Source: Chlorobiota bacterium
Lineage (GTDB): Bacteria; Bacteroidota; Chlorobiia; Chlorobiales; Chlorobiaceae
Length of the DNA: 64,000 bases
Reading direction: 5' to 3'
Assembly: GCA_016866305.1 (NCBI GenBank)
Contig: VGMX01000014.1
Span: 2,161-66,160, forward strand
Both the position numbers and the translations under genes were made by a program. This document shows, one piece after another, positions 1-64,000 of this stretch. Numbering within the stretch: position 1 is the first letter of the stretch; every line of letters starts with the position of its first letter. The notes under the pieces were generated by a model. That model was not told where the DNA came from. It searched no databases and was given only the letters and a program-made list of their open reading frames with translations.

Positions 1-1318
1 CCTGCGGCAGGTCGATGCCTGCGCATGCTCCGATAATGGCTCCGAAAGCACCGGAGACGGCCGGACCGTGGTCGGCAGAGATCATGATGATGCGCTTGAT
101 GATCTCCGACTCTTCGCGTGACGGGAGTTTCTTGTTCCAGAGCAGGCAGATGACATCCTCGATGCCGTAGCCTTTCTCGCAGAGTTGCGAGGCAGCATAG
201 CCCACATAACGCGGCTCTTCGCCGCGATCGTCGGAAATGGTGGTGCGGATGAGCGGCTCGACAATCACTTCGCCCTGCTTCATGATCTCCTGCACCTTCG
301 GGGGCAGTTCGGGAAGCAGCGCTTCGTCGATTTCCGGTTCCGGCTTGATGGAGCCGTCGGCAAGCAGTTCTTCGTAAATCTGCTTGATGCAATTGGAGAG
401 GCCGCCGAAGGTGTCGGGCACGAGTGCTCCGGCTTCACGCAGCGAGTTCATTTTCGAACGGGCTGAACCGAGGCCTTTCTTGCCCTCCTTGGCGCCGGCA
501 TGACCGAATTTCATGCCCTGGGGAAGCACTTCCTGGCAGGTGCCGCCGATAGCGGCGATCAGTTTGATGCGTCGTTTTTCCGCTGCAAGCCATTCTGCGG
601 CTTCTTCCTCGAGGGTTCCGCCGACTTCACCGACAATGACGACAGCCTTGGTTTCAGGGTCGTTCTCGAACATTTCGAGATAGGTGACGAAATCGGTTCC
701 GGGATAAGCGTCTCCACCGATTGCCACGGCGGTGGTGATGCCGTTGCCGTTCTGGGCGCAGAGCCACATCGCTTCGTTGGAAAGACCACCCGATTTGGTG
801 ATGACACCGAACGAGCCCGAACGGTAGAGGTTGCAGAGCTTCAGATTTTTGAACTCACCGCCGATAACGCCGAGGCGGCACTCCCCTGCCGACATGATGC
901 CGATGGAGGAGGGACCGTTGAAGAGCTTGCCGTTTGCGTTGGCAAGTTTTCTCAGTCGCTTGGCATCCTTTTCAGGCACGCCTTCGGTGATCATGGAGAC
1001 CAGCTTGATGTTCGAGGCTTCCAGAGCTTCCTTTGCGGCAGCGTATGCCCGGCTTGCGCCGATGTAGATCAGTGCGGTATTGATACCCGGGTTTTCGGCG
1101 AGCGCTTCTTCAAGTGACGAATAGACCGGCACGTTTTTCAGCTCGCCGCCACGGTAAATCTCTTTCTGCTGGCCTTCTTCGGGAGGATAGACAAATGCCT
1201 GCACCGTCAGGGGCCGGTTGACCAGAAAGTCGAACTGGGCCATCCTTCTTGCGGCGTTCAGACCGGCGACCCCGCCGATAATGACCACCCGTGTATCCCT
1301 GTTTGCTAATATACTCAC
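1..1318 (-). CDS. aclA: ATP-citrate lyase alpha subunit (3' end outside window)
   Basis: Not in the ORF track (runs off the edge). Manual translation from GTG at 1318 gives MSILANRDTRVVIIGGVAG...; phospho-His motif FGHAGA near 490-510; directly downstream of aclB. Confidence 0.93.
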   Translation of the reverse strand, partial: MSILANRDTRVVIIGGVAGLNAARRMAQFDFLVNRPLTVQAFVYPPEEGQQKEIYRGGELKNVPVYSSLEEALAENPGINTALIYIGASRAYAAAKEALEASNIKLVSMITEGVPEKDAKRLRKLANANGKLFNGPSSIGIMSAGECRLGVIGGEFKNLKLCNLYRSGSFGVITKSGGLSNEAMWLCAQNGNGITTAVAIGGDAYPGTDFVTYLEMFENDPETKAVVIVGEVGGTLEEEAAEWLAAEKRRIKLIAAIGGTCQEVLPQGMKFGHAGAKEGKKGLGSARSKMNSLREAGALVPDTFGGLSNCIKQIYEELLADGSIKPEPEIDEALLPELPPKVQEIMKQGEVIVEPLIRTTISDDRGEEPRYVGYAASQLCEKGYGIEDVICLLWNKKLPSREESEIIKRIIMISADHGPAVSGAFGAIIGACAGIDLPQ

Positions 1319-1382
1319 GATTCTTTCCTGATTAAAAAGTTATAAGTTCCTTTATAATTAGTGGTTAAGGATATTGTGCCCT

Positions 1383-2579
1383 TCACGAGTTCAGTGCAAG
1401 GTCAACAATATCGGTCATCGGCATACTGCGGTCGTACACATGGATGTCAAAACCTTCATCATGCAGTTTTCTGATGGCGGCGAGACCCTGGTTTTCATTC
1501 GGACCACCGCGCCTGACCCAGATTTTCACATTTTCGAGATAGCCTTTCGACTTGCTCTCACGGAATCCGTTGATGATGCCGTTGAAGGTTGCTTTCACAT
1601 CGGTGAAGTTCGCAATGGCGCCGCCTACGATGATATGCTTGATGTTCGGCAGGCTGCAGATGGTTTCCGTCAGAGCCTCCACTGCCCAGTCAGGCGGATC
1701 ACCGGAGTATTCGGCATAATTGGCGATGGTGCCGCCACGGGCCACGACCGCATCGGAGTAGAAAACCGAAGCGCCACCGCCTGCGGTCAGGAGTGCGATT
1801 TCTCCACCGGGAACCTCGACGAACTTGACCGAACCCTTGATGCGTCCGTCGATTTCCATGATCTGCTGCTCCGCTTCGGTGAAGGGGCGTCCGATTTCCG
1901 AAACCGGCTTGAAATCCCAGTCGGCATGGCGGAACCGTGCATCGTAATCCACGTTCATGACGGCATCGAGAGCCGCAAAGCGCATGTCGCTCTTGCGGAT
2001 GACAAGCGGGTTGATTTCGATGGACTGTGCATCCTCGTTATCGAAGCACAGAACGAGGCGCGAGACGATCTTGCCTACCCTTTCTGCGATCTCGCCGCTG
2101 AAGCCGGCTTCGCTGGCGAATTCGGTCAGGCGTTCAATGCTCGGTGATTCATCGATGGGAATGAAGAGACGGCGAACCGTGCCCCAGTTCTCCTCGATAT
2201 CGACACCGCCCCTGTTGGAGAGCAGCACTTCGGCGCCATCACGGTTGCCGTTGATGCAGAGGTAGTACTCCTCGTCATGGTCGAGCATCTCGGCCACGAT
2301 CACCTGACGGATGACTGCGGTGCCGATTTCGCGACCGATCATCTCCCGTGATGCGGCTACGGCTTCCTGAAGATTCAGACCGAGCTTCACGAGACCGAGC
2401 TTGAACCTTCCGCCGATAGCCTCGTGAGCCTTGACAACAAGTTTTGATTCTCTCAGCCATTTATTAGCTTCACCAAGTTGTTCAAGCCGGTTCGGATCCA
2501 TGATAACCACATAGTTTGGCACGGGAATGCCCCACTTGTTAAATAGTTTCATAGCCGGCCCTTCAAGTATCTTAGCCAT
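1383..2579 (-). CDS. aclB: ATP-citrate lyase beta subunit
   Basis: 398 aa, ATP-grasp N-terminus (MAKILEGPAMKLFNKWGIPVP), AGGGASVFYSD, NYAEYSGDP and WVRRGGPN motifs typical of AclB. Confidence 0.95.
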   Translation of the reverse strand: MAKILEGPAMKLFNKWGIPVPNYVVIMDPNRLEQLGEANKWLRESKLVVKAHEAIGGRFKLGLVKLGLNLQEAVAASREMIGREIGTAVIRQVIVAEMLDHDEEYYLCINGNRDGAEVLLSNRGGVDIEENWGTVRRLFIPIDESPSIERLTEFASEAGFSGEIAERVGKIVSRLVLCFDNEDAQSIEINPLVIRKSDMRFAALDAVMNVDYDARFRHADWDFKPVSEIGRPFTEAEQQIMEIDGRIKGSVKFVEVPGGEIALLTAGGGASVFYSDAVVARGGTIANYAEYSGDPPDWAVEALTETICSLPNIKHIIVGGAIANFTDVKATFNGIINGFRESKSKGYLENVKIWVRRGGPNENQGLAAIRKLHDEGFDIHVYDRSMPMTDIVDLALNS

Positions 2580-2716
2580 ACTATTGATTTGTTTGTATGT
2601 TTCGGGTAAATGATTGTAAACAAGGAAATGCGCAAGATCTTAAGTTAACTATATTTCAATACAATCCAACAGTTTAAGATTGTTAACCCAATGAAACTCG
2701 CATAAAAACCTGCATT

Positions 2717-3568
2717 ATGAGTGATTTTCTGTTCTGGTGGCAGCATCTGCCCTCGCAGATGAACCCGGTTGTTGTCTCGGTGGGCGGTTTTGCGGTCCGC
2801 TGGTACGGCATGATGTATATCATTGCATTCGCCGTGGTCTGGCTGCTGACGATCTACAGGCTGAAGACCGAAAAGAGTCCGTTCACGCGTCAGTTCGCCG
2901 GTGATGCCCTGACCTGGTCCATGGTCGGCGTGGTGGTCGGAGGGAGGCTGGGCTATATCCTGTTCTACGGTCTCGACGGATTTCTTGCCGATCCGCTCGG
3001 CACGCTCATTCCCGGTTTTTCAGCATCCGGAGGATGCAGTTTCGCGGGAATTACCGGCATGTCCTACCACGGCGGCCTGCTCGGAGTGGTGCTGGCCATG
3101 TGGCTTTTTTCCCGCTCCGAAAAAAAAGGGTTTTTTGAAACCTTCGACCTCTTCATCCCTTCCCTGCCCCTCGGCTACATGTTCGGCCGTCTCGGCAATT
3201 TCATCAACGGGGAACTGTACGGCAGAGTGACGGAGTCGGCCGCAGGTATGTACTTCCCGCTCGCTCCGACACAGGAACTGCGCCATCCCTCACAGCTGTA
3301 CGAAGCGTTTTTCGAAGGCATTGTGCTGTTTCTGCTGCTCTGGATGCTGCGAAAGAAATCGCCGTTTGCGGGTTTTCTTTCGGGACTTTACCTGCTGGGA
3401 TACGGCTTTGTGCGCTTTTTCATCGAATATTTCCGCGAACCCGATGCGCATCTCGGCTTCGTGTTCCTGAACTTTTCCATGGGACAGGTGCTCTGTTTCG
3501 TGATGATGGTGGCCGGCGCGGCGATCATCATGCTGGCAAAGCCGAAAAAAGTGTCACCGGGGGGTTAG
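2717..3568 (+). CDS. lgt: Prolipoprotein diacylglyceryl transferase
   Basis: Motifs RWYG, GGRLGY, GMSYHGG, GRLGNFINGELYGR, HPSQLYE, RFFIEYFREPD. Confidence 0.96.
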   Translation: MSDFLFWWQHLPSQMNPVVVSVGGFAVRWYGMMYIIAFAVVWLLTIYRLKTEKSPFTRQFAGDALTWSMVGVVVGGRLGYILFYGLDGFLADPLGTLIPGFSASGGCSFAGITGMSYHGGLLGVVLAMWLFSRSEKKGFFETFDLFIPSLPLGYMFGRLGNFINGELYGRVTESAAGMYFPLAPTQELRHPSQLYEAFFEGIVLFLLLWMLRKKSPFAGFLSGLYLLGYGFVRFFIEYFREPDAHLGFVFLNFSMGQVLCFVMMVAGAAIIMLAKPKKVSPGG

Positions 3569-4339
3569 GAGCACCTCTTCCCCGCTGCCGAAACACCGTT
3601 TCCGGACGATCAGCATCACGATGATCGAGGTGAGGGCCGTCGAGCCGACCAGCATGAACATCACCACGATCTGGTAGCGGATGGCGACAAGAGGATCCGT
3701 GCCGGAAAGAATCTGGCCGGACATCATGCCGGGAATGAACACCAGTCCCACTCCCATCATGGCGTTAATCGACGGAATCATGCCTGCCGTCACCGCGTTC
3801 CGGAACACCTCGTCGCTGGCCTCTCGGTAGTTCGCCCCGAGAGCCAGCTTCATCTCCACGACATCCCGCTGCACGCGCATGTCGCGGAACATCCTTTCAA
3901 GGGCAATGGCAATGGCCGACATGGAGTTGCCGATCACCATGCCGAGGGTCGGAATGAAATAACGTGGTTCCCACCAAGGCGTAGTCCCGACAATAAATCC
4001 CGAGACGAACACCGCCGTCGCGAAATAGGTTACGAGCATGGTGAGAAAGGTCGGCAGGACATAGGCAACCTGCTTTTCCTTTACCCTGCCCCTGACGATG
4101 AACATGGCCGATACCACCATGACGGCAAATACCGCCAAAGTCAAAAGCAGACTTTGCGTGCCGAGAATGAAGGTGAGTACATAGCCCATGAGGAAGAGCT
4201 GCGCGAAGGTGCGCAGTGCGCCGACGGAGATGTCGCGGTTGAGCCCGAGATGGTAGATGAACGAGCTTGCCTGGGCGATGAGGATGAAGACGAAGGCCAG
4301 GAGAAGCTGCGGAATCGAGATGTCGATGATCTGGTTCAT
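3554..4339 (-). CDS. ABC transporter permease, UPF0014/FetB(YbbM)-like
   Basis: Multi-TM; RTFAQLFLMGYVL, IPTLGMVIGNSM and IPGMMSGQILSG...AIRYQI motifs. Confidence 0.85.
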   Translation of the reverse strand: MNQIIDISIPQLLLAFVFILIAQASSFIYHLGLNRDISVGALRTFAQLFLMGYVLTFILGTQSLLLTLAVFAVMVVSAMFIVRGRVKEKQVAYVLPTFLTMLVTYFATAVFVSGFIVGTTPWWEPRYFIPTLGMVIGNSMSAIAIALERMFRDMRVQRDVVEMKLALGANYREASDEVFRNAVTAGMIPSINAMMGVGLVFIPGMMSGQILSGTDPLVAIRYQIVVMFMLVGSTALTSIIVMLIVRKRCFGSGEEVLLTPR

Positions 4340-5022
4340 GCATCAGTGAGTGTCAGCCGGCGGTTTTCAAGCCTGTAGGCAAGCGCCACGACCGTTTCGG
4401 GCCGGTAGTCGCTGTGCGTGACACCGAGGATGGTCATCTTTCTTTCAGTATTGAGGCGTTCCATGATGGAGAACACCATCGCGGCGCTTTCCGGGTCGAG
4501 TGCCGAAGTCGGTTCGTCGAGCAGCATCAGGTCGGGCTGCTGCAGAATGGCCCGCATGATGGCAAGGCGCTGCTTCTGGCCGGTCGAGAGCTTCAGGGCG
4601 GACTGGCCGAGCGATACTCCTTCAAGATAGAACTCGGCAAGCATCTGCTCAAGCGCCTCTTCCGAAGGCGCGATTTTGTTGCGGTTGGCTGCAAATGAAA
4701 ACGGCAGCAGCAGATTTTCACCGACCGTCATATCGGTCATCTGCGGAATCTGGGCCACATAGCTGATCATTGAACGCAACACGGCAGGTGCCGTCTCGAC
4801 GATGTTCCGGCCACGAAACAGGATAACCCCCACCTGCGGCCGGTTCAGGCGGCAGCAGAGGCGCAGCAGCGTGGATTTGCCCGTGCCGGAAGCTCCCCTG
4901 ACGAGGATGAACGCACCTTCCCGGACCGTAAGATCGAGATGCTCGAATACCGGGAATTCCGCTCCCGGCCAGGAGAAGGCAAGGTTCTGTATTTCAAGCA
5001 GGTGCGTCATGGCTGCATGCAT
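4336..5022 (-). CDS. ABC transporter ATP-binding protein (FetA-like); start uncertain (5010/5022/5064)
   Basis: Walker A GASGTGKS, signature LSTGQKQR, Walker B LLLDEPTSALD; 4-bp overlap with the permease. Confidence 0.88.
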   Translation of the reverse strand: MHAAMTHLLEIQNLAFSWPGAEFPVFEHLDLTVREGAFILVRGASGTGKSTLLRLCCRLNRPQVGVILFRGRNIVETAPAVLRSMISYVAQIPQMTDMTVGENLLLPFSFAANRNKIAPSEEALEQMLAEFYLEGVSLGQSALKLSTGQKQRLAIMRAILQQPDLMLLDEPTSALDPESAAMVFSIMERLNTERKMTILGVTHSDYRPETVVALAYRLENRRLTLTDA

Positions 5023-5092
5023 CTTGAAAAGCTCAGTAAATATACTTTTATTAAGAAAATACATCCTTTTCTCATAAACACCATCGACCTCT

Positions 5093-7660
5093 ATGCAGGC
5101 ACCGGAAGAACGACTCGGCTCATTTTATCTCGGCGCTGAATATGATCTTGCCACAGGGCAGCGTCTTGAGAAACCCGTGCACTATGACGCACGCGATCTT
5201 ACCACTCACGCGGTTTGCGTCGGCATGACCGGAAGCGGCAAGACCGGTCTGTGTATCGGTCTGCTTGAGGAAGCCGCGCTCGACCGGGTGCCCGTGATAC
5301 TCATCGATCCCAAGGGCGACATGACCAATCTGCTCCTGCAGTTTCCTGATCTGCTGCCGGAGGATTTCCTTCCCTGGATCAACGAGGATGATGCGCGCAG
5401 AAAAGGCAAATCGACCGAGGAGCTTGCTGCGGCAACCGCCGAGCAGTGGAAAAACGGCCTGGCGGACTGGGGCATCTCTCCGGACAGGATCCGGCAGCTC
5501 GGCAAGTCCGCGGATTACACCATCTATACGCCCGGTTCCGATACCGGCATTTCCGTCAGCATTCTTGGGAGCCTTGCCGCTCCGGATCTCGATTTCGGGG
5601 AGCATGCCGAAACCATCCGGGAACGCATAAGCGGAACGGCAGGTGCCCTGCTCGGGCTGGCCGGCATCAAGGCCGATCCGGTAAGAAGCCGCGAATCGAT
5701 TCTGCTTGCCGCCATTTTCGAGCACTTCTGGAAACAGGGCCAGGATCTCGACATCGCCCTGCTGATAAGCTCGATCCAGAATCCTCCGGTTCGCCAGATC
5801 GGAGTGTTCGACGTCAACACCTTCTTTCCTGAAAAAGAGCGGTTCGAACTCGCCATGTCCTTCAACGCCCTGATTGCCTCCCCTTCCTTCCAGAGCTGGC
5901 TGACGGGCGATCCCCTGGAAATCGACCGGATGCTTCATACCGCCGAGGGCAAACCAAGACACAGCATTTTCTATCTTGCCCATCTTTCGGAAAGCGAACG
6001 GATGTTCTTTGTGACGCTGCTGCTGGAAAACGTGCTGACCTGGACCAGGGCGCAGTCGGGCACATCGAGCCTCAGGGCGCTGCTCTATTTCGACGAAGTG
6101 TTCGGCTACCTGCCTCCGGTTGCCGAACCGTCATCGAAACGTCCGCTCCTGACGCTGCTCAAGCAGGCCAGGGCATTCGGACTCGGGTGCGTGCTGGTGA
6201 CCCAGAATCCGGTCGATCTCGATTACAAGGGCCTCACCAATACCGGAACATGGTTCATCGGCAAACTTCAGGCGGAACGCGACAAGCAGCGGGTGCTTGA
6301 AGGACTGAAAAGCGCCATAGCCGAAGCCGGGGGTTCCGGAGGATCCGTTGATTACGACAGCATCATCAGCCAGCTCGGCAGCCGGGTCTTTCTGCTGCAC
6401 AATGTGCATGAAGACCGCCCGATCGTATTTCAGACCCGCTGGGCCATGAGTTTCCTGTCGGGACCGATGACAAGACCGCAAATCAGGAAGCTTATGGCTC
6501 CCCGCAAAAACATAAAGGAGAGCACCGCATCTGCTGCGGGCCGGCAAAACGGGACTGCATCCGCTGCACCGGAGAACATTCCCGGAAGGGAAACCGCATC
6601 ATCGGTCCCCGGTTCCCTTCCGTACGGGTTCACCGCCACCCCGCCGGGACTCGACCCTGCGGTAAAACAGGTTTTCGTACCGGTCAGGCTTGATGCAAGG
6701 GCAGCCCTTGAGGTACATGCCCGGCTTACGGGAGGCATGCCGGGCGTCACAGCCGAACAGCTGGTCTATGAACCTGGGCTTGTCGGATCGGCATCGGTTG
6801 TGTTTTCCGACCGCAAACGGGGAGTCAACGAAAACAGGAGAGTGCTCCTTGCCTGTTCTGACCAGGGATCCGCTTTGCAGGGCGACTGGGAGAGGGGCGA
6901 AACGCTTGCCGTTCCTCCTGAATCCCTCTCCGACAGACCCGATGAACGCGCCGCGGCATTCGCCGCTCTTCCCGAAGCGCTCAGTACGGCCCGCTCCATT
7001 TCGGCATTCGATCAGCCCCTTGCCGACTGGCTCTACTACAACTCGCGTTTTCAGCTGCATGTTCATCCCGGTACCGGACTTTTCCGCCGCACCGGAGAGA
7101 GCGAGCGGGATTTTGCCATACGCCTTCAGCAGGCCGCAAGGGAAATGCGCGACCGTGAGGTAGATGCCCTTGAAAAGAAGTATGAGTCGCAACTCGATCG
7201 TCTGCGCGAGAAAATCCGCAGGGAAGAGCGCGAACTGCAGCAGGATGAGGCCGAACACCGGAACCGCAAGACCACCGAACTGGTGGGACTCGGCGAAAGC
7301 GTGCTGGGATTCTTTCTCGGCAGGAAAAGCACCCGGAGCATCAACAGCGCCATGAACCGCCGCAGAATGACCGCCAACGCGAAAGCCGATATCGAGGAAT
7401 CGCGGGAGACTCTTGAAGACCTCCAGAGGGAACAGGATGCGATCAGTGCCGAAATGCAGGAACTTGCCCGAGAGATTGCCGCAAGATGGGAAACGCCGGA
7501 ATCATCACTCATCTCCGAGGAGCTTGCTCCCCGCCGCAGCGATGTTACCGTAACCTTTGTCGCACTTGGCTGGCTCCCCTTCTGGAGGATCACCGTTGCC
7601 GCGCAGGATGGAGCCGGAACGCTCACACTGCCAGCTTACGAACTTGCTGAAAAAGCCTGA
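5093..7660 (+). CDS. HerA/DUF87-like P-loop ATPase with C-terminal coiled coil
   Basis: Walker A GMTGSGKT, IDPKGD, Walker B LLYFDE, QARAFG and TQNP motifs; E/R/Q-rich helical region around aa 680-800. Confidence 0.8.
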   Translation: MQAPEERLGSFYLGAEYDLATGQRLEKPVHYDARDLTTHAVCVGMTGSGKTGLCIGLLEEAALDRVPVILIDPKGDMTNLLLQFPDLLPEDFLPWINEDDARRKGKSTEELAAATAEQWKNGLADWGISPDRIRQLGKSADYTIYTPGSDTGISVSILGSLAAPDLDFGEHAETIRERISGTAGALLGLAGIKADPVRSRESILLAAIFEHFWKQGQDLDIALLISSIQNPPVRQIGVFDVNTFFPEKERFELAMSFNALIASPSFQSWLTGDPLEIDRMLHTAEGKPRHSIFYLAHLSESERMFFVTLLLENVLTWTRAQSGTSSLRALLYFDEVFGYLPPVAEPSSKRPLLTLLKQARAFGLGCVLVTQNPVDLDYKGLTNTGTWFIGKLQAERDKQRVLEGLKSAIAEAGGSGGSVDYDSIISQLGSRVFLLHNVHEDRPIVFQTRWAMSFLSGPMTRPQIRKLMAPRKNIKESTASAAGRQNGTASAAPENIPGRETASSVPGSLPYGFTATPPGLDPAVKQVFVPVRLDARAALEVHARLTGGMPGVTAEQLVYEPGLVGSASVVFSDRKRGVNENRRVLLACSDQGSALQGDWERGETLAVPPESLSDRPDERAAAFAALPEALSTARSISAFDQPLADWLYYNSRFQLHVHPGTGLFRRTGESERDFAIRLQQAAREMRDREVDALEKKYESQLDRLREKIRREERELQQDEAEHRNRKTTELVGLGESVLGFFLGRKSTRSINSAMNRRRMTANAKADIEESRETLEDLQREQDAISAEMQELAREIAARWETPESSLISEELAPRRSDVTVTFVALGWLPFWRITVAAQDGAGTLTLPAYELAEKA

Positions 7661-7677
7661 CGCGATGCGCCGGCCCT

Positions 7678-8328
7678 TCAGCCGAAGCCGTTGGACGGTT
7701 TGCGGAAAAAGAGGAAGCCGGCGACTGTAATGACCGCCAGGGCGACTGCCCAGATGCCCAGGGGAAACTCCGCACCGCCCTGATACATGCTGAATGCTCC
7801 GAACAGGAAAAATACAGCTGCCGCACCGGTTTGGATGGCTTTCTCCGGAAGTCTTTTTCCCACTATTTTTCCGGCAATGATGGCAAGACCATCGGAAAGC
7901 ACCATGCCGATGGTCGATCCGATCCAGACGGGAAAAAATGCATTGTTCGTGGCGAGCGTAATGGTGGAGAGCATGGTCTTGTCGCCGAGCTCAGCCATGA
8001 AGAAGGTTGTGAAAACAAGCCAGAACGGGTGCAGTGTTCTTTTGCAGCTCTCATCTCCTTCGTCAAGATGGTCTCCGCGCAGTGTCCAGAAACCGAACAT
8101 GACGAAGGCTATTCCGGCAATGAACCCGATCCAGTCGGATGGAAGCCTTGCACCAAGAAACCAGCCGATTCCCGCGGAAAAGACATGCACGCCGAGCGTA
8201 GCCCAGAAAATGCCCCAGAGCACGGTTTTCGTATTGTAGCAGGTGGCGAGCGTCAGTGCGACAAGCTGGGTCTTGTCTCCGAGTTCAGCAAGAAAGATCA
8301 TTGCAAGAGAAAGCCAGAACGCATCCAT
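7678..8328 (-). CDS. TMEM165/GDT1 (UPF0016) cation transporter
   Basis: Two E-L-G-D-K-T motifs ([22 protein letters not shown]) in a multi-TM protein. Confidence 0.9.
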
Positions 8329-8428
8329 ACCGCTGAGGGTTACCCGTTTTCACGGAGATTCCGAGAAATGGAGGGACAAGTATAGCGGAAAAGAGGGACT
8401 TTCGAAAACCGGGGAATGTTTTTTTGTC

Positions 8429-8905
8429 TTACTGGGGGGTTTTCTGCAGCCTCGTGACATCGATGCCCCGCTGCCGGAGCTTTGCAACTACAGCCTCATA
8501 CACCTCCCCGCTCATGTACGGGGTTCTGCCGAGCACCCACACGCCGGAACCGGATGTATTTGCAACCACGGCCCAGGAGTAGTCCGAAGCAAGCTCGATG
8601 ACCCGGTAGTTCGCACTGAAAAGCCCGAAAAACTTGACCTTGAGCCATGCGTTGCCGCTCCCTTCAACCGGTGATGCAACGGCACTGACCGATACGGTTT
8701 TTCCGTTTCTGCGGCACGAATTGCCGACACGCACCCGGCCTTCGGATGTCAGGGTGTATTCTGCCTTGGTGTGCGTACATCCCCGCTGCCTTTTGCGCAC
8801 AATGGCGGCGATTTCGTACCAGGTACCGCAATAACGCGCCACATCCACATGTTCGACGGTCGGTAACGGAACACCGGTTTTCCCCGTTTTTCCGAATAAT
8901 CTCAT
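8429..8905 (-). CDS. Lipocalin (Blc-like); start probably ATG 8905
   Basis: VDVARYCGTWYEIA (GxW), LKVKF, YRVIEL, YSWAVV, WVLGRTP lipocalin motifs. Confidence 0.85.
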   Translation of the reverse strand: MRLFGKTGKTGVPLPTVEHVDVARYCGTWYEIAAIVRKRQRGCTHTKAEYTLTSEGRVRVGNSCRRNGKTVSVSAVASPVEGSGNAWLKVKFFGLFSANYRVIELASDYSWAVVANTSGSGVWVLGRTPYMSGEVYEAVVAKLRQRGIDVTRLQKTPQ

Positions 8906-9083
8906 CCCTGTTGCTGCTGATGCCGGCTTTCTGTTGAAAACAGGTGTGAAGCACACCCTTTCCTTGAAAGAACCCGGAACCTTCAGGATAAGTTCACCGC
9001 TTTCCGAGCCCATCCAGGCTTGCTCCTGTCTCCGGAAATGTTAACTTGACACGCTGCATTCACAAGAAAAAAACATTCCGAAC

Positions 9084-9551
9084 ATGACCGTACGAGAAGC
9101 CGGACCCGAAGATACCGGACGGTGCGCCGACCTGCTCGGCGTGCTGTTTTCCGCCGAGCAGGAATTCAGTCCCGATGCGGAAGCGCAGAAACGGGGACTC
9201 GACCTTGTTGTCGGCAATCCGCAGGCCGGCAGGGTGTTCGTCTGTGAAATCAACGGCACGGTTCAGGGAATGGTGATGCTGCTCTTTACCGTCAGCACGT
9301 TTCTCGGCAGAAAGGCAGCCCTGCTTGAAGACATGATCGTCGACCCGGCTTGCAGGGGACGGGGAATCGGCACCATGCTCCTCAGGCATGCCTCCCTCTT
9401 TGCCGAAAACGAGGGCTTCGGAAGAATCACCCTTTTGACGGATGCGGACAACACCCAGGCCCAGAAGTTCTATGAACGTTCAGGATTTCTGCGCTCATCA
9501 ATGATCGTCATGAGGAAACCGCTTGAACCCGGAGAGAAAATCCATGCATGA
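9084..9551 (+). CDS. GNAT family N-acetyltransferase
   Basis: LEDMIVDPACRGRGIGTMLL acetyl-CoA motif A; AQKFYERSGF. Confidence 0.88.
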   Translation: MTVREAGPEDTGRCADLLGVLFSAEQEFSPDAEAQKRGLDLVVGNPQAGRVFVCEINGTVQGMVMLLFTVSTFLGRKAALLEDMIVDPACRGRGIGTMLLRHASLFAENEGFGRITLLTDADNTQAQKFYERSGFLRSSMIVMRKPLEPGEKIHA

Positions 9552-9705
9552 ATGCTGGCAATGCCGCGAGTGCGGTTATGTGTATGATCCCGCGGAAGGC
9601 GACACGGACAACCGGATTCCGGCCGGCACCTCATTCGTGCAGTTGCCCGGAACCTGGTGTTGCCCGGTATGCAGCGAACCGAAAAGCAGTTTCGATCCAA
9701 TGTGA
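9544..9705 (+). CDS. Rubredoxin
   Basis: WQCRECGYVYDPAEGD...LPGTWCCPVC: two CxxC knuckles; ATG 9544 overlaps the GNAT 3' end. Confidence 0.88.
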   Translation: MHECWQCRECGYVYDPAEGDTDNRIPAGTSFVQLPGTWCCPVCSEPKSSFDPM

Positions 9706-9715
9706 TCGGATGACC

Positions 9716-10969
9716 TCAGTCAGCCTTGCGGTCGAGAGAATGACTTGAGGCAATCGATGCTGCTTTTCCGGCCGGATACAGGCTCACCATAAGCGTCAGT
9801 GCGATTGCCGCCGCTCCTACGGCAAGAAAATCCCCGCTTTTCATGCTTACCGGATAGGCCTCGATGATAAAGGCGCTTGTCGAGGGAAGCCGCACCAGCC
9901 CATAGACCTCCTGCAGCCTGCAGACGCTCCAGGCAATGATCTCTCCGGTGAAGGTGCCCGCAATGCCGGTCATCCCCCCCTGGATGATGAAGATTCCCAT
10001 GAACTGCGGTTTCTCGAAACCCAGACAGCGAAGATAGAACAGCTCCTTTTGCTTGTCGATCGCTGTCATGGCAAGAGAGCCTGTAAGACTGAGCGCCGCC
10101 ACAAGGACAACAAGCATGAGAATGCTGAAACTTGCCCACTTTTCAAGCTCCATGACAGCGAAAATGTCGCGGTACTTGCTCTCGAGCGTCCGCAACCGGC
10201 AGGTTTTGGCCAGTGGTGTTCCCGACAGCCACGCTTCCAGGTTACGCAGCATTTCTTTTCTGGAAACTCCCTGTTCCGCCCGGATATCGATACCGCTGTA
10301 CCTTTCAGTGCCGAACAGGAGCACGTTTTGTGCAAATTCATTTGATGCAAGCACATAGCGGTCGTCAAAAAGCTTCTGCAGTGCGAAGGTCGAGGAAACC
10401 TTCGCCTCGGGAACCCGCAGCGCTTCAAGCATGAACGGATCCGAAAGCAGCTCAAGACCAACACTGATCAGTTCCGGACTGAAGAGTTTCACTTCGCTGA
10501 AAGGCGAAAGCTCAAGGCGTGCGGCAATGAGTTCTCCGGCTGAAACCGTGGCGTTGCTGAAATAGGGCTGCTGGGTGCCGGTTCTGCGCATCAGTTCACG
10601 GTGCCCCGCATCGCTTACTCCCCGCAGCATCACCAGTTCGCTTTTTTTACGGCCGGAAAGGATCGCGTCGCCCTCGCAGAACGGCTCGGCAAGAGCCACT
10701 CCCCTGACGGATTCGATAGTTTTGAGCAGCCGGTCACTGACGGCGATCGATTCCCCGCCGGTCTGCGAAACCAGCTGTACCTCGCCTTCAAGCGTGTTGA
10801 ACATGTCGAAAGCAAGTTTTTGAAAACCGTTCAGCACACTCATGACAATGAGCAGGGTGCTCACGCCGATGACGATGCCGGCAAGGCTTATGGCAGAGAT
10901 GACATTGATAACCCTGAAACGCTTGCGGGCGAAACTGAACCTCCGGGCAATCCATAATGCAGTTTTCAT
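9716..10969 (-). CDS. LolC/E-like (MacB/FtsX) ABC permease
   Basis: SLAGIVIGVSTLLIVMSVLNGFQ N-terminal TM, periplasmic domain, three C-terminal TMs, YPVS motif. Confidence 0.85.
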   Translation of the reverse strand: MKTALWIARRFSFARKRFRVINVISAISLAGIVIGVSTLLIVMSVLNGFQKLAFDMFNTLEGEVQLVSQTGGESIAVSDRLLKTIESVRGVALAEPFCEGDAILSGRKKSELVMLRGVSDAGHRELMRRTGTQQPYFSNATVSAGELIAARLELSPFSEVKLFSPELISVGLELLSDPFMLEALRVPEAKVSSTFALQKLFDDRYVLASNEFAQNVLLFGTERYSGIDIRAEQGVSRKEMLRNLEAWLSGTPLAKTCRLRTLESKYRDIFAVMELEKWASFSILMLVVLVAALSLTGSLAMTAIDKQKELFYLRCLGFEKPQFMGIFIIQGGMTGIAGTFTGEIIAWSVCRLQEVYGLVRLPSTSAFIIEAYPVSMKSGDFLAVGAAAIALTLMVSLYPAGKAASIASSHSLDRKAD

Positions 10970-10981
10970 ACTGAAATTCGG

Positions 10982-12256
10982 TCAGGTGGTCAGCGCCGTG
11001 CCGGGATTGAGCGAAGCGGCAATTCTTGAAGGAATGAAGGCGAACAGCATGGTCAGCAGGACAACGGCAAACCCGACGGCAAGGTAATCCAGCGGATCGA
11101 TCATCAGTGGCACAGAGGTGATGAAATAGCTTTTTTCCGGGAGGGAGATCAGATGAAAGCGCTGTTCGAACAGGGTGAGCCCAAGTGCCGTAACCGCTCC
11201 GGTAATGACTCCTGCAAGCGCGATAAGCAAGGACTGCCCAAGAAATATCCTGCTGATTCTGCGAGGTTCGAGCCCGAGCGCAATCAGCATGCCGATTTCC
11301 CTGGTTTTCTCGATAACGAGTACCAGAAGGGTGGAAATAATGTTGAAGACCGCAACCACCGTAATGGTGATGATCAAAAGGGGGGAGATGTTTTTCTGCA
11401 GCTTGAGCCATTCAAAAAGGTTCGCATAGCGCTCGAAAACCGTATAGGTATAAAACGGAAACCCGAGTTTCCTGCCGAGATCTCCGGAAACCGACGCTAT
11501 CCGGCCGATATCGTCCACCCGGATATCATAACCGCTGATCATTCCGGGATGAAACCGTTTTTGAACCTCATCGATGCTGCCGAGCACCACGACATCGTCA
11601 AACCCTTCCTGCAGCCCGGTGTCATAGATTCCCTTTATCCGGCCCCGTTCAAGATCAAGCGAGGAAAGCAGTTCGACAATTTCGGCATTTCCGCTGATCA
11701 TGGCGTCGGACTCATTGCCGTTCAGCCCGGCCAGCAACACCCGGTCCCCGCTTTTCAGGCCGAGATATTCCGCAAGGGTTTTGCCGATATAGAGCGACAG
11801 GACGCCCTCTTCTGCCGGCTCCGAAGCGGCTTCGCCACTGAAAAGGTACTGTTTCAGGAATTCCGCCCGTTCCTGTCCGGTGATGCCCTTCAGCACCACG
11901 GGGCGTACCGCCGCCCCACGCTTGTCCTCTGCGGATCGGCGGCTGCGCAGAATGAAGCTTTTTTCAAGAAAGGGCGAAACCGACATGACTCCGGGAGTCG
12001 CTGTGATCGAACGCCTTTCGAAGCGGCTTTGCTGAAAATAGCGGTCTCCGGCCTGGCGCACCTGGATGTGCGAAGTGAAACTGATCAGCTTGTTTTCGAT
12101 GCTGACGGCAAACCCCTTGACGATCGAAAGCGTCAGGATGAGCGCGGCTGTTCCGACGGCGATGCCGACAACTGAAGCAAGCACGATAAATGCAGGTCTG
12201 GAACCGGTGCGCTCCCTGAATGCAAACCGGCGGGCAATGAAGAATAACGGGTTCAT
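10982..12256 (-). CDS. LolC/E-like (MacB/FtsX) ABC permease
   Basis: GIAVGTAALILTLSIVKGF, EKTREIGMLIALG, IPSRIAASLNP motifs. Confidence 0.87.
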   Translation of the reverse strand: MNPLFFIARRFAFRERTGSRPAFIVLASVVGIAVGTAALILTLSIVKGFAVSIENKLISFTSHIQVRQAGDRYFQQSRFERRSITATPGVMSVSPFLEKSFILRSRRSAEDKRGAAVRPVVLKGITGQERAEFLKQYLFSGEAASEPAEEGVLSLYIGKTLAEYLGLKSGDRVLLAGLNGNESDAMISGNAEIVELLSSLDLERGRIKGIYDTGLQEGFDDVVVLGSIDEVQKRFHPGMISGYDIRVDDIGRIASVSGDLGRKLGFPFYTYTVFERYANLFEWLKLQKNISPLLIITITVVAVFNIISTLLVLVIEKTREIGMLIALGLEPRRISRIFLGQSLLIALAGVITGAVTALGLTLFEQRFHLISLPEKSYFITSVPLMIDPLDYLAVGFAVVLLTMLFAFIPSRIAASLNPGTALTT

Positions 12257-13497
12257 TTTCCCTCCTCTCCGTTCCTGATGGCTGAAAAAGCGCAGACACG
12301 GTTTCTTCCGGCGGATTTTGCCCGGTAAAGCGCCCGGTCGGCATTGTTGACAAGGGTATACCAGTCCGGGGCATCCCCGGGAAAGGTCGCGATGCCGATA
12401 CTGACGGTCAGACGGCCTTCAGGCTGGTGTTTTTCGTGAGCCACCGGTTCGGCGCAGATGATCATGCGCAGCCGTTCGGATATCTGCAAGGTGGTTTCAT
12501 GGTCGGTACGGGGAAAGAGCACGGCAAACTCCTCGCCCCCGAAGCGCGAGGGCATATCGCTTGTGCGGCACTGGCTGCTGATGATGCCCGCAAGCTGGGC
12601 GAGCACCCGGTCCCCGGCCACATGGCCGTGTTCGTCATTGTACTGCTTGAAATGATCGATGTCGATCATCGCTATCGATACCATATCTCCGGCCCGCTTG
12701 GATCGTTCGATCTCCATGATGAGATGCTCCTTGAAATGCCGGTAATTATACAGATTTGTTTTTTCATCGCGAATATGCAGTTCGTCAAGCTTTTTGTTTT
12801 TCGCTTCTATGTCCATACAGAATTCCGCCATGGTATCGGTTATGCGGCAAATATCCCTGGAATGGGGGCTCAGGGTCAGATCGTTCCGGATATCTTCGGC
12901 GGTTTCATGGATGCTCTCGGGTATGCATCGGTTGATGGTGCCTATTTTTTCTGAAAGCCGGGAAAGCGGAATCAGCGTCATGGTATAGGTGCGGTAGAAC
13001 TCCCGCCATGAGCCGGTAATGAGCAGGATGAAAAGCACCAGAACCGTCATGACAAAGATGTTGCTGATTCTGATGCACGCGTCGAGCGCACGGTGCACTT
13101 CGGTTTCGGCTTTGCCGATGCTGTTGTCGAGGGCAAGCAGGAAAATTTCACGATCGGCATCCGCAAAAGGCTGGAGTCCGCCTCTCTTCTGAATGAGCGC
13201 TCCGGAAATCTCCTTTTCACCTGCCGCTTCGGCGCTTTCAAGCACCTTGCCGAGCATGAACTGCATGACCTTCGCGCTTTTCTGCGGCACAGCCCCGGTG
13301 CCTTCCGTGGTGATCTTTTCCCTGAACTCGACAAGATCGAGATAGAGCGCCTGCTTGTTCCTGAGGTTTTCGACAAGCTCGTTGCGGTAAAGCATGAAGC
13401 CGACGGTCACGAAAAGCGTCAGCAGCAGGAAAATGGTTCCGGCCATGGTGATGCGCTGCAGCCGTGCCGGCTGGTTTGTCTGGGAGGCATCGCTCAT
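12253..13497 (-). CDS. Membrane-anchored diguanylate cyclase (GGDEF)
   Basis: Two TM segments; DEKTNLYN, MIDIDHFKQYND, RTSD I-site, SRFGGEEF active site. Confidence 0.9.
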   Translation of the reverse strand: MSDASQTNQPARLQRITMAGTIFLLLTLFVTVGFMLYRNELVENLRNKQALYLDLVEFREKITTEGTGAVPQKSAKVMQFMLGKVLESAEAAGEKEISGALIQKRGGLQPFADADREIFLLALDNSIGKAETEVHRALDACIRISNIFVMTVLVLFILLITGSWREFYRTYTMTLIPLSRLSEKIGTINRCIPESIHETAEDIRNDLTLSPHSRDICRITDTMAEFCMDIEAKNKKLDELHIRDEKTNLYNYRHFKEHLIMEIERSKRAGDMVSIAMIDIDHFKQYNDEHGHVAGDRVLAQLAGIISSQCRTSDMPSRFGGEEFAVLFPRTDHETTLQISERLRMIICAEPVAHEKHQPEGRLTVSIGIATFPGDAPDWYTLVNNADRALYRAKSAGRNRVCAFSAIRNGEEGK

Positions 13498-13501
13498 GCT
13501 G

Positions 13502-14464
13502 TTATTTCAGGATGATGTTTCTCGGCAATTGACGGACCGGCGCAAGATAACTCCTTTCGAAAGCTTTCTGCCCCTCTTTCGACAGCCAGGAGCCGAAACC
13601 TGTTGCCAGCGGATTGCCCGGCACGTAGATGAAGGATACTGTTGTGGTGAGCGGATAGGCAGCACTGAAAAGATGCTGCTCGGAAGGCATGCGGGCTGTC
13701 GAGCCGGGTTGGCCGGATGCAACCGGAAGCATTCGGATCTGTTTGTGAATGCCGTCCGGAAGGGAAAGCGTTTTGTATGCCGACAGGTACAACAGGCCAA
13801 GCGCCCTGGTATCGGATGCCGTCCGGACGGCAAGCAGGCTGTCCGAACCAGCCTCACGGGCATGAATCCGCCGTATTCCCGTACCGAGCAGTTCCGAAAC
13901 CGTTGCCAGCAGGCGATAGTCACTGCGGGAGATCCATGGGACAAGCTCCGCCCCTTCCTGTCGGCTTCCTGAAAATATCGCGCCGAGCGTTCCGATGGTT
14001 ATGGAATCGACCGGACAGTTGCGGTTGACCAGACAGACAAGTGCATCGCGGGCAACCGGCTCCTTTCTGCCCCGAAACTCCGGAAGTTCGAGCAGAGAGG
14101 CCTCTTCGGGCGTGAGCGAGCCGTTGATCAGCACCGCACCGGCCCGCTTTTTCAGCATCGACAGAAGGGTTTTCCCGGGCAACTCGGATACAACGGAAAT
14201 CGAGGCATCCGGATAGTGCGCCGTGAATATCCCCGCCTGCTCTTCGGCGGCTTTCACCAGGGAAGCATCAGCGGCAACCCGGAGGTGGCCCGAAGTCGGC
14301 GACTGAAGCCCGGTCTCCCTTGCGGAATAGGCTTCACATCCCGAAACCAGCAAGAGCATCAGAAAAGCCCTGAAGAAGCCCGCGAGCACCGCCGCTCCTC
14401 CCCTGCCGGAAGAATTCCCGAAACACCCTTTCAGGCTCACCATGTTCTTTTTGCTTGCAGGCAT
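13502..14464 (-). CDS. PstS-like/PBP2 substrate-binding lipoprotein; start uncertain (14443/14464)
   Basis: Lipobox-like LLLVSG-C; VARDALVCLVN and YPLTTTVSF resemble PBP_like_2 family motifs. Confidence 0.65.
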   Translation of the reverse strand: MPASKKNMVSLKGCFGNSSGRGGAAVLAGFFRAFLMLLLVSGCEAYSARETGLQSPTSGHLRVAADASLVKAAEEQAGIFTAHYPDASISVVSELPGKTLLSMLKKRAGAVLINGSLTPEEASLLELPEFRGRKEPVARDALVCLVNRNCPVDSITIGTLGAIFSGSRQEGAELVPWISRSDYRLLATVSELLGTGIRRIHAREAGSDSLLAVRTASDTRALGLLYLSAYKTLSLPDGIHKQIRMLPVASGQPGSTARMPSEQHLFSAAYPLTTTVSFIYVPGNPLATGFGSWLSKEGQKAFERSYLAPVRQLPRNIILK

Positions 14465-14603
14465 ATGCGTATGATAGCAATCCCCGGGCAGAATTGCAGA
14501 TAGAAAAAGCTTTCGGGACAACACGTTTTACCTGTGTTACGGAAAGAAAAAAACAGCTGAAACGTCTTGATAATTCTGTAAAAAAATGTAATATATTCAC
14601 TTT

Positions 14604-14621
14604 ATTGAATATTTATTCAAT
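14604..14621. promoter_or_regulatory. ARG box (ArgR operator) upstream of argC
   Basis: ATTGAATATTTATTCAAT matches the WNTGAAT-N4-ATTCANW consensus; degenerate ATTCA half-sites at 14595 and 14634; argR is in the downstream operon. Confidence 0.8.
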
Positions 14622-14749
14622 TATCAAATCAATATTCAACTCGCTTATCGCGTTTTTTCTTCTTGCATTACTTTTTAATGTCCGTGAAATAACCTATCAT
14701 CGCAGATTTCAGGGAAACACTTTTATTCATCAGCAGAAAAGCTCTCGCC

Positions 14750-15778
14750 ATGCATCCAGAGCCATCATTGAAGGTACGACATTCGGTTTCGGTTATCGGC
14801 GCTTCCGGTTATTCGGGCGCCGAGCTCGTTCGCCTGCTGCAACACCACCCGGAGGTGCGCCTTGAAGCGCTTTATGCGTTTTCACAGGCCGGCAAGCGCT
14901 TTTCCGACCTGTATCCTGCGATTCCCTGCGATATGGCATTCAGGCGGTATGAAGGCGATTGCGCAAGCGAAATCTGCTTTCTGGCACTTCCTCACGGAGA
15001 GGCACTCGGCATCGTACCGGAACTCGTCGGTTCCGGAAAAACCGTGATCGATCTCTCCGGAGATTTCAGGCTGAAAAGCCCTGAGGAGCATGCTCGCTTC
15101 TACGGGCAGAACAAACCCTCCGGCGCTTGCCTGACCTATGCGGTGCCGGAACTTTTCAGAAACGAGATTTCCGGATCAACGGCCGTAAGCAATCCGGGAT
15201 GCTATGCCACAAGCATCATCCTCGGGCTTGCTCCTCTCTTTCTCGCCCCCGGCCGCTCCTTCAGCGTCCGGTCGGTCAGCTGTACGGCGGTTTCGGGCAT
15301 TTCAGGAGCAGGGAGAAGCAGCAAAACCGAACTCTCGTTTTCAGAGATGAGTGAAAACATGCGTGCATACAAGGTCGGCGGCCACCAGCATACGCCCGAA
15401 ATCATGCAGGCGCTTGGATCGTCGGCTTCCGATCCGTCGTTTGACTTCACCTTCACTCCGGTGATCGGACCATTTACCAGGGGAATCTATAGCGTCCTGA
15501 CGGTCTTTTTCGATGGGAAGCCGGAAGCGGACAGCATGCACGGGCTCTACCGGAGCTTTTACGCAGGAGCGCCATTTGTCCGCCTGCGTGAGAGCATGAC
15601 CGAAGTGCGCCATGTCGCACAAACCAATTTCTGCGACATTCATCTTGCACACGGGCCGGAAAACGGCAGAATGGTGATCGTCAGCGCCATCGATAACCTG
15701 CTCAAGGGTGCGGCGGGTCAGGCGGTACAGAACATGAACCTCATGCTTGGACTGGAAGAAACCCTTGGCTTACGGTAA
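14750..15778 (+). CDS. argC: N-acetyl-gamma-glutamyl-phosphate reductase
   Basis: [47 protein letters not shown]. Confidence 0.96.
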
Positions 15779-15813
15779 GCGCAAATAACCATTTTAACGC
15801 AAACGCTACTTTC

Positions 15814-17100
15814 GTGACATTCAACCTTCAGAAAGCACAGGATATCATCGACGATCTCTCAGCATCGACATCATGGCCTGCCGGCCTCACCCCCCGGCTT
15901 TCCTGCGGTTTCGACGACTCAGGGTTCTGGCCGGAAGGATTTCATGCCGCCGGCGTCAGTGCCGGCATCAGGTACGACAAACGGGATGTCATGCTGCTCT
16001 ATTCCGAAAAGCCCGCATCGGCAGCGGCGGTATTCACCACGAACCTGTGCTGTGCCGCTCCCGTAACGCTCTCGCGGGAACATCTTCGACAGAGCCGCGG
16101 AGTGATGCGGGCGCTCATCTGCAACAGCGGCAATGCCAATGCGGCAACCGGACAGAAGGGGATGGACGATGCCTCAGCCATGGCCGATGGGGCTGCAGAA
16201 CTGCTGGGCGTGCAGCGTGGCGAGGTGCTTGTCGCATCGACCGGGGTGATCGGCCAGCCATTGCCGATGCCGAAAATTCTTGCCGCCCTGCCCGCGCTTA
16301 TCCCGGCTTTTCTCAGGAACTCGGGCCTCGATGCTGCCGAAGCCATCATGACGACCGATACATTCCCGAAATTCCTGTCACTCGACGTGCTGCTTTCCAG
16401 CGGTCCCGTCAGGATTTCAGGCATCGCCAAGGGTTCCGGCATGATCTGTCCCGATATGGCTACCATGCTGGCGTTTCTGGCTACCGACGCCAACATCGAA
16501 CCGGCCCTCCTGCAACGCATGCTCCGGGAAGCCAATGAAAGAAGCTTCAATGCCATAACCGTGGACGGCGACACCAGCACCAATGACATGGTATCGATTC
16601 TTGCGGCAGGAAGCGGTCCGCTTCTTCGGGAAGAGAGCCGGGATACCGCTCGATTTGCCGAAGCCCTCGGGCTGCTCATGACCTTTCTTGCCAAGCTGAT
16701 CGTCATTGACGGTGAGGGCGCCACGAAACTTGTGGAAATACGCGTCGAGGGGGCCTTATCCGTCGAGGATGCGCAACGTACCGCAAAAACCATAGCAAAC
16801 TCCCCGCTGGTTAAAACCGCCCTGCACGGCCAGGACGCCAACTGGGGAAGGATCATTGCCGCTGCGGGCCGTTCAGGCGCGACTTTCAGGCAGGAAGAGG
16901 TGGCAATTAGCTTTGACGGTCTGGCTGTGCTCAAGCCGGGCTTCAGAGCCGATTTTTCCGAAGAGGAAGCCGCCTTCATCCTGAAAAAGCCTTCCTATGC
17001 CATAACGGTGCGTCTTGGAGATGGACCCGGAAAGGCCGTTGTCTGGACCTGCGATCTCAGCAAGGAGTATATCGAGATCAACGGCAGCTATCGGAGCTGA
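15814..17100 (+). CDS. argJ: Ornithine acetyltransferase ArgJ
   Basis: NSGNANAATG, STGVIG, MTTDT, KGSGMICPDMA-TML autocleavage site, DGEGATK, GQDANWGRI, YIEINGSYRS; GTG start. Confidence 0.96.
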   Translation: MTFNLQKAQDIIDDLSASTSWPAGLTPRLSCGFDDSGFWPEGFHAAGVSAGIRYDKRDVMLLYSEKPASAAAVFTTNLCCAAPVTLSREHLRQSRGVMRALICNSGNANAATGQKGMDDASAMADGAAELLGVQRGEVLVASTGVIGQPLPMPKILAALPALIPAFLRNSGLDAAEAIMTTDTFPKFLSLDVLLSSGPVRISGIAKGSGMICPDMATMLAFLATDANIEPALLQRMLREANERSFNAITVDGDTSTNDMVSILAAGSGPLLREESRDTARFAEALGLLMTFLAKLIVIDGEGATKLVEIRVEGALSVEDAQRTAKTIANSPLVKTALHGQDANWGRIIAAAGRSGATFRQEEVAISFDGLAVLKPGFRADFSEEEAAFILKKPSYAITVRLGDGPGKAVVWTCDLSKEYIEINGSYRS

Positions 17101-17139
17101 TTTTCCGAATTATGCAACAAGCCAAGAACTGACAGAAAA

Positions 17140-18051
17140 ATGAACCCTTTGTGCAGCGAAATCACAACCCGGCGAAAAGCCCCTGAAGCCGCAATCGGCC
17201 AGGTACTCATCGAGGCGCTTCCCTATATCCGCAAATTCGAGGGGAAGACCTTCGTCATCAAGTACGGCGGATCGGCCATGAAGGACGAGGTGCTGAAGAA
17301 CAGTTTCGCGCAGAATGTCACCCTCCTGAGAAAGGTCGGTATCAACGTCGTCCTGGTGCACGGGGGCGGAGACGCCATCACCCGTACCGCAGAAAAGCTC
17401 GGTCTCGTATCCAGATTCGTGCACGGCAAGCGAGTGACCGACCGGGAGATGATTGCGGTGGTGCAGATGACGCTTGCCGGCAAGGTAAACCAGGATATCG
17501 TCCGCCTGCTCAGCGAGCATGGCGGAAAGGCCGTCGGGGTGACCGGTCTGGATGCCGATACCATTCAGGCGGTACCGGGTCCGAACGCACGGACGCTCGG
17601 TCTTGTAGGCGATGTCAGCTCGATCAATACCGGCTATATCGACCTGCTCTGCCGCGCAGGACTTATTCCCGTCATCGCGCCTATCGGGTACGACGAGGAC
17701 GGCAATATCTACAACATCAACGCCGACGATGCCGCAAGCAGCATCGCTATTGCACTCAAGGCTGAAAAACTCATCTACGTCAGTGACGTCGAGGGCATCC
17801 AGGTGGGGGACAAAATTCTGAAGACCCTCTGCAAGGCTGAAGCCGCCGAGTTCATCGAGCAGGGCATCATTTCCGGCGGCATGATCCCGAAAGTGCTTTC
17901 GGCATTCAAGACGCTTGACGGTGGTGCCGGTAAAATCCACCTGATCGACGGCAAATTCACGCACTCCCTCCTGCTTGAAATCTTTACCCATGAGGGGGTA
18001 GGCACCCAGTTTATCGCCGAACAGGATAACGATCAACCAGAAAACAGGTAA
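17140..18051 (+). CDS. argB: Acetylglutamate kinase
   Basis: [29 protein letters not shown]. Confidence 0.96.
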
Positions 18052-18058
18052 AACCTCT

Positions 18059-19075
18059 ATGGAACAGGCTTCCAAAGCGGCACAGGCCGGAAAACGTGAT
18101 TTTCTCGGATTTTCAAGGCTCGATGCGGCAAAAATCATTGAACTTTTCGACTACTCGCTCCATATCAAGCAGAAAAGAAAACGCAACACCGCCGATGAGC
18201 CGTTTCTGCCGCTGCAGCACAGAACCGTGGCCATGATTTTCAGCAAACCGTCGCTGCGCACGAGAGTCTCCTTCGAACTCGGCATTCATGAGCTCGGCGG
18301 CTACGCAATCACTCTTGAAGGCAAATCCATCGGGGTGGGCTCACGGGAATCCGTCGAGGATATCGCCCGCCTGCTCTCTCGCTACAACGACGCCATCGTT
18401 GCCAGGCTTCATGAACACAGCGTCATCGAGGGACTTGCCGAAAACGCCACGGTTCCGGTCATCAACGCCCTGACCGACCTCTCGCACCCCTGTCAGGTGC
18501 TGGCAGACGCCTTTACCCTGTATGAGCGGGGGTTATGGCGCGAAGGCATCAAGGTGGTGTTTGTGGGAGACGGCAACAATGTCGCCAATTCCTGGATCGA
18601 ACTTGCCGGCATCCTTCCATTCCATTTCGTGCTTGCCTGTCCAGAAGGCTATACTCCGGACCGTGCAATCCTTGAATCCGCGCGTGCCGCAGGCATCAGC
18701 CGGATCGATGTGGTGCACGATCCCGATGCTGCGGCATCCGGCGCCGACGTTCTTTACACCGACGTCTGGACCAGTATGGGACAGGAGGACGAACACGAAG
18801 AGCGGTTACACATTTTCTCGCCTTACCAGATCAACAGCCGGCTGCTCGGTCTGGCCAGCCCTTCTGCCGTGGTCATGCACTGTATGCCGGCACATCGCGG
18901 ACAGGAGATCACCGCCGAGGTGATGGACGGTCCGCAGTCGGTCATCCTCGACGAGGCGGAAAACCGGCTTCACGTGCAGAAAGCGCTGCTTGTCAAGCTG
19001 CTGAACCATGAAGAGTACCGGAAATTCCATCTCACGCACCGGCTGCTCAACGCCGCAAAGAACATCAAAACCTGA
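18059..19075 (+). CDS. argF: Ornithine carbamoyltransferase
   Basis: SLRTRVSFE, HPCQ, GDGNNV, DVWTSMG, HCMP. Confidence 0.93.
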   Translation: MEQASKAAQAGKRDFLGFSRLDAAKIIELFDYSLHIKQKRKRNTADEPFLPLQHRTVAMIFSKPSLRTRVSFELGIHELGGYAITLEGKSIGVGSRESVEDIARLLSRYNDAIVARLHEHSVIEGLAENATVPVINALTDLSHPCQVLADAFTLYERGLWREGIKVVFVGDGNNVANSWIELAGILPFHFVLACPEGYTPDRAILESARAAGISRIDVVHDPDAAASGADVLYTDVWTSMGQEDEHEERLHIFSPYQINSRLLGLASPSAVVMHCMPAHRGQEITAEVMDGPQSVILDEAENRLHVQKALLVKLLNHEEYRKFHLTHRLLNAAKNIKT

Positions 19076-19082
19076 TCAAGCG

Positions 19083-19529
19083 ATGAACAAACAGGTCCGG
19101 CAGCAGAAAATAAGGGAGATACTGCATCGTCGTGAAGCCGGCAACCAGCACGATCTGCTCCGGCTGCTCGATGAGGCGGGCATAAAAGTCGCCCAGGCAA
19201 CGCTTTCACGGGACTGCACGGAACTCGGCATCATGCGTTCAAAAGGCGTTCACGGCTATCGCCTTGTACTGCCGGAAGAAAATCCCGGCAATATCATCAA
19301 AGGGCTTGTGGAGGTGGAGGTGCTTTCCATTCAGGCCAATGAAACCGCCATCATTATCAAGACCCTTCCCGGAAGGGCGCATGGCGTGGGATCGTTTCTC
19401 GACCAGTTGAAAAATTCCCCGATTCTCGGCACGATAGCCGGAGACGATACCCTCCTGGTTATTCCTGCATCGGTATCGCAGATTTCCCAGGTGATATCCT
19501 ATATTCAGGATAATCTTTCCAAAAACTGA
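19083..19529 (+). CDS. argR: Arginine repressor
   Basis: From ATG 19083: QATLSRD winged helix and GTIAGDDT arginine-binding motif. Confidence 0.95.
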
Positions 19530-19549
19530 CAATCCAACACACGAAACGC

Positions 19550-20752
19550 ATGAGCAAGGAAAAAATCGCCATCGCCTACTCCGGAGGACTCGATACCTCC
19601 GTGATGATCAAATGGCTCAAAGACAAATACGACGCAGAGATCGTGGCCGTCACCGGCAATCTCGGCCAGACAAAAGAGATCGAGAACCTCGAATCCAAGG
19701 CGCTCTCGACCGGTGCTTCATCGTTCAGGTTCGTCGATCTGCGCAAGACCTTCGTCGAGGAGTATATCTGGCGGGCACTGAAAGCCGGGGCGCTTTACGA
19801 GGATGTCTATCCGCTGGCCACGGCGCTCGGCAGGCCGCTGCTTGCCAAAGCGCTGGTCGATGTCGCCATCGCGGAGAACTGCACCATGCTCGCCCACGGC
19901 TGCACCGGAAAAGGCAACGACCAGGTGCGTTTCGAGGTTACCTTCGCCGCGCTTGCCCCGCACCTGAAAATTCTCGCCCCGCTTCGCGAATGGGAGTTCA
20001 CCTCGCGTGAAGCGGAGATAGCCTATGCGCTCGAACACAACATTCCGGTTTCGGCAACCAGGAAAAGCCCCTACTCGATCGACGAGAACATCTGGGGGAT
20101 CAGCATCGAATGCGGCGTACTCGAAGATCCCATGGTGACGCCGCCGGAAGATGCCTACCAGATCACCACCTCTCCGGAAACGGCACCCGATACTCCGTCA
20201 GCGGTGGAAATCGAATTCACTGAAGGCGTACCGGTTGCGCTCGACGACCGGCGCATGAGCGGCCTTGAGATGATCATGAAGCTGAACGACATCGGCGCGG
20301 CCAACGGTATCGGTCGACTTGACATGATCGAGAACCGCGTGGTCGGCATCAAATCGCGTGAAATCTACGAGGCGCCGGCAGCAACCATCCTGCACTTCGC
20401 ACACCGGGAAATCGAGCGCCTGACGCTTGAAAAGAGTGTCTTCCAGTACAAGAAGAACATCAGCCAGGATTACGCCAACATCATTTATAACGGCACCTGG
20501 TTCTCTCCGATGCGCAAGGCTTTCGACGCCTTTGTCGATGAAACCCAGAAACCGGTTACGGGCGTCGTGCGCCTGAAGCTCTACAAAGGCGGGATTTCAC
20601 TGCTCGGCAGGAACTCTCCGAATTCACTCTACAACGAGGAACTTGCAACCTACACCGAAGCCGACACCTTCAACCACAAGGCGGCAGCCGGTTTTATCCA
20701 TCTGTACGGCCTCGGGCTGAAAACCTTCAGCCAGGTCAATCCGGACAGGTAA
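19550..20752 (+). CDS. argG: Argininosuccinate synthase
   Basis: [42 protein letters not shown]. Confidence 0.97.
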
Positions 20753-20763
20753 GCGCAACGGCT

Positions 20764-20796
20764 TTCCGCTCCTGCCGACGCACGGCAGGAGCGGAA
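20764..20796 (+). terminator. 14-bp perfect hairpin between argG and argH
   Basis: TTCCGCTCCTGCCG-acgca-CGGCAGGAGCGGAA; only a weak U-tract follows. Confidence 0.55.
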
Positions 20797-20848
20797 TCCC
20801 TGTTGTTTCGTCCAGAAGGAATGATCTTGCAAACAACACGACTTTTTC

Positions 20849-22231
20849 ATGAGCAACAACAAAGAACTTCTCTGGCAGAGCCGGTTTTCCGAACCGTTCG
20901 ACCGGGACGCACTTCGCTTCTCATCATCGGTCCATGTCGATAAAGCCCTTTTCAGGGAAGATATACAGGGGTCGGCGGCCCATGTCGCCATGCTTGCCGA
21001 AGAGGGCATTATCGGCAAGGATGAAGCCGAGCAGATTATTTCGGGATTGCAGGAGATCGAAACAGAACTTGAATCGGGGAAACTGGTGCCCCACTGGGAA
21101 GATGAGGATATTCATACGGTGATCGAAAACCGGCTGAAAGAGAAAATAGGCGCGGTAGCCGGTAAAATACACTCCGGCAGAAGCCGCAACGACCAGGTGG
21201 CCACCGATACCCGGCTCTATCTCAAGCGCCAGATCTCCGCGCTCGGCGAGGCATTGCGCACCCTGCAGCAAACCCTCGTATCGAAAGCCGAAACCTACAG
21301 GGAAACCATCATTTTCGGATACACCCATCTGCAGCGGGCCCAGCCTATTTCAGCAGGCCACTACTATCTGGCTTATTTCAACATGTTCGCCCGTGACCGC
21401 CAGCGGCTTGAAGACCTCCGCAAGCGTGTGAATATTTCACCGCTCGGTGCTGCGGCGTTTGCGGGAAGCACGCTTCCCCTGAACCCGTCGAGAAGCGCCG
21501 AAATCCTCGATTTCGAGGGTGTTTTTTCGAACAGCATCGATGCAGTCAGCGACCGCGACATCATTATCGAATTCATCTCGGCCTGCTCGATCGTCATGAT
21601 GCATCTGTCGAGATTCGCCGAAGATCTTATCCTGTGGAGTTCCTACGAGTTCGGGTACCTTGAAATCAGCGACGCTTTCGCCACCGGATCGTCCCTGATG
21701 CCACAGAAAAAGAATGCCGACATCGCCGAACTGGTCAGGGGTAAAACCGGCAGGGTCTACGGCAGCCTCATCACCATGCTGACCATCATGAAAGGTCTCC
21801 CGCTCTCCTACAACCGGGACATGCAGGAAGACAAGCCGCCGCTCTTCGACAGCGCTCGAACGACCATCGAGAGCGTGAGAATCTTTTCAAAACTGCTGGA
21901 ACACACCTCGCTGCGCGAAGAACGGCTTGCCCGGCTGACCGCCGAAGATCTCAGCCTTGCAACCGAAATCGCCGAATACCTGGTTCGCAAACAGATGCCG
22001 TTCCGTGACGCGCACCGCGTTACCGGCAGGATCGTTACGCACAGCATCTCCACAGGCACTTCGCTGCCGAACATACCGATTGATGAGTACAGGAGCTACT
22101 CGGAACTGTTCGAACGGGACATCTACGACTCGCTCAGGCCGGAAGCAAGCATCAGGGCGAAGAAAACGCACGGAAGCTGTTCGTTCCGCTCGGTCGAGGA
22201 ACAGCTCGTTGAAGCGCGCAAGCAGCTCTGA
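20849..22231 (+). CDS. argH: Argininosuccinate lyase
   Basis: [41 protein letters not shown]. Confidence 0.97.
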
Positions 22232-22272
22232 TTTCCTGAACACGGGCGACCAGCTGAGGGGAATCCCGGAGA

Positions 22273-24372
22273 TCAGTTCATCGACAGCGGTCTGCGCAGA
22301 GGGATGCCGGCGGCCGGCCGGCTTTTCTTCATTCCGGCCAGATTGCCCATGATCTCCACGGCGCGGTTCAGCATGTAATCTCTCGATGGTTCCCTGATGC
22401 CGTCCTGTTCGGGCACCCATCTCTTTTCGATTCTCTTCAGTTCCTCGCTCTCCTGGCGGAACGACGCCTCGTTCAGGGAGACGCTCTTTCTTTTCCTGAT
22501 ACGGTTCAGGATACCGAGATCACGCGTGTACTCCCTGTCGTTCCGGTTCTGTGCCGAGGCCGCATGATAGCTCAGCCGCAGCTGATCGATCTCCTCACGG
22601 GAAACCATTGAAACAGGCCTGTAGAACGTTCTTGAGATCGTGCTCCAGGGCAGGCTGCTCGTATAGGTGTCCTCACCTATCGACGAAAGATCAATCATGG
22701 AGGGGATCGCAATATCCGGGTGAACCCCCTTGTGCTGGGTGCTGCCGCCGGAGATCCGGTAAAATTTTGCAACCGTAAGTTTCAACTGGCCGAGATCGCT
22801 CTGTTTCGTCAGGAAATTCAGAGGGCGGTTGATTTTGACCAGACTCTGAACCGTGCCCTTGCCGAAGGTGCGTTCCCCGATGATGACACCCCGCCCATAG
22901 TCCTGGACTGCCGCAGCTACGATTTCGGAAGCCGACGCGCTGTAGCGGTTCACCAGCACGGCAAGCGGGCCGTCGTAGAGCGTGCGTTTGTCATCGTCTC
23001 GCAGCACCATTTTTCCCCCCGAAGAGTTGCTGATCTGCACAACCGGACCACCCGGAATGAACAGGCCGGTCACATTGACCGCTTCTTCAAGCGATCCGCC
23101 GCCGTTGTCGCGCAGATCGACAATCACGCCGTCAACTCCGGCGGCATCGAGTTCGGAAAGAATGCGAGCCACATCCCTGGTCGTGCTGTTGAAGTTGCTT
23201 GCGTTGCGTTTCTGCGCCTCGAAATCAAGATAGAACGACGGAATGGTGATCACGCCGATTTTCCGGTTATCCGCCAGCATGATGCTTTTGCTTGCGGCCT
23301 GCTCCTGCAGATTGACCTTGTCGCGCACCAGACGGATGATTTTAGCCGGCCCCCTTCCTCCCTGACTTGCAGGAAAGACTTTCAGCCGGATCACGGTACC
23401 TTTTCGGCCACGGATAAGTTTGACGACATCATTGATACGCCAGCCCCTCACATCGACAAGCTCCCCTGCCGCACCCTGGCCTACCCCGACGATTCTGTCG
23501 GATTTCTTCAGCAGATTGCTCCTGAATGCCGGGCCTCCGGGAATGATTTCGTTGACGAGGGTATACTCACCATCCATCTCCAGTTTTGCCCCGATGCCTT
23601 CGAGCGACCCGCTGAGATCGATCTGGAAATTCTCGAATTCGTCGGGTGAAAAATAGCTGGTGTGCGGATCAAACGAGGTGGTGACCGCATAAAGATATGC
23701 CCGAAACGCATCTTCAGGTTTCTGCTGGTTCAGCAGCTTGAGGCGGTTCAGAAACGTTTTCGAGAGTTCGCTGCGAATCGTCCGGTCGGTGCCATCGGAA
23801 TACCTTGTGTTCAGCCACTGGTATTTCAGCTCTTTTTTCCAGAGCGCCTGGAGTTGCCGGCGGTCGGCAGGCCAGGGATCGGCCTTGCGGTCCAGATCGA
23901 GCATCTCCGGTTTGTTGAAATCGAAACGGACAGTATCGGCAACGGCTTTCATGTAGCGCATTTTCTCTCTCGCCCGGCGGAGAAACTGGTTGTAGATTGC
24001 AAAACCGGCAATTGATTTTCCCTCGAGCAGCTCGTTGTCGAGACGGTTTCCGTAAACCTTGTTCAGCGAGGCCACTTCCCCGGCAAGAAAATAACTTTTG
24101 CTGCCGTCGAGCTGTTCCAGGTAACGCAGGAAAATCTGCTGCGAGAGCGAATCATTGACCGCAACCCTGCGGTAATGGTTTTTCAGCAGGTATTGGCTCA
24201 CATACCTGCCGGCGACAAGCTGTGACGGGGTCGGTCTGAGCGGAACAGACGCAACGACGGGGGAAAGCCTGGTGGAGGTCACAGCTGCGGCGGGCGACGC
24301 CGTGCAGCAGCACGAAACGATAACAGCGATCAGACCTGTTTTGATGATCGCCGGTGTATGATAATAGTCCAT
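22273..24372 (-). CDS. prc: Carboxy-terminal processing protease (Prc/Tsp, S41)
   Basis: Signal peptide, DPHTSY, PDZ (GIGAKL), DLRDNGGGSL, SASASEI, GERTFGKGTVQ, KFYRISGGSTQ. Confidence 0.92.
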   Translation of the reverse strand: MDYYHTPAIIKTGLIAVIVSCCCTASPAAAVTSTRLSPVVASVPLRPTPSQLVAGRYVSQYLLKNHYRRVAVNDSLSQQIFLRYLEQLDGSKSYFLAGEVASLNKVYGNRLDNELLEGKSIAGFAIYNQFLRRAREKMRYMKAVADTVRFDFNKPEMLDLDRKADPWPADRRQLQALWKKELKYQWLNTRYSDGTDRTIRSELSKTFLNRLKLLNQQKPEDAFRAYLYAVTTSFDPHTSYFSPDEFENFQIDLSGSLEGIGAKLEMDGEYTLVNEIIPGGPAFRSNLLKKSDRIVGVGQGAAGELVDVRGWRINDVVKLIRGRKGTVIRLKVFPASQGGRGPAKIIRLVRDKVNLQEQAASKSIMLADNRKIGVITIPSFYLDFEAQKRNASNFNSTTRDVARILSELDAAGVDGVIVDLRDNGGGSLEEAVNVTGLFIPGGPVVQISNSSGGKMVLRDDDKRTLYDGPLAVLVNRYSASASEIVAAAVQDYGRGVIIGERTFGKGTVQSLVKINRPLNFLTKQSDLGQLKLTVAKFYRISGGSTQHKGVHPDIAIPSMIDLSSIGEDTYTSSLPWSTISRTFYRPVSMVSREEIDQLRLSYHAASAQNRNDREYTRDLGILNRIRKRKSVSLNEASFRQESEELKRIEKRWVPEQDGIREPSRDYMLNRAVEIMGNLAGMKKSRPAAGIPLRRPLSMN

Positions 24373-24508
24373 GACTTATTCGAAACGCTCCTCTTGAGTG
24401 TTCTTGAATGAGTTGACGAATTGTTATATTATCAGCCAGTCAGCCCGCAGGACTTCAGTTGATGCCGAAAAATCCGCAGGAAAATAAACAATTAAGCAAA
24501 ACCTTTAT

Positions 24509-25483
24509 ATGGAAAAGATGCCAGTAAGCTATAAAGAGCTCGGTCTTGTCAACAGCCGTGAACTTTTCGCAAAAGCAGTCAAGGGCGGCTATGCCATACC
24601 GGCCTACAATTTCAATAATCTCGAACAGCTTCAGGCTATCGTCATGGCCTGTGCCGAAACTGCGTCACCGGTCATCCTCCAGGTATCCAAGGGCGCCAGA
24701 AGCTACGCCAACGAAACGCTGCTCAAACACCTTGCCCGAGGCGCCGTCGAATACGCCATGGAACTCGGAACACCGGTGCCCATTGTGCTGCATCTCGATC
24801 ACGGCGACAGTTTCGAACTGTGCAAGGAGTGCATTGAATCAGGTTTTTCATCGGTCATGATCGACGGCTCACACCTTTCCTATGAAGAGAACGTCACACT
24901 CACCAGAAAAGTTGTGGACTACGCCCATCAGCATGATGTCACCGTCGAAGGAGAACTCGGTGTGCTTGCCGGCATCGAGGATGAAGTTTCCGCAGCCCAC
25001 CATACCTACACCCAGCCGGAGGAGGTCGAGGACTTCGTTGCGAAAACCGGCGTCGACAGCCTTGCCATCTCCATCGGCACCTCACATGGCGCGTTCAAGT
25101 TCAAGCCCGGCGAAGACCCGAAAATCCGCCTCGACATTCTTGATGAAATCGAACGGCGCATTCCCGGATTTCCCATCGTGCTGCATGGCGCCTCATCGGT
25201 GCCCCAGGACCTTGTTTCCACGATCAATGCGCATGGCGGCAAGCTCAAGGACGCCATCGGCATCAGTGAAGACCAGCTTCGTCTTGCCGCCAAATCCGCA
25301 GTCTGCAAAATCAATATCGATTCCGACGGCCGCCTTGCCATGACCGCTGCGGTCAGGAAAGTGCTCGATGAAAAACCGGAAGAGTTCGACCCGCGGAAAT
25401 ATCTCGGTCCTGCCCGCGAATCCCTGAAAAAGCTTTATATCCACAAGATCATGAATGTCCTGGGTTCGAACGGCAAAGCATGA
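24509..25483 (+). CDS. fba: Class II fructose-1,6-bisphosphate aldolase
   Basis: LHLDHG, SVMIDGS, VEGELG, GTSHG, VLHGAS, KINIDSDGR. Confidence 0.95.
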   Translation: MEKMPVSYKELGLVNSRELFAKAVKGGYAIPAYNFNNLEQLQAIVMACAETASPVILQVSKGARSYANETLLKHLARGAVEYAMELGTPVPIVLHLDHGDSFELCKECIESGFSSVMIDGSHLSYEENVTLTRKVVDYAHQHDVTVEGELGVLAGIEDEVSAAHHTYTQPEEVEDFVAKTGVDSLAISIGTSHGAFKFKPGEDPKIRLDILDEIERRIPGFPIVLHGASSVPQDLVSTINAHGGKLKDAIGISEDQLRLAAKSAVCKINIDSDGRLAMTAAVRKVLDEKPEEFDPRKYLGPARESLKKLYIHKIMNVLGSNGKA

Positions 25484-25520
25484 ACGATCCGAAACGCCTT
25501 TCCGTACGGCTTTCTCCTTC

Positions 25521-25545
25521 AAAGCGCTCCTCCAGGGGGCGCTTT
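25521..25545. terminator. Probable bidirectional intrinsic terminator between convergent fba and amidohydrolase
   Basis: AAAGCGCTCC-tccag-GGGGCGCTTT stem-loop with A/T flanks. Confidence 0.5.
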
Positions 25546-25689
25546 GCCGTTGGAACTTCTTCCTGAATGAGCTTCCGTCATGCGTATTGTAAAATAAAAC
25601 AAAGTAGTTGTACAAGCAAAGCCCTTCGGCACGGCAAGGACGTCAAAGAAGACCATGCCACGGGGGCGGTGTGGCGCGAGTGTCGCGGA

Positions 25690-26901
25690 TCACATGAAGA
25701 AACGCAGCGCCGTATATGCCAGCAGTCCTGCCCCCTGGGCAAGCACCTTTTCGTCGGGATCGAACGTCGATGCATGCAGCGTGTTCCCTCGCTGTTCAGC
25801 CTGCCCGTCGCCGGTGCCGATCTGCCAGAAAGTGCCCGGAACCTGCTGCAGGTAATATGCGAAATCCTCTGCGGTCATCAGCGGTTCGCTCTCCTTCACG
25901 TTCTGCTTGCCGAGATACTCGATGCAGTACCCTTCAGCCTCATCGGTCATGGCGTGATCGTTGATCAGCGCCGGATATCCTGTCCTGATTTCAAGCTCCG
26001 CGTTCACACCGAGAGCAGAGGCCGTGCCGGCAACCGTTTCCCTCAGCCGCTCCTTGAGGCGGGCGCGCAGCGATTCGTTCATGGTCCGCATCGTGCCGGA
26101 CATGGTAACGGTGGATGGAATGACGTTCGGAGCGTTGCCGCCGTGAATCGATGCAATCGAGACGACGGCCGGTTCGTGCGGCGGAGCGACACGGCTGACA
26201 AGATGCTGGACCGCCGTAATGATATGCGCTGCGGCAAGCACCGGATCGGCCGCCTTGTGTGGTGCCGATGCGTGCCCTCCCCGGCCATTGACGGCAATGT
26301 ACAGCTCGTCCGTCGCAGCCATGAAGCTGCCGCCGGAAAGCGCCACCTTTCCGGCTTCAACGCTCGGAAAGCAGTGCTGCCCGAAAATCGCCTGAGGACA
26401 GAAACGCTCGAAAAGCCCCGCCTCGATGAGCGGCCTTGCCCCCCCGGGAGCCTTCTCCTCGGCAGGTTGAAAAATCAGCAGCACATCGCCCTGCAGTTCA
26501 TCCCTGAACTCCGTGAGCAATTTTGCCGCACCAAGAAGCATGGCCGTATGCATATCGTGGCCGCACGCATGCATTTTCCCCGGCTCCAGGGAACAGAACC
26601 CGTGGCTGTTCTCCTCGCTTACCGGAAGTGCGTCGATATCCGCCCTGAGGGCAACCAGACGCCGCTTACGGGTACCGTCCCCCTTGCCTCTGAGCAGCGC
26701 AACAACTCCGGTTTCAAGAAATGGCGGTTCCGGCTCGATGCCGAGCCCGACAAGATAGTCGCGGACAAGCAGGGTCGTCCGGAACTCTTCATAGGACAGT
26801 TCAGGATGACGGTGAATCTCCCTGCGGAGGGCGAGCATGTCCGGGTAGATTTCCTCTGCTCTTGATTGGATACGTGAAGCAAGAGAAGCAAGCATAACCA
26901 T
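25690..26901 (-). CDS. M20D family amidohydrolase
   Basis: RREIHRHPELS, RADIDALP, HACGHD, FQPAEE, AEDF; start placed at ATG 26901. Confidence 0.9.
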   Translation of the reverse strand: MVMLASLASRIQSRAEEIYPDMLALRREIHRHPELSYEEFRTTLLVRDYLVGLGIEPEPPFLETGVVALLRGKGDGTRKRRLVALRADIDALPVSEENSHGFCSLEPGKMHACGHDMHTAMLLGAAKLLTEFRDELQGDVLLIFQPAEEKAPGGARPLIEAGLFERFCPQAIFGQHCFPSVEAGKVALSGGSFMAATDELYIAVNGRGGHASAPHKAADPVLAAAHIITAVQHLVSRVAPPHEPAVVSIASIHGGNAPNVIPSTVTMSGTMRTMNESLRARLKERLRETVAGTASALGVNAELEIRTGYPALINDHAMTDEAEGYCIEYLGKQNVKESEPLMTAEDFAYYLQQVPGTFWQIGTGDGQAEQRGNTLHASTFDPDEKVLAQGAGLLAYTALRFFM

Positions 26902-27209
26902 AATATTCTCGATGGCGCCGGCATCCGGCACTGAAACAAAAAAACCGCACACACCTGCGGCTGTCGCATATTTCTTTGTTGCCCGGTAACCTCCTGCCAC
27001 CACTGTTTGCGGATACGGAAGCGCGCAATCCGTTGCGCTTCGTACGGATGAGTCGTCTGAGAGCAAGGTACGAAATATCCCGTTAAAAGGAAATTCCGGG
27101 TATCGACACCGCTTTCCGGATCATGCAAATAATTTCGGAAAATCGTGAAATATTCACTACTATTTCATATAAACCGAAAATATCCAGCAACAGCTTGCAC
27201 AACAAAGCC

Positions 27210-27932
27210 ATGAACACCGCATCGGGCATCGGTAAACGCATTAAAGCCGTCCGGAACAGGTTCGCCCTGAAACAGGGGGAGTTTGCCGGAAAAATCGGTC
27301 TTTCAGGCAACCGGCTTTCGGAAATCGAGCATGAAAAAGGGGGCATGAAGGCATCGGTGCTGCTTGCCGTATGCCGGGAGTTCGGCATCAGCCCGGAATG
27401 GCTCATGAACGGGGAGGGCGAGATGCTCAAGGAATCCGCAGCAACGGTAAACGCCGGAACCGGTACTATCGGCACCCGTCTGGATCAGCTTGAAGCGCAG
27501 GTGCGTTCAATCATGCAGCCGGTGAGAACAACCGGGGAAAACGTTACGTCCATACCCCTGTTTCTCGGTTGTGTCGTTGCAGGCAATCCCGATCCTGCAA
27601 CAGGCGAAATAGAGGACTTTATCGATATCCCCTCTTCCTGGGCTCACGGCAAAAAACAGGTTTTCGCCCTGCGGGTCAGCGGAGAGAGCATGACCGGCAT
27701 CGGCATCATGCCCGGAGACATGCTGATCGTGGAGTCGAAGCAGCGGGCGAAGGATCGGCAGGTGGTGATTGCAAGCATCAACGGCGAAATGACCGTCAAA
27801 ACACTCAGCATCGAGAAAGGAGGTTCTGTCCTGCTGCTTCCCGCAAACCCTTCCTACAAGCCGATTCCCGTCACCGCTGAGATGGATTTCCGCATCCATG
27901 GCGTGGTGCTTGCGGCGGTACGCAGCTACTGA
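27210..27932 (+). CDS. XRE-HTH plus S24 autopeptidase repressor (non-canonical LexA/CI-like)
   Basis: N-terminal RIKAVR...LKQGEFA...LSEIE HTH; VAG scissile site; SGESM (Ser) and TVK (Lys) catalytic dyad. Confidence 0.85.
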   Translation: MNTASGIGKRIKAVRNRFALKQGEFAGKIGLSGNRLSEIEHEKGGMKASVLLAVCREFGISPEWLMNGEGEMLKESAATVNAGTGTIGTRLDQLEAQVRSIMQPVRTTGENVTSIPLFLGCVVAGNPDPATGEIEDFIDIPSSWAHGKKQVFALRVSGESMTGIGIMPGDMLIVESKQRAKDRQVVIASINGEMTVKTLSIEKGGSVLLLPANPSYKPIPVTAEMDFRIHGVVLAAVRSY

Positions 27933-28178
27933 AGGGCTGGTTGACGATGGCCGGAAACAGCAATGCAAAGCCCCGAATAAAAACCCGCCTGCAGCAGAGC
28001 GGCAACGACCCGCATATGCAGATGCTGCGGCAGCCCGTTGAAGTCTGGGATATGCGGCTCCATATCCTTTTATGGAGATATCTGCCCGTTTCCGGTTCGA
28101 ACGGACTCCGCCAGCAGGCAAAACTCGGGAGGCAAGGTTCTTCGACGCAACAGGAAGGGCAAGGCAGACAACAGGGGC

Positions 28179-28874
28179 CTACATGTCGAGGTAGCGGATG
28201 AATTCAAGGGCTTTTTCCCGAAGCTCATCTTCACCGGAACCTGGAAACGGCGTTGTGTAACGGACACGGTAACCGTATTTTTCAAGGTTGGTGACAAGGC
28301 GGAACAGATCGGCGGTCTGCACCCTGAAACACAGAATCACCCCCTCTCCTTCGACTGAAGGAGTCCTGAAGCCGTATGCCGGTACCGAGGCATCGTTTTT
28401 CTCGAACACGGAAAGCACTTCTGAAATGCGAACGCCGGATGGAGGCACTTCGAGTTCAAGCGTCACGCACTCCCCTGCCGCAAGATGAAAGAGGGTGGAA
28501 ATCTCCTTTGCAAGACGGCATTTCTCGATCACGGCACTGAACAGCCCCCCCTCATCGACAATGGCGATGATATCGCCGGGAGCCGATGAAGCCCTGCTGA
28601 AAACATCGAGCAGATGTTCATGCGGGCCCGCTACCGCAATGCGCGGCAGCGGAAGATCCGAGAGCGCTGCGGGCATTGCGGGCATTCCGCCTTCTCTTGC
28701 AGCGAGCAGGAGCGAAAGCGTGACCAGAGATACCGGCTTTCCCTCCCGAAGCACCGGGGCGCAGTTGCGCCCCTGCACCGTGAGGACATGCTGCGCTGTT
28801 TCCACCTGGTCGGTTTCGGAAAACACCGGATATCCGTGAAGCGAGAACCGCTCTATGTACTCGTTCAGCAGCAT
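28179..28874 (-). CDS. CBS-domain protein (degenerate CBS pair)
   Basis: PVLREGKPVSLVT and AIVDEGGLFSAVI CBS-like strands; C-terminal LEKYGY; 10-bp overlap with rpiB. Confidence 0.7.
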   Translation of the reverse strand: MLLNEYIERFSLHGYPVFSETDQVETAQHVLTVQGRNCAPVLREGKPVSLVTLSLLLAAREGGMPAMPAALSDLPLPRIAVAGPHEHLLDVFSRASSAPGDIIAIVDEGGLFSAVIEKCRLAKEISTLFHLAAGECVTLELEVPPSGVRISEVLSVFEKNDASVPAYGFRTPSVEGEGVILCFRVQTADLFRLVTNLEKYGYRVRYTTPFPGSGEDELREKALEFIRYLDM

Positions 28875-29299
28875 GGCTCAATCTTGTTGACCCTTCTTTC
28901 GTGCCGTCCGCCCTCGAAACCTGCGGCAAACCAGTTTTCAAGGCTTCTGGCAATGGTTTCGCGGTCGGTGAACCGTGCGGAAAAACAGATGATATTTGCA
29001 TTGTTGTGCTCGCGGGCAAGCGTTGCGAACTCCGGTCGGCAGGCAAGCGCCGCCCTTATGCCTTTCACCTTGTTGGCCGAAATAGAAACGCCGATACCGG
29101 TCCCGCAAAGAAGCACGCCCTGCTGGCAGTCCCCGCCCGCCACACTCTCACCGACCTTCCGGGCATAATCGGGATAATCCACCGAATCGTCGTTGAACGG
29201 CCCCATATCAACGGCTTCGTGGCCGTTCCGGCCAAGCCACTCGATGACAAAGTTCTTCAGTTCATACCCGGCGTGATCGCTTCCAACTGCAATCTTCAT
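28865..29299 (-). CDS. rpiB: Ribose-5-phosphate isomerase B
   Basis: [33 protein letters not shown]. Confidence 0.96.
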
Positions 29300-31440
29300 A
29301 ACTCTTCTGCTTTAAATTTATTGGATATTTTTTTTCTTGCCGACTGATTCAGAAAAATATTCTGGCTGTTGATCTCCTGCGTCCGGTCGCCCTCAACCTT
29401 CCGGTACGTTCCGTCGGGGAGCATCTGCCACGCTTTGGTGTTGTCGAGCAGCATCAGTTCGAGGTCCGATTTCACCATCTGGATGATCTTGCGGTCGAGC
29501 ACGGGAAAAAGCACTTCGACGCGGTGATCGAGATTTCGCGGCATGATATCCGCACTGCCGAGATAGAGTTCTCCATGACCGCCCTTGCAGAAATAGTAGG
29601 CACGACTGTGTTCGAGAAAACGACCGATAATGCTGATAACCCGGATGTTCTCGCTGATGCCCGGAATGCCGGGTTTCAGGCAACAGATGCCACGCACCAC
29701 AAGGTCAATCTGCACCCCTTCTCCGGATGCACGGTACAGGGCGCGTATCGTCTTTTCGTCCACGAGAGCGTTCATCTTCATGATGATGCGACCACCGCCC
29801 CCCTGGTTGCGATGCTGTTCAACCTCCCTCTCGATCATGCCGATTATCCGCTTTCTTGTATTGATGGGTGAAACCAGCAGTTTTTTGTACCCGGTATACT
29901 TCGAATAGCCGGTCAGCGCATTGAAAAGTTCGGCCACTTCGTTGGCGAGCCGATCGTTGGCGGTAAAAAGGCTGTAGTCGGTATAGATCTTTCCGGTTGA
30001 CGGGTTGTAGTTGCCGGTACCGAGGTGCAGATAACGCTTCACCTTGTGATGTTCCCTGCGTACCACCATGGTAAGCTTGGCATGGGTTTTCAGGCCCGGC
30101 AGACCGTAAATGACATGAGCGCCGACATCCTCGAGCGCCCGAGCCCAGACGATATTGTTTTCCTCATCGAACCGCGCCTTGAGTTCGACGAGCACCGCAA
30201 CCTGTTTGCCGTGTTCGACGGCATCCATGAGCGCCTTGACGATCGGTGAATTGCTGCCGACCCGGTAGAGCGTCTGCTTGATGGACAGCACATCGGGATC
30301 ATTGGCGGCCTGCCTGATGAAATCCACAACCGGCTGGAAGGAGTCGTAAGGATGGTACAGCAGGCGATCCTTTGTCCTGACGGCACTGAAAATATCTCCC
30401 TCGAACTGCTCCTCGATGCGGTTTGCCGGAACAAAAGGCTCATCCTTCAGATCGGGGCGGTCAATCCGGTGCAGTTCAAGAAGGCAGCCAAGGCCGAGAA
30501 CCCCGTCGATTTCATAGACATTCCTGTCCGTGACGTCGAGGTTGTTCATAAGCAGCTTCCGAACCGACTCCGGCATTTCCGGACCTATATCGAGACGGAC
30601 AACCTTGCCGTAACGCCTCGAACGGATTCCCTGCTCTATGGTTTCAAGCAGATCACCCGCCTCATCCTCCTCGATTTCGATATCCGCATTGCGGATAACC
30701 CGGAAAAGATACAAGTTGATGATCCGCATTTCCGGAAAGAGCTGGTCGAGATTGTTGGCTATGAGATCCTCAAGCCAGAGAAAACGGGCGGAGCTGTCTT
30801 CAAAAACAAGATTTTCGATGCCCCCCAGCTCCAGCATGCGGGGCAGAATGCTTGGAACCTTCACACGGGCGAACTTGTGCGCATGCGTTTCGGCATCCTC
30901 GAGTTCGATGGCCAGATTGAGCGAAAGATTCGACAGAAAGGGAAAGGGATGGCCGGTATCGAAAGCAAGCGGCGTCAAAACGGGAAAAATTTCCTGGCGG
31001 AAATAGGTACGGAGTACATCCTGGTTCTCCCGGCTCAGGTTCATAAAACGAACAAATACAATTCCTTTTTCAGCCAGAGCGGGGACAATATCGTTATAGA
31101 AACAGTCGTTTCGCAGGCGGAGCTGCACAAGGGTTCTTGAACGGATTGTTTCAAGCTGTTCAGCAGGTGTCAGCCCGTCAACGGTACGATCCTGAATGCC
31201 TGCATCGAGCTGATCTTCGATACCCGCGACCCGGATCATGAAATATTCGTCGAGATTCGAGCTGAAAATTGATATGAACTTGGCCCGTTCAATAAGGGGA
31301 TGGGCTCCGGGAGTCAATGCCTCCTCAAGCACTCTCTGATTGAACTCAAGCCAGCTCAGCTCCCTGTTGAGGTAAAAGGCAGGATCACGGAGATCCCTGA
31401 CGGCCTGAACAGCGTCGGTATCGAAATGCACGGGATCCAT
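29296..31440 (-). CDS. ppk1: Polyphosphate kinase 1
   Basis: [40 protein letters not shown] (phospho-His), [16 protein letters not shown]. Confidence 0.97.
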
Positions 31441-31453
31441 AGGTCTGTTCTTT

Positions 31454-32038
31454 TTAGATAAATTTCATGATGCCCCCTTCGTGCACCGCATAATCGAGCG
31501 GCTCGTCCCAGGGATCACCGGGGACTGCCGGCACGATCTGCAGGCTGAATGCCAGTCCTATGCGGCACGGAAAGCGACCTGCCGCGGCAAGTGCCGAAAG
31601 AAACCGGTCAAAATACCCCCTGCCGTAACCGAGACGGGAGCCCCGTGCGTCAACGGCGACAACAGGCATGATCAGCACCTCGATTCGATTTGGCTCGACG
31701 GAACGGAAAAGCTGGGGTTCCGGCTGGCCGAACCGTCCTTTTACGAGTTGATCGCCCGGCAGGTAACGGCACGGATCGAGTCTCCCATTGCGGATAACCG
31801 GCACGGCAAGTTTTTTGCCGGCATCGGCAAGACGCCCGATGAGGTTCCCGGTAAAAACCTCGCGATTTTCCGGAATGGAAAGATAAACCAGAACATGTTC
31901 CGCCTCGAGAACCCTGCCGATTCCCAGAACTTCCGAAGCAATGACCGCACTTTTTTCAAGCCATTCCCCTTCCCGCATCTGTTTTCTGCGGAAAAGTACC
32001 TCTTTTCGGATAGCCTGCTTGTCGGATATCGGTGCCAA
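31454..32038 (-). CDS. 5-formyltetrahydrofolate cyclo-ligase
   Basis: K..IRK N-terminus, [18 protein letters not shown]. Confidence 0.92.
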
Positions 32039-32196
32039 TAACGTGCAATCGGGCGTTCATGCGAAATCAACACAAGATAAAATAACTTGGCAATCTTTCA
32101 GCGCCCTGTTTGAGTGAAGCTGACGAGTTGTAGTTCATCACGAATGATTTTACATTATCAGAACAAACCATCAACCATTACAAGCCAGTCTCTTCC

Positions 32197-32925
32197 ATGC
32201 CGCAACGTATCGATGCCTCATCAATAGTTTCCGGAACGGTATACTGTATTGCCAAAAACTATCCCGACCATGCTCGTGAAATGCGGCTCTGGGAAGACCG
32301 TCAGCAGGAGCCTTCCCCGGAAGAGCGCGAACCGGTAGTTTTCCTCAAACCGCCCACCGCCGTTGAAACCGGAGGAATAACCATGATTCCCTCATTCGAG
32401 GGACGACCGGTTTCCGAAAACCTGCACTATGAAGCGGAAATCGTCCTGCTGGTGGGCTCGGACTGCGATGAGTGTTGCGAACAGGAGGCAATGAAAGCCA
32501 TCCGGGGTTATGCCGTCGGACTTGACATGACACTCAGGGATGTGCAGCTCGAGGCAAAAAAACAGGGAAATCCCTGGCTGAAAAGCAAAGGGTTCAAAAA
32601 AAGCGCCCTCGTCTCCGACTTTGTTCTGCGTTCCGATGCGGGAAGCTGGCAGGATCTCGAACTGTTTCTCGACTGCAATGGGAAGCAGGTTCAGCACGGA
32701 TGTCTTTCCGGAACGATTTTTCCGCCTCCCTTTCTTGTTCATTACCTCTCGTCCCTTTACGGCCTGCGCAAGGGAGACCTTATCTTTACCGGCACTCCTG
32801 CAGGGGTAGGCCGGGTGCTTCCCGGAGATATTCTTGAAGCGAAACTCTGCAAACGCAGCAGTATCGAGGACGCCTCCTACGAACTGGCCACCCTCAGGGC
32901 TTCGGTGGTTCAGGAGTGCTCCTGA
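32197..32925 (+). CDS. Fumarylacetoacetate hydrolase family protein
   Basis: KNYPDHARE, FLKP, HYEAEI, DMTLRD, KSK, GDLIFTGTPAGVG. Confidence 0.92.
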   Translation: MPQRIDASSIVSGTVYCIAKNYPDHAREMRLWEDRQQEPSPEEREPVVFLKPPTAVETGGITMIPSFEGRPVSENLHYEAEIVLLVGSDCDECCEQEAMKAIRGYAVGLDMTLRDVQLEAKKQGNPWLKSKGFKKSALVSDFVLRSDAGSWQDLELFLDCNGKQVQHGCLSGTIFPPPFLVHYLSSLYGLRKGDLIFTGTPAGVGRVLPGDILEAKLCKRSSIEDASYELATLRASVVQECS

Positions 32926-32956
32926 AAAATGAACCACTAACCATTCAATCATCGCG

Positions 32957-34297
32957 ATGAGCATTATTTTCCAACACTCCCGCATTCTCAGTCCTGCCGA
33001 CAATCTCGATACCGTCGCATCACTGAAGGTTTCCGATACCGGCCTCATCGAAACCATCGTCCCTGGAAACGGCGCCATTGCAGCTTCGGATGATGACCGG
33101 ATTATCGACATGCACGGTAAAATGCTGGTGCCGGGTCTTTTCGACATGCACTGCCACTTCCGCGAACCGGGGCAGGAGTACAAGGAAACGCTGGCTACAG
33201 GTGCGGAAGCTGCTGTATCGGGAGGGTTCACCGGCGTCGCGCTCATGCCCAACACCAGGCCGGTCATCGACAGCCCGCCCGGTGTGGCATACATACGCCA
33301 CCATGCCGCTGAACTGCCCGTCGATCTTGAAGTTGTGGGCGCCATGACCATTGAAAGCCGGGGAGAAACCCTCTCTCCGTTCGGCAAGTTCCGCTCATAC
33401 GGGGTGACGGCCATATCCGATGACGGCACCGCGATTCAGAACTCCCATATCATGCGGCTTGCTTTCGAGTACGCTTCGAATTTCGACCTGCTCGTCATTC
33501 AGCATTGCGAAGACAAGAGCCTCACCCAGGGCGGCGTCATGAATGAGGGGCGTTTTTCGACCATTCTTGGCCTCAAAGGTATTCCCGATGCAGCCGAAGC
33601 CATCATTCTTGCCCGTGATCTCCATCTCATGCGTTATCTGCAGCAACACAAGCTGCACGATCCGCTCAATCCGCCCCGTTACCATGTCGCGCATATCAGC
33701 ACGAAAGCAGCGCTCGAACTGGTACGACAGGCAAAAGCCGAGGGGCTGAAGGTAACCTGTGAGGTGACGCCTCACCACTTCACCCTGACCGACGAAGATC
33801 TGTTCCGCGCGGAAAGCAAGGGCAATTTCATCATGAAACCGCCGCTCTGCTCCGCCGAAAACCGTCAGGCAGTGCTCGATGCCATTATGGACGGCACCAT
33901 CGACGTTATTGCAACAGATCATGCCCCCCATGCCGCCCACGAAAAAGAGTGCCCGCCCGACCAGGCGATGTTCGGCATTACCGGCCTGGAAACCGCTGTC
34001 GGACTGACCGTTTCGGAGCTCGTCTCAACGGGAATCATCACCATGCGGCGAGCCGTTGAAATGCTTTCCGTGAATCCGAGAACCATCATGAATCTTCCGC
34101 CGATCCGCTTTCGCGAAGGTGAAAAAGCCAATTTCACCCTTCTTGATCCCGATAGGGAGTGGACGGTCCTGAAAGAAAACCTGAAATCGAAGTCGCACAA
34201 TACGCCGTTTATCGGACGCAGGCTTCAGGGAAAAGCGGTCGGCATCTTCCACAAGGGCAGATATACGGACTCTTTTGCGAACGAAAGTGCAGGATAA
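32957..34297 (+). CDS. pyrC: Dihydroorotase (type I)
   Basis: DMHCHFREPG, MPNT, SDDG, QHCED, HIS, PHH, KPPL, IATDHAPH. Confidence 0.93.
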   Translation: MSIIFQHSRILSPADNLDTVASLKVSDTGLIETIVPGNGAIAASDDDRIIDMHGKMLVPGLFDMHCHFREPGQEYKETLATGAEAAVSGGFTGVALMPNTRPVIDSPPGVAYIRHHAAELPVDLEVVGAMTIESRGETLSPFGKFRSYGVTAISDDGTAIQNSHIMRLAFEYASNFDLLVIQHCEDKSLTQGGVMNEGRFSTILGLKGIPDAAEAIILARDLHLMRYLQQHKLHDPLNPPRYHVAHISTKAALELVRQAKAEGLKVTCEVTPHHFTLTDEDLFRAESKGNFIMKPPLCSAENRQAVLDAIMDGTIDVIATDHAPHAAHEKECPPDQAMFGITGLETAVGLTVSELVSTGIITMRRAVEMLSVNPRTIMNLPPIRFREGEKANFTLLDPDREWTVLKENLKSKSHNTPFIGRRLQGKAVGIFHKGRYTDSFANESAG

Positions 34298-34403
34298 ACG
34301 GATAGCGACTTGGTGAAAGGGGATTTTTTTATTACTTTCAGGCTTGCTTTCAGCAAGGGTAACTCCGGTTACGTTCATAACCAACAGAACCAGTTGATCA
34401 GTC

Positions 34404-34598
34404 ATGGCAAAGAAACAAACGTTCGGCGATAAAGCGAAAAAAACAGGCGGAAGCGATTTCAAGGTAGCGAAACTCGTTCTGTCGGTACCGTCAGGGAAAA
34501 ACAAGGCCTGGAAATTCGTTGAAAAAAACGTCCGCATTCCCAACGGCGAAAACGAGCAGGCAATTCTTGCCAAAGCCGTCAGCGACGCGGTAAAATAA
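34404..34598 (+). CDS. Small basic protein, DUF4295-like
   Basis: 64 aa, Lys-rich, MAKKQTF...KVAKLV...AWKFVEK resembles the MAKK...KM(V/I)K...AY.F.E pattern of DUF4295; recognised by eye only. Confidence 0.55.
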   Translation: MAKKQTFGDKAKKTGGSDFKVAKLVLSVPSGKNKAWKFVEKNVRIPNGENEQAILAKAVSDAVK

Positions 34599-34663
34599 AC
34601 GTCCTCTTCTCGCAGGGCGCCATTCCGGTTGCCCTGCATGCTTATCTCACCGCAAGCAGCAAC

Positions 34664-35464
34664 ATGCCCTCTTTTTCCCGCGGCACCAGACAAACCGCCG
34701 AAAGCACATCGCAGCAGCCCTGGTTTGCGGAATGGTTCAATCATCCGCTCTATCTGCAGGTCTACAGCCATCGCGACAGTGCGGAGGCAGCCCGCTGCAT
34801 TCGTACGATAATCGACCGGACACAGCCTCAGGGTCACCACCCGGGCTCGGTAACCATACTCGATATCGCTTGCGGAGCCGGGCGGCACGCTCTCGAGCTT
34901 GCCCGTCTCGGTTATTGCGTAACCGGAAACGATCTCTCCCCCTTCCTGCTTGAAACAGCTCGCAGTGAAGCTCGCGCATGCAACCTCGAACTCTCCTTTA
35001 CCTGCTGCGATATGCGGCACCTGCCGGCGGATAACCGGTACGATCTCATCCTGCAGCTTTTCACCAGCTTCGGATATTTCGATACGGAGGAGGACGACCT
35101 CCGGGTGGTCGAGAACGTCCGGCGTCTTCTGCACCCGAACGGCTCGTATGTGCTCGACCTCATCAATCCGAACCACCTGCAGCGGAACCTTGTACCGGTT
35201 TCCCGCCGCACCGTTGCCGGTCTTGACGTGCTGGAAGAGCGCTCAATCGGAGATAACAGAATAACCAAGAAAATCACCATCACTCCCCCTGAAGGGGAAC
35301 CGCTCCGGTTCACCGAATCGGTAAGGCTGTTTTCAATCGAAGCGATTACGGCACTGCTCGACAGGGCGGGATTCCGCGTCGCATCCGTTGCCGGAGATTA
35401 CCTTGGCTCTCTCTTCGAAAGTGAACGTTCGCCGCGAATGATGCTGTTTGCAAAAAAATCCTGA
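34664..35464 (+). CDS. Class I SAM-dependent methyltransferase
   Basis: ILDIACGAGRH, GNDLS, CDMR, LFTSFGYF. Confidence 0.9.
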   Translation: MPSFSRGTRQTAESTSQQPWFAEWFNHPLYLQVYSHRDSAEAARCIRTIIDRTQPQGHHPGSVTILDIACGAGRHALELARLGYCVTGNDLSPFLLETARSEARACNLELSFTCCDMRHLPADNRYDLILQLFTSFGYFDTEEDDLRVVENVRRLLHPNGSYVLDLINPNHLQRNLVPVSRRTVAGLDVLEERSIGDNRITKKITITPPEGEPLRFTESVRLFSIEAITALLDRAGFRVASVAGDYLGSLFESERSPRMMLFAKKS

Positions 35465-35471
35465 CCGAAAC

Positions 35472-36182
35472 TCATTTCATCAGCATCGCACCTGCGGTTT
35501 CAATACCCGATTTGTACCCCTTTGCAAGGAGGCGCTGGTAAAGCTGCGCGGTCAGATAGGCGTCGCCGGCGGAGGTGTGGCGGTCATGCAGCCTGATGTG
35601 ATAGCGCTCGCACAGGGTGTCGAGCCGGTACTCCCCAGCCTTGTGCGCAAGATTGTAATAGGGGCCCTTTTCAAGCCGTTTGGCCAGGCTTGCCGTATCG
35701 ACGACATCGTTAAAAATCCTGATCCCGAAGTAGTTGTGCAAAAGGCGGTCGATCATGGCGACATCGAATCCCGCATGCTGCGCGACGAGCACGCTGTTGC
35801 CGATATAGTCAAGGAATGCCGCCACCGCGCACTTCTCATCCTCTCCACCGGCAATATCCTTGCGGAGAAGACCATGCACACTGACCGCTTCACGGGCGCC
35901 CACGTTTTCCTGGCGGACGAGCACCTCGAACGAATCTGAAACATCGATGCGCTGATTGCAGAGAGCAATGGCCCCGATCGAGATGATCTTGTCTTTTTTC
36001 AGATCGAATCCGGTGGTTTCCGTATCGAACACCACAAACCGTATTTGGGACAAGAGTGTATGGTGCGGCAACGGCTTGCGCACCGCTTCGAGGTAACGGC
36101 ACACACCGGGAGGCAGACCGTTGCGACGGCACCGGGAAAGTCCCCGCCAGACCAGGATTCGGTCAATCACGGATGTAATCAA
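35472..36182 (-). CDS. DEDDh 3'-5' exonuclease (Pol III epsilon-like)
   Basis: FDTETTG, QHAGFD, HTSAGDA; overlaps the DUF294 gene by 20 bp. Confidence 0.88.
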   Translation of the reverse strand: MITSVIDRILVWRGLSRCRRNGLPPGVCRYLEAVRKPLPHHTLLSQIRFVVFDTETTGFDLKKDKIISIGAIALCNQRIDVSDSFEVLVRQENVGAREAVSVHGLLRKDIAGGEDEKCAVAAFLDYIGNSVLVAQHAGFDVAMIDRLLHNYFGIRIFNDVVDTASLAKRLEKGPYYNLAHKAGEYRLDTLCERYHIRLHDRHTSAGDAYLTAQLYQRLLAKGYKSGIETAGAMLMK

Positions 36183-38112
36183 GCTGGAACCTCAGATTAA
36201 GGGTTTTCTGCACCTGTCCGATTGTTGAAAACACGTTTCGCAGCATCTGCCTCTCGATTTTGTTCAGGCTTTCCGGCTTGATGTACCGGCCTGCAGAGTG
36301 CTGTTCGATTCCGTTGACCACACGAAGCCGCATGAGGAACTCATAGGCGGAGGCCGCCTCAAGACAGAGGTCCTTTTCAGGCGGAAGCAGTTCGGCAAGC
36401 TTTCTGAACCGCTCTGCGGTGCTGAGATAGTCCGGAATGCGCAACTCATAGGCAAGCACCCTTGCAGCATCGGAAAGCGGCATCATGGCTCTGGCCTTGA
36501 TATCGAACTCGTTGGCGTGATCCCGGCTTTTCTCGACCAGGAAATTCCTGAAAAAGCTGAGCGGCGGCGGGTTCTGCAGCGCATTCTTGGCAAAAAACTC
36601 AAGAAACCCCCTCCCCTTGGTAATCTCGTCGAAGATGCTCCGTTTCAGTTCCGCGGCAAGTCCCGCATCGCCATGAACCGGACGGAAATCAAAAAATATC
36701 GTCGAGTGCATGAGCGCTTTCGGTTCGGGATTGAGAATCCAGCGGCTGAAATATTTTTTCCAGGCGGAGAGAGACTGGCACCACTGATCGTTGCTTGCCA
36801 TCACCTCGGCGGGGCATTTCGAAAAACCGACCTGCTGCAGCATGGAGGTAACCCTGCCGCCCAGTTCGAGAAAATAGCCGTGCACTTCATCTTCCCTGCC
36901 TGCAGGGACATCGGCATAAAGCAGCGCATTGTCCTGGTCGGTACGCAGCAGTTGCTCCTTTCGCCCCTCGCTGCCAAGCGAAAGCCAGCAGAAGGGAATG
37001 TCTGGCATCTGCCGCCCCTCCCGCCGCATATCGGCGGTCGAAAACACGATGGCCTTGACAATGAGCGCATCGTTGATTTCCGTGATGATACTTGAAATAA
37101 AGTGCACGGCCACATCCTGGTTCAGATAAATCTGAAGCAGGTTTTCAGCCTTGTCCCGCTCGTTTTTCAACTGGTCGACCTTTTCGGCGGCCATGATCTG
37201 CTTCATGATCACCGCGGGATTGTTGCCTTCGGAAGTGATGATGTCGTGCTCTGAAATGATGCCTTCGAGCGGCGAATCAACGGTGCCGTCCGCCGTAATG
37301 CAGAAGTGGCGCAACTTGGTTTTCACCATGAGCATCACCATATCGGCCACGGTTTTCCCTCCGGTAATGGTGTAGACCGGGGAACTCATGATCTCGTGAA
37401 CCGGGCGTTCCTTGATCGAACCGGGCTGGGCGACCACTTTCTTGCGCAGATCGGTGTCGGTAATGATGCCCAGCGGGTGATTTTGCGGCGAAACAACGAG
37501 GATCGAACCGATGTTGCTGTCCGACATGATCTTTGCGGCCTCCCGTATCGTGATATCGGGCGAACAGGTGATGATGTTGGTCACGGGCTTGACCTCGAGC
37601 GTCTCATGCGCGAGAAAATTCCGGCAGGACTGCTCGCTGTAACGCAGCCTGCGCTGATCGAATGCCGTGGTCAGCGTGCGCTCCATCACCTGCATGCTCT
37701 TTGCAAACTCGCCGGCAAAAAACATGGAAACCGCGCTGTCGGCAGAAATGAGCGACCTGATTTTCTCGGCAGGCATTTCATATACCAGGCTTTCCTCGGC
37801 AACATGCGCGCTGAGCACATAGGTGCTGCCGCCGAAAATCGCCAGGACACCGAAAATGTCACCTTCGTCGCACAGGTCGACAAGCACCTCTTCACCGTCG
37901 ATGGTGTCGAAGAGGCGCACCGCTCCTTTCATAACCATGAAAGCAGCTTGCCGAAGCTCGTCCCCCTTGTTGAAAATCACCTCTCCTTCCTCGTGGTAAT
38001 GGATCGCAATGGAGGAAGCCAGGTCCAGAAGCACGGCGGCTTCAAGCAGATCGAACGGAGGATACTGCGAGAGGTCTGCCGCGACCCGCTCGACAATCGT
38101 GTTTGAAGGCAT
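36163..38112 (-). CDS. cNMP-binding/CBS/DUF294 nucleotidyltransferase-like protein
   Basis: N-terminal cNMP-binding fold, CBS pair, GSEGRKEQLLRTDQDNAL NTase motif, FFDFRPVHG, FDIKARA. Confidence 0.88.
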   Translation of the reverse strand: MPSNTIVERVAADLSQYPPFDLLEAAVLLDLASSIAIHYHEEGEVIFNKGDELRQAAFMVMKGAVRLFDTIDGEEVLVDLCDEGDIFGVLAIFGGSTYVLSAHVAEESLVYEMPAEKIRSLISADSAVSMFFAGEFAKSMQVMERTLTTAFDQRRLRYSEQSCRNFLAHETLEVKPVTNIITCSPDITIREAAKIMSDSNIGSILVVSPQNHPLGIITDTDLRKKVVAQPGSIKERPVHEIMSSPVYTITGGKTVADMVMLMVKTKLRHFCITADGTVDSPLEGIISEHDIITSEGNNPAVIMKQIMAAEKVDQLKNERDKAENLLQIYLNQDVAVHFISSIITEINDALIVKAIVFSTADMRREGRQMPDIPFCWLSLGSEGRKEQLLRTDQDNALLYADVPAGREDEVHGYFLELGGRVTSMLQQVGFSKCPAEVMASNDQWCQSLSAWKKYFSRWILNPEPKALMHSTIFFDFRPVHGDAGLAAELKRSIFDEITKGRGFLEFFAKNALQNPPPLSFFRNFLVEKSRDHANEFDIKARAMMPLSDAARVLAYELRIPDYLSTAERFRKLAELLPPEKDLCLEAASAYEFLMRLRVVNGIEQHSAGRYIKPESLNKIERQMLRNVFSTIGQVQKTLNLRFQLDYIRD

Positions 38113-38163
38113 GGGGCTGTTCCGGTAAAGGTGATGAAAAGAGAGTGTCGGGACAATCTCGAC

Positions 38164-39162
38164 TCAGCTCAGCATGTTCCTGTCCCGGTACCACTCGAAT
38201 GCATTCCTGATGCTGTTCTCGTGAGGCTCGCGCCTCATGCCAAGTTCCCTGACCGCTTTCGAAGAGTCGTAATAGAGGTTTTCCGAAGCAACCCTGAACA
38301 TGGAAAGGTTGAAAAGCTTCGAAATGCCGTTCCGGCTCTTGTTCATGTCAAGCAGCGACTTCAGTATCTTTGCCATCCAGAACGGCAACGGCAGATAAAT
38401 GCCCGGTGCTCCGGTAATGGCGGAAATCGTGGCAGCAAGTTGCCGGTACGAAACGTTGTCTCCTCCGATAATATAACGTTCCCCGGTTTTTCCCTTCTGC
38501 ATTGCAGCGATAATGGTTTCGGCAACGATCTCCACATCGATCACGCAGATGCCCCCGACCGGATAAAACGGAATCTTGCGGTTGTACACATCCTTGATCA
38601 GCCGCCCCGCATTGAAATTGATGTCGCCTGCACCGAACACGTAGGCCGGATTGACAATCACGCAATCAAGCCCCCTGCCGACCGCCTCGGCAACTTCACG
38701 TTCAGCCTGATGTTTTGTCCGCGCATATTCAAGACCGATACGGTCGAAGTTCCAGGCCGACGATTCGTCGAGCGGCGCTTTCCCGTTGCAGATTCCCACC
38801 GCGGTAATCGAGCTGACATGCACCACCCGGCGGACTCCTGCCTGCAGGGATGCGTCAAGAACATTGCGCGTACCTTCCACATTGATGGCATGGAGGAGCG
38901 GATTACGCTTGTCACCCATATAGGTCAACCCCGCAGAGTGATACACCTCGTCAACACCGGTCATCGCGCTCTCAAGAGACTGGCGGTTGGTGATGTCACC
39001 GTAGGCAAGCGTTATGTCCGGCAGTACCTCCTGCAGGGAGGTCAGGTCGGAACTTTTCCTGACAAGAACATGAATGTCGTCAGCCGAAGCTGCAAGCTTA
39101 TGAACAAGGCGGGAACCGATAAACCCCGTACCGCCGGTCACCAGAATTTTTTTCTTCACCAA
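38164..39162 (-). CDS. NAD-dependent epimerase/dehydratase (extended SDR)
   Basis: TGGTGFIG, VHVSS, YARTK (YxxxK), VNPAYVFG. Confidence 0.9.
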   Translation of the reverse strand: MVKKKILVTGGTGFIGSRLVHKLAASADDIHVLVRKSSDLTSLQEVLPDITLAYGDITNRQSLESAMTGVDEVYHSAGLTYMGDKRNPLLHAINVEGTRNVLDASLQAGVRRVVHVSSITAVGICNGKAPLDESSAWNFDRIGLEYARTKHQAEREVAEAVGRGLDCVIVNPAYVFGAGDINFNAGRLIKDVYNRKIPFYPVGGICVIDVEIVAETIIAAMQKGKTGERYIIGGDNVSYRQLAATISAITGAPGIYLPLPFWMAKILKSLLDMNKSRNGISKLFNLSMFRVASENLYYDSSKAVRELGMRREPHENSIRNAFEWYRDRNMLS

Positions 39163-39209
39163 TACTGTACTTCAATCATTGAAAGAACGGAAGATGCCCC
39201 GGACGAAAC

Positions 39210-40253
39210 TCATTGTGCCGAAATCTGCTCCTGTACTGCTATCTCGCCGGATAGAATCTTGCTGCGAATCTCCTCGACACGCTGATGAACACCGGTTCCG
39301 ACAAGCCCGGCATTGCGGTCGTTGTAAATATAATCGGTATAACGGTCACCGATACCGAAAACCCTCACACTCCCGCCCCTGAATGAGTTCCCGAGTACAT
39401 CCTCCACGGTTTTCAGTACCGCACGGTCGATAGCCTTCACCATACTGGTCAGCACAAAGCCCGGCGCATCGGGTTCCTGGTCGCGATCGGTGCAGATCAC
39501 CAGCTTTTTCGTCTTGCGGGCCGCCTCGATAACGCCCATGCCGCTCGCCCCCGCTGCCTGGTAGATGATATCCGCCCCGCGCGCATACTGGCCGAGGGCA
39601 AGTTCCTTGCCCTTGGCGGGATTGGTGAAAGCGCTTCCGGTCATGCCGATATATGCCGGAATAACCGTTGCTTCGAGATTGACATATTTCACCCCTTCGG
39701 TGAAGCCGGTCTCGAACTTTCTGATAATGGAGGACTCCATGCCGCCGATAAAACCGACCTTGTTGGTTTTTGTCACCAGACCGGCAAGCGCTCCGGCAAG
39801 AAAGGAGCCTTTCTTCTCCTCGAACACGATGCCGGAAAGATTTGTCGGCAGTTCGACGCCAGGTTTGGCGATATAGTCGATGCAGACAAACTTCTTGTCC
39901 GGAAACTCCCTTGCCATTGCCGTGATGTCGTCACTGAACAGCAGGCCGACACCGATAACCAGATCGACATCCGGATCTGCCGCCATCTGCCTGAGTGCGG
40001 CTTCCCTGTCGGCCCCTTCACCGGATGGTTCCGTATAGATGAAATCGATGCCGTGCCGCTCCTTTGCAAGTTCGAGACCATGGTATGCCGAATCATTGAA
40101 TGAACGGTCGCCGAGACCGCCTACGTCGAAAACCAGACCGGCCCGCAGAGAAGCGGTTTTCTTGTCTTCATTGGTCTTTCCGGATTCCGGGGCACCTGAA
40201 CAGGCCCCGAGGAAAAGAGTGCATGTAAGAAAAAAGCAGAGCAAACGGTTCAT
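39210..40253 (-). CDS. BMP family ABC substrate-binding lipoprotein
   Basis: Lipobox FLGA-C; GGLGDRSFNDSA, GFIGG, DIIYQAAG. Confidence 0.9.
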   Translation of the reverse strand: MNRLLCFFLTCTLFLGACSGAPESGKTNEDKKTASLRAGLVFDVGGLGDRSFNDSAYHGLELAKERHGIDFIYTEPSGEGADREAALRQMAADPDVDLVIGVGLLFSDDITAMAREFPDKKFVCIDYIAKPGVELPTNLSGIVFEEKKGSFLAGALAGLVTKTNKVGFIGGMESSIIRKFETGFTEGVKYVNLEATVIPAYIGMTGSAFTNPAKGKELALGQYARGADIIYQAAGASGMGVIEAARKTKKLVICTDRDQEPDAPGFVLTSMVKAIDRAVLKTVEDVLGNSFRGGSVRVFGIGDRYTDYIYNDRNAGLVGTGVHQRVEEIRSKILSGEIAVQEQISAQ

Positions 40254-40500
40254 GTCGGCTAAAGGGAAAAGTCTGAGCTGAAGATAAGACTGTCACGGTT
40301 TTCCAAGAATTTTAAGTTAGAAAAAACCGTGCCCATTTAAAAACCGGCATGAAACAAATTTGCTGCAGCCCTTCTACAAAGGAGAGTCCGCTTGTGCATG
40401 CCGCACGGCTGCCGGAAAAAATCTTACCTCCCCAAAGCGCTTTTGCGGAAAGAGCCCTATGGAGAATATCCCGAAGTTCTTGTTATATTTTGGCTTATAG

Positions 40501-42099
40501 GTGAAGAAATATTCCTTTGGAAACCCGCTGCTGATGGACCCGGAACCGAAAACCATATGCTTCAGGCTGCAAGAGAATGTATCTCTGGCAACGCTGTCGG
40601 AATCCCCGGCATTTCCGGTTCAGCTGCAGCTTGAATTCCGCAAAAAAGAGAACCGGGTTTTTTACGACACCTTTGAATGGCGGTTTTTTCAGCACGGCCT
40701 GGCCATAGCAAGAAAACGGAAACAGCTCTCCTTGTACGATCTTGAGAACGGAGTGGAAACCGCATCCATGCCTTTTCCGTCCGCTCCCGCTCATTTTCTT
40801 CCCTCATCGCTCTCCCCCGGGCCGGCAAGAACCCTTCTCGAAAAGATAACGAAGATCAGGGCGCTTCTGCGGCGATGCAGAATCCATACCGAATCGGTTT
40901 CCTGGAGAATGCTCGACCGGGAGGAAAAAACCATCGGGTTTCTTGTTTCAGAAACATGCTTTCTGCTCCGTGACGGCAAGAGAGCGCCGATAAGCGGCAT
41001 ACTGCTGCTCACGCCCCTGAAAGGGTTTCTGGAGGAAACCTCCCGGGTTGCCCGGCACCTTGAAAAAGTGCTCGGCAGCCAAAGCATCTTCGAATTCAGG
41101 GAGCACTTCACCCTGCTCATGCATGCGGCCGGAGAACCGGTGAACAGCTACAGCTCAAGAATACGGCTTTCGCTGCGGCCCACCGACCCTATCCGCATAT
41201 CCGCCGCACGCCTGCTGCTTGCCACGCTCGACGTCATGCGAAGCAACGAGCGGTGGATTCCTCGGGATATCGACACGGAGTTTCTGCATGACTTTCGGGT
41301 CGCCATCCGCAGAACCCGGTCCCTGCTCGGCCAGATCAAGGGTGTTCTCAGTCCCGATTCAACCCGGGCATATCGGAACGCGTTCAGGGAGGCCGGAAAA
41401 AAATGCAACACCCTGAGGGACTGCGATGTCTACCTGCTCAAGGAGAACACATACCGGACGATGCTTCCCGGGTCGCTCTCCAGCCACATCGATACCTTCT
41501 TCAACGACCTTCAGGCAACCCGCTCCGCGGAATTGCGGAGCTTCTCCGCCTTCCTGCGCTCCGCCTCATTCCGCACCATGCTCGCTGATTGGGAAGCGCT
41601 CCTGAGCGAAACCATCAACCGCCAGGAGTCACCGGACGAAACGGATGCCGGAGAGCTGCCCACCCTCGCTGTTGCCAGAAAAGCTATCGGCAAGGCGTGG
41701 GAAAAAGTGCTCCGTCACGGCAGAAGCATACCGCAGGAAGCCTCCGACAGCGAACTGCACGCATTGAGGATCGACTGCAAGAAACTCCGGTACCTGCTTG
41801 AATTTTTTGCTTCCCTTTTCCCTGATAAGACCGTCGGACAGGCGATCAGGCATCTGAAGGAGCTGCAGGAAAATCTCGGCACCTTCGTCGATCTTGCCGT
41901 CCAGCAGCGCCACCTGCTCGGATACATTGAATCCATGAAAAACAGGCCTTCGGATCCGGAGCTTGCCGCTGCTCTCGGAGGGCTTGTCGCCGAGCTGTAC
42001 ACCCGGCAGGAAAAGGCACGCAGAACATTCGGCCATACGTTCCGCCGTTTCGATGACGACGAAACCGAAACCCTTTTTACGGAGATCATAAACCGCTGA
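40501..42099 (+). CDS. CHAD-domain protein with degenerate CYTH-like N-terminus (start GTG 40501 or ATG 40534)
   Basis: LHDFRVAIRRTRS, RDCDV, LHALRIDCKKLRY, LQENLG; N-terminal FYDTFEWRF...GL. Confidence 0.87.
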   Translation: MKKYSFGNPLLMDPEPKTICFRLQENVSLATLSESPAFPVQLQLEFRKKENRVFYDTFEWRFFQHGLAIARKRKQLSLYDLENGVETASMPFPSAPAHFLPSSLSPGPARTLLEKITKIRALLRRCRIHTESVSWRMLDREEKTIGFLVSETCFLLRDGKRAPISGILLLTPLKGFLEETSRVARHLEKVLGSQSIFEFREHFTLLMHAAGEPVNSYSSRIRLSLRPTDPIRISAARLLLATLDVMRSNERWIPRDIDTEFLHDFRVAIRRTRSLLGQIKGVLSPDSTRAYRNAFREAGKKCNTLRDCDVYLLKENTYRTMLPGSLSSHIDTFFNDLQATRSAELRSFSAFLRSASFRTMLADWEALLSETINRQESPDETDAGELPTLAVARKAIGKAWEKVLRHGRSIPQEASDSELHALRIDCKKLRYLLEFFASLFPDKTVGQAIRHLKELQENLGTFVDLAVQQRHLLGYIESMKNRPSDPELAAALGGLVAELYTRQEKARRTFGHTFRRFDDDETETLFTEIINR

Positions 42100-42108
42100 C
42101 TGCACCAC

Positions 42109-42852
42109 ATGAAAACCATTGCGCTCTACAGTATCAAGGGAGGAGTCGGAAAAACCGCGGCTGCCGTCAATCTCTCCTATCTTGCCTCGAAAGATGCCGT
42201 ACCCACACTCATCTGCGACCTCGATCCGCAGGGAGCAAGTTCCTATTATTTCAGGATATCTGCACGGGAAAAATTCAACAGCACCAAGTTTCTGCAGGGC
42301 AGCAAAAAAATATTCCGCAACATCAAGGCGACGGACTTCGAACTGCTCGACCTGCTTCCCTCCGATTTCTCGTACCGAAACCTCGACCTTGAACTGCTCG
42401 AAGAGAAAAAGCCCCAGAAAAAGCTCAGAAAAAACATCGAAGAATTCCGTGAGGAGTACCGATATCTCTTTTTTGACTGCTCTCCGAATCTCACGCTGTT
42501 TTCCGAAACCATCTTTGCCGCTGCCGACATCATCCTCGTTCCGGTGATTCCAACCACGCTCTCGATACGCACCTACGAACAACTCAAGGCATTTTTCCTC
42601 GACAGCGGGCTTGACGTCTCGAAAATCCGGGCATTTTTCACCATGGTGGAAAAGCGCAAGTCAATGCACCGCGACATTATCGATGCCTACGCAAACATGC
42701 CCGATTTTCTGCAGGAATCGATTCCATACAACTCCGAAGTGGAGAAAATGGGCATCTACCGGGCTCCGCTCAATGCCGTCATGCCTTCGTCGGTTGCCGC
42801 AAAGGCATATCAGCGCCTGTGGGTGGAACTCGGCCTGAAAGCCCTTTCGTAA
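42109..42852 (+). CDS. Orphan ParA/MinD family ATPase
   Basis: Deviant Walker A KGGVGKT, CDLDPQG, DCSP; no parB in the window. Confidence 0.9.
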
Positions 42853-42910
42853 AAAAAAGGCAGGCACCCGTCTCTTCCGGCATTCAGTAACCTCTTCAGC
42901 ACCTCTTTGT

Positions 42911-44314
42911 ATGAGCAAGGCAAAGGTCTCCTTTCAACCGGGTCGCAGCATCTTCGTCGGGATAGCGACAGCCGCGATTTTGCTGACCATCTCGTACTGC
43001 AATTTCCTGCGCCCTTCAAGAGATCTCGACGCCATCAAAAAATCGGGAAAACTCCGGGTCATCATGACCTGCGACCCCATCAACTACTTCATCTACAAGG
43101 GCGAGCCGATGGGGTACAGCTATGAGCTCGTCCGCAAGTTCTGCGGGCATCTCGGCGTGGAGATGGAAGTTGTGCTGGTCCGCGACCTGAACAACATGCT
43201 CTCGACCCTCAGGGCCGGAAAAGGAGACCTTGTAGCGCACAACCTCACCATTACCGGCACCAGAAAGCTCGAAGTCGACTTCTCCGATCCGATCAGCCAT
43301 ACCGAACAGGTGCTGGTTCAGAAAAAGGAGAGCGGACCGGGCCATGTCAGGAGCATTCGTGAACTCGACGGAAAAACCGTCCATGTCAGATCGGGCTCGG
43401 CCTACTACACCCGGCTGTGGCAGATCCGGAAAACCGAAGGCATCGACATCGACATTCTGAGCGTACCCGGATCGAAAAGCACCGGCCAGCTGATCAGGGA
43501 GGTCGCGACGGGAAACATTTCCTACACCGTGGCAGACAGGAACATTGCCGACGCACACCGGTCGCTCCATGCCGATCTCGACTTCGAAACTCCGGTCAGC
43601 GAAAAGCTGCCGATTGCCTGGGCGGTTCCGAAGCATACCTCGAAACTGCTCGGGAGACTCAATGCCTGGCTTGCCGATGCAAAGACAAAAACGTACGTCA
43701 ACATTCTCCAGCACAAGTATTACCAGCAGCAGTACACGTTCCGCAAACGCACCATCCATGCGTTTTATTCGGAAAAGGCCGGCGAAATCTCCTCGTATGA
43801 CCCTCTGGTTAAGAAATATGCGGCTGAAATCGGGTGGGACTGGCGGCTGCTTGCCTCCCTCCTCTATGAAGAATCGAACTTCGATCCCGAAGCGATCTCC
43901 TGGGCAGGCGCCACCGGACTCATGCAGCTCATGCCGGGCACCGCCCGCATGTTCGGCATCACCGATCTTTTCGACCCGGAAACCAACATCCGTGCAGGCA
44001 CCCTGTATCTCGACCGCCTGCAGAAAGAGTGGGCAGGCATAACCGATCCGGAAAACCGCATCAACTTCATTCTCGCCTCCTACAATGCCGGCCCGGGCCA
44101 TGTCCGCGACGCACAGCGGCTCGCCCGAAAATACGGAAGGGATCCGGGTGTATGGAAAGGAAGCGTGGAACGGTACATGGAGCTGAAATCGGATCCGTTC
44201 TATTATCGCGACGAGGTTGCCGAATATGGATACTGCAACGGCATCATGCCGGTCAACTATGCGCGCAGCATTCTCGGCAGGTATGCCCTCTACAGGGATG
44301 TCATTGCGCAATAG
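42911..44314 (+). CDS. mltF: MltF-like lytic transglycosylase (PBP domain plus SLT domain)
   Basis: PBPb N-terminal domain; EESNFDP, GATGLMQLMP, ASYNAG SLT motifs. Confidence 0.82.
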   Translation: MSKAKVSFQPGRSIFVGIATAAILLTISYCNFLRPSRDLDAIKKSGKLRVIMTCDPINYFIYKGEPMGYSYELVRKFCGHLGVEMEVVLVRDLNNMLSTLRAGKGDLVAHNLTITGTRKLEVDFSDPISHTEQVLVQKKESGPGHVRSIRELDGKTVHVRSGSAYYTRLWQIRKTEGIDIDILSVPGSKSTGQLIREVATGNISYTVADRNIADAHRSLHADLDFETPVSEKLPIAWAVPKHTSKLLGRLNAWLADAKTKTYVNILQHKYYQQQYTFRKRTIHAFYSEKAGEISSYDPLVKKYAAEIGWDWRLLASLLYEESNFDPEAISWAGATGLMQLMPGTARMFGITDLFDPETNIRAGTLYLDRLQKEWAGITDPENRINFILASYNAGPGHVRDAQRLARKYGRDPGVWKGSVERYMELKSDPFYYRDEVAEYGYCNGIMPVNYARSILGRYALYRDVIAQ

Positions 44315-44364
44315 CGGCCTTTCCGCAGAGCGATCTCTCCCCGGCGGAAAAGCTTCAGCGTCAG

Positions 44365-45189
44365 TCAGCCAGGCGCCCTGCCTGAAAGGGCGGCGGCAAA
44401 AGCACGGAATGCCACTGATGAAAAAGAGGCGTACCGTACCCGTGAGGAAAAATCACTGGCGGCACGGATTTTCCTGACGAGTACCCTGGCGACAATCTCG
44501 GGTTCTTCGGCGACTTTTTGCAAAAAGTCAACCGTTTCAGGTGCTGCATCCCTGAAAAGCAGCGCGGTTTTCACCAGTCCGGGGCTCAGTTCATGCACCC
44601 CTATAGCTCTTGTGCCCTTTGCCCGAAGCTCCTTTTGAAGCAAAGCCGTAACCGTTGCAACGGCGAGCTTCGAAGTCCGGTGCGGTACCGAAGTTCGTGA
44701 AAACCCTGCGCCAAACCATGAAAAACCCATATTGAAAATGTGGTAAACCGGACGCCGTGACGGAGGTTGCCGCAACATCAGGTTCACGGCTACGGCCGAA
44801 GCCATCATGGTTCCGGCAAGATTCGTTGCACAAACCTCGCAGATATCCTCACTTCCGAGCTCCCAGAGCGGGCGTTTCCGCAACCCTGCACTCCCGGCGT
44901 TGTTGATCCAGCGGTCAACCATACCGAGCTTGTCAAGCACAAAAGAGGAAAATCGCTCCAGATCGGAAGATTTCGATACATCGCACACCATCGAGTAAAG
45001 CACTCCCTCGGGAAATCGCCGCTGCAGTTCCTGCACGGCATACTCAAGACGGCGTCCGTCCCTTCCGCAAATCACCACCCGGTCTCCGGCTTCAAGAAAA
45101 CCCGCTGCAAGTGAGAAACCCAGGCCGGAACCGCCTCCAGTCACGACAATCCCATAACTCCGGACGTTACTGGAATCAGTCCTCTTCAC
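44365..45189 (-). CDS. SDR oxidoreductase resembling plant NOL/NYC1 chlorophyll b reductase
   Basis: TGGGSGLG, WINNAG, HIFNM, LSPGLVKTALL, AEEPEIVA; start placed at GTG 45189, overlapping the vanX stop. Confidence 0.75.
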   Translation of the reverse strand: MKRTDSSNVRSYGIVVTGGGSGLGFSLAAGFLEAGDRVVICGRDGRRLEYAVQELQRRFPEGVLYSMVCDVSKSSDLERFSSFVLDKLGMVDRWINNAGSAGLRKRPLWELGSEDICEVCATNLAGTMMASAVAVNLMLRQPPSRRPVYHIFNMGFSWFGAGFSRTSVPHRTSKLAVATVTALLQKELRAKGTRAIGVHELSPGLVKTALLFRDAAPETVDFLQKVAEEPEIVARVLVRKIRAASDFSSRVRYASFSSVAFRAFAAALSGRAPG

Positions 45190-45808
45190 AACCGCCTGTT
45201 TTTTCAAGGGGAAAATCCGAGACCGGGTACAACTCCCATCCCGAAGCATCGAAATGCCACCACTCGGGAGGAAAGGGCTCAAACCCTCCAGCCCTCATGA
45301 CGGTTTCAAGCAGCATGCTGTTGCGTTGCGCCTCGGGAGACGCCCCTTTCCAGCTTCTGGAAGCTTTCTCGGAAAAATCGTCATAGCCGGTTGGCATTTC
45401 GAGCGGCCTGCCGCTGCTGTCCGCAAGGCTGACATCAACGGCGGCGCCCCGGTTATGCCGCGATCCCTTGGCGGGATCGGCAACGTACCGTTCATCGGGA
45501 AGAATGGCCCAGAAGGCCTTCTGAACCGACACCGGACGGTAGCAATCGAATACGATCAGCAGGTACCCCATCCGGCGCAGGTTCTCCTGCACCTTCAGGA
45601 GCTTCATGGCAACATCCCGGCGAAGGAGACACCTTGGCGCAGGATAGACTTTCCTGCCGGTAAAATTATTGGTGGTCGCATAACGGATATCGAGTATGAT
45701 CGAAGAATCGTAATCCGCAATATCGGCAAGCACCATATCGAGTTCCCGTGCGAAACCGGAACTGAACGGCAGCAAAAACAGGAGAAAAAAAACGAACGCC
45801 TTCTTCAT
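45176..45808 (-). CDS. D-Ala-D-Ala dipeptidase (VanX/DdpX, M15D) with signal peptide
   Basis: DIRYAT.NNF, FDCYRP, SRHNRGAAVD, EWWHFD. Confidence 0.9.
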   Translation of the reverse strand: MKKAFVFFLLFLLPFSSGFARELDMVLADIADYDSSIILDIRYATTNNFTGRKVYPAPRCLLRRDVAMKLLKVQENLRRMGYLLIVFDCYRPVSVQKAFWAILPDERYVADPAKGSRHNRGAAVDVSLADSSGRPLEMPTGYDDFSEKASRSWKGASPEAQRNSMLLETVMRAGGFEPFPPEWWHFDASGWELYPVSDFPLEKTGGCEED

Positions 45809-45822
45809 AAGCCGGAAACAGG

Positions 45823-46443
45823 TTATTGCGGCATCTCTCCGCGTGACGGCTGCCAGTAACGGTAAAGCCCGGCAACGCTTTCCGGAATCATGTCCCGCCA
45901 CGCCTCACGCTCCTCGTCGTTCAGTTCCGGCATATTCTCATCGGTGCCGGAGAGCAGAAAAACCGGCGCAAGCAGCAACTGCTCGGCATTCTCCTCCTTT
46001 TCGTCACTTCCGAAAACCGGAAGCCATTCGTCCCAGCGCAGCTCCATGCCGATAATGAACCCCAGCGACCAGGCTTTCACAGCAAGCGCCTCCTCTTCCG
46101 GATCATCGAACATGCAACGGTCAAAGAGCGGTTCATACCCGTCAGGATCATCATCGAAGACGGAAACCACGGAATTCATGTACCTGATGACAAGGGAGGT
46201 GATGCGTGAGGCCTCTTCAGGAGAAGCAAACGAAAAAGCGCCTCCCCCTTCGACATCCATGACCATCGGCAGCCATTCATCCGGCATCACCAGAGACGGC
46301 CCGACTGCGAGTGAAGCAAGAAATCCGTCCAGCATGTCAAGCGTCATGGATTTGTCGTCGTGAGTATCCGAAAGAAGAAAATCTTCAAGCTCGTCGAGCT
46401 CTTCGCTTGAAAGCGGCAACATGAGATCGTCGGAGAGGTTCAT
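45823..46443 (-). CDS. UPF0149/YecA family protein
   Basis: LDGFLASLAVGP...WLP and WSLGFIIG motifs; highly acidic. Confidence 0.82.
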   Translation of the reverse strand: MNLSDDLMLPLSSEELDELEDFLLSDTHDDKSMTLDMLDGFLASLAVGPSLVMPDEWLPMVMDVEGGGAFSFASPEEASRITSLVIRYMNSVVSVFDDDPDGYEPLFDRCMFDDPEEEALAVKAWSLGFIIGMELRWDEWLPVFGSDEKEENAEQLLLAPVFLLSGTDENMPELNDEEREAWRDMIPESVAGLYRYWQPSRGEMPQ

Positions 46444-46815
46444 AAAAAAACAGTTGGCGGAAGTTGATTGTCTGCACGAAATCCGGAATGAAACTTCATG
46501 TTCAAAGGTAACGATATTTGGTGAAAACAGGAATAGCGAAACGGAAAAAGCCTTATAATGACATACGTTATACCTTTTTTTACCGTCTGCTTTCCCGTGA
46601 TGGGCAACAGTGGAAAACGGTGCATTTTTCCCGTTCCGGTTTGGATTTCATGTAAAAAAACAGCTAAATTAAAAGAATCTGGTGTCTACCGGCACGAGAG
46701 CAAAAAAATCCCGATTCATCATCGGGCTGCAAGGAAAAAGCAATACCGCGCATCCCGCCGTTTCAGGACGGAAAAACGGGAACGGTTTTCCCGAAGCCCT
46801 TAAAATGCTTAGCAT

Positions 46816-47427
46816 ATGCAGCAGAGAACACGCTTGTGCAGACCGCGCGCTGTTTCAGGAAATCGCCGTTTCCTGTCTGTTTTTGCTCTCCTCCTGGCCA
46901 TACTCACTTTTTCTTCCACCGCCGATACTTTTGCCAATCCCTCTTCCGGAAATACGGCGCTGCAGTCCGGACCTGAAAAACCGGCCTGCTCGATGAAGAA
47001 CTTTTTCAGCGATGTGAAACAGTTTTTCGGCATCAGGTACCGCTTCGGGGGGCAGAGCACGGAAGGGTTCGACTGCTCCGGTTTCGTGCGGTTCATGTAC
47101 GACCGGGTGTTCAGTACGAAACTGCCCCGCACCTCCATCGAAATGGCAAGTATCGGGCAGAAAGTCGAACGCAGCGAGCTCAAGCCCGGCGATCTGGTAT
47201 TTTTCCAGACCCGCGGCAACCGCATCAGCCATGTAGGCATCTTCGTCGGCAACGACACCTTCGTCCACTCCTCCGTCTCCAAAGGCATCACCGAAGACCG
47301 GCTCCAGCAGAAATACTACGACACGCGCTTCGCCGGAGCCGTACGGGTGCTCGACAACATCATCCCGGATTTCCCTTCGCTGCCCCTGCAGTCCGACAGG
47401 AACACAGAGGACAAGGAAGCTTCCTGA
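46816..47427 (+). CDS. NlpC/P60 (C40) peptidase
   Basis: YRFGG, GFDCSGF, LPRTS, PGDLVFF, HVGI, FVHS. Confidence 0.93.
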   Translation: MQQRTRLCRPRAVSGNRRFLSVFALLLAILTFSSTADTFANPSSGNTALQSGPEKPACSMKNFFSDVKQFFGIRYRFGGQSTEGFDCSGFVRFMYDRVFSTKLPRTSIEMASIGQKVERSELKPGDLVFFQTRGNRISHVGIFVGNDTFVHSSVSKGITEDRLQQKYYDTRFAGAVRVLDNIIPDFPSLPLQSDRNTEDKEAS

Positions 47428-47708
47428 GAGGTTACTCTGGAGCTTATCCTGACTTAAAAGCTTCATCAGGCAGGCTGTCGGCCTGCAATCCATGCCTGTA
47501 ACGATCATCCTTTCAAACACGCTGCCCGAAGAAACCCTGCACTTCATGGAGGGCGCGTTCGGATGCCCAGGAGGTACGGCAGTTCCTCTTGACGGGTAAT
47601 CCCGATTTCTGCCGGACGGAGTTCTGCGGAATGGTGGTTTCGAAAATGCCGCCAACGGGCGGGAGTTGCGGCATGGAATCCTGAATTGACTGACACCACC
47701 AGTGCTTC

Positions 47709-48488
47709 TTACCTGATGATGCCCTTCGCCTGCAAGGCTTCCCGCACCAGCTGCTTGCGAAGGGGCAGGTCGGCTTCGCCGAGAACATCCATGTTCAGGG
47801 CAAAGAACCAGACCTCATCATCTGTTTCGATATACCCGACATACCACCCGACCGGAGGTGTTGCCGATGCTGCCCACCCGGTTTTACCGTAGATCGTGAA
47901 GTCCGGTTTTTTTTCCGCAACCATGATCTCCCTGAGCGTTTCATATGAGAAGTCGCTGAACGGCAGCTTCCGCAGATAGAGCTTCCTGAGGAAATCCGCC
48001 TGCTCCGATGCGCTGATTTCCAGCGAGCCATCGAGCCAGAAAGTGTCCGCTTCGAACGGTTCACGCAGCTTGCCGAAACCGGTGCGCTTCAGGTAACTCC
48101 GGTATGTTGCGGCACCGACCTTCCGGGCAATCTCCTGATAGTACCAGACGCACGACACCCTGAAGGCGCTCTCGAGGGTCTGGTCACGGTTCCAGTCGGC
48201 AATGTCGTGTCGCTTGCCGTCCCATCTGAAAACGTGTTCCTTTCCCGTCACCGCCTTCTCCTCCAGCGCAACGAGGGTGTTGAGGATCTTGAATGTCGAT
48301 GCCACGGGAAAGCGACGGTTCGCCCGTTCGTCATGGTGCACGATTGTCCGTGCGCCCTTCAGCGACGAAAGCACCAGAGTTCCATCGACGCCTTTCCGGA
48401 TAAAGCACGACGCGATGCAGGCGTCTTCAGCCATTCCGGCTCGAGAAACCAGCAGGACAATAAAAGCAAGCACTATCGTTCGCATCAT
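47709..48488 (-). CDS. Class D (OXA-like) beta-lactamase / penicillin-binding transpeptidase-fold protein
   Basis: Signal peptide; PVASTFKI (SxxK), SCV (SxV), FWLDGSL, KTGW, FALNM. Confidence 0.87.
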   Translation of the reverse strand: MMRTIVLAFIVLLVSRAGMAEDACIASCFIRKGVDGTLVLSSLKGARTIVHHDERANRRFPVASTFKILNTLVALEEKAVTGKEHVFRWDGKRHDIADWNRDQTLESAFRVSCVWYYQEIARKVGAATYRSYLKRTGFGKLREPFEADTFWLDGSLEISASEQADFLRKLYLRKLPFSDFSYETLREIMVAEKKPDFTIYGKTGWAASATPPVGWYVGYIETDDEVWFFALNMDVLGEADLPLRKQLVREALQAKGIIR

Positions 48489-48724
48489 ATCACCCCGGCT
48501 CGCGACCCCTTTTTATGAAAAACGACGATGCCTTGTATGGCGCATTTATTCCGGAAAAGGAACTTTATCAGATAAAGTGATTGTTATCAATTCGATAACT
48601 TCTTTTCGGCTCTTCCTTTTTTATCCTTCAGTACCCGTTTTATCACATGCTGCCTGATGCGGCCCGGCGGCACCCGGTTATGCGGTTTTCAACACAACGG
48701 AAAAACATTCTTCAGGGAGACACC

Positions 48725-49180
48725 ATGACTGCAAATACAAGAGGACCGATTGAATTGCTCGATCAGATCTATACGATGGCTTTCTGGATGACCGGCTCCC
48801 TGACAAAGACCCATGATCTTGTTTACCGAACGTATCAGCATGTGGATTCCGACACATCGGAAGTCGAGCTGTTCAGAACATTCAGGAACCTGTGCAACAA
48901 CAGGCTTGATCTTGAAAACGGTCTTTCGAAACAGGGCACATCATCCGGCAATAAACAGAATGATGCGCTTGTCTCAGCCCTCCGTCAACAGGAAATGGAC
49001 AGCATATTCACGGCGTTGCTTTCCGATCTCTGCGGCCTGAAACACAGTTCCATTGCGATCATACTCGGCAAGCCGCTCGGCACAATACGCCTGTGGCTCT
49101 CCTCAGGACGAAGAGCCATTGCGAACGGTCTTCTTGCCATCCTGGCACTTGCTTGCGGAGAACCCGCATTTGTCTGCTGA
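48725..49180 (+). CDS. Short, degenerate ECF-type sigma-70 factor
   Basis: Region 2-like IYTMAFWMTG...DLV; region 4 HTH GLKHSSIAIILGKPLGTIRLWLSSGR. Confidence 0.6.
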   Translation: MTANTRGPIELLDQIYTMAFWMTGSLTKTHDLVYRTYQHVDSDTSEVELFRTFRNLCNNRLDLENGLSKQGTSSGNKQNDALVSALRQQEMDSIFTALLSDLCGLKHSSIAIILGKPLGTIRLWLSSGRRAIANGLLAILALACGEPAFVC

Positions 49181-49245
49181 AAAAAGCCTCACCATCGGTA
49201 CATCAAACCGACTGAAGATCCCTGCGACCCGGTGATTTACCGGTG

Positions 49246-51117
49246 TCATTCAGGCGGCAGATACCGCCCGAGGTGATCGAGAAATGGCTTCGCCTCGACG
49301 AATCCCACGATCCGGCTGCCCTGGATCTCCTTGCCCGAAGCGTTGAAAAAAATGATGGCGGGAGGACCGAAAATGGAGAACCGTTTCATCAGAGCCTTGT
49401 CTTCGGCCGTGTTCGAGGTAACGTCAACCTGCAGCAGGGTCATGGTTTCGAGCTGCTTCCGAACTGAAGGGTCGCTGAAGGTAAAGTGCTCCAGCTCCTT
49501 GCAGGAGACACACCAGTCGGCGTAGAAATCAAGCATGACCGGCTTTCCGGCTGAAGCCAGCGCACGGTCGAGCTCGGCCTCCGTGCGGATCCTGGTGAAC
49601 CGCACTCCCTCATCCGCACCGTTTTGGTCCTGGCCGGAAAATGCACGCAACCTCGAAAGCGGCTGCAAGGGATTGTCTCCGCCGGAAGCCGCTCCGGCAA
49701 GCTCCAGAATACCGATGAGGAGCAGCAGGATGCCGAGCGCCTTGCCGAAACGCAGCAGGACGGAGGGTTTTTCGGGCAGCATGTCGAATACGTGCAGAAA
49801 CACCGCCGAGAGAATGGAAAGAGCGCCCCAGAGCAGCAGCGCCAGAGGGCCTGGAATGACCGGAGAAACCATCCAGATGGCCACACCGATCAGCAGCAGA
49901 CCGAACAGGTATTTCACACCGTTCATCCACGCTCCGGATTTAGGAAGAAGGGTTCCGGCGGAGAGCCCAACCAGCAGCAGCGGAACACTCATGCCCATGG
50001 CCATGGAGAAAAGCGCAACGCCCCCGATCACAACGTCGCGGGTCTGGCTGATGTACACCAGCGTACCGGCAAGCGGTGCGGCCACGCAGGGGCCGACGAT
50101 CAGCGCCGAGAGAGACCCCATGAGGAACACTCCGGCGATCTGGCCGCCCTTGAGCCTGCCGCATGTCTTTGCTATGCCGCTCTGCATGATGCCGGGTATC
50201 TGCAGCTGGTAGACGTCGAACATCGAGAGCGCGAGCACGATCAGCAGAACAGCGAAAAGCGCAAGCACCCAGGGCTGCTGCAGCGCTCCGGCAAGGCCTT
50301 CTCCGGCCAGACCGGCGGCAACGCCCAGCAGGGTGTAGACAAGCGCCATGCCGAGGCTGTAGGCCAGGGAGAGCATGAAACTGCGACCTCTCTTGAAGCA
50401 GCCGTCGCCCACAATGATGGACGAAAGAATGGGAATCATGGGCAGAATGCAGGGCGTAAAAGAGAGCAGGAGGCCAAAAAGCAGGAATGCAACGCTTATT
50501 TTCCAGAGACTGCGGCTTTCGAGAGTCGATTGCGCCAGGGAATAATCATCACCCTTTCCGGTTTCCACGACAGCCGAAACGCTATCCCCGCCATCTTCCG
50601 TAACGTCAAAGCCTCCGAAACCGCCGGCCCGCGGATCTTCGGCAACCTCCAGTACTCCCGGTTTTGCCGGATCTACCGTCACTATACGCGTAAAGGGCGG
50701 ATAACAGAGCCCCTCCTCGGAGCACCCCTGATAGACGGCCCTGATGGTGAACGGCCCTGAGGCTTTGCTGAACGGTATCTCCAGCCGCAGGGAATCATGG
50801 TACACCACCGTGCGTTCGCCGGTAGACGGATCAGTGACCGTCTCCCCCGCCGGAAGGGGTGGAACCTGCAGTTCGGCATTGCCTTTCTCGAGGCTTACCT
50901 GCACCTGGTCGCCATAGAGCTTGTGCCCTTCAGCGATCTCCCACCGGAGCACCACCACAGGGGCGCTGCCAAGTTCCGCTTTCAATGTGAATGCCTTTTC
51001 CGGGTCGAGAAAGCCGGAGGCAAATACCGGATTGACAGAAAAGAAATGCAGGATGACAAGCGGTATGAATAACAGCGAACGGATCGGCTGAAAATATCTG
51101 GAACACATAACCGGCAT
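49246..51117 (-). CDS. dsbD: Thiol:disulfide interchange protein DsbD
   Basis: N-terminal YQGCSEEGLCYPP; TM TPCILPM and GPCVAAPL; C-terminal thioredoxin FYADWCVSCK. Confidence 0.94.
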   Translation of the reverse strand: MPVMCSRYFQPIRSLLFIPLVILHFFSVNPVFASGFLDPEKAFTLKAELGSAPVVVLRWEIAEGHKLYGDQVQVSLEKGNAELQVPPLPAGETVTDPSTGERTVVYHDSLRLEIPFSKASGPFTIRAVYQGCSEEGLCYPPFTRIVTVDPAKPGVLEVAEDPRAGGFGGFDVTEDGGDSVSAVVETGKGDDYSLAQSTLESRSLWKISVAFLLFGLLLSFTPCILPMIPILSSIIVGDGCFKRGRSFMLSLAYSLGMALVYTLLGVAAGLAGEGLAGALQQPWVLALFAVLLIVLALSMFDVYQLQIPGIMQSGIAKTCGRLKGGQIAGVFLMGSLSALIVGPCVAAPLAGTLVYISQTRDVVIGGVALFSMAMGMSVPLLLVGLSAGTLLPKSGAWMNGVKYLFGLLLIGVAIWMVSPVIPGPLALLLWGALSILSAVFLHVFDMLPEKPSVLLRFGKALGILLLLIGILELAGAASGGDNPLQPLSRLRAFSGQDQNGADEGVRFTRIRTEAELDRALASAGKPVMLDFYADWCVSCKELEHFTFSDPSVRKQLETMTLLQVDVTSNTAEDKALMKRFSIFGPPAIIFFNASGKEIQGSRIVGFVEAKPFLDHLGRYLPPE

Positions 51118-51316
51118 ATGGTGCAACTGTTTTTTGCCGCCCATGAGAAGAGCGGCCTTGAGAGCAACGGTCAAAACATCCTGCGGGCAGGGCCAAACCG
51201 GACACAGGCCGCCCGCTACTCAATGTATGGAGACGACCTGAAACAAGCAATACGGGCTTTGCCTCCCCTCCCCGAAAGAGGCGGCATGCGCGATCCCCAG
51301 CGGGAATGACGTGCGG

Positions 51317-51826
51317 TTACGGCAGGGCCGGCACGTCGGCCGGCTGCTCCTTGACCACGTTCGGCACGCCGACTGCACCGGTGTAGAACACCACGAGGCT
51401 TGCCTTTTCCTTTCCGGAATTGTAGCCATTATGCCCGGTGTTGACCACCTCGATAATGGCGTCACCCTTGCGGAACTCGAAGGTTTTTCCGTTCTCCATC
51501 TCGACGGCGAGCACGCCCTCGAGCATGTAGGCATACACCGGAACCGGATGCGAGTGCCACCCTGTCGATCCCCCCGGAGGCACATCGACCACAAGCACCG
51601 TCACTTCAGGATCGTCGGCGCGAAGGTACCGTATCCTGCTGCCGTCGCTCACCGTGGTCGAGGTCAGCACCTTCCTGACCGAAACATTACTGTACTCTTC
51701 TGCAAACAGAACGCGGGTCTGCAGTTGCATGAAAACAAACAAAACCAGACAAAGTTCGCCAAAAGCGAAAAGGAATACCGGGTGAGTACGGTTTCCGAAC
51801 ACCGCACCCTTGTGCTGTTTCATCAT
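51317..51826 (-). CDS. Cupin-domain protein with N-terminal hydrophobic segment
   Basis: PPGGSTGWHSHP...YMLEG...GD...E...GHNG cupin motifs. Confidence 0.82.
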   Translation of the reverse strand: MMKQHKGAVFGNRTHPVFLFAFGELCLVLFVFMQLQTRVLFAEEYSNVSVRKVLTSTTVSDGSRIRYLRADDPEVTVLVVDVPPGGSTGWHSHPVPVYAYMLEGVLAVEMENGKTFEFRKGDAIIEVVNTGHNGYNSGKEKASLVVFYTGAVGVPNVVKEQPADVPALP

Positions 51827-52144
51827 GGGGAATGAATGGTTGTATGCATAGGAAAAACAGCCCGTCAATACCGGCTGCATCAAGGGTTCAATGTACGTTT
51901 TTTCTCTCAATTGCATGCATTGGCGACCTTCGGCGGTTTCTTTTCCGAAGCCATCGAAGAAGTACGTTTTTTGTGTTTTTCCGGCAAAAACGCGTTCACT
52001 TTAGCGTCTGAAGTGATATATTGCCGGTGAAAGAGAATAACAGAATACTCTTTTTCAGTATCTCTGTATTGCCCCGAATCCGTGCTCTGTTTTTTTCTGT
52101 AACAGCAGTTCAAAACGGGTCCCCCCGAAGGAGGTATTTCCAGT

Positions 52145-52444
52145 ATGAACAGTATCAGACTGCATCTCAAATTCGATCCGAGCGTTGTCATGTATCTTGT
52201 CATCGTAGACAAGCTGCTGCAGCGGCAATCGGATCTGCTCAAGGTCAAGCCGTCGGAAAAATTTTTCGACATGGTCCGCGAGCAGGTGATTTCCCATCTT
52301 GTCGACGGAAAGGAACCCCCGGAGCAGATTGCAGGACCTATCCTGAACATTGCCGACGACATGCTTGCAGGTCGTGAGGTTGTAATGCGCAGCGGTGATT
52401 ATATCACGCTCATGAATTACGCAAGATCAAAGAAGCTGCTTTAA
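52145..52444 (+). CDS. 99-aa hypothetical protein upstream of radical SAM gene
   Basis: Strong SD (GAAGGAGGT) before ATG; natural amino-acid composition; co-oriented 30 bp upstream of the rSAM ORF. Confidence 0.75.
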   Translation: MNSIRLHLKFDPSVVMYLVIVDKLLQRQSDLLKVKPSEKFFDMVREQVISHLVDGKEPPEQIAGPILNIADDMLAGREVVMRSGDYITLMNYARSKKLL

Positions 52445-52474
52445 CGCTGTTTCGGCCGAACCGGCGCAGGCAGG

Positions 52475-53575
52475 GTGCTGATCGCACCCTGCCTGCATTC
52501 ATGCCCCCTCAGCATCCACCAGCAACACCACAACCACCTGCGCATGTCTTTTGAAGGCTTCCCTGTCGTTATGGGTCTTGAGCTGACCCTGGCCTGCAAT
52601 CTCCGGTGCAGGCACTGCGCCTCTTCGGCAACCGGCATAACAAGGAGGAACGAGCTCTCGCTCGGTGAGATCCTCGGCATCTGCGACCAGTTTCCCGACC
52701 TCTTTGTCCGCGAAGTAGACCTCACCGGAGGTGAACCGCTTTTGCGCCCGGAATGGCAGCAGATAACCGAACACCTGCAACGCATGGATATTCCCGTCAG
52801 AATGGTCACCAACGGGCTTCTGCTCGAAGAAAACGCCCGTCAGCTGGCCGATTCAGGCATTGCAACCGTCGGGGTCAGCCTGGATGGTCTGGAAAAGACG
52901 CATGACCATATCCGTCAGAGACCCGGCCTGTTCAGGCAGATCATTTCAGGAATCGAAGCCGCACTCGACAAAAAAGTTCCTGTTGCAGTCATAACTGCCG
53001 TGAACGACATGAACATCGCCGAGCTTCCGGCATTACGGATGATCCTGCAGGACCTCGGAATCCGCCACTGGCAACTCCAGCCGCTTTTCTCTCTCGGCCG
53101 TGCACGAAGCGACGGGCTGAAACTCTCCTGCAGCACCTATCTCGAACTTGGAAAATACGTGCATCGGCACGCCCCGCGCTGTCAGGCTGAAGGCATCACC
53201 CTCATGCCTGCCGACGGAGTGGGATATTTCACGGATCTTGACACCCGGGATCGCCCCTGGAGAGGATGTTCAGCAGGCATATCCTCATGCGGAATCACCA
53301 GCGACGGAGAGGTCAAGGGATGCCTCTCGCTGCCGGAACAGTTCAACGAGGGGAATCTCAGGGAGCGCGATCTGTGGAGCATCTGGTTCGACGAAAGCTC
53401 GTTTTCCTGGAACCGGAAATTCAGCGCAGACAATCTCGGGGAAAACTGCAGGCAGTGCGTCTTCGGGCCTCAATGCAAGGGCGGCTGCTCGGTCATGTCG
53501 TTTGCCTCTACCGGCCTGCTGCACGACGATCCCTACTGTTTTCACCGGCTGACGAGCCGGAACCATCCCCTGTAA
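52475..53575 (+). CDS. Radical SAM/SPASM enzyme (PlpX/TIGR04103-TIGR03913-like); start 52475 or 52544
   Basis: CNLRCRHC, TGGEPL, SLDG, WQLQ..GRA; SPASM WRGCSAG..CGI.SDGEVKGCLSLP and CRQC..GPQCKGGC...PYC. Confidence 0.9.
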   Translation: MLIAPCLHSCPLSIHQQHHNHLRMSFEGFPVVMGLELTLACNLRCRHCASSATGITRRNELSLGEILGICDQFPDLFVREVDLTGGEPLLRPEWQQITEHLQRMDIPVRMVTNGLLLEENARQLADSGIATVGVSLDGLEKTHDHIRQRPGLFRQIISGIEAALDKKVPVAVITAVNDMNIAELPALRMILQDLGIRHWQLQPLFSLGRARSDGLKLSCSTYLELGKYVHRHAPRCQAEGITLMPADGVGYFTDLDTRDRPWRGCSAGISSCGITSDGEVKGCLSLPEQFNEGNLRERDLWSIWFDESSFSWNRKFSADNLGENCRQCVFGPQCKGGCSVMSFASTGLLHDDPYCFHRLTSRNHPL

Positions 53576-53660
53576 GCTGCTCTCCCTGACAGATAAACAC
53601 GATCCGGCAGGCTGGCGGGAATGCGGTTTCCGGCTCCAGGAGCCAATACTTGCCGGTCGT

Positions 53661-54353
53661 TCAGTCGCGGACGCAGCGCACCGACATGCCGTCGATTTTT
53701 TCCTCGCCGCTTCTCACCACGGTTGCGACATGGTAGTTGAGCACCCTGTACCACCCGAGCGAGGGGGAGTGTTCCGCAGAAGTCCAGAAATACGCGCTCT
53801 GTGCACCAAACGCGAAAACGCCGTCGATGCCCCTCAGACCCCCGGGAAGCGCACTGAAGCCGCTCGTGTTTGTTGCTGCCTCGTTCGGGGTGCGCCAGAG
53901 CGAGCGCCCGGCCTCTTTCATTTTTCCTCCGGCGACGGCTTCACCGCCAAGAAAAGCGGTCAATTCCGACCACTCCCTGTCGGTCGGCACATGCCAGCCT
54001 TTTGGGGCCAGACCCCGAGGATCGTTGACGGCATACCAGTTGTACAGACGCCCGAAATTTTTTCCGTTTGCCGGATCGTTGTCGAAGTAGCACCATGCAC
54101 CTTCCCCTTTTGCGGCTGCGTCGAGCCACTCCTCCCTGGTGGCGGCATGCCTGATGGCGTCTCCGTTGCGGTAACGGCTCACCCTCAGATTTTCCGCCGT
54201 CCAGACCTGCTTTCCGGCAGTTATGGCATGGTAGCCGTTTCCGTCGATATCCCTCATCCTGTCATCCGAAGCGCGCAAAGGCACTGAAAAGAGGGTGATT
54301 ACGCTCATGAGAAGCAACATGAGCATTTGCCTGGTAATGTTCCGATGTTTCAT
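53661..54353 (-). CDS. FISUMP (Fibrobacter succinogenes major paralogous) domain secreted protein
   Basis: Signal peptide; DIDGNGY, QVWTAENL, GRLYNWYA, PKGWHVPT..EW, GFSALPGG, FWTS, SVRCVRD; SD GGAGG. Confidence 0.9.
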   Translation of the reverse strand: MKHRNITRQMLMLLLMSVITLFSVPLRASDDRMRDIDGNGYHAITAGKQVWTAENLRVSRYRNGDAIRHAATREEWLDAAAKGEGAWCYFDNDPANGKNFGRLYNWYAVNDPRGLAPKGWHVPTDREWSELTAFLGGEAVAGGKMKEAGRSLWRTPNEAATNTSGFSALPGGLRGIDGVFAFGAQSAYFWTSAEHSPSLGWYRVLNYHVATVVRSGEEKIDGMSVRCVRD

Positions 54354-54428
54354 CCTTTTCCTCCGTTTACTGTTGCTGTTGTTCGGTACGGCCGTCCTGA
54401 ACACGAAACGATCATGACGACCGGAAGA

Positions 54429-54484
54429 AAAGTAACGGAGGAAAGCTTAAGCGGACTTTAAGCGACACTTAAAAGAGGCTTAAT
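54429..54484 (-). promoter_or_regulatory. 4x TTAA(G) array at 11-bp pitch plus -10 (TACTTT) for the FISUMP gene
   Basis: TTAA at 54447, 54458, 54469, 54480; TAnnnT 11 bp beyond the last TTAAG on the minus strand. Confidence 0.65.
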
Positions 54485-54870
54485 TTTATCGGGATGGAGA
54501 ATCCCTGCAGGTATGGCAGTCCGATATTCCTGGGGGACTGAAAAGCTCCTTGACAAGCCTCCGCCACCGCAGGAAAAACCGGAGTATAACAACCGGGGCT
54601 TATCTTGCCGGCACGGGGAGCCTGGCCTTTCGGGCCGGTACCGTCGCAGACACCTGCTCCCCTAGCGGAAACGACTCGGCTGCCGTTGCCCGATCCATCG
54701 AGAGGGCGTATATAATCCGGGTCCTGACCATTGGGTATGCCGTCGCCATCGCCTCCGCCTATCAGCTGCATGAGGGGATTGTCAAAGAAACCTCCGGCAA
54801 CGGCCGGAACTGCGGGTGAAAGCGCCAATACGGCAACGGCAAGGGCAAACATGCGAACGATTCCTTTCAT
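54469..54870 (-). CDS. Small secreted Gly-rich protein with DGDGIPNGQDPD and CDGTGPKG motifs
   Basis: SD AAAGGAG before ATG 54870; signal peptide ending AVA; TSP3-like DxDG motif; C-terminus possibly extended by a frameshift. Confidence 0.72.
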   Translation of the reverse strand: MKGIVRMFALAVAVLALSPAVPAVAGGFFDNPLMQLIGGGDGDGIPNGQDPDYIRPLDGSGNGSRVVSARGAGVCDGTGPKGQAPRAGKISPGCYTPVFPAVAEACQGAFQSPRNIGLPYLQGFSIPIKLSLF

Positions 54871-54940
54871 GAGGGTGTCTCCTTTGTTCTGGTTGTTGCG
54901 GGGAGAGAGTCTTCGCATACAGCTCCCCTTATTACGAAAG

Positions 54941-54955
54941 GCAATTCACATACCA
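54941..54955 (-). promoter_or_regulatory. Sigma-54 (-24/-12) promoter
   Basis: Minus strand TGGTAT-GTGAA-TTGC (GG-N10-GC), 70 bp before the ATG. Confidence 0.75.
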
Positions 54956-55043
54956 GAAAAGGGAAAAAAATCTATCATATTATTATTCAATCGCTTATGG
55001 AGAAAAAGAAAATGAGAACAACCTGCAGCAAAAGCGTTGATGA

Positions 55044-55077
55044 CAACCGGCTCGTCGCTGTTTCGACGGTATGGGCG
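55044..55077. promoter_or_regulatory. Tandem enhancer (UAS) CAACC-N4-CGTCG / CGACG-N4-GGGCG
   Basis: Two 8/10 matches to CGACC-N4-GGTCG, 20 bp apart, 88 bp upstream of the -24 element. Confidence 0.6.
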
Positions 55078-55127
55078 AAAAGAGTGCTTGTTTCATGAAA
55101 ACCGGCGCCTGGCTGGAGCATATCCCG

Positions 55128-56486
55128 TCATTTCATGCCATATTTCTTCAACTTGTATCGCAGATGGCGCTCGCTGATGCCAAGCATTTCTGCGGCACGC
55201 GTCTGCACCTGACCTGATTCCCTCAGCGCTTCGGTAATCATTTCCTGCTCGAAGGCTTCCACCTTTTCGGTAAAACCGCCTTCAGCAACTTTTGCGCCGG
55301 AAGATTCCGGACGGTATTCGAATACCCGCATCGGAAGATCCTCGGTGGTGATGGTCGAGGCCCGCGAGAGAACGACGGATTGCTGCACGATGTTTTCAAG
55401 TTCACGGACGTTGCCGGGATAGGAATATTTCATCAGGGCATCCATCGCCTCCCTTGAAATTCCGGTAATCTGTTTCCCGTTTTCTTCGCTGAATCGGTGA
55501 AGAAAGGCATCGACAAGGGGAAGTATGTCGTCACGACGTTCCCGCAGGGAGGGAATCCTGATGGAGACGACATTGAGACGGTAGTAGAGATCCGCCCGAA
55601 GCGTCCCCTGGCGAACCATCGATTCGGGATCGCGGTTTGTCGCAGCTACGATCCGTACATCGGCCTCGAGGGGTGTCGAGCTGCCTACTCGTTCGAACGT
55701 TTTTTCCTGCAGTACCCTGAGCAGCTTGACCTGCAGGGAAAGCGGTATTTCGCCGACTTCGTCAATGAACAGAGTGCCGCCCTCCGCCAATTCGAAGCGC
55801 CCCTTGCGCAGCCTGTCAGCACCGGTAAATGCACCTTTTTCGTGACCGAAAAGCTCGCTTTCAAGCAGGGTTTCAGGCAGTGCCGCGCAATTGACGGCAA
55901 CAAAGGGCTTTTCCCTCCGGCTGCCTGAAAAATGAACAGCCCTGGCGATCAGCTCCTTGCCGGTACCGGTCTCTCCGGTAACGAGCACCGATACATTGCT
56001 GGAGGCCACCCTACCGGCAATGTTCATCACCTGTGCCATCGCGGAAGATTGCGATATGATGCCCTGAAAACCGAAACGCTCCGAAAGCTGTGTTCGAAGA
56101 AGGCTGTTTTCGCTGATAAGCTGCTTCCGTTCCAGCGTATTGCGGATCATGATCCTGAGCTGGTGAAGGTCAACCGGTTTGGTGATGTAGTCGATTGCAC
56201 CGAGTTTCATGGCCTCGATAGCCAACTCCACGCTTCCGTAGGCGGTCATGATGACAACCTCGATACCGGGATTCCGGTGCTTCAGTGCCGAAAGCAGTTC
56301 GACTCCGCTCATTTCAGGCATTCTGAAATCGGAAAGCACGATATCGACAGCCTCCTCGGCGGCGATTTCAAGAGCTCTCCGGGGATGCGAAGACTTCAGC
56401 ACCCGATACCCCTGTTTGGAAAGAAAACCGGCGATGCTCTCAAGCTGGACGCTTTCGTCCTCAACCACAAGTATGGTATGATCCAT
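55128..56486 (-). CDS. Sigma-54-dependent response regulator (NtrC/ZraR/AtoC-like)
   Basis: REC domain (VVEDE, SDFRMP), GETGTGKE, ESELFGHEKGAFTGA, FIDE, DLYYRL, C-terminal Fis-type HTH. Confidence 0.95.
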   Translation of the reverse strand: MDHTILVVEDESVQLESIAGFLSKQGYRVLKSSHPRRALEIAAEEAVDIVLSDFRMPEMSGVELLSALKHRNPGIEVVIMTAYGSVELAIEAMKLGAIDYITKPVDLHQLRIMIRNTLERKQLISENSLLRTQLSERFGFQGIISQSSAMAQVMNIAGRVASSNVSVLVTGETGTGKELIARAVHFSGSRREKPFVAVNCAALPETLLESELFGHEKGAFTGADRLRKGRFELAEGGTLFIDEVGEIPLSLQVKLLRVLQEKTFERVGSSTPLEADVRIVAATNRDPESMVRQGTLRADLYYRLNVVSIRIPSLRERRDDILPLVDAFLHRFSEENGKQITGISREAMDALMKYSYPGNVRELENIVQQSVVLSRASTITTEDLPMRVFEYRPESSGAKVAEGGFTEKVEAFEQEMITEALRESGQVQTRAAEMLGISERHLRYKLKKYGMK

Positions 56487-56532
56487 TATTGTCAGCCACC
56501 CGTTATATGAATGATTGCCGAAAAACCGCCGT

Positions 56533-58575
56533 TCACACAGCCGGCAGCACAACCCTGAAGACACTTCCCGCTCCTTCCCTGCTCGAAACCTCGATCATCC
56601 CTCCGTGGGCGTGGACAATCTGGTTGGCGATACTCAGCCCCATACCGGTGCCGTCGTCTTTAGTGGTAAAATAGAGGTTGAATATTTCCGGGAGTTTCGC
56701 GGCAGGAATTCCCGTACCGGTATCGGCAACCTCGATAACCGCCTGGCTCCCACGGCAGAACACCCTTAGCGCAATGTGTCCCCCCTCGGCTGTGGCTTCA
56801 ACGCTGTTTCGAACGATGTTGAGCAGCACCTGCTGCATCTGCTCCCTGTCGAGCTGTACCGTTTTCCGGCACCCGGCATCAAGCGTAAAGCGGACACCTT
56901 TCTTTTCGGCCTCACTCTGCAGTACGGTACTGTAGCTTCCGACAAAGTCGTTAAGATTGACCGGCACCGGCATAAGCTGCGGCGGACGGACGAATTTGAG
57001 AAAGCGCTGGATAATGGCGTTGACGCGGTGCACCTCGGACACCACGGTTCGAACGAGATGGCGGTACTCGGGTTCGTCGGCAGCCGGCGAGAACTCGATA
57101 TCGAGGCGTTGAGCCAGAATACCGATGGCGTTCAGCGGATTCCTGATCTCATGGGCAACTCCGGAAGCCAGCTCTCCCATTGCGCTGAGCTTCTCCTGCC
57201 GGTCGATAACCTGCTGCATGGCACGCTCTTCCGTCAGGTCGCGAAGAACGGCGACAGCCCCCAGGATACGCTCTCCGTTACCGGTTATTCGGCTGAAATT
57301 TCCTGCCAGCAGCCTTTCCCGATCGCCTGCATGGCAGAGAAATTCGCGATTGAAGGCAGCCTCGCTCCCTTCATCCATGATACCGGAAAGAAATTGAGCA
57401 CATTCAGGAAAAACCGCCTGTACGGGTTTGCCTGTCGCTTCGCCGGAAGAGACCCGAAGCAGCTTCTCGGCCGGTCTGTTGATCAGGGTTACGCTCCCGG
57501 CAGCGTCTACCGTAAGAACGGCGTCTGCCATGCTTTCAAGAATGGTGGATGAAAATGTCTGCACCCGCTGGTAGGCGTCTTTTATAACCGTTTCGTTTCT
57601 GCGGCTTATGACGAGGTTGAACATGACAAGCCCTCCGATGGCAACAAGAGTGAACAGCATGAAAAAACGGTTTCGCAGCTTATCGAGGGCCGCGCTGAAA
57701 TGATCGTTTTTCAGACCTATGCGCAAAAGCCCCACATTGGCAGAACCGTAATAAAAGGAATTCACGACTTCAAAAACCGTTCTGCCTTCGAATGCGGTCA
57801 TCCGGGTCAGCGGCTTACGGGTCAGCATGGCCGATTCGAGAAAAGCGTCAGACCGGACGGATGCGGTTTTCGAAACATTGGGCGTGGCGGCCAGAATCCC
57901 GGTCGAGTCCTGCCAGATAATGTAGTCTATACCGGTACTGTCGGCTCCTATACGCTCAATGAGCTGGCCGACGCCAAGTTTCCGGCGCAGATCGAAAAGC
58001 CTTGTCGCATCAACATTTCCGGCAATCACACCACCCCTGCTCCGTTTGACGGCGGCAATCAGACGTGGCCCCCTGTCCGAGGAGCTTTGGCGGATTCCAA
58101 GCAGCAGGGAATCCTTTTGACCGGAAAATATCGGCTGCAGACAGAGCCGGGAGTCACACTGACGTAAGAGAGGGGTATGATCGGGTGGTGAATTGAAAGC
58201 GATGCGCTTTCCCTTGCTATCGAAAATGTTGACGCGGTAGATTCCGCTCGATCCGGCAATTGCTGAAAGCTCCTTCGAAGTCAGCTCGTGCTGTTTATCC
58301 AGGCGGTCCAGAAGGCGGAGCTGATCGATAAGGCTGCCTGTCAGGAGGGAGCTGTTTTCGGTATAGCCGGTGATGGCATTTTCAGCGCCCTCAGACAGCG
58401 CGTGCATGAGCAGTGCAGCCTCCTCGCGCATGATGTGCTCGATCTCGGATTTCCGGTAGTGGTATTCAAAAAGAGCCGTTCCGAGAAACAGGAGCACAAA
58501 AAGGGCAAACGCTGCGCCAAGATACTTCGGCGAAAGCATCATTACCCGTTTTTCCGGAAGCCTGTACTGTTCCAT
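56533..58575 (-). CDS. Sensor histidine kinase (periplasmic sensor, PAS, HisKA, HATPase)
   Basis: Two TMs; AHEIRNPL H-box; NIVRNS, DTGTGI, FTTK.GTGMGL. Confidence 0.93.
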   Translation of the reverse strand: MEQYRLPEKRVMMLSPKYLGAAFALFVLLFLGTALFEYHYRKSEIEHIMREEAALLMHALSEGAENAITGYTENSSLLTGSLIDQLRLLDRLDKQHELTSKELSAIAGSSGIYRVNIFDSKGKRIAFNSPPDHTPLLRQCDSRLCLQPIFSGQKDSLLLGIRQSSSDRGPRLIAAVKRSRGGVIAGNVDATRLFDLRRKLGVGQLIERIGADSTGIDYIIWQDSTGILAATPNVSKTASVRSDAFLESAMLTRKPLTRMTAFEGRTVFEVVNSFYYGSANVGLLRIGLKNDHFSAALDKLRNRFFMLFTLVAIGGLVMFNLVISRRNETVIKDAYQRVQTFSSTILESMADAVLTVDAAGSVTLINRPAEKLLRVSSGEATGKPVQAVFPECAQFLSGIMDEGSEAAFNREFLCHAGDRERLLAGNFSRITGNGERILGAVAVLRDLTEERAMQQVIDRQEKLSAMGELASGVAHEIRNPLNAIGILAQRLDIEFSPAADEPEYRHLVRTVVSEVHRVNAIIQRFLKFVRPPQLMPVPVNLNDFVGSYSTVLQSEAEKKGVRFTLDAGCRKTVQLDREQMQQVLLNIVRNSVEATAEGGHIALRVFCRGSQAVIEVADTGTGIPAAKLPEIFNLYFTTKDDGTGMGLSIANQIVHAHGGMIEVSSREGAGSVFRVVLPAV

Positions 58576-58624
58576 CTTTTTCAGTCATACTCCTGAAAGG
58601 TGTACGCCGCAATCATGAGCGTCC

Positions 58625-59458
58625 TCAAGGGCTGATCATGGTTTCAAGCATTTCGCGCAACCGGCTCATGTCGATGCCGTTTCTATCGGCTATTGCCCTC
58701 AGGGTCATAGCCGGCTCGGCTTCGATGCCTTTTTGCTTCATGGCAAGCTGCAGTGAAGCAGCCGATACGCCAGCTTCATCGGCTACCTCCTGCAGGGTTT
58801 TGCGACCAAGTCCCTCTGCCGGAAGTTTCCTGGCTCCGCTTTTTTCGGGAGCAAGAGGAACGTAAAGCTTTTCGGCCGTCGTATGGTTCTTCAGGGCTAT
58901 CTCCCCAAGGGTCTGCTGAACCGAATCCACCCTGAATCCAGCTTTTTCGAGCTTCGCCTTCAGTATCCCCGCATCACCGCCAAGCCCCGGCTGAAGCGCA
59001 AGCTCGACAAGCGTCATGGTTTCGGCGTGAGGCACCGGTGGCTGCATCTCCCTTTTTTCCCACGACGCCGATACGCTGTTGCCGAAATCGATGATCGCTG
59101 CAAAAGGCTGCAGGGAAGAGTAGGTCCCGACTCCAAAAAGAAGCGCAAGCAGCACGCTGCCGGACAGCTCCAGCGGACTTTTCAGGCCGGCGCTCGTCTT
59201 TGTTTTCAGATACGAGAAGAACGCCTTCCAGTTGAGGACGAAAAGATGGAATATCGAGAGCAGGGCGAAGGCGAAACCGAAAATCGCATGCTGGTTTTCC
59301 CACCCGGTTTTTGTCAGGCCGAGCATGCGCCAGTCCGTCCAGTTCGCCACCCTGCCGGGTGGAGAGATATAGAGAATCACCCCCGAAACAAGCAGCATCA
59401 GAAAGGATAGCAGAAGCCCGAAACTGACAAAAATCCGCCAGCTGAACGATTTTTTCAT
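58625..59458 (-). CDS. DUF4405 (cytochrome b-like) membrane protein with four TLxEIA-type repeats
   Basis: SD AGGAGG 5 nt before ATG 59458; WENQH and IFHLFVLNW TM histidines. Confidence 0.8.
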   Translation of the reverse strand: MKKSFSWRIFVSFGLLLSFLMLLVSGVILYISPPGRVANWTDWRMLGLTKTGWENQHAIFGFAFALLSIFHLFVLNWKAFFSYLKTKTSAGLKSPLELSGSVLLALLFGVGTYSSLQPFAAIIDFGNSVSASWEKREMQPPVPHAETMTLVELALQPGLGGDAGILKAKLEKAGFRVDSVQQTLGEIALKNHTTAEKLYVPLAPEKSGARKLPAEGLGRKTLQEVADEAGVSAASLQLAMKQKGIEAEPAMTLRAIADRNGIDMSRLREMLETMISP

Positions 59459-59471
59459 GTTCACCTCCTCT

Positions 59472-59894
59472 CTACTGGTTCATAAGCCGACCCTTTCCTC
59501 CGCCACCCATACCTCTTCCACGACCCATTGCCGGGTTGTACTGATCCCAGAACCATCCGGTCACGGCCTTGAGCTCAGCATCAGTAAGCTTGATGAGCGG
59601 CATGAGCCCGAAGCGCGTTACCGCCTGCTGATCGACAGCTTTGTTTTTATCGGGTTTTTTCAGAAATGCTGCCATGTGAGCTACACCCTCGGCTTTCGTC
59701 GCAAACTTCTCGTGGTAGCGGTTGGCCAGAGGGATAACCGGCGGAGCGGATTTGGGGGGCGGATTGATGGAGTGACAGACGCTGCAGTTGCGATCGAATA
59801 CCGCCCTGCCGTCAGGCGTTACGGCCGTTGCCGCCGAAGGATGAACCTCCGATACGATTCCAGATAACATAAACACATACAAGATTTTTTTCAT
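59472..59894 (-). CDS. Periplasmic monoheme cytochrome c
   Basis: SD AAAGGAG; signal peptide; CSVCH; candidate distal Met in FGLMP. Confidence 0.88.
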   Translation of the reverse strand: MKKILYVFMLSGIVSEVHPSAATAVTPDGRAVFDRNCSVCHSINPPPKSAPPVIPLANRYHEKFATKAEGVAHMAAFLKKPDKNKAVDQQAVTRFGLMPLIKLTDAELKAVTGWFWDQYNPAMGRGRGMGGGGKGRLMNQ

Positions 59895-60039
59895 GACAAC
59901 ACTCCTTTGATAACAACCATTGCTGAACCTACAGACATCAACTTTGCCCTGCAAAGCATAACGCGGCAGCATCGCCCGGCGTTCTGGCTCCAATCGCCCC
60001 GACGGTTACTCGCGATACTTTCATGGCAATAAGTAAATA

Positions 60040-60054
60040 TCAAAAAACATGCCA
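60040..60054 (-). promoter_or_regulatory. Sigma-54-like promoter with -12 GA variant
   Basis: Minus strand TGGCAT-GTTTT-TTGA; supported by the UAS pair 89 bp upstream. Confidence 0.6.
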
Positions 60055-60143
60055 ATAAGAGAAAACATCACGCAACCTCTTTTTTCAGAAGGCATTACGC
60101 GTCGTTCGGCGTTAACGGCCACAACACTGCAGTATAAGAATTC

Positions 60144-60177
60144 CGACCGAAAGGTCGAAATATCGACCATACGGTCG
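60144..60177. promoter_or_regulatory. Tandem perfect palindromes CGACC-N4-GGTCG x2 (candidate enhancer)
   Basis: CGACC-gaaa-GGTCG at 60144 and CGACC-atac-GGTCG at 60164. Confidence 0.7.
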
Positions 60178-60214
60178 GAGTCGCAGCCTTTCGGAAAGGG
60201 AACCCCTCCGTAAT

Positions 60215-60270
60215 TTTAAGCGAAGTTTAAGCTTCTCATGAGAATCCTTTAAGGAAAGGGATGCTACCTT
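60215..60270 (+). promoter_or_regulatory. TTTAAG array at 11-bp pitch plus extended -10 (TGcTACCTT)
   Basis: TTAA at 60216, 60227 and 60249 (60238 degenerate ATGA); -10 at 60265. Confidence 0.68.
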
Positions 60271-60340
60271 GTTCATGTTTTAAGCCATAGTCAGGCGACA
60301 GCCTTCGGGAGCCTGACGAAACATAACCAAAGGAGATAGC

Positions 60341-60889
60341 ATGACATTGAAATCATGGGCAACCCCGCTTGCCATCGGAGCTTTTATCATTTCTGGCGTT
60401 ACAGGTCTTCTGTTATTTTTCGATATTGAAATCGGGCTGGTCGAACCGGTTCACAAATGGCTCAGCTGGCTGCTTCTTGGAGGCATCCTGCTCCATACCG
60501 CTTCGAACTGGAAGGTGTTTACCGGTTATTTCTCGAAAAAAGCCGGCCTTGGAATAATCGGCGCGGCGGCTCTTGTCACGACGCTCTCACTGCTGCCGAT
60601 GTTCGGCGAGGGCGAAGAGGAGCACGGAAAGGAGAGCACCGGAAAAGCCGCCGTGCAGGCGCTCGAATCCTCTTCGCTCGAAACCGTCGCACTGGTTCTG
60701 AAAGCGACACCGGAAGACCTTGCCGCAAGACTTGAAAAAGAAGGCATCGCAGCCACCAATCCGTCCATGACCATCGCCGAGATTGCGCAAAAGAACGGAA
60801 AGGAGGAAAAAATGGTGCTCGGAGCGCTCTTCGGGAAACCCGGAAAGGGCGGAGAGGAGCGGATGGAGGGTGACGAAGACGATCATTAA
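60341..60889 (+). CDS. DUF4405 membrane protein with acidic C-terminal tail
   Basis: SD AAAGGAG; VHKWLS and LLHTASNWK TM histidines; ends EGDEDDH. Confidence 0.82.
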   Translation: MTLKSWATPLAIGAFIISGVTGLLLFFDIEIGLVEPVHKWLSWLLLGGILLHTASNWKVFTGYFSKKAGLGIIGAAALVTTLSLLPMFGEGEEEHGKESTGKAAVQALESSSLETVALVLKATPEDLAARLEKEGIAATNPSMTIAEIAQKNGKEEKMVLGALFGKPGKGGEERMEGDEDDH

Positions 60890-60904
60890 CGAATTACAAC
60901 TGTC

Positions 60905-61573
60905 ATGCGGATTCTTGTCATCGAGGATGAACCCGGAATAGCGCGCTTTCTCAAGGACGGACTTGAAGAGGAGTATTTTGCCGTCGATCTGGCGTTCGAC
61001 GGCAAAAGTGGCCTTGATATGGCTCTCCTGAACGAGTACGATCTCCTGATCGTTGACTGGATGATTCCGGGCATCAGCGGTATCGAGGTGTGCCGGCAGG
61101 TTCGCAAGGCCGGCATCGATGTGCCGCTGATTTTCCTGACCGCCAAAGACGCCCTCGAGGATATCGTATTCGGCCTCGACGCCGGTGCCAGCGACTACAT
61201 CAGAAAACCGTTCGCCTTCGAGGAGCTGCTTGCCCGCATACGGGTTCAGCTCCGCAGAAACAGCCCCGCCGGCGACCAGCTTACGGCCGGAAGGCTCAGC
61301 GTCAATCCCGTTACCCATCAGGTATTCTGCGGCACCGGAGAGATCATGCTGACCCCGAAGGAGTTTTCCCTGCTGGAGTATCTGGTGCGCAACAAGGAAA
61401 AGGTCTGCACCAGAAGCCGCATCATCGAACACGTCTGGGACATTCATTTCGATTCCGATACCTCGGTAATCGACGTGTATATCAACTTTCTCCGGAAAAA
61501 ACTCGACCATGCAGGGTGCGGAAACATCATTCAGACCATCCGGGGCGTCGGCTACATCATCCGCGAGTCCTGA
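60905..61573 (+). CDS. OmpR/PhoB family response regulator (CusR/CzcR-like)
   Basis: MRILVIEDE, VDWMIP, LTAK, GASDYIRKPF, LTPKEF.LL, DVYI..LRKK, IQTIRGVGY. Confidence 0.95.
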   Translation: MRILVIEDEPGIARFLKDGLEEEYFAVDLAFDGKSGLDMALLNEYDLLIVDWMIPGISGIEVCRQVRKAGIDVPLIFLTAKDALEDIVFGLDAGASDYIRKPFAFEELLARIRVQLRRNSPAGDQLTAGRLSVNPVTHQVFCGTGEIMLTPKEFSLLEYLVRNKEKVCTRSRIIEHVWDIHFDSDTSVIDVYINFLRKKLDHAGCGNIIQTIRGVGYIIRES

Positions 61574-63070
61574 ATGCCGGGCATAAAAAAAAACAGAGGG
61601 TTCGGCCGGAAGCATGCCGGTTCCGTTCAGGAAAAACCTTCCCTGAGCCTGCGCAGCCGCATTGCACTCTATTACACCATCGCGACGGCAATCCTGCTCG
61701 CCCTTGTCTTTACGCTTGTATTTTTCACGGTCGAACGGGTGGTCTACAGCCACTTCGACGACGAGCTCGATCGGGAAGTCTCGGAAATCCTCGAAAAACA
61801 ATCGCATGGAAGATCTGATGTATGGAATTTCGACATCTCCGACGATGACAGCCACAGTGATGAAGGCGGCGATCATCATCACGAAAGAGGGGATGACGAA
61901 AACAGGGATGAAGATGATGAAGAATTTGTCCAGCTTGTCAGTCAGACCGGAAAAGTAATTGCCAGATCGGCTAACCTTGCCGGCGACACCCTCACCTTTC
62001 AACCCGGCGGACAGCAAAAGCGCTTTCGAAGCAGCACCGCCGGTCGGCTCGATGTGCGTCAGGTTCAGGTTCCGCTGGCCGATTCAAAAGGAAAAATCGA
62101 AGGTTACCTCCTCGCGGCGGTTCCCGTTCGGGATGCCGTCACGATTCTCGGCGATCTGAAGCAGGTGCTTCTGCTGTCGTATCCGGCCATTATTCTTACC
62201 CTCTTCATCCTCACAAGAGTTATTGCAGGTCGAAGCATCCGGCCGGTTGAAGAGGTCATTGCCTCGGCAGAAAAAATAACCAGGGAAAATCTCGAACGGC
62301 GCATTCCCCTTCCCCGAAACCAGGATGAACTCTACAGGCTTTCCGCCACAATCAACGCACTGCTCGAACGCCTCCAGGATGCGTTTCAGCGGGAAAAACA
62401 GTTTACATCCGATGCTTCCCACGAACTGAAAACGCCGCTCGCATCCCTGAAAGGCACTCTCGAAGTGCTGGTGCGGAAACCAAGGGAACGCGAACACTAT
62501 GAAGAACGGATCCGCTTCTGTCTTAAAGAGCTGGACCGGATGTCGAGACTGATCGACCAGCTTCTTGTGCTTGCCCGCTACGAAAGCAACGGCATAAAAG
62601 CTCATATGGAATCCGTGGATCCTGGTTGCCATATCAGCGAAGCGATCGGACGGATGCACCCCCATGCTCTGCAGAAAAACATTCCGATCAGTTTTACCGG
62701 GCCGGAATCATGCATGGTTTCGGCTGACCCGGCAATGCTCGACATGATTTTCGAAAATATCCTGTCGAACGCCATCAAGTACTCCCCTTCAGGGTCAACA
62801 GTCTCGGTGACGCTTTCAAACAGCACCGGTTCTGTGCTCTGCAGCATTGTCGATAACGGTATAGGCATTCCGGAAGAAAAGCTTTCAAGGGTTTTCGAAC
62901 GGTTTTACCGGGTTGACGAATCGAGAAGCTCGGGAACCGGGGGGTTCGGTCTCGGGCTCGCTATCGTGAAAAAACTTGCCGACCTGCAGCAGATAGCGGT
63001 AACGATAACAAGCCGCACAGGCACGGGGACAACCATCGAGCTGCGCTTTTCACGTCACGAAAAATTTTAA
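61574..63070 (+). CDS. Sensor histidine kinase (HAMP, HisKA, HATPase) with His/Asp/Glu-rich periplasmic insert
   Basis: FTSDASHELKTP, NILSNAIKY, DNGIGI, FERFYR, GGFGLGL. Confidence 0.94.
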   Translation: MPGIKKNRGFGRKHAGSVQEKPSLSLRSRIALYYTIATAILLALVFTLVFFTVERVVYSHFDDELDREVSEILEKQSHGRSDVWNFDISDDDSHSDEGGDHHHERGDDENRDEDDEEFVQLVSQTGKVIARSANLAGDTLTFQPGGQQKRFRSSTAGRLDVRQVQVPLADSKGKIEGYLLAAVPVRDAVTILGDLKQVLLLSYPAIILTLFILTRVIAGRSIRPVEEVIASAEKITRENLERRIPLPRNQDELYRLSATINALLERLQDAFQREKQFTSDASHELKTPLASLKGTLEVLVRKPREREHYEERIRFCLKELDRMSRLIDQLLVLARYESNGIKAHMESVDPGCHISEAIGRMHPHALQKNIPISFTGPESCMVSADPAMLDMIFENILSNAIKYSPSGSTVSVTLSNSTGSVLCSIVDNGIGIPEEKLSRVFERFYRVDESRSSGTGGFGLGLAIVKKLADLQQIAVTITSRTGTGTTIELRFSRHEKF

Positions 63071-63120
63071 GCGGTTTTTATGCCTTGTTTTATCCCTGCT
63101 TAAGAATCCCCTGATATCTT
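63066..63120 (+). promoter_or_regulatory. TTAAG array at 11-bp pitch plus extended -10 (TGaTATCTT)
   Basis: TTAAG at 63067 and 63100, degenerate TTATG at 63078 and TTTAT at 63089; -10 at 63115. Confidence 0.58.
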
Positions 63121-63193
63121 GTTCAAAAGAACACTGTCCCGAATACGAACGGATGGGCAAGTGATACTTTCTGTGGCTTGACGATTTCCGACA

Positions 63194-63772
63194 ATGTGGC
63201 AATCCGTGCTTATACAACGGGCTTTACCGCTCACGCTCTCCTACCTGCTGCTCGTTGCTGCAGCGATATCGCTCGATTACATCCTGCATGCCGCCCGTCT
63301 GGCATGGATCGGACGGTATCTGGGAGTTGCCGGAACAGCGTTTCTCGTTTTTTCGTTCGGGTATTCAGCCCGCAAAAAAAAGCTTGTCCGGAGCGGCACG
63401 CTTAAATTTTTTCTCAGGCTCCACTGCAATGCAGGGTGGATCGGAACTCTCATGGTGCTGGTGCATTCAGGTATCCACTTCAATGCGATGCTTCCCTGGG
63501 CGGCTACTGCCTTCATGATGATCGTAACTGCCAGCGGCCATATCGGGCAGTACCTTGTCCGAAAAATCCGGGAAGAGGTGAAAATGAAAAAAAAGCAGGC
63601 CGGCATCACGGAAAATGCCGATGATTTCCCGGACCAGCAGCACTACTGGGACAGCCTGACCGTGAGCGCTCTCGACAGATGGCGAACCATTCATATGCCC
63701 ATCGTTTCCGTGCTGCTTCTTCTCTGCATGCTGCATATCTTTTCCGTTATCTTCTTTCTGAACTGGGAGTAA
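63194..63772 (+). CDS. Multi-TM membrane protein with paired histidines (candidate heme b subunit)
   Basis: LRLHCNAG...LVHSGIHF, WRTIHMP, MLHIF; GTG start. Confidence 0.7.
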   Translation: MWQSVLIQRALPLTLSYLLLVAAAISLDYILHAARLAWIGRYLGVAGTAFLVFSFGYSARKKKLVRSGTLKFFLRLHCNAGWIGTLMVLVHSGIHFNAMLPWAATAFMMIVTASGHIGQYLVRKIREEVKMKKKQAGITENADDFPDQQHYWDSLTVSALDRWRTIHMPIVSVLLLLCMLHIFSVIFFLNWE

Positions 63773-63776
63773 AAAC

Positions 63777-64000
63777 GTGAAACCGCTGTTCGTTTTCATC
63801 CTGTGCCTCGTCATTCTCGCTGCGCTGGCTATAGCCTTTCCCGATCCGCTGCTAAGTCCCGGCCAGCTCCTGAAAGGACATGAAAAACTGGAAACATCCT
63901 GCCTGAGCTGCCACCAGCCATTCGGCGGAGCCGCATCGGCCCGATGCATCTCCTGTCACAAACCGGACGATATCGGGATCAGAAGCGTCGCCGGTAACCC
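63777..64000 (+). CDS. Multiheme cytochrome c (class III-like), 5' part only
   Basis: Manual translation from GTG 63777: N-terminal TM/signal, then GHEKL..CLSCH..F....CISCHK; runs off the window. Confidence 0.85.
   Translation, partial: MKPLFVFILCLVILAALAIAFPDPLLSPGQLLKGHEKLETSCLSCHQPFGGAASARCISCHKPDDIGIRSVAGN

Follow-up and report, generated by a model that had tools for sequence, protein, structure and literature searches.

Phased TTAAG arrays mark a predicted OmpR-family regulon linking a two-component operon, a multihaem cytochrome operon and a FISUMP gene in Chlorobiaceae

In a stretch of 64,000 nucleotides from a member of the Chlorobiaceae (the window, by which we mean the whole of the DNA analysed), TTAA repeats at an 11-bp pitch precede three transcription units, one of which encodes an OmpR-family response regulator. 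Are these repeats the operators of that regulator? We consider that they probably are, with the regulator at 60905-61573 binding all three arrays and activating the three units, and that the arrays represent a well-supported predicted regulon. An earlier note on this DNA had proposed that the regulator autoregulates and co-controls the FISUMP gene and the cytochrome module, and this proposal is supported by every in-silico test able to refute it. The gene identities given there all proved correct in a Pfam search, and the genes concerned are the following.

53661..54353, minus strand: secreted protein with a FISUMP domain and a signal peptide, 230 aa counted from the ATG at 54353
60341..60889, plus strand: DUF4405-family small membrane protein (Pfam PF14358, 1.2e-06), gene 1 of the regulator operon
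60905..61573, plus strand: OmpR/PhoB-family response regulator, receiver domain and winged helix
61574..63070, plus strand: sensor histidine kinase with two TM segments, periplasmic domain, HAMP, HisKA and HATPase (Pfam)
63194..63772, plus strand: 192-aa membrane protein of a Chlorobiaceae-only family, with seven invariant histidines
63778..64000, plus strand: 5' part of a multihaem c-type cytochrome gene, cut by the window end

The FISUMP protein matches Pfam PF09603 at 6.5e-47 and also NCBIfam TIGR02145. For the 192-aa membrane protein, Pfam and NCBIfam searches gave no match; all of its source-named homologues (167/167) come from Chlorobiaceae or Chlorobiales, and its invariant histidines are residues 32, 77, 91, 95, 116, 167 and 181. 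The cytochrome part inside the window contains two CxxCH motifs (CLSCH and CISCH), while full-length orthologues carry 10 in 280 aa (locus L090) or 12 in 327 aa (L002). The window also encodes a second regulator, a sigma-54 activator with palindromic sites of its own.

The three arrays lie upstream of these units:

54446..54487, minus strand: site 1, upstream of the FISUMP gene, four units at an exact 11-bp pitch
60213..60253, plus strand: site 2, upstream of the DUF4405-regulator-kinase operon, predicted autoregulatory operator
63064..63104, plus strand: site 3, upstream of the membrane-protein/cytochrome operon, 11-bp pitch

The sequence bears out the positions at which the earlier note had placed the repeats. 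At site 1 the TTAA tetranucleotides start at 54447, 54458, 54469 and 54480, and on the minus strand the units read TTAAG (54483-54479), TTAAG (54472-54468), TTAAA (54461-54457) and TTAAG (54450-54446). Site 2 consists of TTAAG at 60216 and 60227, a degenerate ATGAG at 60238 and TTAAG at 60249; a further TTAAG at 60280 lies nearby, out of phase. Site 3 has just two canonical units in the window, TTAAG at 63067 and 63100, flanking the degenerate TTATG (63078) and TTTAT (63089), and its first unit does double as the kinase stop codon, as had been noticed, with the TAA at 63068-63070 ending the 61574-63070 reading frame. The overall consensus is four head-to-tail 11-bp units, tTTTAAGnnnn, with strong units 2 and 4 and a degenerate unit 3 (nTnAG or TTCAG).

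Could such phasing arise by chance, or as a general feature of AT-rich promoters such as curvature or UP-element-like tracts? The arrays do sit in AT-rich spacers, and intrinsic bending also has an 11-bp phase. TTAA is, however, rarer than expected in the window (41 occurrences, where 300 shuffles of the whole window that preserved its dinucleotides averaged 126), and 10 of these 41 fall in the three sites. Pairs of TTAA 11 bp apart number 4 where 0.24 are expected, and array starts with at least three of four units at 11 bp number 3, against none in the 300 shuffles; pitches between 8 and 14 bp other than 11 gave no arrays in the window. When sites were scored with a weight matrix, the observed 42.2, 30.0 and 23.5 bits compared with a maximum of 11.6 bits over 60 simulated 64-kb windows and of 17.5 bits when the simulated null was given the AT-rich base composition found in the three spacers. 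A weight-matrix scan of both strands of the window (the earlier note had suggested one of the full genome as a check) recovered exactly the three sites. With a matrix trained exclusively on 27 orthologous sites from other Chlorobiaceae genomes, the top ranks were 63100(+) at 35.3, 60249(+) at 30.4 and 54450(-) at 22.5 bits, whereas the next-best match (both strands, 128 kb) reached 3.7 bits, even though the window has many other spacers. Site 2, which was never part of any training set, scored 30.0-30.4 bits with either matrix; site 1 changed from 23.5 to 22.5 bits with the window out of training and scores only when facing the FISUMP gene (-2.6 bits in the plus-strand orientation). Across genomes, moreover, T-T-A-A-G including its G is invariant while neighbouring AT-rich positions vary, and the arrays are limited to a handful of gene families. 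A chance or compositional origin is therefore extremely improbable. The arrays are highly non-random, and their position, pitch and orientation are conserved before the same gene families across Chlorobiaceae.

At the regulator operon itself, arrays of the same 1-2-(3)-4 layout were found upstream at 15 distinct loci. In 12 aligned promoters of this operon the elements TTAAG / TTTAAG / ..AG / CTTTAA are invariant at 11-bp steps, as are the TA and one T of the promoter box, while the flanks have diverged. Among cultured strains, the array scores 46.0 bits in Cba. parvum, 37.5 bits in Chlorobium sp. BLA1 and 22.6 bits in C. chlorochromatii. The exception is C. phaeobacteroides (DSM 266; L126), in which the kinase is split over two ORFs, no array stands upstream of the regulator and the array that has been kept points towards an autotransporter gene.

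Upstream of the membrane-protein/10-12-haem cytochrome operon, arrays occur in about 29 distinct genomes (28 sites aligned). In locus L001 an additional gene of 529 aa stands between the kinase and the array of the site 3 type, which therefore belongs to the downstream operon. In Chlorobium sp. BLA1 a separate array upstream of the membrane gene was not found; the spacer there is 54 bp only, and the gene is therefore probably co-transcribed. Arrays also precede FISUMP orthologues in L083, L090, L096 and L099; in the first three of these, one step measures 10 bp and one unit is degenerate. The FISUMP gene of L090, with its own array, adjoins the regulator operon divergently, whereas that of L099-L101 diverges from the membrane/cytochrome operon; at six further loci a gene for an Lcl_C protein, related to FISUMP and equipped with an array, stands directly upstream of the regulator operon. 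The proposed tie between the FISUMP gene and an operon 9 kb away is thus borne out, since array-bearing FISUMP/Lcl_C genes adjoin the regulator or cytochrome operon elsewhere. In the window a sigma-54 module lies between FISUMP and the regulator operon; it is absent from the loci with adjoining FISUMP/Lcl_C genes and therefore looks like an insertion. By tblastn over the related loci and the window, all 12 FISUMP/Lcl_C loci (7 distinct) have an array, a 100% association in a biased sample, as the related loci were gathered around the membrane-protein gene.

Matrix matches in 0.52 Mb of related loci have downstream genes of few families: the regulator operon, the membrane/cytochrome operon, FISUMP, Lcl_C, zinc-ribbon (with or without CDF) and TPR. 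Arrays upstream of a His-rich zinc-ribbon and CDF cation-efflux operon were seen in two lineages, L112 and C. chlorochromatii L124; in C. chlorochromatii the arrays at the membrane gene and the zinc-ribbon/CDF operon (33.9 and 13.2 bits) are on a different contig from the regulator, whose orthologue is still encoded. The 'three-site' description of the earlier note is therefore right for the 64-kb window but does not extend to related genomes, which have further targets.

Which protein binds the arrays? The regulator has receiver (PF00072, 6.3e-27) and Trans_reg_C (PF00486, 1.5e-25) domains, and these, together with the 11-bp pitch and the conserved site before its own operon, fit an OmpR/PhoB-family protein with direct-repeat operators; the closest solved DNA-binding domain is that of CovR. 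The recognition helix, SVIDVYINFLRKKL in the window, is near-invariant as SVIDVYI[NT]FLR[KR]KL in 14 orthologues. A cross-phylum comparison gives a hint: the TTAA-type array scores within 4 kb averaged 10.8 bits for regulators with a [DE]VY[IV]N helix and 2.6 bits for other OmpR-family regulators (p = 0.002 by the Mann-Whitney test, slightly GC-confounded). An alternative is that the arrays belong to some other regulator whose gene lies elsewhere in the genome, perhaps a second member of the OmpR family, and that the adjacent regulator is merely a target. Such a protein could lie beyond the 64 kb of genome that was scanned, and many membrane-gene arrays are in loci without a regulator gene nearby. 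We nevertheless regard this as quite improbable: the array stands upstream of the regulator operon in 15 of 15 distinct loci with the upstream region available and an apparently intact operon, the near-invariant helix parallels the invariant motif, C. chlorochromatii keeps the regulator orthologue even with targets on a different contig, and the window's other regulator is the sigma-54 activator with its own palindromic sites.

Each of the three arrays is followed by a TAyyTT hexamer:

54429..54434, minus strand: TACTTT, predicted RpoD -7 box of the FISUMP promoter, 11 nt past the proximal TTAAG
60265..60270, plus strand: TACCTT, predicted -7 box of the DUF4405-regulator-kinase operon, 11 nt past the proximal TTAAG
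63115..63120, plus strand: TATCTT, predicted -7 box of the membrane-protein/cytochrome operon, 10 nt past the proximal TTAAG

These distances agree with the 10-11 bp claimed for all three sites. The boxes match the RpoD -7 consensus TA[ATC][ATC][AT]T from dRNA-seq in Chlorobaculum tepidum (Cba. tepidum; bioRxiv 10.1101/172254), and TAyyTT is more aptly called a -7 box of the Chlorobiaceae RpoD type than a -10 of the E. coli type. Transcription is predicted to start near 54422 (FISUMP), 60277 (regulator operon) and 63127 (membrane/cytochrome operon). Two promoters do share TGnTAyCTTGTTC as claimed (TGCTACCTTGTTC at 60262-60274 and TGATATCTTGTTC at 63112-63124), but the TGn is unconserved in orthologues, among which the part kept is TAyyTT(k). 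At the FISUMP promoter TACTTTTCTTCCGG is conserved in L083, L090 and L096, the TA and following T of TACCTT are (near-)invariant in the 12 regulator-operon orthologues, and TATCTTkT is found at matching distance in nearly all membrane/cytochrome-operon orthologues.

The proximal unit overlaps the place where RpoD would contact a -33 element, and OmpR-family regulators are able to repress from -33-overlapping positions. The arrays may accordingly be true operators of the adjacent regulator that mediate repression, or mixed effects, by occlusion. We find this unlikely: reading of the sequence revealed no TTG 17-23 nt upstream of the box at any of the three promoters, which is typical of activator-dependent promoters, the 10-11 bp spacing to the box is identical to that in CiaR- and PhoB-activated promoters, and a site at an activating position before the own operon is the usual positive-feedback layout.

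Activation therefore appears the more plausible role, and we envisage the following mechanism. The cognate kinase (61574-63070) would phosphorylate the regulator, which would then bind the arrays, each operator offering two tandem dimer sites on one helix face, with the proximal unit ending 10-11 bp upstream of the -7 box, where a -33 TTG would normally sit. The bound regulator would recruit RNA polymerase in the manner of PhoB and CiaR and so switch on three units: the DUF4405-regulator-kinase operon to which its own gene belongs, that of the 192-aa membrane protein and 10-12-haem cytochrome, and the gene of the secreted FISUMP protein. The binding protein, the activation and the start positions are predictions from sequence.

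The comparison with PmrA and CiaR made in the earlier note is correct with respect to both motifs (PMC3973317, PMC3091779). In Streptococcus, CiaR recognises NTTAAG-N5-TTTAAG with an essential G and a better conserved downstream repeat, 10 bp before the -10, through the recognition helix VVEVYVSKVRKKL (PMC3091779). The arrays described here share with it the direct TTAAG repeat, the N5 spacing, the 10-11 bp to a (here predicted) promoter box and, as probable binding protein, an OmpR-family regulator, whose helix SVIDVYINFLRKKL is identical to VVEVYVSKVRKKL at 7 of 13 positions, with most other differences conservative. CiaR sites differ, however, in having two units rather than four with a third that is degenerate and conserved as such, a TATAAT box rather than the Bacteroidota-like -7 box of Chlorobiaceae arrays, and small RNAs or HtrA as targets instead of cytochromes and FISUMP. 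We rejected the regulator as a CiaR orthologue, as its helix departs from that of CiaR at 6 of 13 positions, TIGR01387 leads its NCBIfam matches and the named orthologues all come from Chlorobiaceae; no CiaR-specific model is among the best 25 NCBIfam matches listed for it. The PmrA box, CTTAAG-N5-xTTAAT, is bound by a head-to-tail OmpR-family dimer (PMC3973317). PmrA/BasR of Enterobacteria resembles our case in its TTAA half-sites 5 bp apart, one strong and one weak, but not in array length, promoter type or target genes, and PmrA itself was rejected (NF007928, 154 bits against a cut-off of 330). The pho boxes of PhoB are direct repeats in tandem at 11 bp, commonly in several copies; they lie 10 bp before the -10, where they take the place of the -35, and their repeat is of the CTGTCAT type, unlike TTAAG. 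Tandem 11-bp repeats are common to both, as are their closeness to the promoter box and autoregulation of the own operon (both predicted here), whereas PhoB models score the regulator at 201.6 bits, below the cut-off of 296.2, and nothing ties the system to phosphate.

The heavy-metal systems (CusRS/CopRS/CzcRS) provide the best-scoring NCBIfam families, TIGR01387 for the regulator (heavy-metal type, 223.3 bits, below the cut-off of 279.2) and TIGR01386 for the kinase (251.7 bits, below 292.55), so membership was rejected, the curated cut-offs being reached by neither; JGI annotates regulator orthologues as CusR. A further likeness is the array before the zinc-ribbon and CDF gene in two lineages; the differences are that within the window no metal transporter is under an array and that conservation of the kinase's acidic/His-rich periplasmic insert does not extend to more distant orthologues. 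The system may respond to a metal or to a redox cue in the envelope. For a metal there is a hint in the heavy-metal sensor families scoring best (below cut-off) and in the arrays that, in some lineages, precede the zinc-ribbon/cation-efflux operon. The box of CusR/HprR is palindrome-like and is not made of TTAAG repeats; HprRS (HprRS-MsrPQ) offers a parallel, as it governs a membrane protein that contains haem b and has a periplasmic redox partner. In the DUF4405-family protein of the regulator operon two histidines are invariant, and proteins with this domain are haem-b binders (PMC11334425).

The coordinates given in the earlier note for TTAAG-type units repeated at 11-bp pitch at three sites are all correct when checked against the sequence, and the three-site array is confirmed both by comparison with shuffled sequence and by recovery with an independent weight matrix. 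The note's gene calls were also borne out by Pfam and NCBIfam, and the genes concerned are:

53661-54353, minus strand: FISUMP protein (Pfam/NCBIfam)
54469-54873, minus strand: small secreted ORF
55128-59894, all minus strand: sigma-54 regulator, kinase, DUF4405 protein and cytochrome c
60341-60889, plus strand: DUF4405 protein (Pfam/NCBIfam)
60905-61573, plus strand: OmpR-family regulator (receiver and winged helix)
61574-63070, plus strand: kinase
63194-63772, plus strand: 192-aa membrane protein, with no family match
63778 onward, plus strand: multihaem cytochrome, 5' start only

Site 1 lies upstream of the FISUMP gene, site 2 of the DUF4405-regulator-kinase operon and site 3 of the membrane-protein/cytochrome operon. 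TTAA occurs 41 times in the 64 kb versus about 126 times in dinucleotide-preserving shuffles, and 10 of the 41 copies fall within the three sites; over the whole window the tetranucleotide is about threefold under-represented. There are four TTAA pairs exactly 11 bp apart versus 0.24 expected, and three arrays in which three or more of the four units are in phase versus none in 300 shuffles, while pitches from 8 to 14 bp other than 11 gave no array in the window. The shared unit exceeds TTAA, as TTAAGCG occurs four times in the window, each time inside one of the sites. Site 1 on the minus strand is TTAAG-TTAAG-TTAAA-TTAAG, reading towards the FISUMP gene, so that all three arrays point the same way with respect to the gene downstream, and a TAyyTT box follows the end of each by 10–11 nt.

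An assignment of site 1 to a plus-strand transcript was rejected, since in that orientation the matrix gives only -2.6 bits and the gene it would face points the other way. A TTAAG cluster at 2640-2690, in an AT-rich spacer containing TTAAGTTAAC and TTAAGATTGTTAAC, was considered as a fourth site and discarded, being off the 11-bp phase and without a matrix match. The TTAAG at 60280, 3' of the box of site 2, is not conserved and was dropped as an element of that site. The stop codon of the small secreted ORF (54469-54873, minus strand) lies within unit 2 of site 1 (second from the distal end); conservation of this ORF is limited to its first 87 residues in the related locus L096, where a sigma-54-like promoter lies 5' of it.

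A metagenome scan with the 192-aa membrane protein found 41 orthologous loci (61–86% identity), nearly all of which carry a four-unit array upstream of the membrane-protein gene. Its consensus, in otherwise unconserved surroundings, is nTTTTAAGnnATTTTTAAGnnnnnnTTCAGnCTnnTTTAAG with TATCTTkT after a further 9–10 nt. In locus L001 an extra 529-aa gene separates the kinase from the array, so the array goes with the membrane/cytochrome operon rather than with the kinase stop codon. The operon itself consists of two genes, for the membrane protein and for a cytochrome of 280–327 aa with 10–12 CxxCH motifs. From the membrane-protein upstream sites we built a weight matrix of 45 columns, using 27 training sites with the window excluded. 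It scored 35.3 bits at 63100(+), 30.4 bits at 60249(+) and 22.5 bits at 54450(-), and at most 3.7 bits in the rest of the window on both strands. The matrix, blind to the window, picked out the three sites and no others, site 1 being recognised in the direction of FISUMP. Null simulations, run with a matrix of 28 sites, the window's own site 3 among them, reached a maximum of 11.6 bits, or 17.5 bits with the AT-rich composition of the three spacers.

The position of the arrays suits a Chlorobiaceae promoter. In Chlorobaculum tepidum, dRNA-seq gave a Bacteroidota-like RpoD promoter, TTG-N17-23-TAnnTTTG, with a -7 box of TA[ATC][ATC][AT]T (bioRxiv 10.1101/172254), and TACTTT (site 1), TACCTT (site 2) and TATCTT (site 3) all fit this box. 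The upstream TTG is missing from all three promoters and the proximal repeat stands in its place, which by analogy is the layout of activator-dependent promoters. A scan for E. coli-type sigma-70 promoters found no match at any of the three sites, as expected from the Bacteroidota-like -33/-7 promoter that Chlorobiaceae RpoD uses. PmrA and CiaR had rightly been cited as established precedents: the PmrA box is CTTAAG-N5-xTTAAT (PMC3973317), and CiaR promoters carry TTTAAG-N5-TTTAAG 10 bp before the -10, with the second repeat and the G mattering most (PMC3091779). The array-to-box layout here matches that of CiaR promoters. The TGn extended -10 read into two of the sites did not hold up, as it is not conserved in orthologues. 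Transcription starts predicted from the box positions lie at about 54422(-), 60277(+) and 63127(+).

Comparative evidence argues strongly for the predicted autoregulation by the regulator and its co-control of FISUMP and the cytochrome module, as proposed in the earlier note. The regulator has a receiver and a winged helix, an architecture of the type that binds direct repeats, and its recognition helix SVIDVYI[NT]FLR[KR]KL is almost invariant across orthologues of 69–97% identity, in line with the invariant motif. The 12 regulator-operon promoters that we aligned share invariant TTAAG, TTTAAG, ..AG and CTTTAA units in 11-bp steps, and the TA and one T of the box are also invariant. Autoregulatory arrays are found in cultured Chlorobaculum parvum (46.0 bits) and Chlorobium sp. 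BLA1 (37.5 bits). In a check for arrays without a regulator, C. chlorochromatii CaD3 proved to have arrays at a membrane gene and at a ZnRib-CDF operon on a contig other than the regulator's, and a regulator orthologue with its own array upstream. In a softer test on unrelated loci from the kinase scan, with GC content as a slight confounder, TTAA-type arrays within 4 kb averaged 10.8 bits for OmpR-family regulators with a [DE]VY[IV]N helix versus 2.6 bits for other helices (p = 0.002). The data suggest that the CiaR/PmrA-type TTAA(G/T) direct-repeat specificity extends to a wider OmpR-family set in Bacteroidota-Chlorobiota with a (D/E)VY(I/V)N-type recognition helix. TTTAAT-type 11-bp arrays were also seen in unrelated genomes of Bacteroidales, Saprospiraceae and Udaeobacter (loci L003, L016, L028, L076 and L031, the last at 10940-10995), adjoining homologous two-component systems whose regulators share this helix; one array of L031 is flanked by the kinase and a PepSY-like gene.

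In 0.52 Mb of Chlorobiaceae loci, non-training matrix matches lie upstream of few gene families:

Regulator operon (DUF4405-regulator-kinase, or regulator-kinase alone): 15 distinct loci
FISUMP genes: loci L090, L096, L083 and L099-L101
Secreted Lcl_C (DUF1566) protein: directly upstream of the regulator operon in six loci
His-rich zinc-ribbon protein: followed by a CDF cation-efflux gene in L112 and C. chlorochromatii
Small TPR protein

In L090 the FISUMP gene and the regulator operon are divergent neighbours; the layout in L096 and L083 is that of the window, and in L099-L101 the FISUMP gene diverges from the membrane/cytochrome operon. FISUMP proteins here show weak, below-cut-off matches to the Lcl_C family. 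By tblastn over the related loci and the window, a sample biased by its collection around one gene, the array is present at all 12 FISUMP or Lcl_C loci (7 distinct). The FISUMP leader is TTCTTCCGGTCGTCATGATCG (54409-54428, minus strand), just past the predicted start and kept in L083, L090 and L096; it includes a short stem flagged by a terminator scan and may be a second control element.

What might such a system do? The predicted mechanism, an OmpR/PhoB-type operator with autoregulation, is conventional, and the interest lies in the link, conserved in green sulfur bacteria, of a two-component system to a multihaem cytochrome module and to FISUMP/Lcl_C proteins. The best scores of the regulator and kinase were to the heavy-metal families TIGR01387 and TIGR01386, below the curated cut-offs, so neither is assigned to them. 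Metal sensing via the acidic/His-rich periplasmic insert of the kinase was rejected, as the insert varies, is missing from more distant orthologues and hence does not represent a conserved ligand site. Proteins of the DUF4405 family are membrane cytochromes with haem b (PMC11334425); the copy at 60341, which opens the regulator operon in most orthologous loci, may act as a co-sensor. A DUF4405 gene lies 5' of each of the region's two kinases (60341-60889 and 58625-59464). All source-named members of the 192-aa protein family come from Chlorobiaceae or Chlorobiales. The protein has no Pfam or NCBIfam match even at E = 10, its AlphaFold model is of low confidence (pLDDT 66), Foldseek against the PDB returned nothing with E ≤ 0.001, and profile-profile comparison with the DUF4405 protein indicated no relation (probability 1.9%). 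Its seven invariant histidines are the sole basis for putative haem binding.

As a working hypothesis, we infer a metal- or redox-responsive envelope electron-transfer module. A fuller and rather unlikely reading is of a Chlorobiaceae-specific envelope module in which the kinase, perhaps with the DUF4405 haem-b protein of its operon, would detect a metal or redox cue and a dedicated trans-membrane electron conduit of the His-rich 192-aa protein and the 10–12-haem periplasmic cytochrome would be switched on together with the secreted FISUMP/Lcl_C proteins. If true, this would for the first time place the large FISUMP/DUF1566 family, which has no assigned function, in a regulatory and physiological setting, with extracellular/periplasmic electron exchange or metal handling as candidate roles in green sulfur bacteria. 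Regulation in these bacteria is almost uncharted, and the predicted regulon is concrete: its operator consists of four tTTTAAG units at 11-bp pitch, its transcription starts are predicted, and its few targets connect the two-component system, the family-restricted membrane protein/multihaem cytochrome pair and the FISUMP/Lcl_C secreted proteins. The prediction is directly testable, since four strains in culture carry the system: Chlorobaculum parvum NCIB 8327, Chlorobium sp. BLA1, C. chlorochromatii CaD3 and C. ferrooxidans.

The sequencing runs that hold the window sequence, RNA runs having been looked for too, are lake-water metagenome DNA only. The window comes from an uncultured member of the Chlorobiaceae, and its kinase at 61574-63070 shares 77% and 55% identity with those of two Chlorobiaceae metagenome-assembled genomes; a genome-collection scan with it as query gave mostly paralogues, and only L001 and L002 are orthologous. 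In Chlorobium phaeobacteroides DSM 266 (L126; CP000492, 9578-17745) the kinase is divided between two ORFs and DUF4405 is a degenerate gene; the array is retained (29.4 bits at 12110), now upstream of a 1769-aa autotransporter gene. The spacer of site 2 also holds a sigma-54-type promoter, TGGCATgttttTTGAT (60039-60054, minus strand). Two CGACC-N4-GGTCG palindromes with a spacing of 20 bp (60144-60177) lie about 100 bp farther upstream. They probably serve the divergent cytochrome c-DUF4405-kinase-sigma-54 regulator operon as its promoter and activator sites; L001 and L083 show the same layout.

Follow-up and report, generated by a model that had tools for sequence, protein, structure and literature searches.

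Two tandem palindromes in the window, by which we mean the whole 64,000-nucleotide stretch of Chlorobiota DNA analyzed here, most probably act as enhancers (upstream activator sequences) recognized by the NtrC-family response regulator whose gene occupies 55128-56486; from the comparisons laid out below, we put the probability of this reading at about 0.8. In the mechanism that we propose, a Cache/PAS histidine kinase (56533-58575) would phosphorylate the regulator, whose dimers would bind two 16-bp sites (consensus TCGACC-N4-GGTCGA) with centers 20 bp apart, at about -122 and -142. The bound regulator would then oligomerize and, upon looping of the approximately 88-bp AT-rich spacer, contact the sigma-54 RNA polymerase held at TGGYAY-N5-TTGM elements, using ATP to open the promoter. 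One such promoter (60040-60054) would drive the cytochrome c, DUF4405, kinase, and regulator genes, resulting in positive autoregulation, and the other (54941-54955) the gene for a small secreted repeat protein. Recurrence of the motif at a fixed promoter distance across related genomes, and of a variant of it in other phyla, makes it, as far as sequence can tell, very probably the binding site of the regulator.

Table 1. Regulatory elements and genes of the putative sigma-54-controlled locus, in window coordinates
Feature	Coordinates	Strand	Sequence or assignment
Small secreted protein	54469..54870	-	ORF; signal peptide, DGDGIPNGQDPDY repeat, GVCDGTGPKG motif
-24/-12 element, small secreted-protein gene	54941..54955	-	TGGTAT-GTGAA-TTGC; TGGTATGTGAATTGC
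Promoter-proximal palindrome, small-gene enhancer	55044..55057	-	CAACCGGCTCGTCG; 8/10 core bases; weak
Promoter-distal palindrome, small-gene enhancer	55064..55077	-	CGACGGTATGGGCG (+ strand); 8/10 core bases
NtrC-family response regulator / sigma-54 activator	55128..56486	-	Receiver, AAA+ with GAFTGA, Fis-type HTH
Sensor histidine kinase	56533..58575	-	PAS, HisKA, HATPase domains
DUF4405 membrane protein	58625..59458	-	Pfam DUF4405, E = 1.9e-17
Monoheme cytochrome c, first operon gene	59472..59894	-	ORF; Pfam Cytochrom_C, E = 2.7e-7
-24/-12 element, cytochrome c / DUF4405 / kinase / activator operon	60040..60054	-	TGGCAT-GTTTT-TTGA; TGGCATGTTTTTTGA
Promoter-proximal palindrome, cytochrome c operon enhancer	60144..60157	-	Exact match CGACCGAAAGGTCG; about -122 from predicted start
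Promoter-distal palindrome, cytochrome c operon enhancer	60164..60177	-	Exact match CGACCATACGGTCG; center about -142 from predicted start
OmpR/CopR-like response regulator, divergently encoded	60905-61573		

A new scan of the window returned the promoters and palindromes at the same coordinates and with the same sequences as an earlier sequence-only reading of this DNA, and the matching geometry claimed there held when the gaps between tandem and promoter were measured again (89 bp for 60144-60177 and 88 bp for 55044-55077). Exact CGACC-N4-GGTCG occurs in the window only as the two halves of the operon enhancer, spaced 20 bp center to center, with 0.12 occurrences expected; the 34-bp tandem that they form was never seen in shuffles. 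The copy at 55044-55077 matches at 16 of 20 bases (four mismatches) and is the only other tandem in the window with four mismatches or fewer, for which 300 dinucleotide shuffles gave 0.053 per window. When a position weight matrix was derived from orthologous sites, leaving out the window and its near-twin L125, the two tandems scored 40.1 and 23.0 bits with it and the next-best nonoverlapping position -1.0. With this matrix, the distal and proximal halves scored 22.3 and 17.8 bits in the operon enhancer and 17.6 and 5.4 bits in the small-gene enhancer, where the distal half is the stronger.

TGGYAY-N5-TTGM matches the 64 kb at two places only, both of them these promoters; taken alone, the two matches are not significant because 0.78 would be expected by chance. 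Their features are those of sigma-54 promoters (GG at -24 and GC at -12, 10 bp apart, in a TGGCAC-N5-TTGCW-like context): GG and GC are both there at 54941-54955, and the -12 element at 60040-60054 reads GA versus the consensus GC, keeping the G and replacing C by A, with TTGC in five of eight orthologues. Orthologues of the operon promoter read TGGCAT/C-N5-TTGA or TTGC at an unchanged distance from the enhancer, and those of the small-gene promoter TGGCAC-N5-TTGT, TTGC, or TTGA, 86-90 bp from it. From these positions, transcripts would be predicted to start near 60028 (operon) and 54929 (small gene). Scans for sigma-70 promoters and terminators gave counts no higher than those in shuffles and nothing at the enhancer sites. 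There is no rpoN gene within the window, and its presence in the source genome is an assumption; the gene is known in green sulfur bacteria, as CT1193 of Chlorobaculum tepidum (10.1101/172254).

Orthologous Chlorobiaceae loci amounting to 535 kb were gathered with the DUF4405 protein as query; the activator as query returned, among the matches listed, only relatives at most 57% identical. Conservation of the motif at orthologous operons, proposed earlier as a check, was borne out: all 22 tandem sites with up to four mismatches are followed by TGGYAY-N5-TTGN pointing at a gene, at a gap of 86-90 bp in 21 of them and 76 bp in one. The operon enhancer is conserved in L125, L126, L130-L134, and L286, with a gap of 89-90 bp in the seven orthologous genome loci (L125, L126, L130-L134), and perfect tandems occupy the position orthologous to 55044-55077 in L081, L089, L111, and L146. 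Across six diverged promoters, the enhancer and the -24/-12 elements are the most alike (identity, 0.72 and 0.71, respectively), compared with 0.43 for the spacer and 0.30-0.32 for the flanks; the length of the spacer stays constant while its sequence diverges. The 22 spacers are merely AT-rich (0.46-0.79) and have no conserved match, at one mismatch or fewer, to the IHF site WATCAA-N4-TTR, an enterobacterial consensus that may not suit Chlorobiaceae.

In the Chlorobiaceae loci, the sites are found only where a kinase/NtrC-type activator pair sits in the cluster. Enhancer and promoter lie upstream of cytochrome c in eight of eight loci with the gene order of the window, and upstream of none of 11 cytochrome c genes in cytochrome c/DUF4405 loci without kinase and activator, these controls being defined by the approximately 7 kb of flanking sequence fetched and not genome-wide. 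The tandems have the traits of an enhancer, that is, at least two dyad sites about 80-150 bp upstream of a -24/-12 element, conserved among orthologues and co-occurring with an activator. This co-occurrence, along with the variation of the inner base with the activator helix-turn-helix (HTH) described below, supports at the level of sequence the earlier proposal that the regulator binds the motif. The accompanying idea of autoactivation is likewise consistent with the data, since a sigma-54 promoter and enhancer precede the kinase/activator operon both in the gene order of the window and in rearranged ones such as those of L150 and L287. Autoregulation is nevertheless not universal, because the DUF4405-kinase-activator genes of L135 have no recognizable enhancer upstream.

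Among 185,579 species genomes scanned, the exact 20-base tandem has five Chlorobiaceae matches, all at these two promoter positions and each with the promoter 86-89 bp away; outside Chlorobiaceae, all 39 exact matches lack a promoter of this kind at a similar distance. Nor did the loci of activators further removed (at most 57% identity; 80 loci among the matches listed) yield a single Chlorobiaceae-type tandem with promoter. A relaxed genome-wide scan (CGAC-N6-GTCG twice) returned at least 120 matches, which among those listed come mainly from high-GC genomes.

The candidate binding protein is the only GAFTGA protein in the window and is built as an NtrC-type enhancer-binding protein, with a receiver bearing the conserved Asp (LSDFRMP), an AAA+ domain with GAFTGA at residue 218 and Walker A (GETGTGK) at 171, and a Fis-type HTH (Pfam Response_reg, 7.7e-29; Sigma54_activat, 2.6e-73; AAA_lid_14; HTH_8, 3.1e-13). 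Its HTH, VQTRAAEMLGISERHLRYKLKKYG, is kept in all Chlorobiaceae orthologues. The kinase has a Cache-like periplasmic domain of about 260 residues between two transmembrane segments, followed by PAS/HisKA/HATPase. At the head of the predicted operon, the cytochrome c carries a signal peptide and a C-terminal tail rich in Met, Gly, and Arg. The DUF4405 family is predicted to comprise transmembrane electron-transfer cytochromes binding heme b, which has been demonstrated for one member (PMC11334425). Four metatranscriptome runs contain short contigs, from a relative 93-95% identical, that cover the cytochrome c and DUF4405 genes without the 5' end, which shows that both are transcribed in that relative; the RNA runs searched gave no coverage of the small gene or of the KB01 locus. 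The small protein is secreted, as the sequence-only reading had it, but the label "Gly-rich" given there is better replaced by reference to its DxDGDGIPNGQDPDY repeats, which we read as thrombospondin type 3-like; no Pfam or NCBIfam family matched the protein.

The palindromes could be regulatory and yet serve another factor, either the OmpR/CopR-like regulator or an unlinked one, with the sigma-54 activator binding elsewhere. Consistent with this, 60144-60177 sits in the divergent intergenic region shared with a DUF4405b/OmpR-type regulator/kinase operon, and identical tandems in Actinobacteria, without sigma-54, indicate that other protein families can use such sequences. We find this improbable, since many loci have the motif without the divergent OmpR-type operon (present only in the window, L125, L126, and L286), the motif is missing wherever the activator is missing, and it combines a fixed distance to the -24/-12 elements with covariation with the activator HTH. 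The OmpR-type regulator also has a different candidate site, the TTAAGC-N5-TTAAGC direct repeats at 60216-60232. It is far less plausible still, to the point of being nearly negligible, that the palindromes bind no protein. Chance matches would have to overcome the 0 to 0.05 expected from shuffles. A role as terminator hairpins after the regulator gene could be argued from the 5-bp hairpin that each palindrome may form and from the location of the 55044 pair 54 bp past the regulator stop codon, but neither site has a T-run or a terminator call, no gene lies upstream of the 60144 pair for it to terminate, and conservation lies in the bases themselves (CGAC/GTCG nearly invariant across sites, with variable loop bases) and not in pairing alone. 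As for dispersed repeats, a similar one does reach nine copies in a Planctomycetales genome, but the 64 kb hold only two copies, both at promoters.

A less remote alternative, possible though on the unlikely side, concerns the small-gene enhancer, which may be a decaying relic here, the operon promoter remaining functional while this strain is in the course of losing the small gene together with its activation. This enhancer has four mismatches in 20 bases versus zero to three in relatives, and the window reads GGTTG in 55044-55057 where L125, with one mismatch fewer, has GGTCG. Relative to its orthologues, the small gene itself has suffered a 36-bp deletion (junction 54752/54751) that removes one repeat, and an insertion of 1 nt (54605/54606) takes the reading frame past the normal stop codon (54600-54602), which is thereby abolished. 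By these marks, gene and site look partly degraded or weakened, and the promoter may work poorly in this strain. Nonetheless, the deletion is in frame, the frameshift touches the last codon only and adds a tail, and the variant small protein appears on nine independent contigs; the -24/-12 element fits the consensus well (GG..GC), and 17.6 bits remain in the distal half of the tandem. One strong and one weak site can, moreover, suffice for cooperative activator binding, as in pairs of NtrC sites.

The regulatory arrangement extends beyond this family. In other phyla, almost all contigs of sufficient length to judge place the homologue of the small protein next to a kinase and a sigma-54 activator, and 31 of the 38 distinct promoters upstream of these homologues have exact CGAC-N6-GTCG within 150 bp (background, 0.03 per 150 bp). 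In 21 of these, a partner site lies 20-21 bp away, with preferred gaps of 53/74 or 86-91/106-110 bp. The other-phyla version of the enhancer is a tandem CCGACA-N4-TGTCGG sharing the CGAC-N6-GTCG core, and the module (L281-L284 and most of L292-L364) comprises the small repeat protein, a barrel-like protein of about 420 residues, a MamS-like protein, the kinase, and the activator; neither the barrel protein nor the MamS-like protein matched a curated Pfam or NCBIfam family. What it shares with the Chlorobiaceae loci is a homologue of the small secreted protein, encoded close to a kinase and sigma-54 activator and preceded by a sigma-54 promoter whose tandem enhancer has the CGAC-N6-GTCG core. 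The cross-phylum module differs in having A/T at the inner bases (CCGACA-N4-TGTCGG), site spacing of 21 rather than 20 bp, a gap to -24 of 53 rather than 88 bp, and another HTH (KSRAARALGITERMLAYK), and it has no cytochromes. A redox reading of this module was discarded, as its "MamS_MamX" neighbor lacks a CXXCH motif; the cytochromes are therefore an addition specific to Chlorobiaceae.

Across clades, the inner base of the palindromes changes in step with the activator HTH: regulators of the QTRAAE..ERHLRYK type mostly have C or G at this position (TCGACC-N4-GGTCGA type), and KSRAAR..ERMLAYK regulators have CGACA..TGTCG in eight of nine palindromes. The locus in the window is thus the Chlorobiaceae version of a wider uncharacterized module with a CGAC-N6-GTCG enhancer core, and conservation of this module across phyla is essentially established. 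The system described as green sulfur bacterial is indeed present in that group, but it is not specific to it, as the small protein, kinase, activator, and CGAC-N6-GTCG enhancer recur in other phyla. Tentatively, and at odds that we place well below even, the CGAC-N6-GTCG enhancer would mark an unrecognized cross-phylum envelope signaling module made up of a secreted thrombospondin type 3-like repeat protein, an outer membrane barrel, a histidine kinase, and a sigma-54 activator, with the small protein as conserved output. The small protein might also feed back on the kinase, in the manner of ZraP and CpxP in their systems. Under the same tentative reading, the Chlorobiaceae module would have recruited an electron-transfer set (cytochrome c/diheme cytochrome/DUF4405 heme b protein), often directly upstream of dsrCAB, and might link electron donor metabolism to a metal or redox cue in the periplasm, a role that is speculation.

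A tandem palindromic enhancer with a sigma-54 promoter is a textbook mechanism and an ordinary kind of element, and brings no new concept. The motif had been called apparently undescribed, which agrees with our search of the running text of open papers: no paper turned up on the motif or its regulon, on DUF4405 and regulation, or on Chlorobium and rpoN, motif and module are absent from the text of the Desulfovibrio and cross-phylum sigma-54 regulon papers, and no curated family was found to describe either. The regulatory networks of green sulfur bacteria are little explored, and only nifH and one HSP20 gene have been linked to sigma-54 promoters in the model species (10.1101/172254). With the present result, an uncharacterized two-component system gains a specific, testable binding motif, a promoter geometry, and a predicted target set made up of cytochrome c, the DUF4405 heme b protein, and secreted repeat proteins, with dsr genes adjoining in many species. 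The DNA analyzed here comes from a lake green sulfur bacterium, and the paired site is found at a fixed promoter distance in about twenty related genomes. As enhancer core and target gene recur across phyla, a single confirmed case could carry annotation over to a widespread family of sigma-54 activators and give a lead on what several "hypothetical" envelope proteins do.

Among characterized systems, AtoS/AtoC gave the best NCBIfam matches, at 520 bits for the regulator and 303 bits for the kinase, and shares their domain architecture. The scores fall short of the cutoffs of 714 bits for AtoC and 646 bits for AtoS, so the pair does not belong to AtoSC; no ato genes lie nearby, and the AtoC site, made up of two 20-bp repeats, is not known to resemble the motif described here. 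NtrB/NtrC at glnAp2 use two dyad sites about two helical turns apart, some 110-140 bp upstream of GG-N10-GC, and DNA looping. The putative tandem dyad enhancer here, with centers at about -122 and -142, resembles that arrangement but reads TCGACC-N4-GGTCGA instead of TGCACC-N5-GGTGCA; the regulator scored 424 bits against the NtrC cutoff of 559, and, unlike NtrB/NtrC, the locus has no link to nitrogen genes. In the ZraS/ZraR-ZraP system of Escherichia coli, an NtrC-family regulator and its kinase activate the sigma-54 promoters of their own operon and of a small periplasmic-protein gene through upstream inverted-repeat sites. The comparison with ZraSR drawn from the sequence alone survives as an analogy and fails as membership: regulator and kinase scored 416 and 206 bits, below the ZraR and ZraS cutoffs (760 and 479 bits), the small protein, unlike ZraP, has no LTXXQ/ZraP domain or Pfam family, and the Shigella zraP-zraS locus (L050) lacks CGAC-N6-GTCG. 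ZraSR genes diverge around one shared enhancer, whereas here the genes are codirectional with two separate enhancers. What the two systems would have in common is their choice of targets, the own operon and a neighboring gene whose small product is secreted or periplasmic; in Chlorobiaceae, the operon additionally encodes cytochrome c and a DUF4405 heme b protein.

The window holds only two matches to the sigma-54-type -24/-12 pattern TGGYAY-N5-TTGM, which taken alone are unremarkable because 0.78 are expected. The perfect tandem of CGACC-N4-GGTCG palindromes upstream of one of them is highly non-random; a single palindrome is expected 0.12 times in the window, and the tandem was absent from every shuffle. 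The sole further match with up to four mismatches (0.053 expected per window) deviates at 4 of 20 bases and precedes the other promoter. All these elements lie where the sequence-only reading had placed them, with tandem-to-promoter gaps of 89 bp (perfect pair) and 88 bp (degenerate copy). A matrix built with the window and its near-twin L125 left out scored the two sites at 40.1 and 23.0 bits and the next unrelated position at -1.0. Scans for sigma-70 promoters and terminators returned nothing at either tandem site, and no IHF site is conserved in the enhancer-promoter spacers, judged by an enterobacterial consensus that may not apply to Chlorobiaceae.

Features of the locus in window coordinates
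Feature	Position	Strand	Remark
-24/-12 element TGGTATGTGAATTGC	54941-54955	minus	
-24/-12 element TGGCATGTTTTTTGA	60040-60054	minus	
Perfect palindrome pair CGACCGAAAGGTCG / CGACCATACGGTCG	60144-60177		
Degenerate palindrome pair	55044-55077		
Monohaem cytochrome c	59472-59894	minus	
DUF4405 membrane protein	58625-59458	minus	
Sensor kinase	56533-58575	minus	periplasmic Cache-like domain, PAS domain
NtrC-type response regulator	55128-56486	minus	receiver, sigma-54 interaction domain with GAFTGA, Fis-type HTH
Small secreted protein	54469-54870	minus	
DUF4405b (second DUF4405 gene)	60341-60889		divergent from cytochrome c gene
TTAAGC-N5-TTAAGC	60216-60232	plus	upstream of divergent DUF4405b / OmpR-type regulator / kinase operon
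TTAAGC-N5-TTAAGC	63067-63083	plus	upstream of membrane-protein ORF 63194-63772
TTAAGC-N5-TTAAGC	54447-54463; 54467-54483	plus; minus	between small gene and Fib_succ_major-domain gene (53661-54353)

The cytochrome c, DUF4405, kinase and regulator genes are spaced by 13 to 49 bp. The regulator is the sole GAFTGA carrier in the 64-kb window, within which no RpoN box is encoded; we take rpoN to be present in the source genome. Haem b binding has been shown for a DUF4405 family member, and such proteins are proposed transmembrane electron carriers (PMC11334425). The Met/Gly/Arg-rich C-terminal tail of the cytochrome c (NPAMGRGRGMGGGGKGR in the window, 59472-59540, minus strand; MGMGRGMGMGQGRGM in the compared locus L146, 6223-6741) recalls Met-rich Cu(I)-binding motifs.

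When one genome from each of 185,579 species was searched for exact matches to the 20 specified bases, 44 loci came up, 5 of them in Chlorobiaceae. Two of these five lie upstream of the cytochrome c operon and three just past the regulator stop codon, upstream of the small secreted-protein gene, where they form a perfect tandem at the position of the window's degenerate copy. Orthologous loci fetched via the DUF4405 protein (n = 41, about 39 from Chlorobiaceae; genes mapped by tblastn) fall into three arrangements: type A, the window's order (cytochrome c, DUF4405, kinase, regulator, optional small gene); type B (optional small gene, kinase, regulator, small1, small2, outer-membrane barrel, cytochrome c, dihaem cytochrome, DUF4405), with the enhancer between regulator and small1; and type C (cytochrome c, optional dihaem cytochrome, DUF4405), in which neither kinase nor regulator lies within about 7 kb. 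The predicted conservation upstream of orthologous operons was borne out: all 22 tandem sites with up to four mismatches in 535 kb of Chlorobiaceae loci are followed by TGG[CT]A[CT]-N5-TTGN oriented as the next gene; 21 of the gaps measure 86 to 90 bp and the remaining one 76 bp. The sites conform to a 16-bp consensus dyad, TCGACC-ATAT-GGTCGA, in which CGAC/GTCG is nearly invariant. Six diverged promoters agree best in the enhancer (identity 0.72) and the -24/-12 element (0.71), less in the spacer (0.43) and least in the flanks (about 0.3); with the preserved spacing, this is a classical phylogenetic footprint.

Type B often continues into dsrC-dsrA, which are sulfur oxidation genes. Directly upstream of them in L146 (4232-9842) lie small1, small2, a 388-aa barrel, cytochrome c, dihaem cytochrome and DUF4405, a placement seen in many Chlorobiaceae, L148, L149, L153, L154 and L335 among them.

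The NtrC-type regulator remains the predicted binder. Enhancer and promoter precede cytochrome c in 8/8 type-A loci with upstream sequence and in 0/11 type-C loci (exact probability about 1e-5, calculated by hand and ignoring shared ancestry); in type C, the AT-rich sequence ahead of cytochrome c contains other conserved motifs and lacks GG-N10-GC. Loci without the kinase/activator pair (L137, L139, L141, L143, L144, L152, L162) share another conserved element, TTAACAATTG..N..CACAATTGTTAC, about 250 to 330 bp upstream of cytochrome c, and these same genes may there be under a different regulator. The suggested autoactivation would recur in another gene order, since L150 and L287 have a second enhancer and promoter ahead of their small-gene/kinase/regulator unit; it is not universal, because L135 has no upstream site.

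Outside Chlorobiaceae, none of the 39 exact matches has the conserved spacing to a sigma-54 element; in L097, a sigma-54-like match lies 182 bp from the tandem. Six actinobacterial loci (L083, L091, L093, L096, L117, L122) share a near-identical tandem, TCGACCACGTGGTCG-N6-CGACCNGGTGGTCGG, which an unrelated regulator presumably binds, because sigma-54 is, to our knowledge, absent from these Actinobacteria. One Planctomycetales MAG contributes nine matching loci, and a repeat unit, CCGACCCCCGGGTCGG..CGACCCGGTGGTCGG, common to eight (L088, L092, L095, L104, L108, L116, L119, L121) points to a dispersed repeat family. Of the 80 more distant activator loci (up to 57% identity) among the matches listed for the regulator, none carried both the Chlorobiaceae-type tandem and a promoter.

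Besides a signal peptide, the small protein carries one or two DxDGDGI(N/P)N..DPDY repeats, in our own reading thrombospondin-type-3-like, and a C-terminal GVCDGTGPKG..RGRR motif; it matched no Pfam family. Its 275 homologues, without Pfam domain or informative name, include Acidobacteriota, Calditrichaeota and Aminicenantes records. Two homologue operons, in which the small gene is followed by genes for a barrel-like protein of about 420 aa, a MamS-like protein, a kinase and a sigma-54 activator, are preceded by TGGCAC-N5-TCGC promoters and tandem CCGACA-N4-TGTCGG sites. Gly/Arg-rich tails also end the small proteins and the MamS-like protein. Scanning metagenomes with an alignment of the small protein yielded 80 loci, with kinase and activator adjoining the small gene in nearly all sufficiently long contigs. 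Exact CGAC-N6-GTCG occurs within 150 bp of 31/38 distinct sigma-54 promoters that precede these small genes (background 0.03 per 150 bp), with a partner 20-21 bp away in 21; gaps cluster at 53/74 bp in a broad clade and 86-91/106-110 bp in a Chlorobiaceae-like clade. Activators with VQTRAAE.LGISERHLRYK are paired mostly with an inner C or G (the TCGACC-N4-GGTCGA type), and those with VKSRAARALGITERMLAYK with CGACA..TGTCG in 8/9 palindromes. This covariation of HTH and motif classes is the strongest computational argument that the activators would bind these sites. Cross-phylum conservation of the enhancer core and of its signature target gene is a result that the sequence-only reading had not foreseen; its assignment of the site to a green sulfur bacterial system is supported for the Chlorobiaceae loci, but the CGAC-N6-GTCG core extends to other phyla. 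In the Acidobacteriota-like loci L281-L284 (~6190-7750, minus strand), an envelope-stress context is given by the operon divergent from that of the small gene, which carries genes for a MacAB-TolC-type efflux system, an ECF sigma factor and an anti-sigma factor as well as a faint LTXXQ match.

Compared with L125, the small gene of the window has lost 36 bp in frame (54752/54751), and with them one DxDGDGIN repeat. A 1-nt insertion (54605/54606) just before the orthologous stop (54600-54602) adds a non-homologous tail of about 33 aa, and the enhancer has one more mismatch. The variant protein is found on nine contigs and is therefore not an assembly error. The regulon's small-gene branch may be weaker in this strain.

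Direct repeats of the form TTAAGC-N5-TTAAGC (11-bp period) occur four times in three places (0.07 expected), and the copy at 60216 is kept in L085 and L098. Next after DUF4405b come genes for an OmpR-family regulator and for a kinase with a His/Asp-rich periplasmic loop; the best curated matches of the two, below cut-off, are heavy-metal CopR/CopS-type families. The repeats are probably the binding site of this neighbouring system and, if so, would mark a second, independent regulon. The cytochromes, dsr genes, Met-rich tails and CopRS-like neighbour are only hints of a periplasmic metal or redox function.

Taken together, the finding is real, and we consider it about 80% probable that enhancers and sigma-54 promoters form a pair served by the NtrC-family system, most likely through standard enhancer-dependent activation. 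As the sequence-only reading supposed, no description of motif or regulon was found in the literature searched; in Chlorobaculum tepidum, RpoN motifs are linked only to nifH and CT0644 (10.1101/172254). Among the module proteins, only kinase and regulator belong to curated families, and both score below the equivalog cut-offs of the AtoC/AtoS, ZraR/ZraS and NtrC systems. The Shigella zraP-zraS locus contains no CGAC-N6-GTCG. The ZraSR parallel drawn earlier fails as membership, given these scores and a small protein that is not ZraP-like, but it stands as regulatory logic, which resembles that of ZraSR-ZraP, while the enhancer/promoter geometry resembles that of NtrC at glnAp2.
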